A stretch of 64,000 nucleotides of DNA. Origin: Eledone cirrhosa (taxonomy: Eukaryota). The stretch is from the NCBI GenBank assembly GCA_964016885.1, contig OZ024758.1, forward strand, positions 3,906,001-3,970,000, given 5' to 3'. Shown here piece after piece: positions 1 through 64,000 of this stretch (positions are counted from its first letter, which is position 1; every line of letters starts with the position of its first letter). Under the pieces are notes generated by a model. The model did no database searches and was not told the origin of the DNA. It saw nothing but the letters and a program-made list of their open reading frames with translations. The position numbers and the translations under genes are program-made.

Positions 1-159
1 ATGTAACATTCCTCCCAAATAAATGTTTAGGAACCGAAGATCGTTTCTTCATATAATAAAACATATAATATAAAATAAGATAAAATAAAATCTTACGTCA
101 CAAATGAAACAAATAATTAATGGTTGGTTCTCGTCCTTAGAAATCATTACCATTTGATG

Positions 160-558
160 TCAGAAATCATCGTCATCGTCTATCGTCGTCATCATCGTTA
201 TCATCATCATTGGCATCATCATCATCATCATTATCATCGTCACCATCATCAACATCAACACCATCATCATCAACATCAACACCATCATCAACATCAACAC
301 GATCATCAACATCAACACCATCATCAACATCAACACCACCATCAACACCATCACCATCATCACCATCACCACTATCAACACCATCATCATCATCATCATC
401 ACAACCATCAACACCATCATCATCGTTATCATTATTATTACTATCATCATTATTATTATTATTATTATTGTCGCTGTTGTTATTTTTATTTTTCTTGGTT
501 TGGTGCCAAAATCAGTAACAACCATTATTTTTTTTATTTTTTTTATTGTAGTTGTTGC

Positions 559-612
<54 letters not shown>

Positions 613-1080
613 CTCCTCCTCTCCCTCATCATTTTTATTATCATCATCATCATACTTATCATCACCACCCTCCTCCCCCTTATCATTTTATTCATCATCA
701 TCATCATCCTTATCATCCTCATCATCATGTATCATCATCACCACCATCACCATCCTTATCATTACCACCATCACCACCATCATCATCACCATCATCACCA
801 TCATCACCACCATCGTCATCCTTATCATCATCACCATCATCACCATCACGATCATCATCCTCATCACCATCACTACCATCACTATCATCACCACCATCAT
901 CACCCTTATCATCATCATCATCATCACGATCACCATCACGATCATCATCACCATCATCACCATCGCCATCATCACCATCACCATAATCATTATCCTTATC
1001 ACCACCATCACCATCACCACCATCATCACCATCATCACCATCATCATCACCACGATCATCATCTTTATCATCATCGCCAT
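160..1080. repeat. Compound (CAT)n/(CAC)n/(TAT)n trinucleotide microsatellite
   Basis: Degenerate CAT/CAC arrays with a TAT block at about 560-612; explains the poly-His/Ser/Ile/Asp ORFs in all frames. Confidence 0.97.
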
Positions 1081-1737
1081 CTTGTAAACTCAAATTGACA
1101 CCCAGTCATTGTCGATGTAGTAGTCCGGTTATAGTTTGTTTGTTCGTGCCAACAATGATACACGACTCTACATCGTTGCCTGATAATTTCAAATATTCGC
1201 TCGTTCAAGTCACTGTGATTAATTGGTCTCATTCCAGCCCTTGCCACATATAAATGGCGGTTGTCTGACGTGAAATGACGACTGCTCTATCACGTTGGCT
1301 TTTGTTTTCTTATTTGTAGGAAGAGAAACATTAAGATTACTGATATTATAGGAATCAGAACCTGTGGATGTGGAGTGGCAAAGTGGTTGAGGTGTATATT
1401 TCACGACCAACATGATGCAACACGAATCGCTGTGTAAAATTTCCCCGCATTGATATTTATTCCTGTAAGAATGTTCTTTGTCTAAAGCTACATACGTACA
1501 AAAACTATAAATAAGAGGCGTGGAATAGCATGGGGTAACCTATGTTGAATTCTTGCCAGTGTAAAGCATGAAATAAAGCCCTCAATGAGTGCCGTGTGCT
1601 CATAGTTACATTGAGGGTGGTGGTGCGAAAATTCAGCAAGGGATATTTTCATTTCTGTGACTATTTAGCTATGCTTATTTTCATTTTAGGCTGAATTTAG
1701 TTAAATATTTATCATATAAATGTCGGATGATATTAAA

Positions 1738-2100
1738 ATAATAATAATAATGAAATTATTGTGTACAGTGCTCAGGTGCACTACAACTCGTCAAAGGTGC
1801 ATGCATAGTACATAGAATAATGTACAAATATCAGGAAAGTGAACAATATCTGACTCATGCTATACATGTGTGCGCGTGTGTGGAGGGGCTATATCATGTG
1901 TAGTATTGGCGAATTTCAGGAAGCATGGACATTTTAAAAGATTTTAAAAGATGCTGTCTCTCCGCAGCAAACAACAGATGGCGGTAGTTTGTTCCATGCT
2001 TCAGCAACTCTAAGCGAGAAAAAACTTTTCTGAATGTCATAGAACCTGTGCTGTTTAAGTATATTTTAACCTTAAAGAAAATAATTCTCAAATTCAACTA
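1738..2100 (-). mobile_element. 3' end of a CR1/L2-type LINE (ORF2 C-terminus, 3' UTR, (TTA)n tail)
   Basis: Minus-strand translation DIQKSFFSLRVAEAWNKLPPSVVCCGETASFK matches the FFS-RV---WN-LP--VV-----FK C-terminal motif of CR1/L2 ORF2. Ends in (AAT)n on the plus strand. Second copy at 52246-52560. Confidence 0.85.
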
Positions 2101-2309
2101 ATCTCTATCCAGGTGTCTAGGTTAGTAATTCCTTCTATTATATAATTATTGTACAATTTTACCTGTGACCAGTTTTGAGAGCAAGGTAGAAACCTTCAAA
2201 CTTCTTATACTATTCCAGAACAAACTCTACACTTCAACTTCAGTGGTCAAACTTATAAACAGGACCAAACAACAGATACAATATTCAATTAAATCACTTT
2301 ATGATTATA

Positions 2310-2650
2310 GAGGTGGTATGCAGCATCTAGTTATGGCCTTTACGTTCTGATTTAAAACCCTTCCGAGGTTAGCTTTCCCTTTCATCCTTGCGGTGTCGAT
2401 AAAATAAAGCACCAGTACTGCACTGGAGAAATTGCAAATTGCTCAATCATTGCAAATTTCTAAATCAGAAACCAGGATTGGCAGTATCGGTAGAGAGTCG
2501 GACACCATGCTTTGAAGTCCCTTTATGATCTGAGTTCAAATCCCGCCGAGGTTAACTTTGTCTTTCATCCTTACGGGGTCGATAAAATAAAGTACCAGTA
2601 ATACACTGGGATAATTGCTGGCCCTGTGCCTAAAGTAGAAACAATAATAA
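2310..2650 (+). mobile_element. Two tandem copies of tRNA-derived SINE family 1
   Basis: A-box-like TGGCAGTATCGG, B-box GAGTTCAAATCCC, body CTTTCATCCTTACGGGGTCGATAAAATAAAGTACCAG, 3' end GTGCCTAAAGTAGAAAC followed by (AAT)n. Confidence 0.88.
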
Positions 2651-2726
2651 ACAATAACTGCCAACGGAGAAGTCATTCCTATCATTTTTCGAACATATTT
2701 GACTGTATTAAGAAATGTCTTCGTTT

Positions 2727-2759
<33 letters not shown>

Positions 2760-2907
2760 GACTGATGATGCTGCTGTTGCTGCTACTACTACTACTACTA
2801 TTACCATAAACACACATACACATATATGTAAGTATAAATATAATATATATATGAGTAAATAGATACATAATTAAATATATATATATAAATATATAAATAT
2901 GTATATG

Positions 2908-2958
<51 letters not shown>

Positions 2959-3442
2959 CCACCACCACAACCACGAGGGTAGCGGTTTTTCTCTAATTAT
3001 TACAGATTCCATAGCGACTCTGTTGCTATTTGCATACACATTCTTTCCTCAATTACCCAGCGAGAAACCCACAAAGTCGGGATAACAAGGTAGAACGCTT
3101 TCAAAATGCTTCCAGTCAAATTCATTAACCTGATAAGCGAACATAAAAATAACCCATGTCAAAGTCATGATTTCTCCTAGTAAATATGTCCCCTGGGAGA
3201 TTAGACGCTCAGGTTTATTTTCCTTTATGATCGTATGTAAACCTATATATTTTGGCTCATGTTTCTATTAGATTCATGTCCCCTGCTACTTAGTAAGTAA
3301 ATTATTATTGATATGTGTATACAACTGTGTCTACTCTAAAACATATTTCCTTAGTACGCTCTCCTGCCTCCACAAACTACACTTGGTATATTAAGAGTAT
3401 ACAATGTATCACATTAATGTATATACAAACATCTTTACGTAT

Positions 3443-3502
<60 letters not shown>

Positions 3503-3641
3503 TTCCTCTTTTACTAATATAAATACTTCAATTTTTCTGATTTTATCCAATTTATCCAAAATCTCTGAAGAAGTGACAACTGATTATACATTTGCTATCG
3601 AATACTTGCTAACATTATATGATTACGCAAGCAGCGATACA

Positions 3642-3686
3642 TAGGTATTCGGTCTGTTACAGAAACATATGTCAATACCTAATAAA
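3642..3686 (+). ncRNA. Degenerate hammerhead ribozyme relic
   Basis: Helix I TAGGTATT/AATACCTA (8 bp), GAAA-CATATG-TC, then AATAAA; the CUGANGA box is missing. Lies between (TA)n tracts. Confidence 0.5.
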
Positions 3687-3727
3687 TTCCTTTTTTAACA
3701 AAAGCACTTTCATTTTATATTCATCCT

Positions 3728-3763
<36 letters not shown>

Positions 3764-4166
3764 TTGGGAGGGTCATATTTGTGTAATAATATGGCCAGAA
3801 TTAAAAACAGAACACACTCACTGTTTGGTTAGTTTTCGCTTCTGTGTCTTTTATATCGGTTAATTTAATTTATTCGGTCCTCAATGTTACCATTGACTGA
3901 CCAACGGTCAGAAATACAGATACAATATAGATACAAACACATATATATATATAGTCTAACAAAGTTCTTTCATTACACATCTGCAACATCGTCAGTTGTG
4001 CTATTATGTTTCCTCCTGCTGTATTGTATGCATACGCCATCTTTATTTAGTCTGTTTATTTATTATTTATTTTTTTTGTCTTCTCTGCACATGCGTTTGC
4101 ATGTGTGTATATTTGTTTCGACACATGCTTTCATATCAAAAACCTCGCAAAACTAATTCATCGCCG

Positions 4167-4274
<108 letters not shown>

Positions 4275-4338
4275 CAAATATTTTCGAAGAAAAAGCAAAG
4301 GAAAAAAGAGTGTTCTATGTATATAACAGAGCTGTTTA

Positions 4339-4533
4339 ATTAGAAATGGAACAACACAATATATAACTATTCCATTACCAAAGGTTTCAGGACCCCAGAC
4401 AATATTAATATACGTCTAGATCGCTCATCAGACAGATGAACGAGCTAGACGTATATTAATAATGTTTAATTGTCTAGGGTCCTGAAAACTGTGGTAATGG
4501 AGTAGTTATATATTGTCGTGTTCACTTTCTAAT
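4339..4533. mobile_element. Fold-back element with hammerhead-like motif (minus strand 4371-4436)
   Basis: Imperfect inverted arms centred near 4432. Minus strand reads CTGATGA-GCGATCTAGAC..GTCTGGGGTCCT-GAAA-CCTTTGG-TA-ATGGA. Confidence 0.6.
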
Positions 4534-4551
4534 GTATGTATATATATATAT

Positions 4552-4695
4552 ATGGTTTCTACAGGACAAGAACTGTTTCTTTCGAAGGAAATCATCAGGA
4601 TGAAACAGTTCTAGTCCTGTAGAAGCCATTTCTATATCAAATATTTTTTTACTCTGCTAGGTATTGTGTACCTTATCGACGATTAAACTCGGGAT
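4552..4695 (+). mobile_element. (TA)n-embedded fold-back element, family B
   Basis: Arms ATGGTTTCTACAGGAC../..GTCCTGTAGAAGCCAT plus a tail. Minus strand reads CTGATGA-TTTCCTTCGAAA-GAAA. Homologous to 48980-49160 and 56565-56645. Confidence 0.75.
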
Positions 4696-4719
4696 ACACA
4701 TCACACATACACACACACT

Positions 4720-4753
<34 letters not shown>

Positions 4754-4770
4754 CGCACGTACACACTCAG

Positions 4771-4811
<41 letters not shown>

Positions 4812-4813
4812 CA

Positions 4814-4858
<45 letters not shown>

Positions 4859-4872
4859 GCACACATATATAT

Positions 4873-4918
<46 letters not shown>

Positions 4919-5719
4919 CACACATATATACACATACATATATATATATATACACATACACACAGACACACACGTATGTATATATATATATATATATAGA
5001 TGTATATATGTGTTTGTATGGGGGTATATTGAGTTATGTATTTATGTATATGTCTATCTATGTGTAATGGTGTAAGGTCACACTCTCGTTCTTTTATAAT
5101 TTAAACAAGTTGACAGAAATATGAGATTCTAGTAGAAACGAACGCCTGAAATAGTCTGATGGGACTCTCAGCATAGCGTGTTTTACATCAATGAATATTA
5201 TGGCAGATGAATTGATGGCTCATATTTGCAATGGAAGTAAAACATGTCGTACTGCACAAATATTTGGAATTAACAATCATCACTGTTCTAACTTACTTAT
5301 GATGGTAATGGTGGTGATAGATTTGAATATATGTTTTTGCTTGTTGGTGGTGACAGTAGCTGTACTGTCGTAGGTAGTGGAAATTGTGTTGTTGATAATC
5401 GAATTTATGTAGATGGAGAACGTAAGAGCATGAAAGCAATCAGCGAGAAAGTGCTACCAAATTCTGAAGAAATGTGGGTGATTTTCAATAAACAATTTGC
5501 CAAACTGGGACCTGAATAGAGGACGCTTTTCTTTGATGCTTATTTCAATGTCTGTCGTGAAAATCAAGCAGGGCGCGGAGGATAAGTTTTGCAAGTTTAC
5601 GATGACGCCAAGCAAAGTGTTGAATGCACTGAGTTGCTACGAAAAGACTAAATATATATATGTGTGTATGTGTGTATACATATTCGGTTTTTAGTCTTCA
5701 CATTTATTATTATTACTAT

Positions 5720-5760
<41 letters not shown>

Positions 5761-5764
<4 letters not shown>

Positions 5765-5875
5765 AAAGGAGTCAGGACTTCGACGACTGGGCTCTTTATT
5801 ACCCACTCTACTACCCTAAGTCTTGTGTACTCTGGTGCGCTATGTTCCACGTGACATCTTACCACACCCACTTTG

Positions 5876-5876
<1 letters not shown>
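5761..5876 (+). mobile_element. Family A fold-back element, internally deleted
   Basis: TAGGAAAGGAGTCAGGAC start and TTACCCACTCTACTACCC..CTTACCAC..TTTGTTATA tail; flanked by (TA)n. Confidence 0.75.
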
Positions 5877-5914
<38 letters not shown>

Positions 5915-5920
<6 letters not shown>

Positions 5921-6499
5921 ATAACAGGAGGCTGGACTGGTGTAAATCCTTGAAAGGTTTATTATACTATGGTCATTTCAATGACCGTGTTCCGTATGAA
6001 TCCGGTGATATCATTAGGTATTCAAAATATAACAAAGGAACATAACAGATAAAATCCATGGGTCCGAAAATCAAAGACAAAGAGGACGACTGACCAACTA
6101 GCTGCTTTTACCTCGGTCAGTCGCCCTCAAGTGATTCATACGGAACCCGGTCATTGAAATGATCATAGTATAATAAACCTTTCAAGGATTTACACCAGTC
6201 CAGCCTCCTATTATTTTAATTATAATAATTGTTTCTACTTTTGGCACAAGGCCAGCAATTATCCAGTACATTACTGGTACTTTATTTTATCGACCCCATA
6301 AGGATGAAAGGCAAAGTTAACCTCGGCGGGATTTGAACTCAGAATGGCAATTTTAATTATAATAATTAACTCCGTATTCGCACCACCAACTACACAAATG
6401 AAGACGAGTGAGCTGTATTACGTTGAGTATGCCATAATATTACATCAAGATTGACCATACGGAATGACCAATTCTATCCAGTGGTGAACCAACAAACCT
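5915..6499 (+). mobile_element. Family D fold-back element with hammerhead motifs and a nested SINE
   Basis: Inverted arms at about 5915-6003 and 6133-6217. Minus strand 5964-6021 reads ATAC-CTAATGA-helix II-GAAA-TGACCA-TA-GTAT; plus arm reads GAAA-TGATCA-TA-GTAT-AATAAA. Confidence 0.75.
6231..6349 (-). mobile_element. 5'-truncated SINE family 1 with 18-bp target-site duplication
   Basis: ATTTTAATTATAATAATT occurs at both 6213-6230 and 6350-6367. Confidence 0.9.
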
Positions 6500-6510
6500 A
6501 TATATATATA

Positions 6511-6704
6511 TAGGAAAAAGTATGACCCCGACGGCAGAGCTCAAGCCGTTTCGACGGCTATTTCTGAACTCCAGAAATAGCCGTCGAAACGGCTTGAGCT
6601 CTGCCGTCGGGGTCATACTTTTTCCTATTTCCCCCTCTACTACGCTATGTATTGGGTATTCTGGTGCGTTACGGTCCATCTGGTTCCTTACCACAAGTCC
6701 TTTG

Positions 6705-6706
<2 letters not shown>
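6511..6706 (+). mobile_element. Family A fold-back element (perfect 56-bp arms plus about 80-bp tail)
   Basis: 6511-6566 is the exact reverse complement of 6572-6627; (TA)n on both sides. Confidence 0.85.
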
Positions 6707-6752
<46 letters not shown>

Positions 6753-7879
6753 CAGATATGTATGTATACATACAGCTGTATTCTGTAAAACACGTTTCTG
6801 TAACACGTTTTATAGCTTCTTCTCCTGCCTCCGTCATCAACACTTGGTGTAGTGTATCGGTATATCAGATACATGACTCACTCTACAAGATTATAATATA
6901 CAAAATAGCGAAGGCATATGTAGTACTGACATGAATATGATGATGTTCCGCTCCATAGCAAAGCTTAGCTAAACGGATCATATTTCTACTGAGTCAGCGG
7001 AGATTTAAGGAGAAATCCTATTCTCGTCAGAATTAGAAGAGCTTAAAACTTCAACTAAAGCCATTTCGATAAATCAAATGCGATAAAAATTGTGTTTATT
7101 CTATTTTTATAATAGGTTTTTCATTTTAACAATTTTCCTCTTCTATCGTATATTCTCCATGATCATGAAGCAGCATTGTAACTTTCAACTTCAATAAGTT
7201 AATGTTTCTTAAAGATTCTCTTTTTGTCCATTTTCTTGTCTCAATCTTTTGCATATCCACCATTACACAGCGATTTCGTGCAACACTTCGTTAGGAATCC
7301 ATATCTCATGTGAAATTGATCACATCATTGCGTGTCCCACTGGAATCTTTTTTTAATTCCTAACCATTTCTTTTCTGATCTTTTTTCTATTATTGAGAAC
7401 ATATATTTAAGTGAAAGATGCCTTGATGCGTGTTCAATTTTAGACTTGTTTTACGAAATATGTTTATTTTTTCTAATTGTTTAATCAAATAGCTTATGTC
7501 ATTTCAAATGAGAGGATTATCATGGAAGCTATATCTCTTCGCAAAAGCACGTATTGATAATACTTCGCTATCACCATTTTAACAATAGATTTGTACAATG
7601 TTTTTTAAAATACATTTTAATGTCTAACGTAAAATAAAAGAATGTAACATCTATCTTCAATGATACACGTAAAACTCCTATTTTATAAAAGATGTGTAAA
7701 TTGGTTTCACTTGTTTTTTAGCAACGACAGTGATCGAGCAGTCGTATAGTGAATAGGAATGAATCTAAATCTAAAATCTAATGAATTTGAAATAGCAAAC
7801 CATGCGCTTCATTATTCAATATGCTTCTCTTTTTAACATGTTGATATGCCACGTCAAAGGTGCTTGTATATATGTATGG

Positions 7880-8182
7880 TGTAAATGTGAGTTCGATTCT
7901 TGGGCCGGATGATGCGTTGTGTCCTCGAGGATGTCATTTTATTTCACGTTGCTCCAGTTCACTCAGCTGTAGAAATGAGTTGTGACATCACTGGTGTCAA
8001 GCTGTATCTGCCATTGCCTTTCCCTTGGACATCATCGGTGGCGTGCAGAGAGGAGACTGGTATTCTAGGGGGTGTTTGCTAGTCTTCTACAATCAACCTT
8101 GTCTGGACTTATGCCTCGGAGGGGAACTTTCTAGGTGCAAATTCCATGGTCATTCATGGCCAAAGGGGATCTTTACCCTTAC
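7880..8182 (+). mobile_element. CORE-like SINE with 3' module type 1
   Basis: GAGTTCGATTC B-box and TTATTTCACGTTGCTCCAGTTCACTCAGCTG body. The 3' part is homologous to 42990-43190 (minus). Confidence 0.7.
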
Positions 8183-8538
8183 ACTTTCTGTGTGAGTGTT
8201 TATATAGTGAGTGTATATATTTAGAGGAGAGAAATTGTCAGGGCCTTTTGTACAGAGGGCAACATACCTTGCGGTATATTCTGCGATTCTGTGCGCAATA
8301 CGTTCAAATAAAACCAATATCATTATATCCTTTCATACTATCGGGTCCGAGAAAATAAATTACCAGTCAAAGGTGGTGAATTGGAAAAATGTGTAGAGCG
8401 TCAGAGGTGATGCTCTGATGGCGTTACTCCTGGGATGACATATTTTGGTAGAAAACGTAATCTTTAGACCGGGTTTAACGCCACTTAGACACTTGCTGCT
8501 TTTAGCGTACTTCACATTTTTACACACACACACGCACA

Positions 8539-8583
<45 letters not shown>

Positions 8584-8865
8584 ATTTATATGTCAATGTG
8601 ACCAAAAAGTGAGATTAAAAATATTTTAAAAACAATATTAATGCCTTTAACATGTTTTTTTTTTTTCTATGTAGGCATATATTTACATTTTAAATATATA
8701 TATATACTTTATATCATCTCTATTTCATTATACATATTTCGAAGATGCAAAGTTTTATGTATAACATACAGCAAAACATGTACTCCTCAGACAAAATTTA
8801 TAGAAAATGTATAATTTTTCCTGATATACCGGTAGACAAACGAACTAGACAGATCGGTGACCACC

Positions 8866-8950
<85 letters not shown>

Positions 8951-9159
8951 GAGAGAGAACAATTGTTCCACCTTATTTGGAGATCCGAAGGATGCTAAAC
9001 AACTGTTCTCGGTAATGGTGAACAAACTGTTGTGGAACAACTCCTGCTAAACTCGTGCAATGGACTGAGTGCTCTGCTACTACAGATATAACGCACCAGT
9101 GTTCTACTGTATGTATATATATATATTATATATATATATATATATATAATATATATATA

Positions 9160-9306
9160 TTATAGTTTTTAAAAAATATATGATCAACACTACTGTGTTT
9201 TTTTTGCAAGTGTAGTAGTGTTGATCATATATTATATTTTAAACTATAATGTAATGCTCAGAAGTATTTTCTTAGAGCTTAATATTTGTAACTGACTACT
9301 AAACTG

Positions 9307-9310
<4 letters not shown>
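9160..9310. mobile_element. Fold-back element within (TA)n
   Basis: TTATAGTTT..TATATGATCAACACTAC / GTAGTGTTGATCATATA..AAACTATAA arms plus a tail of about 60 bp. Confidence 0.55.
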
Positions 9311-9356
<46 letters not shown>

Positions 9357-9997
9357 CATTGTTAGATATTTAGATACACAAATAGTCACAGCATTTTGAA
9401 ATGATCTAGAATCCATCTGTACAACTGGCTGGAACCACTCTAATTTTACTTCTATTCCAACTACTACTACGATCACCACTGCTACTAATATTACTACGAT
9501 GACCAATCACTTCTACTAATATGAATGAGTCTGCCCTGTTTTCTCTGCAGGTGTACAAGCCAATTCTCCTGCGAAAAATTCTTTGTTGATTTATTGGAAT
9601 CGTGCTAATTTAATGAAATTTACCATTGAAAATTTACCGTACTGTGAACAAGACATTGTAAAACCTTGTTTGCTTATGGTTTCCATCGTACACTCACTTT
9701 GGCATTTAAAACACTCTCTTCTGTTCCTCCTCTCTTTCACTCTCTCACTCTCTCTCTCTCTCTCGCTGTCTAACTGCTTTGCTCGTTAATCTCTCTCCAT
9801 CTCTCTCACCCCTCTTTCTCTTTGTCTATCTATCTATTTATCTATCTATCTATATATATATATATATATATCCACTATCTCGCTTGCTCAACATTATATG
9901 CATATATTTGTGTGTATATGTATATATGTTAGCATATATATATACGTGTGTGTATGTATCGTATATATATATGTATATATATGTTTGTGTGTGTGTG

Positions 9998-10048
<51 letters not shown>

Positions 10049-10073
10049 GTGTATATATATATATATCTGTGTT

Positions 10074-10120
<47 letters not shown>

Positions 10121-10554
10121 CTGTGTGTGTGTGTGTGTGTACACTTACAGAGAGAGAGAGAGCATGTATACATATATTTATTAGCTTAAACTTCCTATCT
10201 GTTAGACACAATTGTCCATAAACATTACCATCAAATAACAATAGCAAGTTTGTAACCGCCTGCTGTTCTATAGTATGAGAACTTTGATATAGTTCTATAC
10301 CAGCTTTATAGTGAGATCTTTTGTTGTGTTGATATTGGTTTCATGCTGATGGAATGCCATGTCTACTTCTGTTGGAAACTCCATAAAGACATGTCCTTAC
10401 CTATCAACCTTTCATATATCTTATTGACTCATGCTAGAAATAGTCAAATCTATTTGTTCGTCTATTCAACACTTGAAAATATTGTTTATTGTTTTTATAA
10501 ATTGCTGTTTGTCTACACGATTACTGTAATCCATGGAACTAGTGTAATGTAATT

Positions 10555-10832
10555 CTTCGTCTTCTGCTTTCTTCTTTCTTTTTTTTTTCTTCTTCTTCTT
10601 CTTCTTCTTCTTCTTCTTTTTCTTCTTTTTTCTTCTTCTTCGTCTTCTTTCTTCTTCTTCTCCTTCGTCTTCTGCTTTCTTCTTCTTTCTTCTTCTTTTT
10701 CTTCTTTTTTCTTCTTCTTCTTCTCCGTCTTCTTCGTCTTTTTCTTCTTCTTCGTCTTCTTCCTCAGCTTCTTCGTCGTATTCTTCTCCTTCGTCTTATT
10801 TTTCGTCTTCTTCACGTGGTCTTCTTCTTCTT
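10555..10832. repeat. (TTC)n-rich tract
   Basis: Directly visible; explains the Lys/Arg/Glu-rich ORF. Confidence 0.95.
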
Positions 10833-11104
10833 TTCCTCCTACGGAGTCAATAAAACAATGCAAGCACGAAATTACAAAAGTCCACGAGTTTAATAACTGA
10901 AATGGCAGCTACCATTGGTTACGATTGGAAGTCAGAACATAAATGACTCTAAATATAGAGTGGAGTGTGATGCTTTATATATATATATATATATATATAT
11001 GTGCTCGGTTCGGGACTCGAACTCTCTGCGTGACCATTGTGAACCGATATCTCTAACCACTGAGTTACGTGCCTTTATAGTATGAGTGTCAGTTTCTTGT
11101 CACA

Positions 11105-11161
<57 letters not shown>

Positions 11162-11165
<4 letters not shown>

Positions 11166-11374
11166 CGAAGGAATTGTGGTAAGGAACCAGATGGACCATA
11201 ACGCACCAAATTACTCAATACTCAGGGTAGTAGAGTGGGTAATAGGAACAAGTATGACCCCGACGACAGAGCTCAATCCATTTCGACGGCCATTTCTGGA
11301 CTAAAATTATTATTTAGTCCAGAAATAGCCGTCGAAACAGCTTGAGCTCTGCCTTCGGGGTCATACTTGTTCCT
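11162..11374 (-). mobile_element. Family A fold-back element
   Basis: Tail at left, arms TAGGAACAAGTATGACC../..GGTCATACTTGTTCCTA, (TA)n flanks. Confidence 0.85.
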
Positions 11375-11453
11375 ATATATATATATATATATATATATTA
11401 TTTTTAAGCTTGTTCAATCCCAACAAATTAAATGTAACCTCTGCATATCTATC

Positions 11454-11485
<32 letters not shown>

Positions 11486-11640
11486 AATATAACAGAGTCA
11501 AACATAGATATATACATATATGCGTTCAAATCATAAGGGACCTAAACCGCTAGGGTGAATAAGGTACTAACTATGAACAATACGGTTTGCTAGACTCAAT
11601 TAAAAAGATGAATACGAATCGTGATATATTTCTGTGGGTG

Positions 11641-11799
<159 letters not shown>

Positions 11800-12479
11800 T
11801 AGTGTCTAGGTTTTGTTTCTAAATATGATTGTGGTTTGTCAACGTGCACCATATGTCATTCTGTTTCTACCTCTTTGATCATATATATGTGCATGTTTAA
11901 ATGCGCATTTATATACACACACACACGTATGGCGCGTGTATGTGTGTGTTTGTGTGCCTGTGTGTGTAAGTGGATGCTTTGTCGTGTATGTATGTGTGTA
12001 AGTGGGTGCCTTGGCGTGTGTGTATATGTAAGTGTGTTTGTGTGTGCATGTGTGTGTGTGGGGGGGGGGGTATGGCTGTGCCTTGGTCCATGTATGTGTG
12101 TGTGTGCACGTGTCTATGTATCCCTGTGAGGGTATGTTATTGCGTTGGTTCGTGTGTATGTGTGTGTGTGTGTGGTGTTATGGTCACGGATGAACATACG
12201 CCATATATCATTGCGTATGTATATATCACTACATTAATATCATTATCATAGTGTATATATTTATATCTTTATATGTCTGTCAACGTGTGTACTCACACGC
12301 GGACTTATATCTAAACAATGCAAATATATTCAATGATATTCAAATATTCCAGAACCATTTATGCATCCTTTTCTCTGAAATATCGACAGGAGACTCTCCG
12401 TGGGCTTCCCTTCAGATAACTCAACTGTTAATTTCATCACACAATCAAATTCTTCCTCCTATAAAATCTACTGAAATCT

Positions 12480-13800
12480 TGCTCTTCCTTTTCTTTGTTT
12501 GTTGTTTGTTTGTTTGTTTGATTATTTCTTTCTCTCTTTTTTTTCTTTTTCTTTCTATCTTTCTTATAAGTATGTCTTCTACTTTTTCTTTTTCTTCCTC
12601 TTTTTTCTTCCTCTTTTCCTTCTCTTCTTTTTCTTCTACTGCCTTCTTCTACTGCTTTCTTCTACTTCCTTCTTCTTCTTGTTCGTTTTTCTTTTTTTCT
12701 TTTTTTCTATTTTTCTATTTTTCTTTTTTCTTCTTTTTTCTTTCTTCTTTTTTCTTTTTTCTTTTTTCTTTTTTCTTTTTTCTTTTTTCTTTTTTCTTCT
12801 CGTCTGTTTATTGATTATAAACGGCATGTCTTGGTTTTGACATGAGTCTCTAAAGAACCTTCCAGATTTCCCCGAATTACATCGCGAAGAAAACAAAAAT
12901 AGAATAAAAATAAGAGAAAAAAATGAAAAGTAACAGAAAATGTAAATGAACCATAAGAGACAACAAAAACAACAGTAATAATAATAATAATAATAATAAT
13001 TTTGTTATTAATAAAGATAATAATATTACCAGTGATGATGATGATGATCTCGAGACATTTTTAATAAGACTGTTTGGCCACAAGACCCTGGAGATGAACA
13101 TAACAGAAAAAAAAACTGTCTCAATACCAACAATGACTACATCAATAACTATAACAACATCAATAACAACAACGAATATCAGATTAAAAAATATATATAT
13201 ACAAAAAAGAAAACATAAAATATAAAAAATACCCAATTAAGGATGTTGTAATATTATCCCCGTCTTTATTGATATAATTTATGTGTATTGTTGTCATTGT
13301 TGCTGTTGTTGTTGTCGTAATTATTGTTGTTGTTGCTGTTGTTGTTGTTATTATTGCTGTTATTATTAAAAACAGGAGAGAGAAATAAACCACATGAAAA
13401 AATAGGTTAAACATGATTGAATTTCTTTCTCTTTCTCTCTATTTCTCTCTCTATATATATCTCTTTCTCTCTCTCTCTCTTTCTTTCTCCCCCCCCCTCT
13501 CTCTCTCTCTTTCTTTCTCCCCCCCTCTCTCTCTTACTGTATTTCTCTCTTTCTATCTCTCCTCTTCTTTCTCCACCTCTTTCTTTCTCTCTCTGTCCAT
13601 CTGTCTTGCTCCCCTATCTATGTCTCCCTGTCTTGCTCGTCTCTCTCTCTTTCTCACTATCTTGCTCCTCTCTCTCTCACTATATTGCTCCTCTCTCTCT
13701 CTCTCTCTCTATCTGTCTCTCTCTCTCTCTCTCACTATATTGCTCCTCTCTCTCTCTCTCTCTCTCTCTCTCAGACACACATACACACATACACACACGC
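12480..13800. repeat. Polypyrimidine, (TTG)n and (CT)n low-complexity tracts
   Basis: Directly visible. Confidence 0.9.
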
Positions 13801-14244
13801 AAATCGAAATTAAAATCCAATTGTCATCACCAATTAATGAAATTAATTTAGTTTCTGAGTGAACGAGTATTGTTAATTTGCAGGAACAGTTGATGACCAG
13901 CCTGAATAAAATTTTGGTATTTACTTCCGATTCTCTCGTCAAACCATTTAGCACTTAGCATTTTACTTGTGTTCTAGTAACGTACCAAATAACATTATGT
14001 TGCCTGGAAAAAGAAATACACTTAGCTTTTGTATTTAATCATACGAAACTAATACATTTCTTTCTTGTTATTGAGTGGTGACTGTTTCGTCGTCGAAGGT
14101 AATCTAATTTTATTGCACCACTTGTACTCTTGATAAAGGAATGTATTGTGTATCACTACGTGTTACAAAACTTCATTTTACAACCACCTGGACCCTAGTT
14201 CGTATGATTTGCACATTACACAACAATACTCTATTCTATCATTA

Positions 14245-14348
14245 TTTTGTTAACTTTGCCTTTCATCCTTACGGGATCGATAAAATAAAGTACCTGTAAT
14301 ACACTAGGATAATTGCTGGTCATTAGCCAAAAGTAGAAACAGTTATTT
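14245..14348 (+). mobile_element. SINE family 1, 3' half
   Basis: GTTAACTTTGCCTTTCATCCTTACGGGATCGATAAAATAAAGTACC..AAAAGTAGAAAC. Confidence 0.85.
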
Positions 14349-14380
14349 TCTTTGTTGACACCAACCTAAATGTTTACATA

Positions 14381-14454
<74 letters not shown>

Positions 14455-14943
14455 GGAATTTGTAGTTTACTTGAGGCATTGAAAATATGGTATGAAAAAT
14501 TCTAAGTTTGAAGAGATATTAATCTTGAAATATCAGGATATATAAATAGTTTAAGGTAAAAACAACCCCTGTTTCTTACGACTTGATTTTTTTCTGTCCA
14601 ATCCACATGGCCGTGGTTTTCAAATTTCGAATTTTATACATACATATATATGCCTGTGCGTATACAAAATCCTGTGTATCTATGTGCGTGTGTATTAATA
14701 AAAGATCTGCGGCCATATTCAGTTGATTCAGGTTTATTTAAAACCTCGTTATACATATTTAACTGACGACTATCAGTTAAGATAGCCTGAAGTCTTCAGA
14801 CGGCAAAACCTGAAATAAACATTAAAAGTTCCTATTAGACATTTAAATCTGAAAAAATATCCTACAATTTTCCCGAAAAAGATTTTCTTTTCATGATACA
14901 GGGTCCGGCCGACCTTGGCGTTGTTTCTTCGACGGCCGGCCCC

Positions 14944-14975
<32 letters not shown>

Positions 14976-15468
14976 AAAGAAATTGGTTTAAAAGAAATCT
15001 TTGAAGTCAAAAGCATGAAGAGAATTAGATGATCAGTTGCAAATATTTTCGGGAACCCACAAAAATATGACTAAACCATTGAACCTGGCATATATTTGCT
15101 ATCGTTAATCACGTTTGACACTTCAAACACTACGTTGTTATGGGAAAGAAAACGAAAACATTGAAATGTACCGAGATATAAGCTTTCTGTACATTAGAAC
15201 CCCATTATTGCATTCAAGCAATTATAATATCTAGAGGTTGTTAGAGAACTGACATTTACATTTATATATAGCTGCGTGTGTATGTGTGTGTAGATGGAGC
15301 GAGAGAAAGAGAGAGAGAGAGATATGACCACAGTTGAGTACATCTTAATTAATCTAATTGTGTGTAACACCACAAAAGTGGTCAATGGAGATTTTCAAAT
15401 AATTTGACATATTTAGGAGCTAGGAGAAGTGTGTAATATCCTATTAAATAAGGTATGAATGTATTGAT

Positions 15469-15507
<39 letters not shown>

Positions 15508-15683
15508 TATATGAGAAAAAATGAGGAAGTTTCGTTAACATGTATGGGATTTTTATTTTGTATTTTGTACATGTAAATATTATACATGTAAACTAACCTT
15601 TCCCGTTTTTGCTAATATATACAGTCTGCCTGTGAATAGAGTGCTTATTTTCCTACTACCACCAGTAATTTACTGAATCACCT

Positions 15684-15738
<55 letters not shown>

Positions 15739-15742
<4 letters not shown>

Positions 15743-15967
15743 AACGAGTAGGAACCCGACGGCTGAGCTCAAGCCGCTTCGACGGCTAATTCTGGACTCT
15801 AATTCAGTCTCTAATTCTGGACTCTAATTCAGTCCAAAATTAGCCGTCGAAACGGCTTGAGCTCAGCCGTCGGGGTCCTACTCGTTCCTATTACCCACTC
15901 TACTACCCTAAGTATTGAGTACTTTGGTGCGTCATGGTCCACCTGGTTCCTTACCACATTTCCTTCG

Positions 15968-15969
<2 letters not shown>
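15739..15969 (+). mobile_element. Family A fold-back element
   Basis: Arms TAGGAACGAGTAGGA../..TCCTACTCGTTCCTA with a 25-bp tandem duplication in the loop; (TA)n flanks. Confidence 0.85.
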
Positions 15970-15996
<27 letters not shown>

Positions 15997-16000
<4 letters not shown>

Positions 16001-16230
16001 AAAAACAAAGTAGAGGTATTACATATGAGATTTACTGTTTAACCAAGTTAGGAATTTTTCCAAGACAGCCAGATCACGAGCCTGTTGCATGGGAAACATT
16101 TGTAACTCGGTTTAAGCTATAAATCTCATATGTAATACCTCGACTTTGTTCTTATTATATACACTCTGATCTGCATTGAGTGATGTCATTGGTACTCTGT
16201 TTTCTCCGGACTTACTGAATCTTTTGCACA
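15997..16230 (+). mobile_element. Fold-back element within (TA)n (separate family)
   Basis: ACAAAGTAGAGGTATTACATATGAGATTTA / TAAATCTCATATGTAATACCTCGACTTTGT arms; GAAA-CATTTG-TA motif; tail. Confidence 0.65.
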
Positions 16231-16684
16231 CAAACATATATATATATATATATATACATATTTCTAATATCAGTACAATCCCTAAAATATGGGGTAATGG
16301 GGTAGCAGGTTTAATATAACCAGTACTTGAATGTACTTTATTTTACTGATCCTGAAATAATGGACGCTCCGGTAACATCGTAGCGAAATTCATGTCGTAA
16401 TATGTAAAGAATAAACAAAAAAAAACTACAAGGCATGTTGAGGCTCTACCAATTATATTAATCTACCGAATTGATTATCTGATATGAGTAAAGGGAAAAC
16501 AATCAATGGGAGTTAACTGCTAATTAGACTATTTATTTGGTAATTTATTTTATCGTTACGAAAGGATCAAAGGTTACTTCTCTCCCTGAGGGATTGCAAT
16601 ACAGAACTTAAAGGGACGTAACGAAACACCATATGGCATATTATTTGAGGTTCGACATTAACTACCATCGAACGAACACACATG

Positions 16685-16720
<36 letters not shown>

Positions 16721-16766
16721 TACACATATGCACACAAACATACACATATATATATATGTGTGTATG

Positions 16767-16799
<33 letters not shown>

Positions 16800-16811
16800 G
16801 TATGTATGTAG

Positions 16812-16960
16812 AAAGAACAAAGAGGTTGTGGTAGGCCACCAGGTGGACCATAACGCACCAGAGTATTCTATACTTAGGGTAGTAGAGTGGGTAATATGAA
16901 AAGAGTCAGGAACCCGACGGCTGAGCTCCGGCCGTTTCGACAGCTAGATAACTCCTGGAA
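16812..16960 (-). mobile_element. Family A element, single arm
   Basis: GTTGTGGTAGG..GGGTAGTAGAGTGGGTAATA..GAACCCGACGGCTGAGCTCCGGCCGTTTCGAC. Confidence 0.75.
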
Positions 16961-17875
16961 AGGCTTATAGAAATTAGTAACATTTATCACTGGACTTCCG
17001 GGTCGAACCTCTTCCTCTTTAATATCTCTCTCTCCGTCGCATGTATTGGGTGCTACACTATGATTTTTGAGACACAATAACACACAGACCTACACACATT
17101 ATATATATATATAATGTGTATGTATATATAATGTATATATTCACATATATTTATATGTATATATGTGTGTGTGTGTATAAAGTTAGGGAGAGGAATATTG
17201 GATGTGATTTATTTGAATCTATATCATTATCTATATTTTCACTGTCATTGACGTATTTTTTTTTTGTTTATTTTACACTACATTTGTTTCCCCTAATTTG
17301 TTTTTGTTTTTACTTTTTCATTGGTAAAACGGTTTTAGTATCAAATTTAACAATAAATGTATAGATTTCATCGAATCACAGAACGATCGCCTCTAGAGAT
17401 TTGAAACTATAGCTCTTTGCATATTGAACACGCAATTTTCTCATTCTCTCAGGACTCGTAAAAAACAACATTCACATAAAGGCAAATCTATTTCAAAAGA
17501 GCACTTATTCTTTTCCCACACGTAATAATTCCAGCAGAGCTTGCATAGATGGCATTTCTACTTAGTGTTTTTTACATACACACACTCTTATCTTTCATTA
17601 TTCCTTTCCTTTTACACTACACCTTCTCTCTTCCACTCTCTCACTCTCTCTTTCTCTATCACTTCCTATCTCTCCCTTTCTATCCCTCCCTTCCTATCCC
17701 TCCCTTCCTATCTCTCTCTTCTTATAGCTACCTCTTCTTATCTCGCTCTATATATATCTTTCTCTCACTCTATATCTCTTTCTCTCTATCTATCTCCCAC
17801 CCTCTCTATATATCTCTTCTCTTTCTCTCCTTCTCTATCTCCCTCTCTCTCCCTCTCTCTCTCTCGCTCTCTCTC

Positions 17876-17951
17876 ATACATACATACATACATACATACA
17901 TACATACATACATACATACATACATACATACATACATACATACATACATAC
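17876..17951. repeat. (TACA)n microsatellite
   Basis: Directly visible. Confidence 0.95.
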
Positions 17952-18186
17952 AGAAATCACATACACGTATATAATCACCGCATAAATATACGTTATCAGT
18001 TTCACATCAATATATAGGATGATATCAATCGATCATGCATACACATAGATATACACTCATACATATATTCATACATACATATATTCATACATACACACAT
18101 ATACATACATAAATACACACATATATTCGTTCGTATCTTCATATATACATACGCTTAGGCCTAGATGCACACGATCATACATACAT

Positions 18187-18245
<59 letters not shown>

Positions 18246-20847
18246 AATGTAAATATAAACTCGCATTCGTTGAATATACACTCATTATTCAGGAATCGAA
18301 TAAAGCCTTGGTTTTATTCATTTATTGACTGCCAAAAATGAACGGAAATATCTGCTCTATTACATATAACATGTGTTCGTTTGTGCGTAAGTGACAATGT
18401 GTGTGATTGTTAATATGTATGTGTTAGTTCCAATGTGTGTGTGTGTGTGGAAGTGTGAATATATCTGTGTAAAAAGCTATGATTTCCCATCATGTAGATA
18501 AATCTTGCTCACTATTTCTGATATCTTGGTTGATTCTCTCTATGAAGATATATTGCATCGCAGTATATTTGTATTATAAACAAAATGGCTGCCGATCTAT
18601 ACATAAGTGTACCGTTCAGCATACTAAATACAAGTTTGGCAGTCTCTCGCATATGTAATATAGGTATTTAAATAAATTCTATCAGCTGTGATTTTCCGAA
18701 CGATTATTGGAATATAGTCATTTACCTCTATAAATTCCATTCCTCAACGTAAATCCCACCACAGTGAACAAGCCCCTTTTATGAGTGTTGTGCCAACAAA
18801 ATACGTACTCGTATTATATTGGTCTTCTATTAATAGTTATATTTGTTATTGCTTCTGTTTTCTTGTTTGTTTCTTGTTAGTCCTGGAATATTTGAGATCG
18901 TTAGTTTCATTTCCTTCCGATAATGTTTGTAATTTGAATTTGGTTAGTTTTCTGCAAATCTAAAAACAACATATAAAATCACCAGTGATATAGTGGAGAT
19001 GATTCTATTGATCATATCATTTTGGTATCACAGCTGGCTGATTACTCAGTCGAAAGAAAATTAATCAATAACCTAACGTTACATTTGTGGATAATTATGT
19101 ACAGATTTGTCAGCTGCAGCTGATATAGTCAGAAGAGGATTGGTACACCCGGAAATTATTCAGCAGTTCGTATCCATAGCGAACATAAAATCTCAAGTGC
19201 GAACTTTCCCATACCCTTAAACAGGTAACATAAGGATATGCACTTTATTTTTGTAAATAACGGTTTCTGATTTAGAAAAAAGATTGACATTTTGTTGAGG
19301 GGCAGGACAGGGATTACTTAGACTATGTACTTCACTGGTACATTCCATTCATTGATAAAGGAATGACAAAAGGGAAATATTACAGGATTTGAAATCAGAA
19401 ATTTTGATGAGGGAGAGAACAGTGATTACTTAGACCATGTGCTTCGCTGGTACTTTGTTTTATTGATATGACGAAAAGGAATTATTAGCTTGAGTGGATT
19501 TGAAGTCAGAGTGAAAAACCTCCGAACAAAAGAAGCAAAGCATTATGTCTCACTTTCTATCGATTCTGCCAAACCTCTACATCAATTCTAAATATGATGA
19601 GAGGGATGTTGGTTTGGCGTAAAGATTTAAATTCCCACTCGCCCCCCATAGATATGACCTGAAGAATTATGGAGCTATACTTAAACCTCAATTCTATTAT
19701 GGCTATAGCCATGTATTCCCACATACAAACCAACAAAAAAAGAGGCTTTATGGCAAAGCCTTTTCTGTAAATATTCATTTTTGGAATAATAAAATATTTT
19801 CGAGAACTTAATAGAAGGTTGAACTTAAACCAGGGGAGGTTTTATGTGATGGAAATATAAATGAATTGAAAGTAAAGTTAGTTTCAGTGAGGTTTAAATA
19901 ACTCGAAACCTAAATATTTAAACGATCTCTTCTAAGGTTACTTATGTACTGCAATTGTTGTAAATTATATCTGATCTGTACTAACCACGCATTAAATACA
20001 ATATTCTGAATCTAGAATAAATGCCTTCATATGTCTATTTATGTATTTACTGTTTAAATGTCAAACAGCCTCTGCTTCCATACTAATATAATAAAAAAAG
20101 AGAGAAGAAGGAGTGATGGACGATAAAAGGACGTGCTTCTGACAGGAGATAATTTTATTCCTCCCTAAAATCAGCTGGCTTTCTGCTGAATTGAGATTTA
20201 TTTTTCATGCATAGTAATTTGAAGATTATTCAATACTATGATTTTCAGCATTGTTAGTGTTGTTATTGTGGTGGTAGTGTTGTTAGTGGTGGATGTGGTG
20301 TTGTAATTGTTGTAGTGGTGTTGTTGGTAATGTGGTTGTGGGTTTCCCTCTCAAATTCAGTGATAGTATCGCAAATGCCTTGAATATTAAGATTTACTTT
20401 TGAAAATACATTTGCTTCTAACTTACTTTTGACAAGAAGTCAATGTTATGAAAATAACCATACATAACACAGTTGTACTACAAACTGCACTGCCAGAATG
20501 GTTTCTGTTCTTTAAGGATTGTTGGATCATAGTGGCTCAACTGAATCAACGAATTGCATTGTGCTGTTGAGGGTTCAACATTTACTTTCTCGGAACAAAT
20601 CTCGCTGAGATTAACGTTGTAGTTCACCTTGCAAGAGTTATTTAAAATATAGAAGTTGTTAAATAACAGGTTTAGTCAAACAAGAGACTCCTGGTGAGAG
20701 TCTTGAACAAATATTTCTATTCTAACACACAATTTAGGAATTCTGCTGAGGATCATCAGTCTCAAGTATTTATTGATGAGAAACATATTTTGTACGCCTC
20801 AAAGTATATTCAACAAAAGAATAAGTAAATAAAATCATACGTGAATA

Positions 20848-21127
20848 TGTGGAGGTGTGTAGACTAGTGTTATGGGGTGATGCACTTACGATCATAATGT
20901 CGTGGGTTCGATTCCTGGCTTTGTGTTGTGTTTTGTATTATTGAGCAAAACTCTTCATTTCACGTTGCTCCAGTACACTCACGTGAAAATGAGTACCAGC
21001 AATAGCTTAGTTTTATACCTGCGAGGGACTGGCGCTTTGGCCAAGGCAATGTTTGAACTCTCAATCGCTTCAGGCCATGAAACCGGGATAAACACCGGCC
21101 CAATGAGCCGCCTAGTGTGAGACAGGC
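20848..21127 (+). mobile_element. CORE-like SINE with V-domain-like 3' module
   Basis: tRNA-like head with GGGTTCGATTCC, TTGAGCAAAACTCTTCATTTCACGTTGCTCC core and CCTGCGAGGGACTGGCG module; homologous to 34470-34890 (minus). Confidence 0.72.
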
Positions 21128-21489
21128 GATTCTTCTACATCCTAGAAATAACACCTGAATGTATCGTAACATCTGGAAATAATTGGAAGGTTGCATTGCA
21201 AAATGCAAAGTTATGGATGCACTACATGGTTGTGATCCCTGCATTGATATATCTATTCATACAGGTTGATCGGAGTATAATCAACTACAAAGACAACTGT
21301 AACATTATCCTGACATTGTAAAAACTCAAATGGGTTTTCACTATTGGGTGCATTAATGGCAACTCTACGACGAGACATATAAAGTCAGTAATTTGAAATG
21401 TAATCGTGTTTGTCCTGTAGTAAAGTACTTTAATACAAATTAGCTACCAATGTCTCAATGGGAGACTCTGTGTCTGTGAAACATACATA

Positions 21490-21610
21490 TATACAAGGTT
21501 CGAACATAAAGGAACTAAACTCCCACTATCACTGCCTCCGTCTCTCCTGCTCTCCCCACCTCTCACTATTATGAGCAAATGAAGGCCTACGCGCTGGCGA
21601 CCACGTGGCT
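21490..21610 (-). mobile_element. Unclassified interspersed repeat
   Basis: Reverse complement matches 39050-39170 and 51940-52020 (GGGGAGAGC..ACGGAGGCAGTGA..TTTAGTTCCTTT). Confidence 0.65.
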
Positions 21611-22377
21611 GCGGTGGATAGGATAGAGAAGGCGTTTCACTGGCGGATGGTGAAGGAGACCCGATGGAAATATTAACCGTGAAAAATATGCAACACTAAT
21701 TGTAGGATATACAGTGTCATTTAGTACCGAGTTTACACAACTTTGAAGCTGTTTGTTTTCATGATTAACCGCCTACACCTTCTCCCCCGTCTAGACATTA
21801 TTCCATCTAATTAATCTAAAACATTTCAGAAATTGAAACTCTTACATTGACCTATATTTGTCGCAGTTGTAATACGAAATAACTCTTTTGATTAGAGCCT
21901 TTAAATGTCACATTGTTCTCAGCAACGAAGATATTATAAAGATACTCAAAACGCAGAAAATATTTCTATTTAATACGTGAAGTATACCCGCGGGCGGACA
22001 CAAACGCAAGCAAGCACGAAGGTACAGACAAAGCATTCACATTCAGCCATAAAAGCAGATGCAGACCTACATGCACGCTCACGTATTATCACACATATTC
22101 ACGATATCAACAGTAAATATCAACATATATATCCGAATTCCTATAAATATACAGTATGCTGTATGACTGGGCCCTCTAAATATGTTACGATGTCACACTC
22201 ATTCTCCGGAGTCTTTTCAATCCGTTAGTTTCCCAAAATCCTCAAGTGCAATGATGTATATAAATTGTTAGGTGGTGAGAGATATACAGGAAATACTGAG
22301 CTTTAAAACAGATGAATCGCTGATCTACAATCTATTAGTGAACACACACACACACACACACACACATACACACACAT

Positions 22378-22439
<62 letters not shown>

Positions 22440-22655
22440 TTGAAAGAGATAGAAGGCTAAACAATGCAAAATGGACTGTTAATCTTTGGGGTTTTTTGTG
22501 TGGTTGTTGTTTAAAAAGCAACAAAAAAGACAAAAATTACGAGGTAACTTACTTTTACGTTTCGTTACCTCATCTTACAGTTCATTTTACATTGTTTAGC
22601 CTTCTATCTCTTTCAACGTTATATATGATATAGAATGCTTCAACCAACTACATTT

Positions 22656-22660
<5 letters not shown>
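22440..22660 (+). mobile_element. Fold-back element within (TA)n
   Basis: TTGAAAGAGATAGAAGGCTAAACAATG / CATTGTTTAGCCTTCTATCTCTTTCAA arms plus a short tail. Confidence 0.7.
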
Positions 22661-22696
<36 letters not shown>

Positions 22697-22859
22697 TATA
22701 TATATATACACACATGTATATATCAGTAACAATAGATTATCAATCGGGAGGTCAGTGGTTTCAGCTAGCTACCGCTTAGCTTACTAGCCGAACCCACTCT
22801 TCACCTTACCATACATTGAGTGAGTACTTCTGTGATTTTTGGTCTCACAGCGTATCAAC

Positions 22860-22864
22860 ACACG

Positions 22865-22929
<65 letters not shown>

Positions 22930-22932
22930 GTA

Positions 22933-23024
<92 letters not shown>

Positions 23025-23025
23025 C
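22860..23025. repeat. (CA)n grading into (CACG)n microsatellite
   Basis: Directly visible. Confidence 0.95.
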
Positions 23026-23204
23026 AGTTTAACAATAATAATAATAATAATAATAAAGAAGGCAAGTCATTTTACATTTCAATATTTTACGATCGTTTCG
23101 GAGGGTTGATCATATTGATATATTGAGTGTTAGTATACAGTTCTCTAACTGCTATATATCAGTCAGACATAATTTATGTTCGCTCATGCCGTGGACCACA
23201 TTTC

Positions 23205-23240
<36 letters not shown>

Positions 23241-23690
23241 CATTTCAACACACAAATATATATATATTTGTGTGTTGATATGTTAGGGCTTAATATACTG
23301 TAAATGAACGACAGCAAAGAATTGAATGATTTTTAGTTTTTTGAAACTCTATAAATTCAGAAGATTGTGAAATTGAAAGTTAAAACCTTCAGATTTTGAA
23401 ATGGAAAAAACAAAGAAGAATTGAATATACTGAAACAAATTTAATGCGATGATATATTTCTGCCAAAACTGCAACCATTTACGCTACACATACCTCTGCT
23501 AATAGATCATATATTAATAACACAGCTTCATAACTAACATAATTAATTCCATCGACGTTAGAGGAAGGGGAGGAGAAAGAGGGAAAGAAAGTGAGAGGAG
23601 AAAAGACAAAGATAGAAAGAGACAGAGGTGGGGGAGGGGGGGGCAGAGACAGTGAGTATGTATGAAAAAAAGTTAGAGGAGAAAAGACAA

Positions 23691-23722
<32 letters not shown>

Positions 23723-23775
23723 TAAAAATGAAATTTAACCACCATAGAAATTAATCATCTATTTTAATAGGTAAT

Positions 23776-23806
<31 letters not shown>

Positions 23807-23807
23807 T

Positions 23808-23847
<40 letters not shown>

Positions 23848-24010
23848 TAATGTATCAGCTGTGCTACGGCGAGAAATACAAATTTTGATTTTAGTTTGCT
23901 CCGTGGTCAGCCATAACACCCTCGGTATGGAAATGAGGTTACTCAGCTGATCTGTAACTTAAGAAAATACTATATATTCTCAACCATTTAACAGAACTGC
24001 AGAGGTTTAC

Positions 24011-24049
24011 TATCCTGATGAAGGGTAATGACCCAGAAACATGTTGATG
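24011..24049 (+). ncRNA. Minimal type I hammerhead ribozyme motif
   Basis: TATC-CTGATGA-A-GGGT-AATG-ACCC-A-GAAA-CATG-T-T-GATG; palindromic CAUG tetraloop and a 4-bp helix I including a G.U pair. Confidence 0.65.
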
Positions 24050-24284
24050 ACGATTTGTCATCGGCACGGCACATCTTTAATCCATTGGTTTTTCCATTGC
24101 TGATACTATCTAACTCTAGCAAATACCTGCAGAAGGGAAATGTGAAATAAAGTGAGATAACGCATCACCTGGTCCGAGAATAAAACCTGTTGAGATTGCC
24201 CTCCATCATAATTACATGACGGAGCTGGGCCATTGAAATATGTATAGGGATATATATATATCAAATATATAAGAACCCTAGAGC

Positions 24285-24413
24285 AAATAACAGATTAAAG
24301 TTTAAGCAAAGAATCAGTGCTTTCACCCTGAACGGGATCTTCTGAAACTGTTTTAGAAGATCCCGTTAAGGGTGAAAGCAGTGATTCTTTGCTTAAACTT
24401 TAATCTGTTATTT
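24285..24413. mobile_element. Family C fold-back element
   Basis: Arms of about 60 bp around GAAGATCCCGTTAAGGGTGAAAGC; other copies at 56505-56556, 58221-58325 and 62408-62556. Confidence 0.8.
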
Positions 24414-24444
24414 TGATAAATAAATAAATATATATATATATATA

Positions 24445-24640
24445 TGAAAAGATTCAGGACCCTGACGGCTGAACTTCGGCCGTTTCGACAGCTATATTTG
24501 AAGGTTCGGATCTAACTGTCGAAACGGCCAGAGCTCAGCCGTCGGGGTTCTGAATATTTTCCTATTACCAACTCTACTACCACAAATATCGAGTACTCTC
24601 GTGAGTTATGATCCACCTGGTATTCTACCACACCCTATCT
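24445..24640 (+). mobile_element. Family A fold-back element (diverged subtype)
   Basis: CGGCCGTTTCGACAG..CTGTCGAAACGGCC arms plus CTCTACTACC..GAGTACTC tail. Confidence 0.8.
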
Positions 24641-24656
24641 GATATCTCTCTCTCTC

Positions 24657-24709
<53 letters not shown>

Positions 24710-25199
24710 GTGTGTACATTTACATACATGCACACATGTATACAAAGGTACCTATGCATACATAGAGGCCCACGAGAATACGTCCGGATATATACCCCGC
24801 CCCTCTCATTCATATATAGTATGTGGGGAAGTAATTAGTTGAAGTAATTGACCGTAATTAATCTTATCAGGTAAACAAAATTTCATGTTTTAATGACTTA
24901 AAAACAATATGCAACCACGTTGAAATTAATTTTGGGAGTTTAATTAATTTTTTCGACCCGGTATTTTTGTTAAGGTTTCCATGATATACTATCGATTGAA
25001 AATCTAATATAATAAATTAATTAATTTAATTAATTAGCTAAACAGAGATGATAGATTAATATAGCCGATATTGGAACAAACTACATTTGGTCGTTCTTTT
25101 CTTTTGGAAAGTTGATGTAGCTGAAATATTATATTACATAATGAAAAATGAATTTCAATTTTACCGATTTCTATGCGAATAAAACTTATCTCTTCCTCC

Positions 25200-25700
25200 A
25201 CAACACATATAAACACATACTTACACATAGGAAGATACATATACTTACACATATAAACATATACTTACACATATGAACACATACATACTTACATATATAA
25301 ACATATACTTACACATATGAACACATACATACTTACACATATAAACACATACATACTTACATATATAAACATATACTTACACATATGAACACATACATAC
25401 TTACACATATAAACACATACTTACACATAGGAACATATACTTACACATATAAACACATACTTACACATAGGAACATACATATACTTACACATATGAACAT
25501 ATACATACTTACAGATATGAACATAAACATACTTACACATAAATCACACACATACTTATTATACATATGGACATACACATATGGACATACACATATGGAC
25601 ATACACGTATGGACATATATATACTTACACATAAATATACACATACTTACACATATACACATACACATACTTACACATAAGAACACACACATACTGACAC
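25200..25700. repeat. Minisatellite of about 20-24 bp (ACACATATRAACA[CA]TACATACTT)
   Basis: More than 20 degenerate tandem units. Confidence 0.9.
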
Positions 25701-26752
25701 ATACTAGCACCTCAACAACACATGGGCCGACATATAAACACACACATCCTACCACTACATGAACAACACATATACATACACATAAACGCACACATATTTC
25801 CACATACTACTACTTCAATAACACAATCACCCACATATAAACACACACATACACAAATTTATATATACCACAACCTCAAAAACACATACAGCTACATATA
25901 AACGCACGCATACATACACATATTTGTACATACTACTGCCCCAACATCACGTGGGTCCACAAATCACCACACACAACACACTACTACTTCAACAACAGAA
26001 GGACACAACATCTGAACACACGCACGCACAGATCTTTACGCATATTTTTACATACTACACAAACACGACACCAATGTATATACATACACAAACTCACAGA
26101 AACAAACACAACATATAAATTAACTCGAAGAAACGAATCTTCTTTCAAGCGAGGAAAGCACATTTAATGAAATATTGCCATTCGCTTAAGATACTAACCA
26201 GGAGTGAGAAGAACTGTGAAAGCATTATAAATCTGTTTTACTACAAGAATTTCCATCATAGAATAGCAAGCAGCACTCCACGCCAACCACACATATATAA
26301 ACACGTATAGAATCGTTCATATACACACAATACTGTACGGTTCTTTCCCATACATTAAGACATGACTTAATAAACACATGTGTTCGTAAAATACCATTAA
26401 TGCAACACAATCATCTTTCACTGACATTGTCACAATATATAACAGATATTGGTTTACATTCTCGACCTCCTTTCTTGAAGATAAACTTTTAAGATATCAA
26501 GGAATTATTCACGCGAGAATGTTTTATAGTTTTACTCGAATTTGGATGAAGAATAAAACAATAATAATAATAATAATAATAATAAATACTTAAATGTAGA
26601 AAGAAAACTAGAATCTTTTAAATCTTCAGTTTTCTGTATAGTAATATCATGTATTTTATAGAAGAAAACAGAGACCGATTTAAACTCAAATGGCGCTTGA
26701 TATATTTCAGATTATAACATGATGTATGTATGTATGTATGTATGTATGTATG

Positions 26753-27148
26753 TCCATCCAAAATCACCGGGAGAGATGACCCCTTAGCCTTTGTCAAGGC
26801 AGAATTCTAGGAGAAGGAAAACTCTGATATAACACCTGCAACCCTGATGGTAAATATCATCTTGGTTAAGAAAGTGGGACAAGGCTTTGTGCAGTGACTT
26901 TACTCACTATAAAAGCTTCACAGTACAGGCATTGCTTTATATCTGGAGATCTCTCTGCACTTGTCATCACATGGTACCATGGGCCCAGCACTATGTGTCA
27001 ATAATTGTTACAAGTGTAGTGTTTGTACCAGAGTTTTCAAGTCGCTGGCTGGACTAAAAAGTCACACTTGTTCAGCGCATCGGTAGGGGTTCTCCTACAT
27101 CGATATAAAGTAGTGGCCGTACTCGAAAACGAGTTGGCAGCCACCATA
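26753..27148 (+). mobile_element. (TATG)n-flanked element with RTE-like 5' UTR motif
   Basis: CTAGGAGAAGGAAAACTCTGA..ACCTGC motif shared with 47548-47822; (TATG)n on both sides. Confidence 0.5.
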
Positions 27149-27944
27149 TATGTATGTATGTATGTATGTATGTATTTGCTTACGTACTACGTGTATATAT
27201 TTATGTACATATACATATATGATTATGTTTATGTATATGTATATATATTTATATATATAATGTATATGTGTATATATATGGGTCTGTGTGTATACATACA
27301 CAAGATCACATATATGAATTTATGTATACTCGTATTGTATAAGTAAATAGAGAACAGGAAGAGAAAAAAATATACTGTCGCATGTACTGAGATTGAAAAA
27401 GTATGTTTAAAGTGAAGTATATGTTGTATACATTAATTTTATATAGTCCTACATAGACCGTGACAAGACAAAACTTAGTTGTTGGAGGATATGTTTTGCT
27501 GTCTGGCGGCCATGATGGGGTTATCAGCGGGGGTGTAGAGTATGAGAGATGGGTGAGGCGCCATTAGTCCCATTTTGATATTCTTGCTCATACTAATATC
27601 ATTTCTCTCCAAGTTAAATGCATACGTCCGCACATAAACAACCACCGAGAAACCATCTAACAAACACACACACACACAAACACGAACAATCTCACAAACA
27701 CATACAAGGATTCGCTAAAATGCCAGATAAATATCCCGCAAATCACACCCTTCATCATCATCACCATCATCATCAGCATTCAACTTTTTGATTATGCAGG
27801 ACACAATTAATCCGTAAGTTGGGGTGGGTCCTGCCTGACAGCCAACCTTAGCGGCCCGCTCCATGTGTTTCTGTCCACCGGTCTCACTTTGGCCAGGCCA
27901 AGCTTAGCTTATATCCATTAAAATCCAAGAATAGTTCAGATAAT

Positions 27945-28280
27945 CGTTTCTGATTTGGGCACAAGGTCAACAATTTGTGGGATGGGAAAGTCTATTAAAT
28001 CTTTACCATTGCATTACTGGTACTTTATTTTATCGACCCCGTAATAATGATTTCTAGTATAGGCACAAGACCAGTAATTTGGGGGGAGGGGAAAATCAAT
28101 TAAATCGACCCAGTGCGTGACTGGTTAATTAGTTTATCGACCCCGTAAGGATAAAAGGCAAAGTTAACCTCGGCGGGATTTGAACTCAGACCGTAAAGGG
28201 CCGTAACTCTAAGCCTCTACCGATACTTACAATCGACGACCTTTAATTGACCCCGTAATAATGAAAGGCAAAGCAAATCT
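27945..28280 (-). mobile_element. Head-to-tail cluster of SINE family 1 copies
   Basis: Repeated TTATCGACCCCGTAA and GGCGGGATTTGAACTCAGA. Confidence 0.85.
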
Positions 28281-29154
28281 TGCCTTTCATTCTTCCTCTG
28301 GTTTCTCCTCACCCGAGCGGATAAATCATTTGCGTTTTATTTCGGAAAATATAGATATACGTACTGAAAACACAGACAGAAGATCTTCAGCGGCAGGTTT
28401 GCTTGATTTAACAGGATTATTAGAATATCAGATAACTAACCTACAGTTGTTAGTTAATGCTCTTTAGATTCTGAATTCATATTCCATTGAGATCTACGAA
28501 GTTGATACGATACAGTAGGTGAGATCTGGGTCGATTCTTAACCATATCCTGGAGGTGAATATAATTATAATAGAAGTTAATGAGTATCTCCTGGCGAAAG
28601 GACAACAGCAGCATTCCGTCAAGTTTTATCACGAAATTGATTGCGCACCTGTTACATTTAATGCCTTGTAATCCCTGTGTTATTATTGTTAGTGTTATTG
28701 TTGAATAACCACGGGTTACCTTTAGTTGAGTATAAATATCATCAAAGACATTCCAGAAATTACCATCTGGAGTTCTTTAGATAATTGGTTTTCCAGGCTT
28801 ACATTATGTAAAAGATTCTATTTTAAAAATAAAGTAAGATTTTAGGGGATGGTGTATTGTGTAGCAGATAATGCGACTCTTCACCCCCACTACTATCACA
28901 ACCAACAACAACAACACTAACACGACGACCACCACCACCATCATCATCACTATGATTGCTAACAATAATAATTTCTGATTTAGGGACAATGCCAAAAATT
29001 TGGAAAGTCGATTAAATCAGCCCAGTGCGTTACCGGTACTTTATTTTATTAAACCAGTCAGCCAATCTCTGCGGAATTTGATATCAAAGCGTACATTTTA
29101 TTATTAGTGCTGTAATGTAACAATAATAATACTAATGATGACTATATGGACGGC

Positions 29155-29526
29155 AATAATAATAAAAGGGAAACAAAAGGAAAGAAAGTATAAGGAAATA
29201 TAGGAAAACAGATAAACAAAGAAGAAGAAAAATGGAAGGGCAGGGGATGGCAAGAACTCTGATGTCGCAGAAAATAGGGGAGGGTGAAGACGGAGGGTGA
29301 TTGGGCTTTGGGCCTAGGGCAAGAGAGCAGAAGTGCTGCGCTCCACGGACAAGACGGCATTACCGCGGACGATGGCCAGTGACACCCGTTGCAACAGCCA
29401 TCCAACCTCGCAGGGCTCCCTCCTCAGACAGGCCGCGGACACTCCAATCGTGCGAAGGACCTCGGCAGTACAGGGTTCAAGTACGCCTGAGGTCTCGACG
29501 ACAACCGGTGCGACGAGGGAATTGAC
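29155..29526 (-). mobile_element. 3' fragment of a CRE-clade (RLE-type) non-LTR retrotransposon
   Basis: Minus frame 29526-29314 reads VNSLVAPVVVETSGVLEPCTAEVLRTIGVSAACLRREPCEVGWLLQRVSLAIVRGNAVLSVERSTSALLP*, matching the P--VET-G...QR-S-A--RGNA C-terminal motif. Followed by a pyrimidine-rich UTR and (TTA)n. Confidence 0.8.
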
Positions 29527-29789
29527 TTAACTATATGACGCAAAGAATGTTGTCAGACGCTCTACTAATACTGACTATCTACTGAACTCAGCGCAGCTAA
29601 TAAATGTTTCTACTTTAAACAGAAGGCCAGCAATATTTTGGGAGGGGAAAATCTATTAAACCGACCCTAGTGGGTGACTGGTACTTTATTTATTGGACCC
29701 TGTAAGGATGAAAGGCAAAGTTAAATTACCGTAGCAAAGAATAATAATATATCGCACGAGTGAGCTGTCTACATATTGGACGTATGTAG

Positions 29790-29807
29790 CTATATATATA
29801 TATATAA

Positions 29808-29895
<88 letters not shown>
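29790..29895. repeat. (TA)n(TG)n microsatellite
   Basis: Directly visible. Confidence 0.97.
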
Positions 29896-29897
<2 letters not shown>

Positions 29898-30170
29898 CTC
29901 AAGTTGATTGGAATAAAACCCACACTAAAATTAGTTTACTTCTTTATGGATTTTATTACTGTGAATTAAACGTATTGCTTAAACACATTACTTCTTTTTT
30001 GTTAGTCAATATACATACAGTCATAGAAAACTGTATCCCCCGTAACTGCAATATATATATATATATCCAATATATCCACTTACGTACTCCGTCACATATT
30101 AACATATGTTCTTCAAAAATTCAAAATACTTCTTACACAACCTCTCTCTTCATCTCTCTCTTTCTCTCTC

Positions 30171-30205
<35 letters not shown>

Positions 30206-30442
30206 ATGTGTGTGTGTATTAATACAATGAAAGGGGAAAAATATGGAGATATTAGAAGAAATATTAATAAAATAAAACGTTACATACCATACGGGATTGA
30301 CGGGTTTTAGTTAAAATTCTGTTGTACAATCTCACACAAAGAAACTTGGTTGATATCAATTTCTAACCTCTCTTTCCAATCAGGAATCGCTTTATTTTTT
30401 GTAGATAAAAATGTGAAAATGTATTTTGTGGCTATTCATTTA

Positions 30443-30580
30443 TTTAGGTCGGCTCTAACCGCTCAATGCCGGCTCTGACCGTTTTAGGTCGGTTCTAACC
30501 GCTTTAAGTCGGCTATAACCGCTTTAGATCGGCTATAATCGCTTTAGGTCGGCTATAATCGCTTTAAGTCGGCTTTAAAT
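30443..30580. repeat. 20-bp minisatellite, about 7 units (GCTTTAGGTCGGCTATAACC)
   Basis: Strict 20-bp periodicity. Confidence 0.92.
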
Positions 30581-30604
30581 AGCTAAATAAATTGTAAAAA
30601 CAGT

Positions 30605-30792
30605 TTCTTATTTCGGTGGAAAGTCGATTAAATCGATTCCAGTGCGTGACTGGTACTTTAATTTATCGAACCCGTAAGAATGAATGGCAAAACTAACCTC
30701 GGCAAGATTTGAACTCAGAAAGTAAAGAGACAGATATCTAATCCACGAAGCACAGTGCCCTACGCTCTACTGTTTCTGCCAATCCACCGCCC
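30605..30792 (-). mobile_element. SINE family 1 (long form)
   Basis: AAGTCGATTAAATCGA..GTGCGTGACTGGTACTTTA..GATTTGAACTCAGA..GCCAATCCACCGCC. Confidence 0.85.
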
Positions 30793-31059
30793 TTAAATTA
30801 ATACTAATAATGAAATCCGCTCCACAATTTCTACAACCCAGGAAATTTAAGCCTCAACATATATGATTTTATAATGCTCTTTTGAGTTACATCAAAATAT
30901 AATGTTGAATGCTAAAAAATATGGAGGGGCGACTTATGGAGTTTTCTACTACACATGATATTTAAAATGTTGTCAAGTAAATCCTTGACCTTTGATGATC
31001 AGAGGCACGCCACAATAAGTAAAGTTTAGATGGTTAAAAATAAACGTTTGACTTAATAA

Positions 31060-31648
31060 TATTGATTTCTAATAGAGGCAAAAGGCCAGCATATGTTGAA
31101 GGGGTGTTTTAGTTGACAAATCAACCACTGTATTTGATTTGTACTTTCTTTTATCGATCCCAGATGTATATAAGGCAAGTTTCTTCTTGGTGGAAATCCA
31201 ATCCAGAAACTTTCATTCCTGAGCTATGACTGAGAACTCATTGTAGCCCGCACTTTCAATTATACTATACACCTCCATTTAAAGGTAATTATTGTTTATA
31301 TTTTTGGGGCCAGAAATTACATTAGTTCATTACCCGTACTTTACTTTATCGACCCCGTAAGGATAAAAGGCGAAGCTAACCTTGGCAGCATTTCAACTCA
31401 GAACATAAAGGGCCATAACTATACGCTTAAATGTAATAATGGTTTCTTATATAGGCACCATGCCAACAATTCGGGGGGGGGGGTCGATTAAATCGACCAC
31501 TTTGCGTGACTGGTACTTTATTTTATCGACCCCCGTGAGGATGAAATGCAAAGTTAACCTTGGCGGGATTTGAACTCAGATCATAAAGGGCCGTAACATT
31601 TTGCTGCAAAGCATAGCGTCAGACCCTCTACCGATACCGCAAATCCAT
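31060..31648 (-). mobile_element. Cluster of three SINE family 1 copies
   Basis: Repeated family-1 body in the same orientation. Confidence 0.8.
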
Positions 31649-31658
31649 GTTTCGTACT

Positions 31659-31815
31659 CAGTGTCGGATTTACTATTGTGCTTAAGCACAGAGCCCTGTT
31701 GGCCATTGGGGGATCTCCCTGTGCACGCCTACGGAGCCTACCTCTTTCAGAGCCCAAATAAGTGGCCTTATAACTTAACTAGCACAGGACCTCATTTGCC
31801 CGAAATCCGGCCCTG
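31659..31815. mobile_element. hAT-type MITE
   Basis: TIRs CAGTGTCGGATTT / AAATCCGGCCCTG; imperfect 8-bp TSD TTCGTACT / TCCTTACT. Confidence 0.65.
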
Positions 31816-32292
31816 TCCTTACTTAAAATGAAATACCCAACCTTTGATTATTTGTGTTAATAGAGTTTTCAACACATTTCATCCGTTCTCATCTTTCCAT
31901 GTTTTGATCCTCAGTTTATTAACACAGTAGAGTAATATTTGAGGCATCTAGTTATTATTTCTAGCTGGTCGGCCGTGGATGATTCCTTGCTGGTTCGCCA
32001 TTTGTTAAGTTTCTCTCATTGCTTCAACGAAACCAGTTCTGTAGGTAATTGGCTCTGTTCAGTAGACTTTCACATTTAGCAATGCTTACGTATCTCGCTT
32101 TTAGGAGCTCAGCTTCATTTCATGCGTGAAACAAAGAGAGAAAAAAGGGAGACAAAAATAAACGAAATAAATCGAAAAAGAAAAAAAATGTAATGTAACG
32201 TAAAAAATTTGAAAACAAAATCAGAAAAAAAGGAAAAGAAATTCTTTTAGCAATTAGAGGAAATAAATGTGTTGTCGTGACGTGTGAGAGAT

Positions 32293-32337
<45 letters not shown>

Positions 32338-32418
32338 CTCTACCTCTCCCCCTCTCTCTCTGGCTATCTTTCGCTATCTATTTCTCTCTTTCTCTCTCTT
32401 TCTCCCTCCCTGGCTATT

Positions 32419-32462
<44 letters not shown>

Positions 32463-32836
32463 ACTATCTCTCTTTCTTGCCATATTTCTCGCTACCTTTC
32501 TCTCTCACTCTTTCTCTCTCTCGGTCTCTCTCACTTTCTTGCTATTTCTCTCTGTCTCCATCTCTCTCTCCCTCCCTCTTCTCCCTCTCTCTTTCACTCT
32601 CTCTATGTCTCTCTCTATATCTCTCTCTCACTCTCTCTTGTCTTGTCTATCCTCCTCTTATGTATCTCAGACCTACTTCTTACTGATATGTGGAGAGGTT
32701 AAGACACAAATGATTCTGTACATATTGGCTTCAGTTTTCTCAGCTTGTCAGTATCGAGATATACACACATGGACGCAAACACACACACACACGCAACTGC
32801 ATACGCAAGCACACACGCTAACACACACATATATGC

Positions 32837-32877
<41 letters not shown>

Positions 32878-33125
32878 CACACACATGCACTCACACAATT
32901 ACGCAAACACACGCACACACCCACGTCAACATACGCATATACATACACACACACACGCACACACATGTCCGTATGCAAACCACACACACACACACATACT
33001 CGTACACACGCAAGCACATATACACCAACACACACACACGAACACACCCAGGCAAACACAAATACACAAATACACATACACGCTCACACGCACACATACG
33101 CCAATACGCACACATACATACACGT
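32293..33125. repeat. (CT)n/(CTAT)n and (CA)n-derived low-complexity tracts
   Basis: Directly visible; explains the 309-aa ORF. Confidence 0.92.
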
Positions 33126-33394
33126 GACATATATATTGCGCATGTGTAAGCTGACTGACCGTGTAAACTTCCAATCATATAGTAAGGTTGACCTAACAAG
33201 TTATTCGCCTTAAGTGTCGCTGGCAATAACATCACTGAACATGTCACACTAATAACTAAGTCGTGTGGAGATAAGTGCAATTAGAAGGACTTAGAATGAA
33301 TTAAAGGAACGCACATGAAAACCACATTCAAACTCTAATCAGGCGACAGGAGAAATTTACCTCCATACATGCGTGAGTGAGTGTAGTGCGTATA

Positions 33395-33450
<56 letters not shown>

Positions 33451-33454
<4 letters not shown>

Positions 33455-33643
33455 CATGTTCAAGACCCCAACGGCAAAGCTCAAGCCGTTTCGACGGCTG
33501 TTTCTGGACTGAATTTAGTCTAGAAATAGCTATAGAAACGGCTAGAGCTTTGCCGTCGGGGTCTTGAATATTTTCCTACTACCCAAAGTATTGAGTACTC
33601 TGGTGCGTTATGGTCCACCTGGTTCCTTACCACACACCCTTTG

Positions 33644-33645
<2 letters not shown>
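33451..33645 (+). mobile_element. Family A fold-back element
   Basis: TTCAAGACCCC..GGCAAAGCTC / GAGCTTTGCC..GGGGTCTTGAA arms plus tail; (TA)n flanks. Confidence 0.82.
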
Positions 33646-33702
<57 letters not shown>

Positions 33703-33896
33703 ATGGTAGAACATTGGAGGGTTATATCCTTAGTAGTAGAGCACTCAGTCCATGGAACGGGTTTGGTGGAAGTAGTATCTCAACAGTTAGTTCACCATAC
33801 CGAGAATGGTGAACTAACTGTTGTGACCATGCCACAATATAACGATATCTGTTTCAATTATCTGAATACGTGAGTTGAAACAGATATCGTTATATT

Positions 33897-34185
33897 GTTA
33901 TACTTTAGGAGGGTCATGTTGCCAATAAAAACACACGCACCTGTTGGTTTTCACTTCAATTTATTATAAATTTCCGGTTGGTTGTTTCGATAACTGGAAG
34001 GTAGTTTTTTATAGTTTATATATTGTCAACGTTCTTTCGTCACACGTTATGTGGCCTCCTCAGTGACTGTTTTATTTTGTGTCTCTCGTTTATTCTGTCC
34101 TACACCATCTTGTTTTGTGCTTTATGTCGTGTGCTTGGTTTGGGCATGCGTGTGCTTTTATTGGCAACCTGACCCTCCCAAAGTA

Positions 34186-34189
<4 letters not shown>
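33897..34189. mobile_element. Family E inverted-repeat element with degenerate hammerhead (minus strand 34025-34067)
   Basis: Terminal inverted arms of about 43 bp (GTTATACTTTAGGAGGGTCA../..TGACCCTCCCAAAGTATAAC). Minus strand reads GTCA-CTGAGGA-helix II-GAAA-GAACGT-TGAC. Related start at 3761. Confidence 0.68.
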
Positions 34190-34222
<33 letters not shown>

Positions 34223-34469
34223 ACATTTTCTTATGCCGTACTTAACTACATAGAGTTAGTCTGTTTGTTGGGATTTAGAAATCTCCACACGTGAGGCATG
34301 GCGGAATGGATAGTAAGCTGGCCACAATAATGAAGTCTCATATTCAATCACTGTGTTTCATATTGTTTTCAAATGTCTTCTGGATTCGTAAAGGAATTGC
34401 GTTGAAGAGAACTGGGGAGAAAACGGTCACATGTGTAACAGTAATTCCTAAGCACAGATTCAAGTCTGT

Positions 34470-34890
34470 CTTAAGCCAGAAGGCTGGCTAGGCCAGGGCT
34501 TATCTCGGTTTTATGGCGTGAAGCGACTAAGAGTGCAAACCTTTCCCCTGGACAGGACGCCAGTCCATCGCAGGGTTAAATTCCCAGCTATTGCTGTTAT
34601 TCATTTACAAGAATTCGTGGCTGATGATGAGGTAGGATGTCACAACTAGATTGTCTTTCATCAAAGATTTCCCTTAATAGAGTCTAAACACTATCTCGAT
34701 CCCGGAACCCCATCAGGTTAAATATCTAGTTATTAATGCTGGTACTGCTTTTCGGTTGAATATAACGGAGCAATGTGAAAATGAAGTGCTTTGCTATAGA
34801 GCACAACAGGCAACTCAGCCTAGGAATCGAACCCACGGCATTATGATCGTAAGTCCAACTCCCTTACCACTAGGCCACGCGCCTCCAATC
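34470..34890 (-). mobile_element. CORE-like SINE with V-domain-like module, interrupted at about 34618-34730
   Basis: Minus strand reads GGAGGCGCGTGGCCTAGTGG..GGGTTCGATTCC..AGCAAAGCACTTCATTTTCACATTGCTCC..CCCTGCGATGGACTGGCGTCCTGTCCAGGGG. Confidence 0.78.
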
Positions 34891-35209
34891 ATGAGGTATC
34901 GGCTTCAATCCCTGTGTTACAAATTGTGTTTTGCAAACGTCTTATATGAGCCGGCTTTTGATTTGTGAAAGCAAGTTACAGTGTACCAGTCATTCCCACG
35001 CCCAGATTAGTAAAATAAAATCTTACACATATATAATCCTGTGTGCAAGTATGTTGTCCAATAATCGGCCACTTACAATATAATTTATTAAGCGGGTTGT
35101 ACTGTTGTTCAAACATGTGGAACACTCGTCTGTCAAAACTGACGTAGGATCCATCATTATGCGTTTTTCTGTGTATTCTTGTCTTGGCTCAGTTTCAATA
35201 TTAAATGTT

Positions 35210-35257
<48 letters not shown>

Positions 35258-35421
35258 GTATGTATGTATGAATGTATGTATATGTATATATATATATATA
35301 TACATAGGTGTGTATGTGAGTGTCTTTGTCCATGTGTCTCTGTGTGTGTACAGTTTATTTAGGTGGATCAACCGACCTGTTCGCCATTCGTGTTCTCGGT
35401 TCCTCAGACAAGGGAAGATGC

Positions 35422-35452
<31 letters not shown>

Positions 35453-35453
<1 letters not shown>

Positions 35454-35653
35454 GTGTGTGTGTGTATACATAGGAAGAGAGCGCAAGAAACATATATATA
35501 GAGACTGAGAGACATACATACATATATATATACATACATATATACATACATATATATATAGAGAGAGAGATAATGTGTGTGTGTATATACATAGGAAGAG
35601 AGCGCAAGAAACATATATATATAGAGAGTGAGAGACATACATATATATACATA

Positions 35654-35685
<32 letters not shown>

Positions 35686-35695
35686 TATATATATA

Positions 35696-35730
<35 letters not shown>

Positions 35731-35777
35731 CATAGGAAGAGAGCGCAAGAAACATATATATATAGAGAGAGTGAGAG

Positions 35778-35827
<50 letters not shown>

Positions 35828-35905
35828 GTATGTCTCTCACTCTCTATATATATATGTTTCTTGCGCTCTCTTCCTATGTATACACACACACACACACACA
35901 CACAT
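35453..35905. repeat. Three direct copies plus one inverted copy of a unit with core CATAGGAAGAGAGCGCAAGAAACATAT
   Basis: Direct cores near 35468, 35589 and 35731; reverse complement near 35853-35880. Confidence 0.9.
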
Positions 35906-35913
35906 TGTATGTG

Positions 35914-35950
<37 letters not shown>

Positions 35951-36179
35951 TGGGGAGAAGATGATTGTGTACATGTGTCTGTATGTGTACTCCTGTCTGT
36001 CATTCAATACGAATCGATTACTAAATATCAATAAATAATAGACAGGAAATGCTTTAGAAGTAAATCTGCTTAGTCTTTCGTCGTGAAGGCTGGTCTGTTC
36101 TATACAGTTTCACACGATTACGGATGATATCGATCAGCCTGCGGCCACCTTACTTGGTCAGACCGCATCACTAACTCGA

Positions 36180-36321
36180 CTGCTGCTGCTACTACTACTG
36201 ATGCTGCTGCTACTGCTTGTACTTCAACCGCCACCACCACTAGTACTACTGGTACTACTGCTGTTGTATTTCCACCACCACCACAACTACCACCAATACC
36301 ACCAACACCACCACTACTACA

Positions 36322-36382
<61 letters not shown>

Positions 36383-37870
36383 TCACTACTACTACTACTA
36401 CTACTACAAACACCATCACAACCACAATTACCACCACCACCACCACCACTACTATTACCACTACTACTGTCATTCTAACAGATACTACACTGATTAATTA
36501 TGACTCCCAAGTAGGTTTCTATTGCATCGATATTTCCAAGGTGGAATGTCACTTCTAGCAGTGGGGGCCTTCACCATTATTCATGATTAACGAGGCCCTC
36601 ATTAACATTATATAGCCCACCCCGGCTAACCACCCCACTAGTCATCATCATCAGAAACATCACGCCTGACAACACCCTCTCTATTACAGTCAGTATCATC
36701 ATCATTGACCTTATCATCATCATCATCATCATCATCGTTGTCATCTTCATCAGAAACACCACCCTCTGCCAACACACGCTACGTTTGCGGTCATCATCAT
36801 CATCATCATCTTCATCATTATCGTCTACATGATGATGATCATCATCATCATCTTCATCAGAAACACTACCCACGCCAGCACTCTCTACATTGTGGTCATC
36901 ATCATCATCACCATTGTGGTCATCATCATCATCACCATTGTCGTCGTCATTGTCGTCATAGTCATCACATTTTTAGCAACATTGTCTTCTTTATCACCAC
37001 CACCACCAGTATCAATGCCATCATCATCATCACCATCGTCATCATCAACTTCATTATCAGGCGGTAATTCCAGCCTTGTACATAAATAAATGGCCTGTCA
37101 ACGATGTTACTGAGTGACCACATGATGACTGAGGCCATTGTCCATTAGTCACTCCCAGCCGCACTCACAGCCTCATTCAACCCCTTCACCTACCCTCTCA
37201 CACACAGACTGACCTACACATTCGCCCCTCACACACGGCCTAATCCACCCCTTCACTCAACCTCACATACGCAGCTTCCTCACCCTCTGACTCACCCCCT
37301 CACACACGGCGTCATTCACTCACCCCCTCACACTTACCCCCGTTCACCCTCCACCCACCCCCATTCACCCTCTACCCACCCCACTCACTCCCACTCACTC
37401 CCACTCAACCCCACTCATCCCACTCAACCCCACTCATCCCCACTCAACCCCACTCACCTCCGCTCAACCCCACCCACCTACACTCACCCCCACTTACCCC
37501 CACTATGGAAACCACCACAACCACCACAACCACCACCACCACCACCACCACCACTACCAACAACAACACCACCACAACCACCACCACCACTACCACTACC
37601 AACTAACTCAACCACAATCAAAACCACCACAACCACCAACACCACCACAACTAACTCAACCACAATCAAAACCACCACAACCACCACAACCACCACCACC
37701 ACCACCACCACCACCACCACTACCAACAACAACAACACCACCACAACCACCACCACCACTACCACTACCAACTAACTCAACCACAATCAAAACCACCACA
37801 ACCACCAACACCCAAACACCACCATAAAAGCACCACCAACACTACCTCTACCACCACCATCTCCACTAAA
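36180..37870. repeat. (CTA)n/(CAC)n/(CAT)n and 10-bp CCACTCAACC low-complexity arrays
   Basis: Directly visible. Confidence 0.9.
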
Positions 37871-39242
37871 AACAAGACCACTAATGTAGCTACCACAACT
37901 GCTATTAAGCATCCCCTACAATTCCAATACTCAGTCTTTTATCAGAAGTGTTTCTAGCAAATGCCGTCCATTAATTAAATAGCCACTCCTAGATCACTAA
38001 GCATTAACCAACCTGGTCTTCTTCTACCTAAACCTCTACAACTACCCCGCTTCAATATCAGAACTATAACCATACACAACCCACTTCTCCTATTAGGATG
38101 TCACAGTTACAACAACTACTTCCATTTCTCAAACATCACTATTACGATAGATCTAGCCGCAACACCACCACAGAACTACCAAACACAAGCCAAATAATTC
38201 CCACCATCTCAATCAAACAACTGTTCGAGGAAATCTACTTGAATTAGATGACTAAGTCATATTAAACGTGTAATGAGCGAACGCCTACTATCACCTTACA
38301 AATACCACATTTACTAAACCTCTCTCAGTTATAATATCAAGATCAAACACCATCATCACCCCTCTTTCTTTAAAGATTCGTAGCAACATGAAATTCTATA
38401 CATAGTCACTCAAACTATGAGAAATGGTAGGCAAATCCTCTTCACCTCATATACTTTTACCTACATATAGGATATATATATATATATATGTAGGAGGTGA
38501 GTTTTATTGTAGTACAATAAAGCAATGCAGATATCGGATAAGTAGCACTCTACAGTTTGTAGGACTTGATTTAAAACTGCACTATTCACAAGTGTTGTTT
38601 AACCTTCATATCATGTCTCCCTATTTTATCTGACGAAAACGCAAATGTCATCTCATGATGATATTTGTTTTTGAAATGCGCATAATAAAATACATGGAAC
38701 TCTTTTAACTATCTTTTGATCTTATATATCTCTCTCTCTCTATATATATATATATATAATGTATAGTATACTGTGCTTGAAATGAGTAACGAGATAGAAA
38801 TTGGTGTAACATATTTGGTTATAGATCTAAAGACCTTGGCCAACTGAGAGTAGACAAGAAAATCTTTTCTTCATCGATCGTGCTGCTTTACAATCGTATC
38901 ATCACATCGATTTCCCCATTCACCACCATCGGCACAGGGTTGGCTACTTGCTGGTGTGGGCCTCACTAGCTGGAATGGCTCTTCTAGTGAGTCTCCATCA
39001 TCATCCTCCGGGGACACACCTTCTCTATTCTGTCCGACAGGGGCACGGGGTGGCCAGCGCGTGGGCCCTTAATTGCTCATAATGGTGAGAGATGGGGAGA
39101 GCGGGATAAACGGAGTCAGTGACAGTAGGAGTTTAGTTCCTTTGTGTTCTGCCCCGTTGTATGTGTATATATTTCACTCACACACACTGAGGCAGTCAAA
39201 CATATATTTGTTTTGTGAAACAATGCATCTAAACAAACATTA

Positions 39243-39440
39243 TGGTGGATGATTGGTCGTATTAGTAGTGTGTAAGACACCATGCTTTGCAACATAGAGT
39301 TATGGCTCTTTAAGTTCTGAGTTCAAATCCCGCCGAGGTTAAATTTGCCTTTCATCCTTACGGGGTCGATAAAATAAAGCACCAATAATGCACTGGGGTA
39401 ATTGCTGGCCTTGTGACAAAAAATAGAAACAATTATTACA
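39243..39440 (+). mobile_element. SINE family 1 (short form, near full length)
   Basis: GAGTTCAAATCCCGCCGAGG B-box region, body and 3' end. Confidence 0.88.
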
Positions 39441-41109
39441 TTTAAAGGGAGCTGTATGGTATAATTGATAGTGTCGGACTAATTGATAGTGCCGGACAAA
39501 GTGATTTCTTAGTCATACCTCAGGAATGAATCAATTATTTATGTTCTTCCTTTCTTATTACGGAAGCGTATGATATAAAAAAAAAACCAACTGTTATTTC
39601 AACAATGACAAACCATACACTTTTTCTGTACGTAAATGTCTTTGCGCAACACCAAGAAAAAATAAAGGCTGCAAGGTAAATAGTTTTATTTACAAGGCAC
39701 TGGGAAGACTGACATTTTAAAACATAGTCCCCACAATGAAGATAACGTAGGAAGGCAGAGACCAAACTTCACATATGTCACCCGTAGAATAAAAGTTGAC
39801 AGAGACACCTGTGAGATTAGAACCCCGTATTTTTCTCTCTCCAGAGAGAGAGAGAGAGGTGTTGTTAGTTTCCTGCAGATGTCACTGTTGTTTTTTACCT
39901 CTCCATATGTACTTTACCCGATTTTTTTCAACTATTATGGTATAGTTAGCTGCGATGTGCTGATTACATTTTCACACACACATACACGTGTGTGCGTATA
40001 TGTGCGTGTGTAGGTGTCTGTTTGAGTATGTGTGTGTCAACACACCCTTACTGCTGATAAATTCCTTGTGCAGCATCAATAAATATATAAAAACCCAGAG
40101 AAATAGTTCAACATTTGCAATCACTCAATTTATTTGATAAACAACCAAAATTGCAAGCATTATTGGGCAGGGAAATATTGCGTCACGAATATCTCTACTC
40201 TCATTAATGCTGACACAAAATCTTCTCCAACAACAACTATAACAACAACAAACAACATTAGGAGTAACAACTATAATTCTGCCACCAACATCAATACCTT
40301 GCTTGTACCATCATCATAACCATTTCGCATGAAGCAATGAATATCAGAGGCCTAAATAAGCAGAGTTGGCAGAACTATAGATATTCATTATCACTAAACA
40401 TCACTACAGCAGTGACAAGGTTAATAACCTCTGTAAAACTTGTAGACCCTTGGAAAAACAAAGGTAAAACTCCATCAGCAAACACCATTACTGCATCATC
40501 AGAACCGCCTCTACGTCTTTTATACCATTATAACAATCATTCCTCACGACTACAATAACCATATCATCAATTTGTCAAAGCTACCACTATCGCTATCATC
40601 ATCATCATCATCATCATCATCACAACTTCATTATATTCACTACTACTAAAGTCATCCTTACAGGCACTACGTTCAAACATCATCAACATCACCCACACCG
40701 ACACCATGGCATCCATTACCATCATCACCACCACCACCATCATCATCATCATCATTAAATCAACAACAACAATGTCAACAAAACTAAGGAAATAAGCGCT
40801 GTTATAGAAAACAACGTCAGCGGATGAAGTATGACCGACCTTAAGCCTGACCCTTTCAAATTCTGCTATCTGTCACAGAAGCTGGGAGAGAGAGAGAGTG
40901 GGGGAGAGAGTGCGAGAGAGAGAGGGGGGAGAGAGAGTGGAGGGGAATTTAGAATAAGAAAGAAAGATAGAGGTTAGATTAAGTGAGAGAGAGATCTAGA
41001 GAAGGAAGAAGGAATAAGAGAGAGTGTAGTTAGAAAGATGACACAAATATCAAGCATGTCTCCCATCACGTCATTCCCTCTAACCCCACCTATCCCTAAT
41101 TCCAATCCA

Positions 41110-42330
41110 GCATCAACCACACCCCCACCCTCACCACCATCAGCCCCACCACCAGCACCACCACCTTCACCACCATCAGTCACACCACCACTAGTACCAT
41201 TGTCACTCACACCACCACCACCACCATCAGCCACCCCATCAGCTACACCACCAGTACCACAACCAACACAACCAACACCAGCAGCACAACACCACTACCA
41301 GTACCATAAGCAGAACCACCAGCACTAGAGCCCTCCATTGCCATCCACACCACCATCAGTACCACAACCAGCTTCACCAACAGCACCACCACCCACCAGT
41401 ACCACAACCAATACCAGCAGCAATACACCACCACCTGTACCACCACCCACCAGTACCACAACCAATACCAGCAGCAATACACCACCACCTGTACCACCAC
41501 CCACCAGTACCACAACCAATACCAGCAGCAATACACCACCACCTGTACCACAACCCACCAGTACCACAACCAATACCAGCAGCAATACCCCACCACCAGT
41601 ACCACCACCAGCTTCACAACCAGTACCACAACAACCACCACCACCAGCTTCACAACCAGTACCACCACAACCACCACCACCAGCTTCACAACCAGTACCA
41701 CCACAACCACCACTACTAGCTACAACAACTACAACAACACTAACAATCTATTAACAACTGTGATCTTATCTCTAGAACTTTCCTCCATTTCAGTTGTCAC
41801 TCCATAATCAAGACAGGGGAAAAAATAAGAAAATATTAAAATAATTTAAAAAAACGCAAAATTCCACATAAAAATCTATTCGTTTCCTTGGCTCTCAAAA
41901 TGTAACCACAAGCATCATTCCATCTCCTTCATTGACAAACACGCCACCATTAACACAGCCGTCACCACCACCACCACCTTTACCATTAACATAACCACCA
42001 CCACCGACATCACCATCAACACAGCCGTCACCACCACCATCACCTTCACCATTAACATAACCACCACCGACATCACCATAAACACAGCCGTCACCACCAC
42101 CATCACCTTCACCATTAACATAACCACCACCGACATCACCATCAACACAGCAGTCACCACCACCACCACTAACAATACCATCACACCACCACCACTAACA
42201 ATACCATCACACCACCACCACTAACAATACCATCACACCACCATAACCACCTCCTACATCGTTACTCGCACGGACTCTACTAATAACACTTCACCACCAA
42301 CACCACCAACACTACAGCTAACAACAACAA
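41110..42330. repeat. (ACC)-rich arrays with higher-order units of 54, 33 and about 60 bp
   Basis: CCCACCAGTACCACAACCAATACCAGCAGCAATAC repeated four times, among other units. Confidence 0.9.
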
Positions 42331-42589
42331 CAACAGCTCTACTATTATCAATATCAAAAAGGAAACACCATCAAATCCTGTTTCACCGAGAATGAGAACA
42401 TGGGTTCTCTACTGATAGAGGCGTAAAGGCAGAAAAACGTTTTGTGATATCACCATCATCATCCGGCGGCTTCAGCCGAAATGGACTCACCAATTGATCT
42501 ATACGTAGGTCTGTCGTTCACTGCCGTTGCCAAGACCTGGATTTCAATATCAGAATCTCTGGAGGTAACATCGGTGCAAGAGGGCTTGC

Positions 42590-42786
42590 GCCCCCTGTTA
42601 TTAGTGACTGCGTGTGGTATACAAAGCACTAATGAGGACATAGCCTCGTAGATGGCACGATGGCAGTGGCCAGCAAATCGGGATAGGAGAGCGTACGCCC
42701 CCTGTTATTAGTGACTGCTTGTGGTTTCCAAAGCACTAATAGAGACATAGCCTCATAGGTGGCACGATGGCAGTGGCCAGCAAATC
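42590..42786. repeat. Tandem duplication with a period of about 107 bp
   Basis: CGCCCCCTGTTATTAGTGACTGC..GGCAGTGGCCAGCAAATC occurs twice. Confidence 0.88.
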
Positions 42787-42989
42787 TTACTCTCCTTTTA
42801 CGTACAACGACAGATAGGACTTTGGGTTAAACAACAATTTATTAACCGATGTGAGAATAGTTAGATATAACATCCACAAGGACGCATTACATAATGTAGT
42901 CGTCAGTAAAGTATGACTGAGAATAGGGGTTGAGCACATCATATCGATGGATCTTGAAAATCAGAGGTTCTTAAAGTGGGCGGTACTGC

Positions 42990-43585
42990 CCCTGGGGGGC
43001 ATTGAGAAGATCCATGTGATTGACATCTAGAAACAAAAGTCTGGGCAAGGTGTGTGGTGTGATTGTGGAAGACCATCAATTGCCCATGTATACCTTCTTT
43101 CTCCATACCACCGATGCTGACCAAGGGAAAGTCAAAGGCTGATACAGTCTGGCACCTGTGTCATCCCATGTCAATTCTACAGTTGAATAATCTAGAGCAG
43201 GCATGGGCAACCTTTTCGCGAAGCGTGCGGCATGAGACACGACTTATCATGAGGCGTCCCGCATGACTTCATCAGGCGTCCCGCAGGCGCTAATTTACAT
43301 TCGTGCCCACATTAAAAAAAGGGTGTACATCAGGTTGTTTTGATTTGTTTCTTCACAATTCGCACACGTTTTTCTCGATCGTAGAAATGATAGAAAAAAC
43401 AATTACGACTGAAAAGTTGGGATAAAAAATTCAGAAAGATTTCACTCAGAAAGTGCCCATGACTGAACTAGAGCAACGAGAAATAAAGTATCTTCCTCAA
43501 GAACACAACACACAGCCCTGTCCGGGAATCGTAATCACAACCATGATTGTAAGCCGGACGTTCTAACCTCTAAGCCACGCATTTT
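42990..43585 (-). mobile_element. CORE-like SINE (module type 1) interrupted by a hAT MITE
   Basis: Head at 43474-43585 and body at 42990-43190 are homologous to 7880-8182. Confidence 0.72.
43198..43465. mobile_element. hAT (Charlie-like) MITE
   Basis: TIRs CAGGCATGGGCAAC / AGTGCCCATGACTG; 8-bp TSD ATCTAGAG / AACTAGAG. Confidence 0.8.
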
Positions 43586-44158
43586 CATAAGACTAGCAAA
43601 TATCAAATATATATCATATATAACATTATTTCCTTCTTAACAAACGACACGATAAAAAAGCAACTCTACAAAACACTATCAGCATTTTCATCACCATTAC
43701 CTCGAAATACGTCCATCATCACCCCCACTACCACCAAAACAACCCCACCATTATAGAACCACCAGCAACATCAGTACCAATACTAACATTGCTTAATCCC
43801 ATTCCTTCTTATCACATCATAGCTGCCACAACTATTAATTACTCCCACAGCTATCAATAACTTCCTTACCACTGACACTGCCAACGTCATATTAATTGCT
43901 CCTCTCTATCAACCATGAGACCACTACTATTAATAATGAGTAGAAGGAAGGAGGAGTATGACACCGACGATGATGATGATGGTAATGATGATGATGAGAG
44001 GGAAAAAAAAAAACGAAAAAGAGATGGATGAACATTCCAATAATATTTTTTTTTTTTGCCACATTTGACACAGATGTATTTGTTTCAGAACAAACAGTGC
44101 AGGGATTATGGATTTCATAAAAAAAAATTCTGCTAATATTAACAAGGACATAAATCTG

Positions 44159-44159
<1 letters not shown>

Positions 44160-44242
<83 letters not shown>

Positions 44243-44268
44243 CGTCTCTCTCTCCGCCTCTCTCTCTC

Positions 44269-44303
<35 letters not shown>

Positions 44304-44381
44304 ATCTCTCTCTCTCACGCTCTCTCACGCTCTCTCTCTCTCTCTCTCTCGGTCTCTCTCTCTAGCTCTCTCTCTCACATG

Positions 44382-44460
<79 letters not shown>
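44160..44460. repeat. (CA)n-(CT)n-(CA)n compound microsatellite
   Basis: Directly visible. Confidence 0.97.
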
Positions 44461-44462
<2 letters not shown>

Positions 44463-44464
44463 CA

Positions 44465-44596
44465 TAAAAAGTCAGGGCCCCAGCGGCTGATCTCTTGAGG
44501 TCTCAACGACTCTCTATAATATTATCATACTCTACTCTACTAAGTATTGAGTACTCTTTTCAGTAAAGGTTTAAGCAGTTTCAAACTGAATCAATC

Positions 44597-44600
<4 letters not shown>
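44465..44600 (+). mobile_element. Degenerate family A element
   Basis: CTCTACTCTACTAAGTATTGAGTACTCT tail followed by (TA)n. Confidence 0.55.
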
Positions 44601-44639
<39 letters not shown>

Positions 44640-44704
44640 CAATATATATATAACATTGATAACTGTGATGGGTTTTGGTAACTTAATACCATCACCGTGT
44701 AGAG

Positions 44705-44895
44705 CAGAGGGTTGACAGTATCGGTAGGGGGTCAAACAACGTGGTTTGTGCTATATAGTTATGATTATTTACGTTCTGAGTTTAAATCCCGCCCAGGTTT
44801 GCTTTACCTTTCGTCCTTACCAGGTCGATAAAATAAAGTACCAGTAATACACTGGGATAATTACTGGCCTGGTGCCTATAGTAGAAATCATTATT
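44705..44895 (+). mobile_element. SINE family 1
   Basis: Head, B-box and body present. Confidence 0.85.
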
Positions 44896-45334
44896 TACAT
44901 CATGTGTGGGGGAAATGCAATGGGACGTAAAATAAAACATTAATTACATTAAGATCGTGTGTCTAAGTATTTGTTGTGGCACATGGACCCAACTAGATAA
45001 ATCGAGTAGAGAGAATTTATCACCCGATGTTACGCCTGATCTTGTGTACTATTTAAGTGCCCGAGGAACTTAATGGAGTCTGCCATTCTTTTGAATAAGC
45101 GAAAAATTAGAAATGTAAAGTGGATTACCCTGACTACAAGTTTTCTCATTGTATCTCCCTCTTTTCTCTCTCGTTCTCTCACACACAAATACACACGCAC
45201 ACACAGACACTCACACACTCACTCTCCCTCTCTCCCTCTCTTTCTCTCTCTCCCTCTCTCTCTGCTGCTCTTTCTCTCAAGCACACATGACTTCACATTC
45301 TCTACTGTAGGTTCTACCTAAATTCAAACGATCA

Positions 45335-45606
45335 GATTTATTAGTTCGAACAATTATTTGCCGAAACCATTTCACAGGATTTGGTAGTTCGATCACTTAT
45401 TTGGCAGAACCACCAAAGATTTGGTTGTTCGATCACTTATTTGGCAGAACCACCAAAGATTTGGTTGTTCGATCACTTATTTGTCAGAACCACCAAAGAT
45501 TTGGTAGTTCGATCACTTATTTGTCAGAACCACCAAAGATTTGGTAGTTCGATCACTTATTTGTCAGAACCACCAAAGATTTGGTAGTTCGATCACCTGT
45601 TTGTCG
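45335..45606. repeat. 40-bp minisatellite, about 6-7 units (GATTTGGTAGTTCGATCACTTATTTGKCAGAACCACCAAA)
   Basis: Near-identical abutting units starting at 45378, 45418, 45458, 45498, 45538 and 45578, preceded by a diverged unit. Confidence 0.95.
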
Positions 45607-45764
45607 GAATCATCTCAGAAGCGACAGCAACTGTTCAACATAATTCCTTAAGTCAATATTTTGAACACATAATAATTTGAGGGGAGGGCTACATACGATT
45701 ATATCGACACCAGTACTTGAATAGACAATTTATGTGATGGATTTTGGGATTATTAAGGATAAGA

Positions 45765-46182
45765 AAGGTGGTGGATTGACAGTATCGGTAGAGTGTTGGA
45801 CACCATGCTTTGCAGCATAGTTACGGCCCTTTATGATCTGAGTTTAAATCCCCCCAAGGTTAACTTTGCCTTTCGTCCTTACGGGGTCGATAAAATAAAG
45901 TACCAGTCACCCTCTAGGATCGATTTGATCGACTTTCCCCTCCCCCAAAATAGCTGGCCTTGTGCCTATATAAGAAACCATTATTAAAGACAAGGTCACT
46001 GAATTGGTAGTATCGGTAGAGAGTCGGACTTGCTTTCCAGCATAGTTACTTCCCTTTACGATCTGAGTTCAAATCCCACCGAGATTAAATTTGCCTTTCA
46101 TCCTTACGGGGTCGATAAAATAAAGTACCAGTAATGTAATTGGTAATTGCTTGCCTTATGCCAAAATTAGAAACCATTATTA
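45765..46182 (+). mobile_element. Tandem SINE family 1 copies (long form then short form)
   Basis: Two full head-to-tail copies. Confidence 0.9.
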
Positions 46183-46589
46183 AGGACAAGGGTTATTGTA
46201 ACAGGATTTCAATCTCATCTCACATAGAAGGCTCAGTCCATTATATCGAAGCCAGAACTTAACTAACATTTGAGCTTTCGACTTCTACGAAAATGAAAGA
46301 CATTTTTATCTTTGACAGGATTTGAACCAAGAACTAAAAATTACATATCTAAATACCACACAGTATTTAGTCCGGCATACTAAAACAAAGGTCACACATT
46401 TGATGGGATGAAAAGGTCAACGAAACCGACCTAAGTATGACTTGTACTTCATTCTCTGAAACTGAAAGACAAAATAATAGTATAAATAATTATAATAATG
46501 AAGATGTCGGTGGAATTTGATATTCCAATTGAGAGAGACTTTTTTTCTTGTTGCTATTACTGCTGTTGTTGCAATTTTGTTGTGACTGT

Positions 46590-46800
46590 TTTGTTGTTAT
46601 AGTTGTTTATATTACTGTTGTTGTTGCTATCGTTGTTAATATTTCTGTTGTCGTTGTTGTTGCTATCGTTGTTTATATTACTGTTGTTGTTGCTATCGTT
46701 GTTAATATTTCTGTTGTCGTTGTTGTTGTTGCTATCGTTGTTTATATTACTGTTGTTTTTGCTATCGTTGTTAATATTTCTGTTGTTGTTGTTGTTGCTA
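46590..46800. repeat. (GTT)-rich tandem unit of about 50 bp, three copies
   Basis: GTTGTTTATATTACTGTTGTTGTTGCTATCGTTGTTAATATTTCT repeated. Confidence 0.9.
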
Positions 46801-46946
46801 GTGCTGTCAGGCTATGAATTATTAATTACATGTTCTTAATCATGCTGCTGGAAATATAGTTGAGGAGTTTAGTGTTCATAATTTATCGTTATTACTATCT
46901 CACTCTTTCAGTCTTCTTTTCCCCTCTCTCTGTGTACGACTTCCTG

Positions 46947-46986
<40 letters not shown>

Positions 46987-47504
46987 ACATACACACACAT
47001 ACACACACACACTCTGTCTCTCTCTTCTTCTGTCTTCCCTTAGTAGCTGCCTTCTGCTCTCTCTCTCCTTCCCTCTCCCCCTCTCTCCCATACACACACA
47101 CACACTCTCCTCTTCTTCTTCTTCTATCTTCCCTTAGTAGCTATCTCCTTTCTGCCCTGAATAACACATTTTTTTCTTGTTTCATTTAAACAATTTCCTG
47201 AATGTCATTAGACTCCAATAAAGACATTTCCATGAGCTTCCCAAACCTTCTAATAATTGCTAGCTAACTACTCAGATGGTTATCCTTGTAACTACCTCAT
47301 GGGATCTTGTATCACGTTTCTATAATTTTTTTTTTTATTTAGATAATTAATTCTACTAGCGTCTCAAATTAATGTTTTCCCCTTTCCCCTTACCTGCTCT
47401 GGTCATGGGTATTTTACAGACCCGGCGATATTTTGCTGTATTTCTAGGCTAAAGAATTACATTCGTCATGCATGAAATATTATGTGTGTATGTATATATG
47501 TATG

Positions 47505-47538
<34 letters not shown>

Positions 47539-47547
47539 TGTATGTAT

Positions 47548-47822
47548 GAAAGGCCATCAGTTGTTGTCACAACACCTTTCTAAGAGAGGGCAACTCTGAG
47601 AAAAAAACCTGCGGCTTTGGAAGCATCCGATGATGTTGACCAGTTCTCCTTTTCGGGTGTTTTCGATGCTCAGAGAGTGCAAGGCCTTTCCCCACTTAAA
47701 AAAACCTTCAAACACAGGCGTTGCTTGTTCAGGATATAGTGCAGCATCGTGTGGCTAAGAGTGCACCAAACTCTATAATCTGACAAGCGATTGCAATACT
47801 CTTAGCAGAATTTGCAGACATC
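47548..47822 (+). mobile_element. (TATG)n-flanked element related to 26753-27148
   Basis: CTAAGAGAGGGCAACTCTGAG..AAACCTGC and CCTTCAAACACAGGCGTTGCTT motifs shared. Confidence 0.5.
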
Positions 47823-48926
47823 ATGTATGTATGTATGTATGTATGTATGTATGTATGTATGCATGTATATATGTATGTAAGGGCAGGTAACTCCCCAGGG
47901 ATTCGAAGGGTGCCATATTGAAACGCAGCAATTATAGGACTTTATGTTAAACCATCTCACATAGTCCAGTGTGTAATAATTAGTTGAAATGCATGAATGA
48001 AACCTCCTCGAATATTGATTAAATTATTCGAAAGAAACAGCTGTCTCAATTATCTCATTTTTTTACCGATCACATTGCTCTTTATCCTTGTGATCTCGAT
48101 CGAATTCTATGTTCTACGAATTGTTTGTTCTATCTTTCCTAATAGTCCGTTGATCTACACCGAGTAACACGGTGTAGCATTATGTGACAAAGAGCAGAAG
48201 AACTTATGAGTCAATGGCCATCTAAAAAGAAAAAATCCTGCCAAATCAATGGGTGGCAGAAGTTCCGGCTGCACGCATTGAAAAACTGGTGTACTGGTTC
48301 TGAGAACAATGCGGCTTTGCAGATGATCAATGCAAATTGACAATAGAAAGGCGCTCCCGCTCGAGTTAGAAGAGAACTATTGATCTTCAGGAGAAGCAGC
48401 GAAACCTGCTTGTATTCAGCAACCGAAACAAATATGAAGTACACCAAATATAATGCTCATAGGAGCGGCCCTAGTTCTTCTTGCCTGCGCCGCTTTGCGA
48501 GTGTAAACTCGGCCGAAGAAGAAACATCATGTGAAATTTCAGCTTCCACTACATCATATTTCGTTAATTTAAATATTGAGTACATTTTATCTTCCGTTTG
48601 ATTACAACAAAACTCTCTATATATAAGTGTAAGTGCGTGGGTGGTTATGTGCACATACTCACACACACATAAACCCGTGTGTGTATGAGTAGCCGTGGGC
48701 TTGTGGGTATTATAGGTTTCGTCATCTAACCTAAACCTAAAAAAAAAAAAATTGAATACGTAAATAAAATCGATGAAGTTACAGAATGTTAAAAGACCAA
48801 CCAAATCAATGAAATCAATAGGCTCAACAATATGAGATAATATGATTCTGAAATTTAATTAATACGTTATTACAGAGGCAAAAATAAAGGAAATCAATAT
48901 ATATATAGAGAGGGATCGAGAGATCG

Positions 48927-48965
<39 letters not shown>

Positions 48966-48979
48966 AAATTTAATATGTA

Positions 48980-49160
48980 AATGGGTTCTACTGGACTAGA
49001 ACTGTTTCATTCGAAGGAAATCATCAGGACTTTCCTGATATTTTCCTTCGCATAAAACAGTTCTAGTCCTGTAGAAGCCATTTCTAAATTTGTTGTTTGC
49101 ACACTACTAATGTATTGAGTACATTACTTACTGTGGTTACCCCCGATTGAACCCAGGACT
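48980..49160 (+). mobile_element. Family B fold-back element with hammerhead core
   Basis: Minus strand reads CTGATGA-TTTCCTTCGAAT-GAAA-CAGTTC-TA; inverted arm and tail present. Confidence 0.75.
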
Positions 49161-49239
49161 CTCTCTCTCACAGACACACACTTTATACATGGAAACGAAA
49201 CTTCCTCATTTTTTTTCTCATATATATATATATATATAT

Positions 49240-49475
49240 AAAAAACAAAATAAGATACTGAGGTTACATCAATAGGAAGTGTATTTTTTCCTACCGGCGG
49301 CATATCATACATATCGGTTATTATCTGAGCATACCGTTCTCATAATAATAACACATGCATCTCATAATAATAACACATGCATGAAGGACTTCTCGATTGC
49401 ATGGAGAACCGTGGAAATAATTATAATGAATAAACGATTTATGTAACCTCAGCATCTTATTTTGTTATTTTTATA
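49240..49475. mobile_element. Inverted-repeat element next to (TA)n
   Basis: AACAAAATAAGATACTGAGGTTACAT / ATGTAACCTCAGCATCTTATTTTGTT arms; internal 22-bp duplication. Confidence 0.6.
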
Positions 49476-50260
49476 AAAATCTCCATCGTAACTAAAAACT
49501 ACGATTGCTGAGAGCTTTCTCCTGCTTGCTCCTGTTTTTACCAAAACAATCTCTTCTGAACAGAATATATATATATATATATATATATATAATGTGTGTG
49601 TAATTACAACGATGAGTGTATGTGTGCATGTGTGGTCGTGTGTCTCTTTCGTCCCGTGTTCACCATTTGTTCTGCGTTGTGAGATCATTTTCCCGCTCAC
49701 TTGAGCTTCTTCTTAGATCTGACCTCCCCACAATCTTACTTTAACTGATCTCGATCTTATACAAACATCGAAACCTCTTGAAATACCCTCCTTCACTATT
49801 TAATATCTGTTCAATTAAACACTTCACTTACTAATCGTAAATCCATTCACTAACCTTCCCAAATGTTCTCCTCATCATTCTACATACACCAATCATTCAT
49901 TGGAAACTTTGCAATGAATTTGATGAGACATCTCTATATATTTTATCCTTCAGTTTCGTGTAGGAAAGAAGAGGTGAAGCCGGAAATGTTAGATTTTTCA
50001 TTCAACATAGCTTTTCAATTCATGGAATTATCATAGAAACTCTCGTAGCAGACTGCCTTTAGTCTACTCAGATTACGAATTCTAAGATATATATCTAAGG
50101 CGAGAAAAATTCCCGAGATCCATGGACGAGTTGTCTCCAGTGGTCTCTGTTCCTCATATTCGCTGCAATGTCCTGCGTCTCCAAGAGACCTGTGTCTGTT
50201 CTTAGGGCATCAACATATGTCAAAAATGACCTATGTTAATATATATTGCATGGTCCAAAG

Positions 50261-50588
50261 CAGAGGTTCTCAAACTGCTGGGACCACCGCCCACCCCACG
50301 GCCATGTAATACCCTAAACGTCACCAACCCTATTTCCAGAAAGACCTACCTACACGCAAATTGTAAATAATATATAATAAATAACCTATACTATGTATAG
50401 ATACATATATTATATAGATTTTTATTATTTTACTCTATTTATATAAAATATGTATCATTTGATATTTAATATACTATTATATCATCTCTACTGTGCCAAG
50501 CGCCGCCCCAATAGGCTGCAGTTCCCACAGCCCCGGTATCTTCTCAACGCCCCCTGGTGGTCGGTAGCGCCCAGATTGAGAACCTCTG
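50261..50588. mobile_element. hAT (Charlie-like) MITE
   Basis: TIR CAGAGGTTCTCAA / TTGAGAACCTCTG; imperfect TSD GTCCAAAG / GCCTAAAG; related fragment at 42962-43005. Confidence 0.82.
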
Positions 50589-51388
50589 GCCTAAAGTCTG
50601 GCACAGAAACTATAGAAAGAAATCGCATGTTTAGATATATTTGGACAAATATCTGTGGACGACTGGTTTCTTTGTCAAATTGTGTTTCTAACTTCTAGTA
50701 TATATGTTTGTGCGTGTGCTTCTGATAACATAACTTATACGACTCCATTTCATATTATGAAATTGTCATTTTCCTTGAATATATTTATGTATTTGTGTAT
50801 ATTGAGTGTATTCGTTTTTTCGTTCTTTTTTCCTTTCTTTCATTGCCTGCTTCTTTTTCTCATTTCTTCTCTTTTCCCATTTCCGTTCCTTTCCTTTCCT
50901 TATTTATCTGTTTCAATATATGTCTTGTGTAAGATTGTATTTCTGTTGATTTGTGTGTGTTAATGTCTGTGTCTATTTTATGACTACATTAACCTAATTT
51001 ACTCATTTTACACAGCCATGTACAGTATAAGTTATGATACTATATTGTATGCAGTACTATACTCATTCGAAACAGACTTGTATTGTATAAGAACATAATT
51101 CGTATGCAACATCATACGAAATATATACAGAAGGAATATCATCATGCTTAAATATCTATGCTCTATTATCATGTCAATACATGTGAACAAAAACATGGGA
51201 GAACAACATTCTAATGTATGAAGTCAATATAATGGAATATGATATTGAGTTGATATGAAGCCACATAGATTTATATCTCACTATCTATTTATCTATCTTT
51301 CCATACATATACTTGCGGTATATGCACTATAATAAATATATATATAGTACATATACTGTATACATACATATCGGAATATAGATAAATA

Positions 51389-51434
<46 letters not shown>

Positions 51435-51511
51435 GTACATATACCGCAAGCATATATATCGAATATATATATAGTTTACATATACTGAATGCATACATAT
51501 CGAAATATAGA

Positions 51512-51552
<41 letters not shown>

Positions 51553-52021
51553 TACACACATGGAGAACTACCTAAAGGTTTTCTCATATGGAAGAAATAA
51601 ATAAAACCTGCAGACACAGATGACCATTCAATGGGAGCACATCTCCAATTCAACTACATTGAAAGCATTAATACTAAAAAATACCACACATATGAAGTCA
51701 ATTGTGGTAGATCACTGTCGGCATCACACTCCATATTACATATAACTGACAAAGGAATGTTATAAAATATAACGATGACAATTTAATACAACACATGGAC
51801 CTATGTTTCGGTTCTTACGTTGTCATAATAATATGGATATGCGCATATTTCGACGCCTAATATATGTGATGATAGTTTGAATTATATGCAGACATGTATC
51901 TTGAATTATGCCTACTTACACACTCCTCGATGTGGGGGCCCCGATGCGGGGAGAGCGGAAGAGACGGAGGCAGTGACAGTTGCTGTTTGGTTCCTTTGTG
52001 TTCAGACCTATTGTTTATGTA

Positions 52022-52208
52022 CAGGTAAAATCCTGATACAACGAATACCATTATAGCGAATTTTTCGTTATAGCGACATTTTTGTCAATCCCTGAGGGAA
52101 TAAAAAACAAACGCTCGATTTGTTTCGGTCGATCTCGTTATAAGAAACTTTTCGTTACAACGAACTTTTGTATAACCCCATGGATTTTGTTATAATGGAA
52201 TTTCACTG
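52022..52208. mobile_element. pogo/Tigger-like MITE
   Basis: TA-CAGGTAAAATCC...GGAATTTCACTG-TA, TA TSD, internal CGTTATA subrepeats; nested in the unclassified repeat at 51940-52235. Confidence 0.75.
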
Positions 52209-52245
52209 TATATGATTCGCGGACACACACTCACGCTTACATAAT

Positions 52246-52560
52246 ATAATAATAATGAAATGATTGTGTACAGTGTTCAGGTGCACTACAACTCACCAAA
52301 GGTGCATAGAATAATGTACAAATGTCAGGAAAGTTGACAGATAATGAGTCATGATATACATGTGTGCGTGTGTATGGAGGGGGGGGGGGGGCATCATATG
52401 CCGTGTTGGGGGACATCAGGTGTAGTGTTGGCAAATTTCAGGAAGCATGGAGGTTTTAAAGGATGCAGTGTCTTGGCAACTAACAACTGATGCAGGTAGT
52501 TCGTTCTAAGTTTCAGCAATTCTGAAGGTGAAAAAATGTTTCTGAAAGATTCTGAAAAAA
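52246..52560 (-). mobile_element. Second CR1/L2-type LINE 3' end
   Basis: Reads QKHFFTFRIAET*NELPASVVSCQDTASFK; UTR homologous to 1738-1930. Confidence 0.85.
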
Positions 52561-53577
52561 TGTTTCTAAAAGATGTAAGGAGAGTTAGCAGACGTCATAG
52601 ACAGTAATAACTAGTTATCACTAATTCAAACATACGATGTTTACATTGTTGAAACTCTGAACAATTCACATTAGAATATGCAACATTTTAAAAAATAATT
52701 TTTTTCAGCAGAAATACATTATTCTTAGTCACAATTGATATTCATCTTCTAACATTTCTGAATTAGTAATTATCTACACTTTCTGGATATCCTTAAGATT
52801 ATAATGGTAAGGAATGTAACATAGTGATATGAATAGCTGGCTTAGAATCATAGCTTCACGTCTCAGGCCATAGGGACAATGTGTGCTTCAGCAAGGCACT
52901 TCATTTTACGTTACTTCAGTATAATCAGTTGATGAAGACGAGCTCCAATAGCAGATGAGACATATCACTGCAATAGACAGGTGTCACATACAGAAGAATG
53001 TTTTGTATTCGAAGTCGATAAATGCCAGAGGAATTTAGGATAAGATTCTGTTTGATGATCCTCTAGGTCCTAGAAAGAAAACAGATATGTTGGTAGTGCA
53101 GACATTCAGTTCCAATAACAAAATATACTAATAAATATAAAAAAAACAATGTCCGACAGTACGATATTTTATTGGAAGCATATCAAGAATCTCAGCACAG
53201 AATTAGGCAGCAAATCTTCTGTCAGACATACATAAAAATAATTTCGGTGTCGTTATCTGTCATTAGTTTTGAAAACCCAATGGCCTTAAAAAGAAAAAAA
53301 TAACAATTAATTTGGTTAGAAGAGAAACAATACAATAAACATATATATATATATTGACACAAATACACACACAGACGCACAAAGATACACACATATATAC
53401 AGTATGTGTATGTATATATATACATACATATATATATATATATACAGTACATATATTTGTTAATATATGTATATGTATGTGTATCTATGTATGTGTGTGT
53501 ATATATATATATATATGTTAATATATGTATGTATGTATGTATATATGTATGTATATATATACGTATATATATATATC

Positions 53578-53612
<35 letters not shown>

Positions 53613-53636
53613 GTATGTATATATATATACGTATAT

Positions 53637-53679
<43 letters not shown>

Positions 53680-54090
53680 GCACTAACCAAATTAATTGGT
53701 ATTTTTCTTGTTGTATGCTATTGGGGTTTCAAAACAAATGACAGATAACCACATCTAAATTATATTTAAGCATATATATATATATATTTATATATGAAAA
53801 CCAACTCATATATCTCCATATACAAACAGAATATATCAGCTTCACATATGCGGCGTATTTAATCAATAAATCCTACCCAGAAAAAAAAAGATTTATTTTG
53901 TTTCTAATATCAGAAAACACAAGAAAGAATAGAAAAAAAGGTACAATACAAAAGTATACATGAAAAATAGTAAAGAAACATATCTCTCTCTTTCTCTCTC
54001 CTGATATCAATCTTATTTGTCTTTGGTAGTCTCACTCACTCACGTTTATTCCTATGTGTGTTTGTGTTTGTGTGTGTGCGTATGTGTGTG

Positions 54091-54131
<41 letters not shown>

Positions 54132-54141
54132 CTCATTTATT

Positions 54142-54180
<39 letters not shown>

Positions 54181-54483
54181 TACATACATTCATATATATA
54201 TATATATTATGTACATATCCTTTTGCTTCCGTATGTCATTCTTGTCTCATTATATTCATCACTAACAAAACCAGACATATATCTACTTTCGTAGTCAGCA
54301 AATTTCATGTCAACATTGATCGACACATTTTTCCTTCGCTCTTACAAAAAATATGCCAGTTTATAAATGAATATAAGCAGGTAGGTGGTTTTAAAAGAAT
54401 ACACAGACTCTCAGGCTCATGTGTTTACATACATGTAGACTATCAAACACATACACATTCACGCGCACTCATATTTATATAAC

Positions 54484-55126
54484 TATTTATAACGAATATG
54501 CGTGGAAGTATCTATGACTGTACACACGAAAATACACCCACACTTACATATATATTGACACACACCTACACAGATATGTATATATAATACAAGTTTATTA
54601 GAAATCATGTATACACCTTTTACACAGGAAAATGTTTTCGGATTTAGGCAGAAGTCGAATAATTTAAGAAGATTAGAAAGTAGATTCAGTCGAACCCAGT
54701 CTGTTACATGTTCTTCATTTCATCGACCCCTTAAGGAAGATATACGAAACCAACCTCTGCGGGATTTGAATTCAGAATGGAAATGCATTTAACACTATAC
54801 CGCAAAGCATTTGATCCGATGTTTTAACGATTCTGGCAATCCACCGCCTCTTTATATATAGTAATAAACATTGTCACACGATGTCGTTACTTTAAGCTCG
54901 ACCCTGTCGCATCATCCTCAGTTGACATATGAACACACCATATTCTATGAAAGAAGTTCAGATATTTTATCGAGCTTCATAAATATTACTCCCAATTTAC
55001 TCCCAATTTACGTTCGTCGTTCATTGGAATATAGAATATGAGAAAACGAGATAGGAACATGAAAGTGTGCAAGGAAATAATACGGAAAAATGTGTGTGTT
55101 TTGTCAGTTAATATGTTTGCGTGCGT

Positions 55127-55182
<56 letters not shown>

Positions 55183-55603
55183 TATATAGAGAGAGATATC
55201 AGTGATGCATCTGAAACTCAATTTATTGTGTGTTACAATTGTTTCGCCAGCGGACAGTTCGAGACGCGATCATTGTGTGGATCTGTCTGATTCTGGACCC
55301 GCAGGTTCGACGGACACGTCTAATGATTTCGGACCATATTCTGTGTGAGAATATGCTCCGAAATCACTAGACGTGTCTTCTACATATATATTTATATGTA
55401 TATTTATATATATAAATATATATTCTTCTTCTATTTATCCTAAATCCGAAAACATTTTCCTGTGTAAAAGGTGTATACATGATTTCTAATAAACTTGTAT
55501 TATATATACATATCTGTGTAGGTGTGTGTCAATATATATGTAAGTGTGGGTGTATTTTCGTGTGTACAGTCATATATACTTCCACGCATATTCGTTATAA
55601 ATA
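54484..55603. repeat. 165-bp near-perfect inverted repeat pair (54484-54648 and 55439-55603)
   Basis: One mismatch seen by eye; spacer of about 790 bp. Confidence 0.92.
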
Positions 55604-55702
55604 TAACTTTCCATATATATATTTAAATATAACTTTCCATATATATATTTATATATATATATATATATATATCTTATATATATATAGAGAGAGAGACGTT
55701 TC

Positions 55703-55745
<43 letters not shown>

Positions 55746-56056
55746 ATGTTTATATACACATCTGGGTGTTTGAAGGTGCATTCGTACATGTAAGAAGAAT
55801 CTATAAATTGTTGGACAAATATTATGAGATATATGTTTATGTCTCTTCACGAACTGAAACCAAATACATTTGATCCTCGTAACACTTTACCAATACGATG
55901 ACAACAAATCTCTCTGAGAATTACATTATAGATATATGTGTTTTGCAGTGCTGTGGTAAATTAATTCAGGGCATGTAGTTAATACTCCAATGGGATCTCA
56001 AATTAAAAGACTGTCAAATACACGCTGAAAGAAGTATATTACTATAGTATGATATA

Positions 56057-56242
56057 CTTGTTTCTACTTTTGGCACAGGGCCAGCAATTAACCATTGCAT
56101 TACTGGTACTTTATTTTATCCACCACGTAAGGATGAAAGGCAAAGGTAACCTCGGCGGGATTTGAAATCAGACCTTAAAGGGCCGTAACTCTTTGCTGCA
56201 AAGCATGGCGTCCGACCCGCTACCGATACTGCCAATCCACCA
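56057..56242 (-). mobile_element. SINE family 1 (short form)
   Basis: Reverse complement covers the full element from head to 3' end. Confidence 0.9.
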
Positions 56243-56504
56243 ACCAATTACTATAGAATAACATAATGCATTTACGGCGTTGTTCAAGACAATATTTGGC
56301 CCGCTGCAAATGATTTTCCTGCTATTACGATAATCTCTCAATGGAGTTTGGTAAATAATTAGCTATGTTCACCCTTATTCTGTCCATCCAACAACTAGAA
56401 TACTCATACCCCATCCGACGGTGATCCCTTATTTTATTAAATATTTAAGTACATTGGTAGTTATGTTGGAATTAATTAACATATTAGTTATATATATATA
56501 TATA

Positions 56505-56852
56505 TATTAAAATAATTGATTAAAGTTTAAACAAGGAATCGCTGCTTTCACCCTTATATATATATGATATAGAAAAGGCTTCTATTCTGCTATGTATGGT
56601 GTACCTTACTTACTGTGGTTACCCCTAATTGAACCCGGGATAAACTTATATATATATGACAAGATTCAAGACACCGGCAGTTGAGCTTCGGCCTTTTCGA
56701 CAGCTAGATCCGGAATTCGGATGTAGCTGTCGAAACAACTGAAGCTCAAACGACGGGGTCCTGAAACTTTCCATATTACCCACTCTACTACCACAAGATT
56801 CGAGTAGTCGAGTGGTTATGGTGCACCTGGTATTTTACCATACCCTTTCTGA
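56505..56852. mobile_element. Stack of family C, B and A fragments separated by short (TA)n
   Basis: C at 56505-56556, B at 56565-56645, A at 56657-56852. Confidence 0.75.
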
Positions 56853-57093
56853 TATATAAACCTGTGTGTGTGTGTGTGCTTGTTGTGTGTATGTATGTGT
56901 ATGTGTGCTTTCAGATATGTATTTTATATATATATATATAATTGGGTGTATGTAGCTATACAATTATTGAATCTTTTTATATACCTATACAACTCACATA
57001 CACAAACATGCGCACAGACACACATATATACATATATATTTATACATTCATTTACACATATACACAAATACCTAAGAATGTATATACACACAC

Positions 57094-57128
<35 letters not shown>

Positions 57129-57759
57129 TACGAATTAATTTTCTAATATGGTGGTCTTTCTTATCAGAGCGAAACGCATTTACGCTGTGTTTTCGCTCAC
57201 TTTCTTATAAATAATTCCTCTTTTCTCACTCTTCTCATTTTTCTTTGTAGCGCCCCCCCCCCTCCCCATATCCCTTTACTACACATCTGTTATTTTTTTT
57301 TACAACCTACCGTATTACAACTTTGTTTTTCACTTTTTTATACCTACCTATGTATGTTATAGTCGGGTTTTGCCAGCTCAATAAATCAGAGGACACCTAA
57401 GTAGAAATATCTGTCTGTCTGAGCCTCCCATCATTCTCTGAATGTTATGTTTACACGTGCTTACAGCTACCAAGGTGCTTACACTTGCGAATGGAATAAA
57501 CAGCCGAATGGGTAAAAAATTTAATATAACATTACAACACAAGTATAGAAGATATTGCGCTTCCACCCGTCACCTACCTCACATCCAATCATATAAACAT
57601 AGGCACACTAGATGTTTATATGATATTGTCACTGTTTCATTTACATCTTTATTTTACTATTCCAGCATCGCTGTACATTCATTACTGTATCGTATCAATC
57701 CTATGGAATGTCTCAACAATAGTTAAATCTCAATATTATCTCAGCTCTACCGTATATAT

Positions 57760-57990
57760 ATATTCTGTCATTACTACCACAGAGGTAGGACGAGCCATTG
57801 CAGATTGAACCTTGAGCTAATCAATAGCGAAACGTGCGTCACCAACCAATAAATATAATAAAGGTGTAACCATTCGTCCTTCAATTTTTACATTGCATTT
57901 TGTCTAGTTCAACACCTCGACACGACGTGACCCTAAACATCGAGTGCTCACCCGGGTGAAACTACAGTAACTCCGCGTTACACTCCATGG

Positions 57991-57991
<1 letters not shown>
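57760..57991 (+). mobile_element. pLTR-like element with eroded hammerhead
   Basis: CCTTGA-GCTA-ATCAA-TAGC-GAAA-CGTGCG-TC, then AATAAA, TCGAGTGCTC and (TA)n. Confidence 0.6.
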
Positions 57992-58021
<30 letters not shown>

Positions 58022-58334
58022 TAATATTAATAAATACAAAGACCAGCGTCCAATGAGGAATCGAATGATTATATCTTCTCTTGTGTACCTCCTCTACTTT
58101 CTCATCTTAATCTGCTACACAGTATTGTCTTTTGTTGTGACACCACAAAATATCGGTACCAAAACTAAGTTTCACATCAAGAATCGCTCAAAAAACATAT
58201 ATATATATATATATATATATTTATTAAAATAACCGATTACAGTTTAAGCAAAGAATCGATGCTTTCACCCTTAACGGGATCTTCAGAATCTTTGGATTTT
58301 AGTCTTCAAATTTATTATTATTACTATATATATC

Positions 58335-58369
<35 letters not shown>

Positions 58370-58433
58370 TATATATATTGAGTAAAATGAAAGGAAGACG
58401 GACTGGTTAAATTCCTTCAAAGATTTGTTATAG

Positions 58434-58497
58434 TAAACATTATATATATTTCAATGGCCAAGTTCCGTAAGATCCTGGGAACATCATCAGATATTTA
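58434..58497 (-). ncRNA. Type I hammerhead ribozyme motif (family D)
   Basis: TAAATAT-CTGATGA-irregular helix II (GTTCC/GGAAC)-GAAA-TATATA-TA-ATGTTTA; 7-bp helix I. Confidence 0.65.
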
Positions 58498-59046
58498 TTG
58501 CATATATATATATATATATATGTAAGTATGCATGTATACGTACATACATATATGTATACAGACGTACAGTAGCATGCACATATATATATATATATACATA
58601 TATACATACATATGCATACAGGTACACATACATATATGCACGTATCAGTTTAGCGGCGCTTATTATAACGTCGCTTTGTTCGTTTGTAAACAAACTGAAC
58701 AGCCTGAATTTATGCCATACGGTGTTAAGGCAACCACGTCACCTTTTTGTTCAACACTGATATATGTATGTACGTATACATGCATACTTACATTTAAGTA
58801 AGTGCCATACTAAGAGTGAGAAATGAAATTTCGTTTTCATTTTGTTTCAATTTATATATATATATATATATACACACACATTTGAGTACAGCATTAACGA
58901 AGCTTTAGTTTGCGGCTAAGCTAACGAATGCAAATTCGGCATGTAGCTTTAGCACTCGAATGGGAATAATACCCCAGAGTAACAGAGTAATAACAATACG
59001 TTTAGACAGCATTACCACAGCAACGAGAATGGTTGGACTCAGGAAA

Positions 59047-59047
<1 letters not shown>

Positions 59048-59134
<87 letters not shown>
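59048..59134. repeat. (TG)n microsatellite
   Basis: Directly visible. Confidence 0.97.
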
Positions 59135-59136
<2 letters not shown>

Positions 59137-60377
59137 TTTTGTTTTTAGAACTTCACATTGTCGTTTCTTCATCTTTCTGTGTGTCTGCTACAGTATATCT
59201 TCTAGCCTTTCTCTCATAATATCTAGATATTTCAGCGATCCATTACTGTCACTTTGTCAGAATATGATACGATCTACAGGTTCACTAATGTTGCTCTACA
59301 ATGAATTACCCTTGTGGAGTGCGATACACTGCGTTCAGTCCTGTAGTAAGAGGTTCATCCATGCGTATTTTTCTGTTGTCGACCTCTCTGGATATTCAAT
59401 TATGGTTCTGGTTGTTGTGAACTTTACGAATAAGTCGAACTAGTTGGAAACACCACAGTATGTCTAGTAATATAGTAAGAAGGAAAAGTAATGGTGTGTG
59501 GTATTTCGTACGAATTCGGGAAGGACATATCAAGTATTCTGTTTATTTATTGTTAATGTTTTATTTCATCACTGTAGGTAAATTAAGGAATAAGAACTAA
59601 GGTGTTGATGTTTATGAAGTGTAATGTGTGAATAATATACAGACTAGGTTAGATAAACATGTTTCCAGGTTAACAAATGGTCTATTTCATATTCTTACCT
59701 GATTTCTGTGTTGGACGGCTGACATTTCACTTTACTTAATTCACTAATGACTTAAACATAAGTATATTCTTCACAAGAGTTCATTTTCATACTGTCTCAT
59801 ACCTCACCCTCCCCTATCGCCCCCTCTCTTCCCCCCTCTCTCTCTCTGTATATATATATATATGAATATATATATATATATATGTCTGTGTGTGTGTGTG
59901 TGTATATACAAATATAAATGATACGTATATACATACACATATATATATATATGTATACAAATAAATATGATACATACACACACAAACACACACACACACG
60001 CACATATATATATACATACATACACATACATACATACATACATACACGCGCATGGATGTTTTTTCTATTTATTTTCATTCATTCTTGTCACAAAATGTAT
60101 TCATCCATGAAGTTTAAAATGAGATATATATATATACATTGATATTTGAATTTAAAATCAGGGTGACAAACCCCTCTATGGCGCCAAGAGACTACATACC
60201 GCCCGGAGAGTATTTTCATGCCAACTGTACTGATAAAATAGCTAACATAACAAAAATATCGACCAATTAATGCCTGTGGTTCGATCCCTTTATTCAATAA
60301 ATTCAATTTTCTCCGATTTCATGTAACTACTATGAAAGCAATAATTTTTTAAAGTGATCCCTCTATGTTCGGAATTA

Positions 60378-60433
<56 letters not shown>

Positions 60434-60565
60434 ATGTGTGTATATATATTTTTACAGTTATTTATATAATTTTCAATGTATGTTTACGATCTATGACATT
60501 GTGATTGAAAGGTGAATTATCGTGGTAACATGAGTAATATCAGAAAAAACCTTATGTGATTAGAA

Positions 60566-60870
60566 ATAATTGTTTCTACTTTTGGCACAAGGCCAGCAAT
60601 TACCCAGTGCATTACTGGTACTTTATTTTATCGACTTCGTAAGGATGAAAGGCAAAGTAAACCTCGGTTTCTTATATAGGCACAAGGGCAGCAATTTGGA
60701 GGAGGGAAAAGTCGATTGAATCGACCCCAGTGCGTGACATGTATTTTATTTTATCGACCCCGTAAGGATGAAAGGCAAAGTTAACCTTGGCATGATATGA
60801 ACTCAGATCATAAAGGGCCGTAACTCTATGCTGCAAAACATGGCGTCCGACGCTCAACCGATACTGCTAA
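60566..60870 (-). mobile_element. Two tandem SINE family 1 copies
   Basis: Short-form 3' half followed by a long-form copy. Confidence 0.88.
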
Positions 60871-61546
60871 TTGAATCACATTTAGGGAGATCTTTTTTTA
60901 TGTTAATATCTAAAAATTGTTTCTTCATAATTCTTACTTCTACACAAATAAGTTTGTGTAGTTAAGAATTACGAGTTGAAATTTATTGAAATTACTAGAT
61001 TCTCGGCTCCACTTCACGGCAGCTTATTAGACCGAAATGTTATTGAATCTCATGAGAGGGACAGTCCCTTCTCTGTAAGGAGTTAATATCACACTATTTG
61101 AAAAGTTCATGTTTGTGGTAAAGTTTACAGTTGCAAGTATTTAAGGTCGGTGTTTGTTCCTGAGGATCGCGTCCTTCAATGTTCTGTTCCTTCCGCCCAG
61201 TTATGAGTGAGGCCCTGCAAAATTCTATGGCTAGTGCATATGACCCGACCTCCTCAGTCTGAGTCAGCCCTTTGGAGACTGTACATAACCACATATTTTT
61301 GCTTTTCATTATATTTTTCTAAACATATTATATGACTTTTAAATATCGGCACTAATGCGTGAGACTCTTGAACATTGTGCTATTTCTAAAGTTATTATTC
61401 ACAATAACCCATGACCATATATGTATATATGATATATTTATATAATAATATGGGGGTGGTGTTTACATATAGCAGGCACACATACATATAGATACATAAG
61501 TATAAACATATATATGTGAGCGGTGTCTGACCTGTAATATACATAA

Positions 61547-61586
<40 letters not shown>

Positions 61587-61678
61587 TTATGTATATGTGT
61601 GTATATATAAGTATATGTATACATATAGAAGATATACAGACATAAGTATAATCATGTATGTAAGTGATGTTTAACATG

Positions 61679-61715
<37 letters not shown>

Positions 61716-62214
61716 GAATAACTTTATAGAAGCTATTGTATATATATGTGTACCATTTCATAAGACGTACATCCGGTATATTTATTTGATCTTCGGTGCA
61801 ACAGAAATTAAATTAAATAAAAATGGGAACCACTGGTCTAGGATATTTAGAACAGACATTGAGAAAGTTAATGTAGAACTTTCCAACATATTCATTCTAT
61901 TCTCCCCTTCCTTCCACTATACGATTCCATTTCAAGTAATATTATTTATGTGTATCGCTCTTTGACAAACACAACCTATTTACACATCGGAACAACTTAT
62001 TGATGTTAATAATCATCAAACAAATATTGTTGAAGTATATATATATATATATATATATACATATAGATCTTGAGTATATGTTGGTTGTATACCAACACCT
62101 CAGTATGCAGGCTGGAGCACTCGACGAGGTGCGCAGGTTGGTTTCGTTACTCCGGAGTAATGTAAAATAAAGTAAAATAAAAAGTCAAATGTTTAAAATT
62201 TAGCTTCGTTTATT

Positions 62215-62269
62215 ACTGCTATATATATTTCGGTGACAGCCATCTTTGGCTGTGACCTCTTCAGGCAGT
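62215..62269 (-). ncRNA. Complete type I hammerhead ribozyme motif
   Basis: ACTGC-CTGAAGA-GGTCACAGCCA-AAGA-TGGCTGTCACC-GAAA-TATATA-TA-GCAGT-AATAAA. All core nucleotides present, 5-bp helix I, helix II pairing at 10 of 11 positions. Confidence 0.82.
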
Positions 62270-62362
62270 CCGAATTAGTGTGGTATAGACAAGTACATAT
62301 GTTGTTGAGGTGTATAATTTTTTCAATACTCTGATATGCCCAGTTCCTGGTTGGGTTGTTAT

Positions 62363-62407
62363 TTCACTGAGGAACTGGAATCATATGATTCCAGTTCCTC
62401 AGTGAAA
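62363..62407. repeat. Perfect palindrome of about 46 bp
   Basis: TTTCACTGAGGAACTGGAATCATATGATTCCAGTTCCTCAGTGAAA. Confidence 0.9.
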
Positions 62408-62556
62408 CTAGAAGATCCCGTTAAGGATGAAAGCAGCGATTCTTTGCTTAAACTTTAATCTGTTATTTTAATAAATATTTGCTCTTATATATCTGATTTA
62501 TATTTATCCTTATCGTGCCCTCTTTGGATTTTAGCCTTCACATTTTTTATTATTAC
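62408..62556 (+). mobile_element. Family C element with tail
   Basis: AGAAGATCCCGTTAAGGATGAAAGC..TCTTTGGATTTTAGCCTTC..(TA)n. Confidence 0.75.
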
Positions 62557-64000
62557 TATATATATATATATACACATAAATAATTGCACACACACAGACA
62601 CAGACAAAGACAGACACACACACACACCCATTTATATATATATATAAACAGACATAGAGAGAGACGAATTAATAGATAGGCATGTAGATAGATAAATATA
62701 TAAACACATATATAGATAGATGGATAGATGAGTATATGAATAGATGGATAGATGGATAGATAGATAGATAGATAGACATAATTTGTCCCAAAAAATAAAT
62801 TGTTTTCAGACATTTTCAAACAAAAATGGATCGACATTATTACAGCAAGGATATATAACTGTAGAGACATATAATATAGCAGATAATTGCTGGAGTGAGG
62901 TTTATCTTTGTTTTCTTTTCGGTACATATATATACATGGAAAAAAAATCATGCTTTTCTTATCTGTGTGTTTTTGTCCTTATTATTTGTCTTTGCTGGAG
63001 ACAGTGACTAAACATGACTTACTCATCCGTGTTCTTTAGTATTTGTTTTCTTAACCTGGCAATAATAACACGCATTAACTGGGCAAATAACTCCAATGGT
63101 AGGGACACCAGGCGGTTTGATGTCAGTGTTTCGTTTATTTAAACAGCATCTCTTCTTATACAGAGTTATGACGGTTTGCTATTTCAATCATTACAAACAT
63201 AAAATGTGAATGATTTCCTTCTATTTACTGAATCATTGCAGCTTTTCCATTAATATTTTCTGTAAGATCAATTTTCCAGCTACATCTTTTTGTGACTTTT
63301 GTTGATACGTGTAAAGGTGAAATCTCTTGCGATATTCTCACAGAACGTAACTTTAATATAAATCATTTCTTAAGAAAGGAAATCCAAAGAAAACTGTTAT
63401 ATACGAAATTAGTTCGATCTATTCATTCCTACTAAAATCATGATTGGTTTGGATTTGGCATGCGTAGACGAGAATGTTCCAAATTTTCATTAAATATTGT
63501 GGACACTGTAGAATCTGAGGAAATCACGAGAAAACATGGCTGCTTGTGCTAATCGGTGGCTGTATGAGGAATGGTTGTATTGAAAGCTGCACTTACATTG
63601 GTGAGATATGATCGGAATGTAAAAGAATAAAAAATCACGTCTATGGATTGTATTTAAACCAATTTTGAGATTTCTGGTTATAAATATTTTCTATAGTGGA
63701 GTGATAGCATTAAGGAAAAAATGAGAAAAGTTAATATATTTATCAGGAACCTGCTAGACGTTAATAATAAGTATGGGGTATATGGAACTATTGACACTAG
63801 AGAGCATTATATGAAGTCCTTGACAAGTATGACTGATGAAGTTTATTTCAATGTTCTCAGAGTACAAACCATATTTCGGATCATAATGATTGAAGAGAGA
63901 GAGAAAAAAAACTCTTTAACTGAAAAACGAAAAAAGTGAGAAAATTACAGAAATGATAAACGGTGTTTAAGAAAATCTTAGCACTGCAGCAAACACTCAT

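Follow-up and report, generated by a model that had tools for sequence, protein, structure and literature searches.

The motif at positions 62215-62269 on the minus strand of the analysed DNA (64,000 nt of Eledone cirrhosa, hereafter the window) is, judged by its sequence, a real type I hammerhead for which self-cleavage is predicted, and belongs to the pLTR of a young Hydra-clade Penelope-like retrotransposon (PLE) present in thousands of copies. The reading that we favour, at a probability of roughly 0.85, is that the window holds a 5'-truncated, promoter-side-deleted insertion of this element in (TA)n, and that the hammerhead would likely be slow and would cleave only as a dimer, probably assisted by protein. 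We commit to the reading that cleavage would matter in full-length transcripts. The window locus is an ordinary transposon fragment, and its solo copy most likely sits there as a passenger that cleaves little or not at all in vivo. Hammerheads of such transposons are an ordinary, already described feature, to which a further family is added here.

Anatomy of the hammerhead

The features of the motif and of the composite insertion that carries it are collected in Table 1. The core comprises C3 U4 G5 A6 N7 G8 A9, G12 A13 A14, an A15.1-U16.1 pair and an H17 that is not G, and these columns are invariant. Helix II is built of three pairs, the C.C mismatch and seven further pairs under an AAGA closing loop, and helix III, from A15.1 to U16.1, is the self-complementary palindrome AUAUAUAU. 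The motif is open at helix I, and compensatory change is seen in all three helices, helix III being counted as a palindrome. No closed loop 1 is evident, and the conserved unpaired C10.4 is a candidate tertiary contact. The C.C mismatch is a family trait and not a sign of decay.

Table 1. Positions of the hammerhead elements and of the surrounding insertion in the window
Feature	Position	Strand	Details	Basis
Type I hammerhead	62215..62269	-	helix I 5 bp, core CUGAAGA + GAAA, H17 = A	sequence, fold, covariation
Helix I, 5' strand ACTGC	62269-62265	-	pairs with GCAGT 62219-62215	
Core CTGAAGA	62264-62258	-		
Helix II GGTCACAGCCA-AAGA-TGGCTGTCACC	62257-62232	-	10 pairs + C.C mismatch at fourth position	
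Core GAAA	62231-62228	-		
TATATA-T-A after GAAA		-	U16.1 = 62221, H17 = A 62220	
Predicted cleavage site, after AUA	62219..62220	-		inferred from hammerhead numbering
AATAAA	62209..62214	-	6 nt after predicted cut; possible poly(A) signal	
pLTR 3' part, Hydra-clade Penelope-like element	62163..62384	-	from 5' truncation point to 'short' 3' end	
Tail, ~97 nt, between the two 3' ends	62066..62162	-	in full-length copies runs into the ORF's 5' leader	
(TA)n target microsatellite, 3' end	62036..62065	.		
23-bp inverted copy of element 5' end	62385..62407	+	fold-back at CAT|ATG	
3' end + tail, second Hydra-like repeat family	62408..62556	+	head to head	
(TA)n, other end of composite insertion	62557..62571	.		

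The initial annotation had described helix I, the core, a long helix II, GAAA, a palindromic helix III and H17=A, all of which is exact for this sequence. Its identification as type I with a cut between 62220 and 62219, and its suggestion that monomers and dimers be compared, find support in this anatomy and in the covariation among relatives described below. It had also placed AATAAA directly next, followed by about 150 nt of tail, and the sequence bears this out with ~145 nt up to (TA)n. The word 'intact' is right for the core and helices, which are complete, but does not imply activity, given the cost of forming helix III, a disfavoured helix I and the lack of a partner. Likewise, the good preservation is real, but its reason is that the insertion is young and one of thousands of near-identical copies, not a host function.

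When positions 62205-62280 are folded with RNAfold, helices I and II form and helix III is left unpaired; the energy is -18.7 kcal/mol (z -2.86), a value at least matched by 3 of 200 shuffles. A strict descriptor finds two sites in the window, the 62215-62269 hammerhead and one at 38630 (+), and none in 300 dinucleotide shuffles. Rfam reports no family at gathering score anywhere in the window, and none of its 38 hits at E<=10 within 61500-63000 is to a hammerhead model.

A second complete type I hammerhead, as complete as that at 62215-62269 and belonging to another family, lies at 38624-38690 (+). It has a CUGACGA core, a long helix II with C.U at position 4, the palindrome AUGCGCAU, and AATAAA inside helix I. 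The motif runs on into (TC)n(TA)n, and relatives are found in several loci.

Copy number and parent element

The element is abundant in this genome, which measures 3.0 Gb and is rich in (TA)n. Exact genome matches to a 34-nt piece of the ribozyme number 5,714 (reversed control, 0), and a 341-nt query gives at least 89 matches (40 scored of 1,642 candidates), the best 40 of which are 96-100% identical. The element is also present in contigs from three of four sequencing runs and was not found in the remaining one, such contigs being unable to show ends or expression. When copies are ordered by position, they extend for kilobases upstream of the 62384 equivalent, into a coding parent. At locus L071, an inverted pLTR with tail is followed by a pLTR with tail, a frameshifted RT/EN ORF (3276-5934), ~1.1 kb of non-coding sequence and a 3' pLTR that ends in (TA)n; two same-strand hammerheads lie ~4.1 kb apart, giving a unit of about 4.1 kb. 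The EN piece of this locus, used as a query, scores at 150 places with 94-100% identity.

Among eight long-frame loci examined, seven show the EN motif in frames of 649-894 aa. The frames of L121 (894 aa) and L122 (893 aa) stay open from RWK through CxH and contain RWK, DKT, YRDD, CxCx5C, YIG, CxxC and CxH (in L121, RWK at 39, DKT at 122, CxCx5C at 754, CxxC at 852 and CxH at 880). Identity among five ORF copies is 97.6-99.3% at the DNA level, and the first ATG of the parent lies ~53 nt beyond the tail. L071 and L121 thus have the layout of a Penelope-like element, with a single ORF for RT, with GIY-YIG at its C terminus, between pLTRs. The GIY-YIG match of the EN piece (E 7e-4, 20.2 bits) is below the cut-off of 22.6 bits, Pfam recognises neither an RT nor an EN family when given the whole ORF, and a PDB sequence search returned nothing meaningful. 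ESM Atlas neighbours of the ORF are eukaryotic RT and HTH_animal clusters (0.93-0.97), and it is on these neighbours and on the motifs that the RT identity rests.

Section 11 of PMC8557442 gives, as features of the Hydra clade, RWK, DKT, CxCx5C, and CxxC with CxH around E and N, together with the lack of a CCHH. L121 has this set, the absence of CCHH being judged by eye, and a (TA)n or (TC)n microsatellite terminates 129 of the 140 family arms; the clade assignment is one by motifs and not by a tree. The unit of about 4.1 kb in L071 departs from the length tendency of the clade, which is under 3 kb and not strict. An earlier guess, the Nematis clade, was dropped against this definition of Hydra (PMC8557442).

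A palindromic MITE or SINE with a fixed axis was also considered and rejected, since the first 30 loci were biased by a query that contained the inversion and copies often run upstream into the ORF. Exact-axis fold-backs number nine among the first 100 listed arms, counted by eye, and the fold-back axis is a hotspot, not a rule.

At L071:6817-6960, two CCAAT-containing repeats are found upstream of the 62384 equivalent, where many copies start or fold back; they may mark the pLTR promoter and the transcript 5' end, and the window copy is without them. Several more Penelope-like families with GIY-YIG have long open frames in this genome (L051-L070, up to 938 aa in L051), and a GIY-YIG search gave 10,596 first-look candidates.

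Insertion ends and copying

The 3' ends of the family are of two kinds: the short site (62163) accounts for 70 of 140 arms and the long site (about 62066) for 69. Insertions occur in tandem or inverted with a tail of about 97 nt, and inverted ones combine one short and one long arm in 40 of 43 cases, a bias that is also seen at loci chosen independently of similarity to the window (20 of 22, p 6e-5). Moreover, arms within one insertion share variants, both those typical of a subfamily and private ones, differing by 2.7% as compared to 4.1% between insertions (21 insertions; 0 of 10,000 permutations). The copies also show that cDNAs run 57 or about 154 nt past the predicted cut, so that their templates were neither cut nor polyadenylated there.

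A mechanism can be proposed in which the RT-endonuclease would nick (TA)n on both strands and cDNA would be primed at two sites of uncleaved RNA, 62163 and about 62066, to give one short and one long arm per insertion. For an element of Anolis, PMC11167929 describes in vitro priming on both target strands and two RT start sites bounding the tail, and the short and long arms with their shared variants fit such two-site, two-strand priming.

At three places (window 62385-62408, L081:2604-2638 and L127:3335-3378), arms of different Penelope-like families are directly joined, which suggests either that cDNAs of two RNAs met at one nicked site or that one insertion is nested in another. Elsewhere (L016, L021, L074, L077, L088 and L108), copies of the same or different families lie back to back in one (TA)n run, and the same microsatellite target has thus been used repeatedly.

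Conservation and covariation

Between sister families, the hammerhead is conserved beyond its non-coding surroundings. A sister motif (family B) has 3,771 exact genome matches and lies 0.8-1.2 kb behind an EN in 3 of 30 loci, this EN being 52-70% identical in amino acids to that of the L121-type family. Over 1.4 kb of non-coding sequence, families A and B have in common only the 66-68 nt of the hammerhead, at 81-84%, and their EN DNA is 70-73% identical. In 51 arms collected through the EN protein, and hence unbiased for the ribozyme, minority letters amount to 16/2801 in the hammerhead versus 62/2803 in the 55 nt upstream (p 1e-7); the 30 nt downstream, with 12/1529, are close to the hammerhead. 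The core is intact in 49 of these 51 arms.

The initial annotation had proposed that covariation be sought across genomic copies. Scanning 158 loci together with the window yielded 62 motif variants, from which ten relatives were picked by hand: 99.3% of cells are paired, 11 of 14 pairs change on both sides, and none of 500 shuffles reaches this score, a control that overstates the significance since the set was chosen by a pairing-based scan as well as by hand and its members are related. Helix III covaries as a palindrome, from AUAUAUAU to AUGCGCAU. Divergent families keep the same core letters but covary in the helices, and the comparison indicates selection on the ribozyme within the transposon lineage. 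The link to Hydra ORFs is firm for families A and B and weak for C (L073); families D to F have none.

In the left arm of L005, helix II is locally inverted to a perfect hairpin without C.C, as a template switch within the hairpin would do.

Comparison with known systems

As far as PMC8557442 describes it, the Hydra clade, which includes Hydra-1_Obim, resembles the present family in its single RT and C-terminal GIY-YIG ORF, the motifs named above and (TA)n targets, as well as in a hammerhead near the 3' end and in insertions, tandem or inverted, that carry a tail on one side. In contrast, the hammerhead sequence listed for Hydra-1_Obim in the supplement of that paper is unrelated to that of the present family, whose unit is longer (about 4.1 kb versus under 3 kb) and shows low-complexity sequence separating RT from EN as well as a 3' region of 1.1 kb. 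The tail is about 97 nt as opposed to 30-40 in the clade and, unlike what is reported for the latter, intact pLTR-ORF-pLTR copies occur.

The metazoan PLE hammerheads covered in PMC4209133 (Drosophila virilis Penelope, rotifer, shrimp and mosquito) share with the present one the palindromic helix III, the predicted dimer, the type I arrangement, a long helix II and a short helix I without defined loop 1. Helix II of D. virilis has a bulge at mid-helix, and that of the present family is likewise irregular there. Compared to the examples given in that paper, the present family lacks an unpaired base between A9 and 10.1 and has, in place of the bulge, a C.N mismatch at 10.4/11.4 that is symmetric, an 8-nt palindrome, and a 10.1-11.1 pair that varies (G-C, G-U or A-U).

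Poseidon of Anolis (PAc), in the account of PMC11167929, is alike in its two RT start sites bounding the tail, its AT-rich targets, extension on both strands and a cDNA template with an uncut hammerhead. The ORF of PAc starts inside stem II, whereas the first ATG of the present ORF lies beyond the tail. An ATG in loop II of the window copy was considered as a PAc-like ORF start and rejected, its frame stopping after 15 codons. Non-LTR retrozymes, from what is described in PMC7229834 and 10.64898/2026.07.22.740005, are similar in their type I hammerhead, weak helix III and short non-coding repeat, but the present family is without tandem monomer arrays and its copies are truncations of a coding element.

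Predicted activity

Since helix III is palindromic, dimers and not monomers are predicted to cleave. In the monomer, forming the 2-bp helix III costs a computed 2.7 kcal/mol, and for the C11.1 form the computed minimum free energy structure of the dimer is a double hammerhead, 7.2 kcal/mol better than two monomers. An unstable monomer with a stable dimer, as in known PLE hammerheads, is thus obtained by computation for C11.1 but not for U11.1, whose predicted dimer fold is not a hammerhead. With 60 nt or more of upstream element, helix I has a probability of only 0.02-0.09, although forcing it in this context costs only 2.4 kcal/mol; read-through of a fold-back copy buries it entirely. PMC4209133 reports that motifs with a small palindromic helix III are inactive as monomers and of low activity as dimers. 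A full-length tandem transcript would contain two hammerheads separated by ~4.1 kb, whose helix III palindromes would pair with each other, and a unit-length RNA would be cut out.

PLE hammerheads are conserved, slow in vitro and dispensable for insertion in one reconstituted system, according to the part of PMC11167929 that deals with them. The present family is a good test bed: it is young and has thousands of copies, its ORFs are intact, C11.1 and U11.1 both occur naturally, its sister ribozymes include several diverged ones, and the core of a neighbour family is broken.

Alternative explanations

The sequence just 3' of the cut suggests another role. In all 11 hand-picked relatives with an 8-nt palindrome, as opposed to none of three other hammerhead types, AATAAA is found at +0 to +13 of the cut, position 10.4 is an unpaired C in the same 11 representatives, and a U-rich tract is found downstream of AATAAA. 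These observations would suit a ribozyme/poly(A) switch, in which a cut between the ORF stop and AATAAA would strip the poly(A) signal and tune translation or stability, with C10.4 as a tertiary or protein contact, and the Clec2 3' UTR hammerheads share this geometry as far as they are described in PMC6765202. Such a switch is nonetheless unlikely: the region is A/T-rich, giving about a 2% chance per family over a window of 14 starts, the families share ancestry, AATAAA is simply the 3' strand of helix I itself in four of them, and the cDNAs that run past the cut point to templates that were uncut and not polyadenylated at this place. We are equally doubtful of a wider proposal, that Hydra hammerheads are a distinct subtype in which C10.4 and AAUAAA (3' of or inside helix I) form a dimer-gated cleavage/polyadenylation switch controlling the transposon mRNA; if true, it would give the unexplained Penelope hammerhead a concrete job. 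Neither the invariant unpaired C10.4 nor AATAAA 3' of the cut was found described in the portions of the literature searched. The mid-helix II mismatch may already figure in work by Lunse et al. on PLE hammerhead dimers.

The hammerhead could also be vestigial, its cleavage being no longer needed and its structure being kept otherwise, for example as an RNA structure bound by RT. This would agree with the ORF-linked subfamily, where G10.1-U11.1 is found in 51 of 51 arms and the predicted dimer fold is not a hammerhead, with the amplification of the adjacent Hydra-like family despite its broken core, and with the report that hammerhead mutants still insert in vitro, insertion being unaffected in the experiments described (PMC11167929). 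It is quite unlikely, as a core that is invariant across divergent families, with helices and dimer palindrome that covary, fits selection on catalysis.

Spread as a non-autonomous retrozyme, i.e., as a small hammerhead repeat copied through circular RNA from tandem monomers, is very unlikely. Many copies are indeed short (about 320-550 bp) and non-coding, and animal retrozymes are reported to derive from PLE pLTRs in the part of 10.64898/2026.07.22.740005 concerned with them. The short copies are, however, dispersed or inverted, head-to-tail arrays of 150-400 nt hammerhead monomers that lack a coding parent are not what is found, and the 5' ends differ among copies and lead into the ORF-bearing parent, with 1,290 of 2,757 arms continuing exactly into native upstream sequence. 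The window element itself, 319 nt from 62384 to about 62066, 5'-truncated and flanked by the 23-bp inversion, is 94% identical (299/319, pLTR part and tail) to the 3' end of the full-length, ORF-bearing copy L121. Finally, a host-domesticated ribozyme that processes a host transcript at the window locus would explain the complete core and helices of this copy but is extremely unlikely, since it differs from the majority of its 30 closest arms at three positions, none inside the ribozyme, as expected of a young neutral insertion, the 61 ORFs scanned of the 135 listed in the window (38-64 kb) gave no Pfam hits that would indicate host exons, and neither the window nor the next 20 kb holds a second copy of the family as a dimer partner.

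The pLTR hammerhead in a truncated PLE insertion remains the preferred reading, and the neighbouring sequence offers some further observations. An intron (GTAATA...GGAG) downstream of the ribozyme, raised on sequence alone, has weak sites and was rejected. The adjacent repeat at 62408-62556 was ruled out as a second hammerhead, as its hammerhead-like core is degenerate (CAGAAGA-hairpin-GAAA) and has neither U16.1 nor helix I. This abundant Hydra-like repeat with a degenerate core is also present at 24285-24422, 56500-56556 and 58217-58325 and in L160-L170, with 3,253 first-look candidates; in L160 a Hydra-like EN precedes it by 1.1 kb, its copies often break or invert at the core, and the family may have spread after loss of its ribozyme. 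A further fold-back repeat is found beside (TA)n at 15740-15970, 24446-24600 and 56650-56800, with inverted arms of ~55-60 bp and a tail, and is probably also Penelope-derived.
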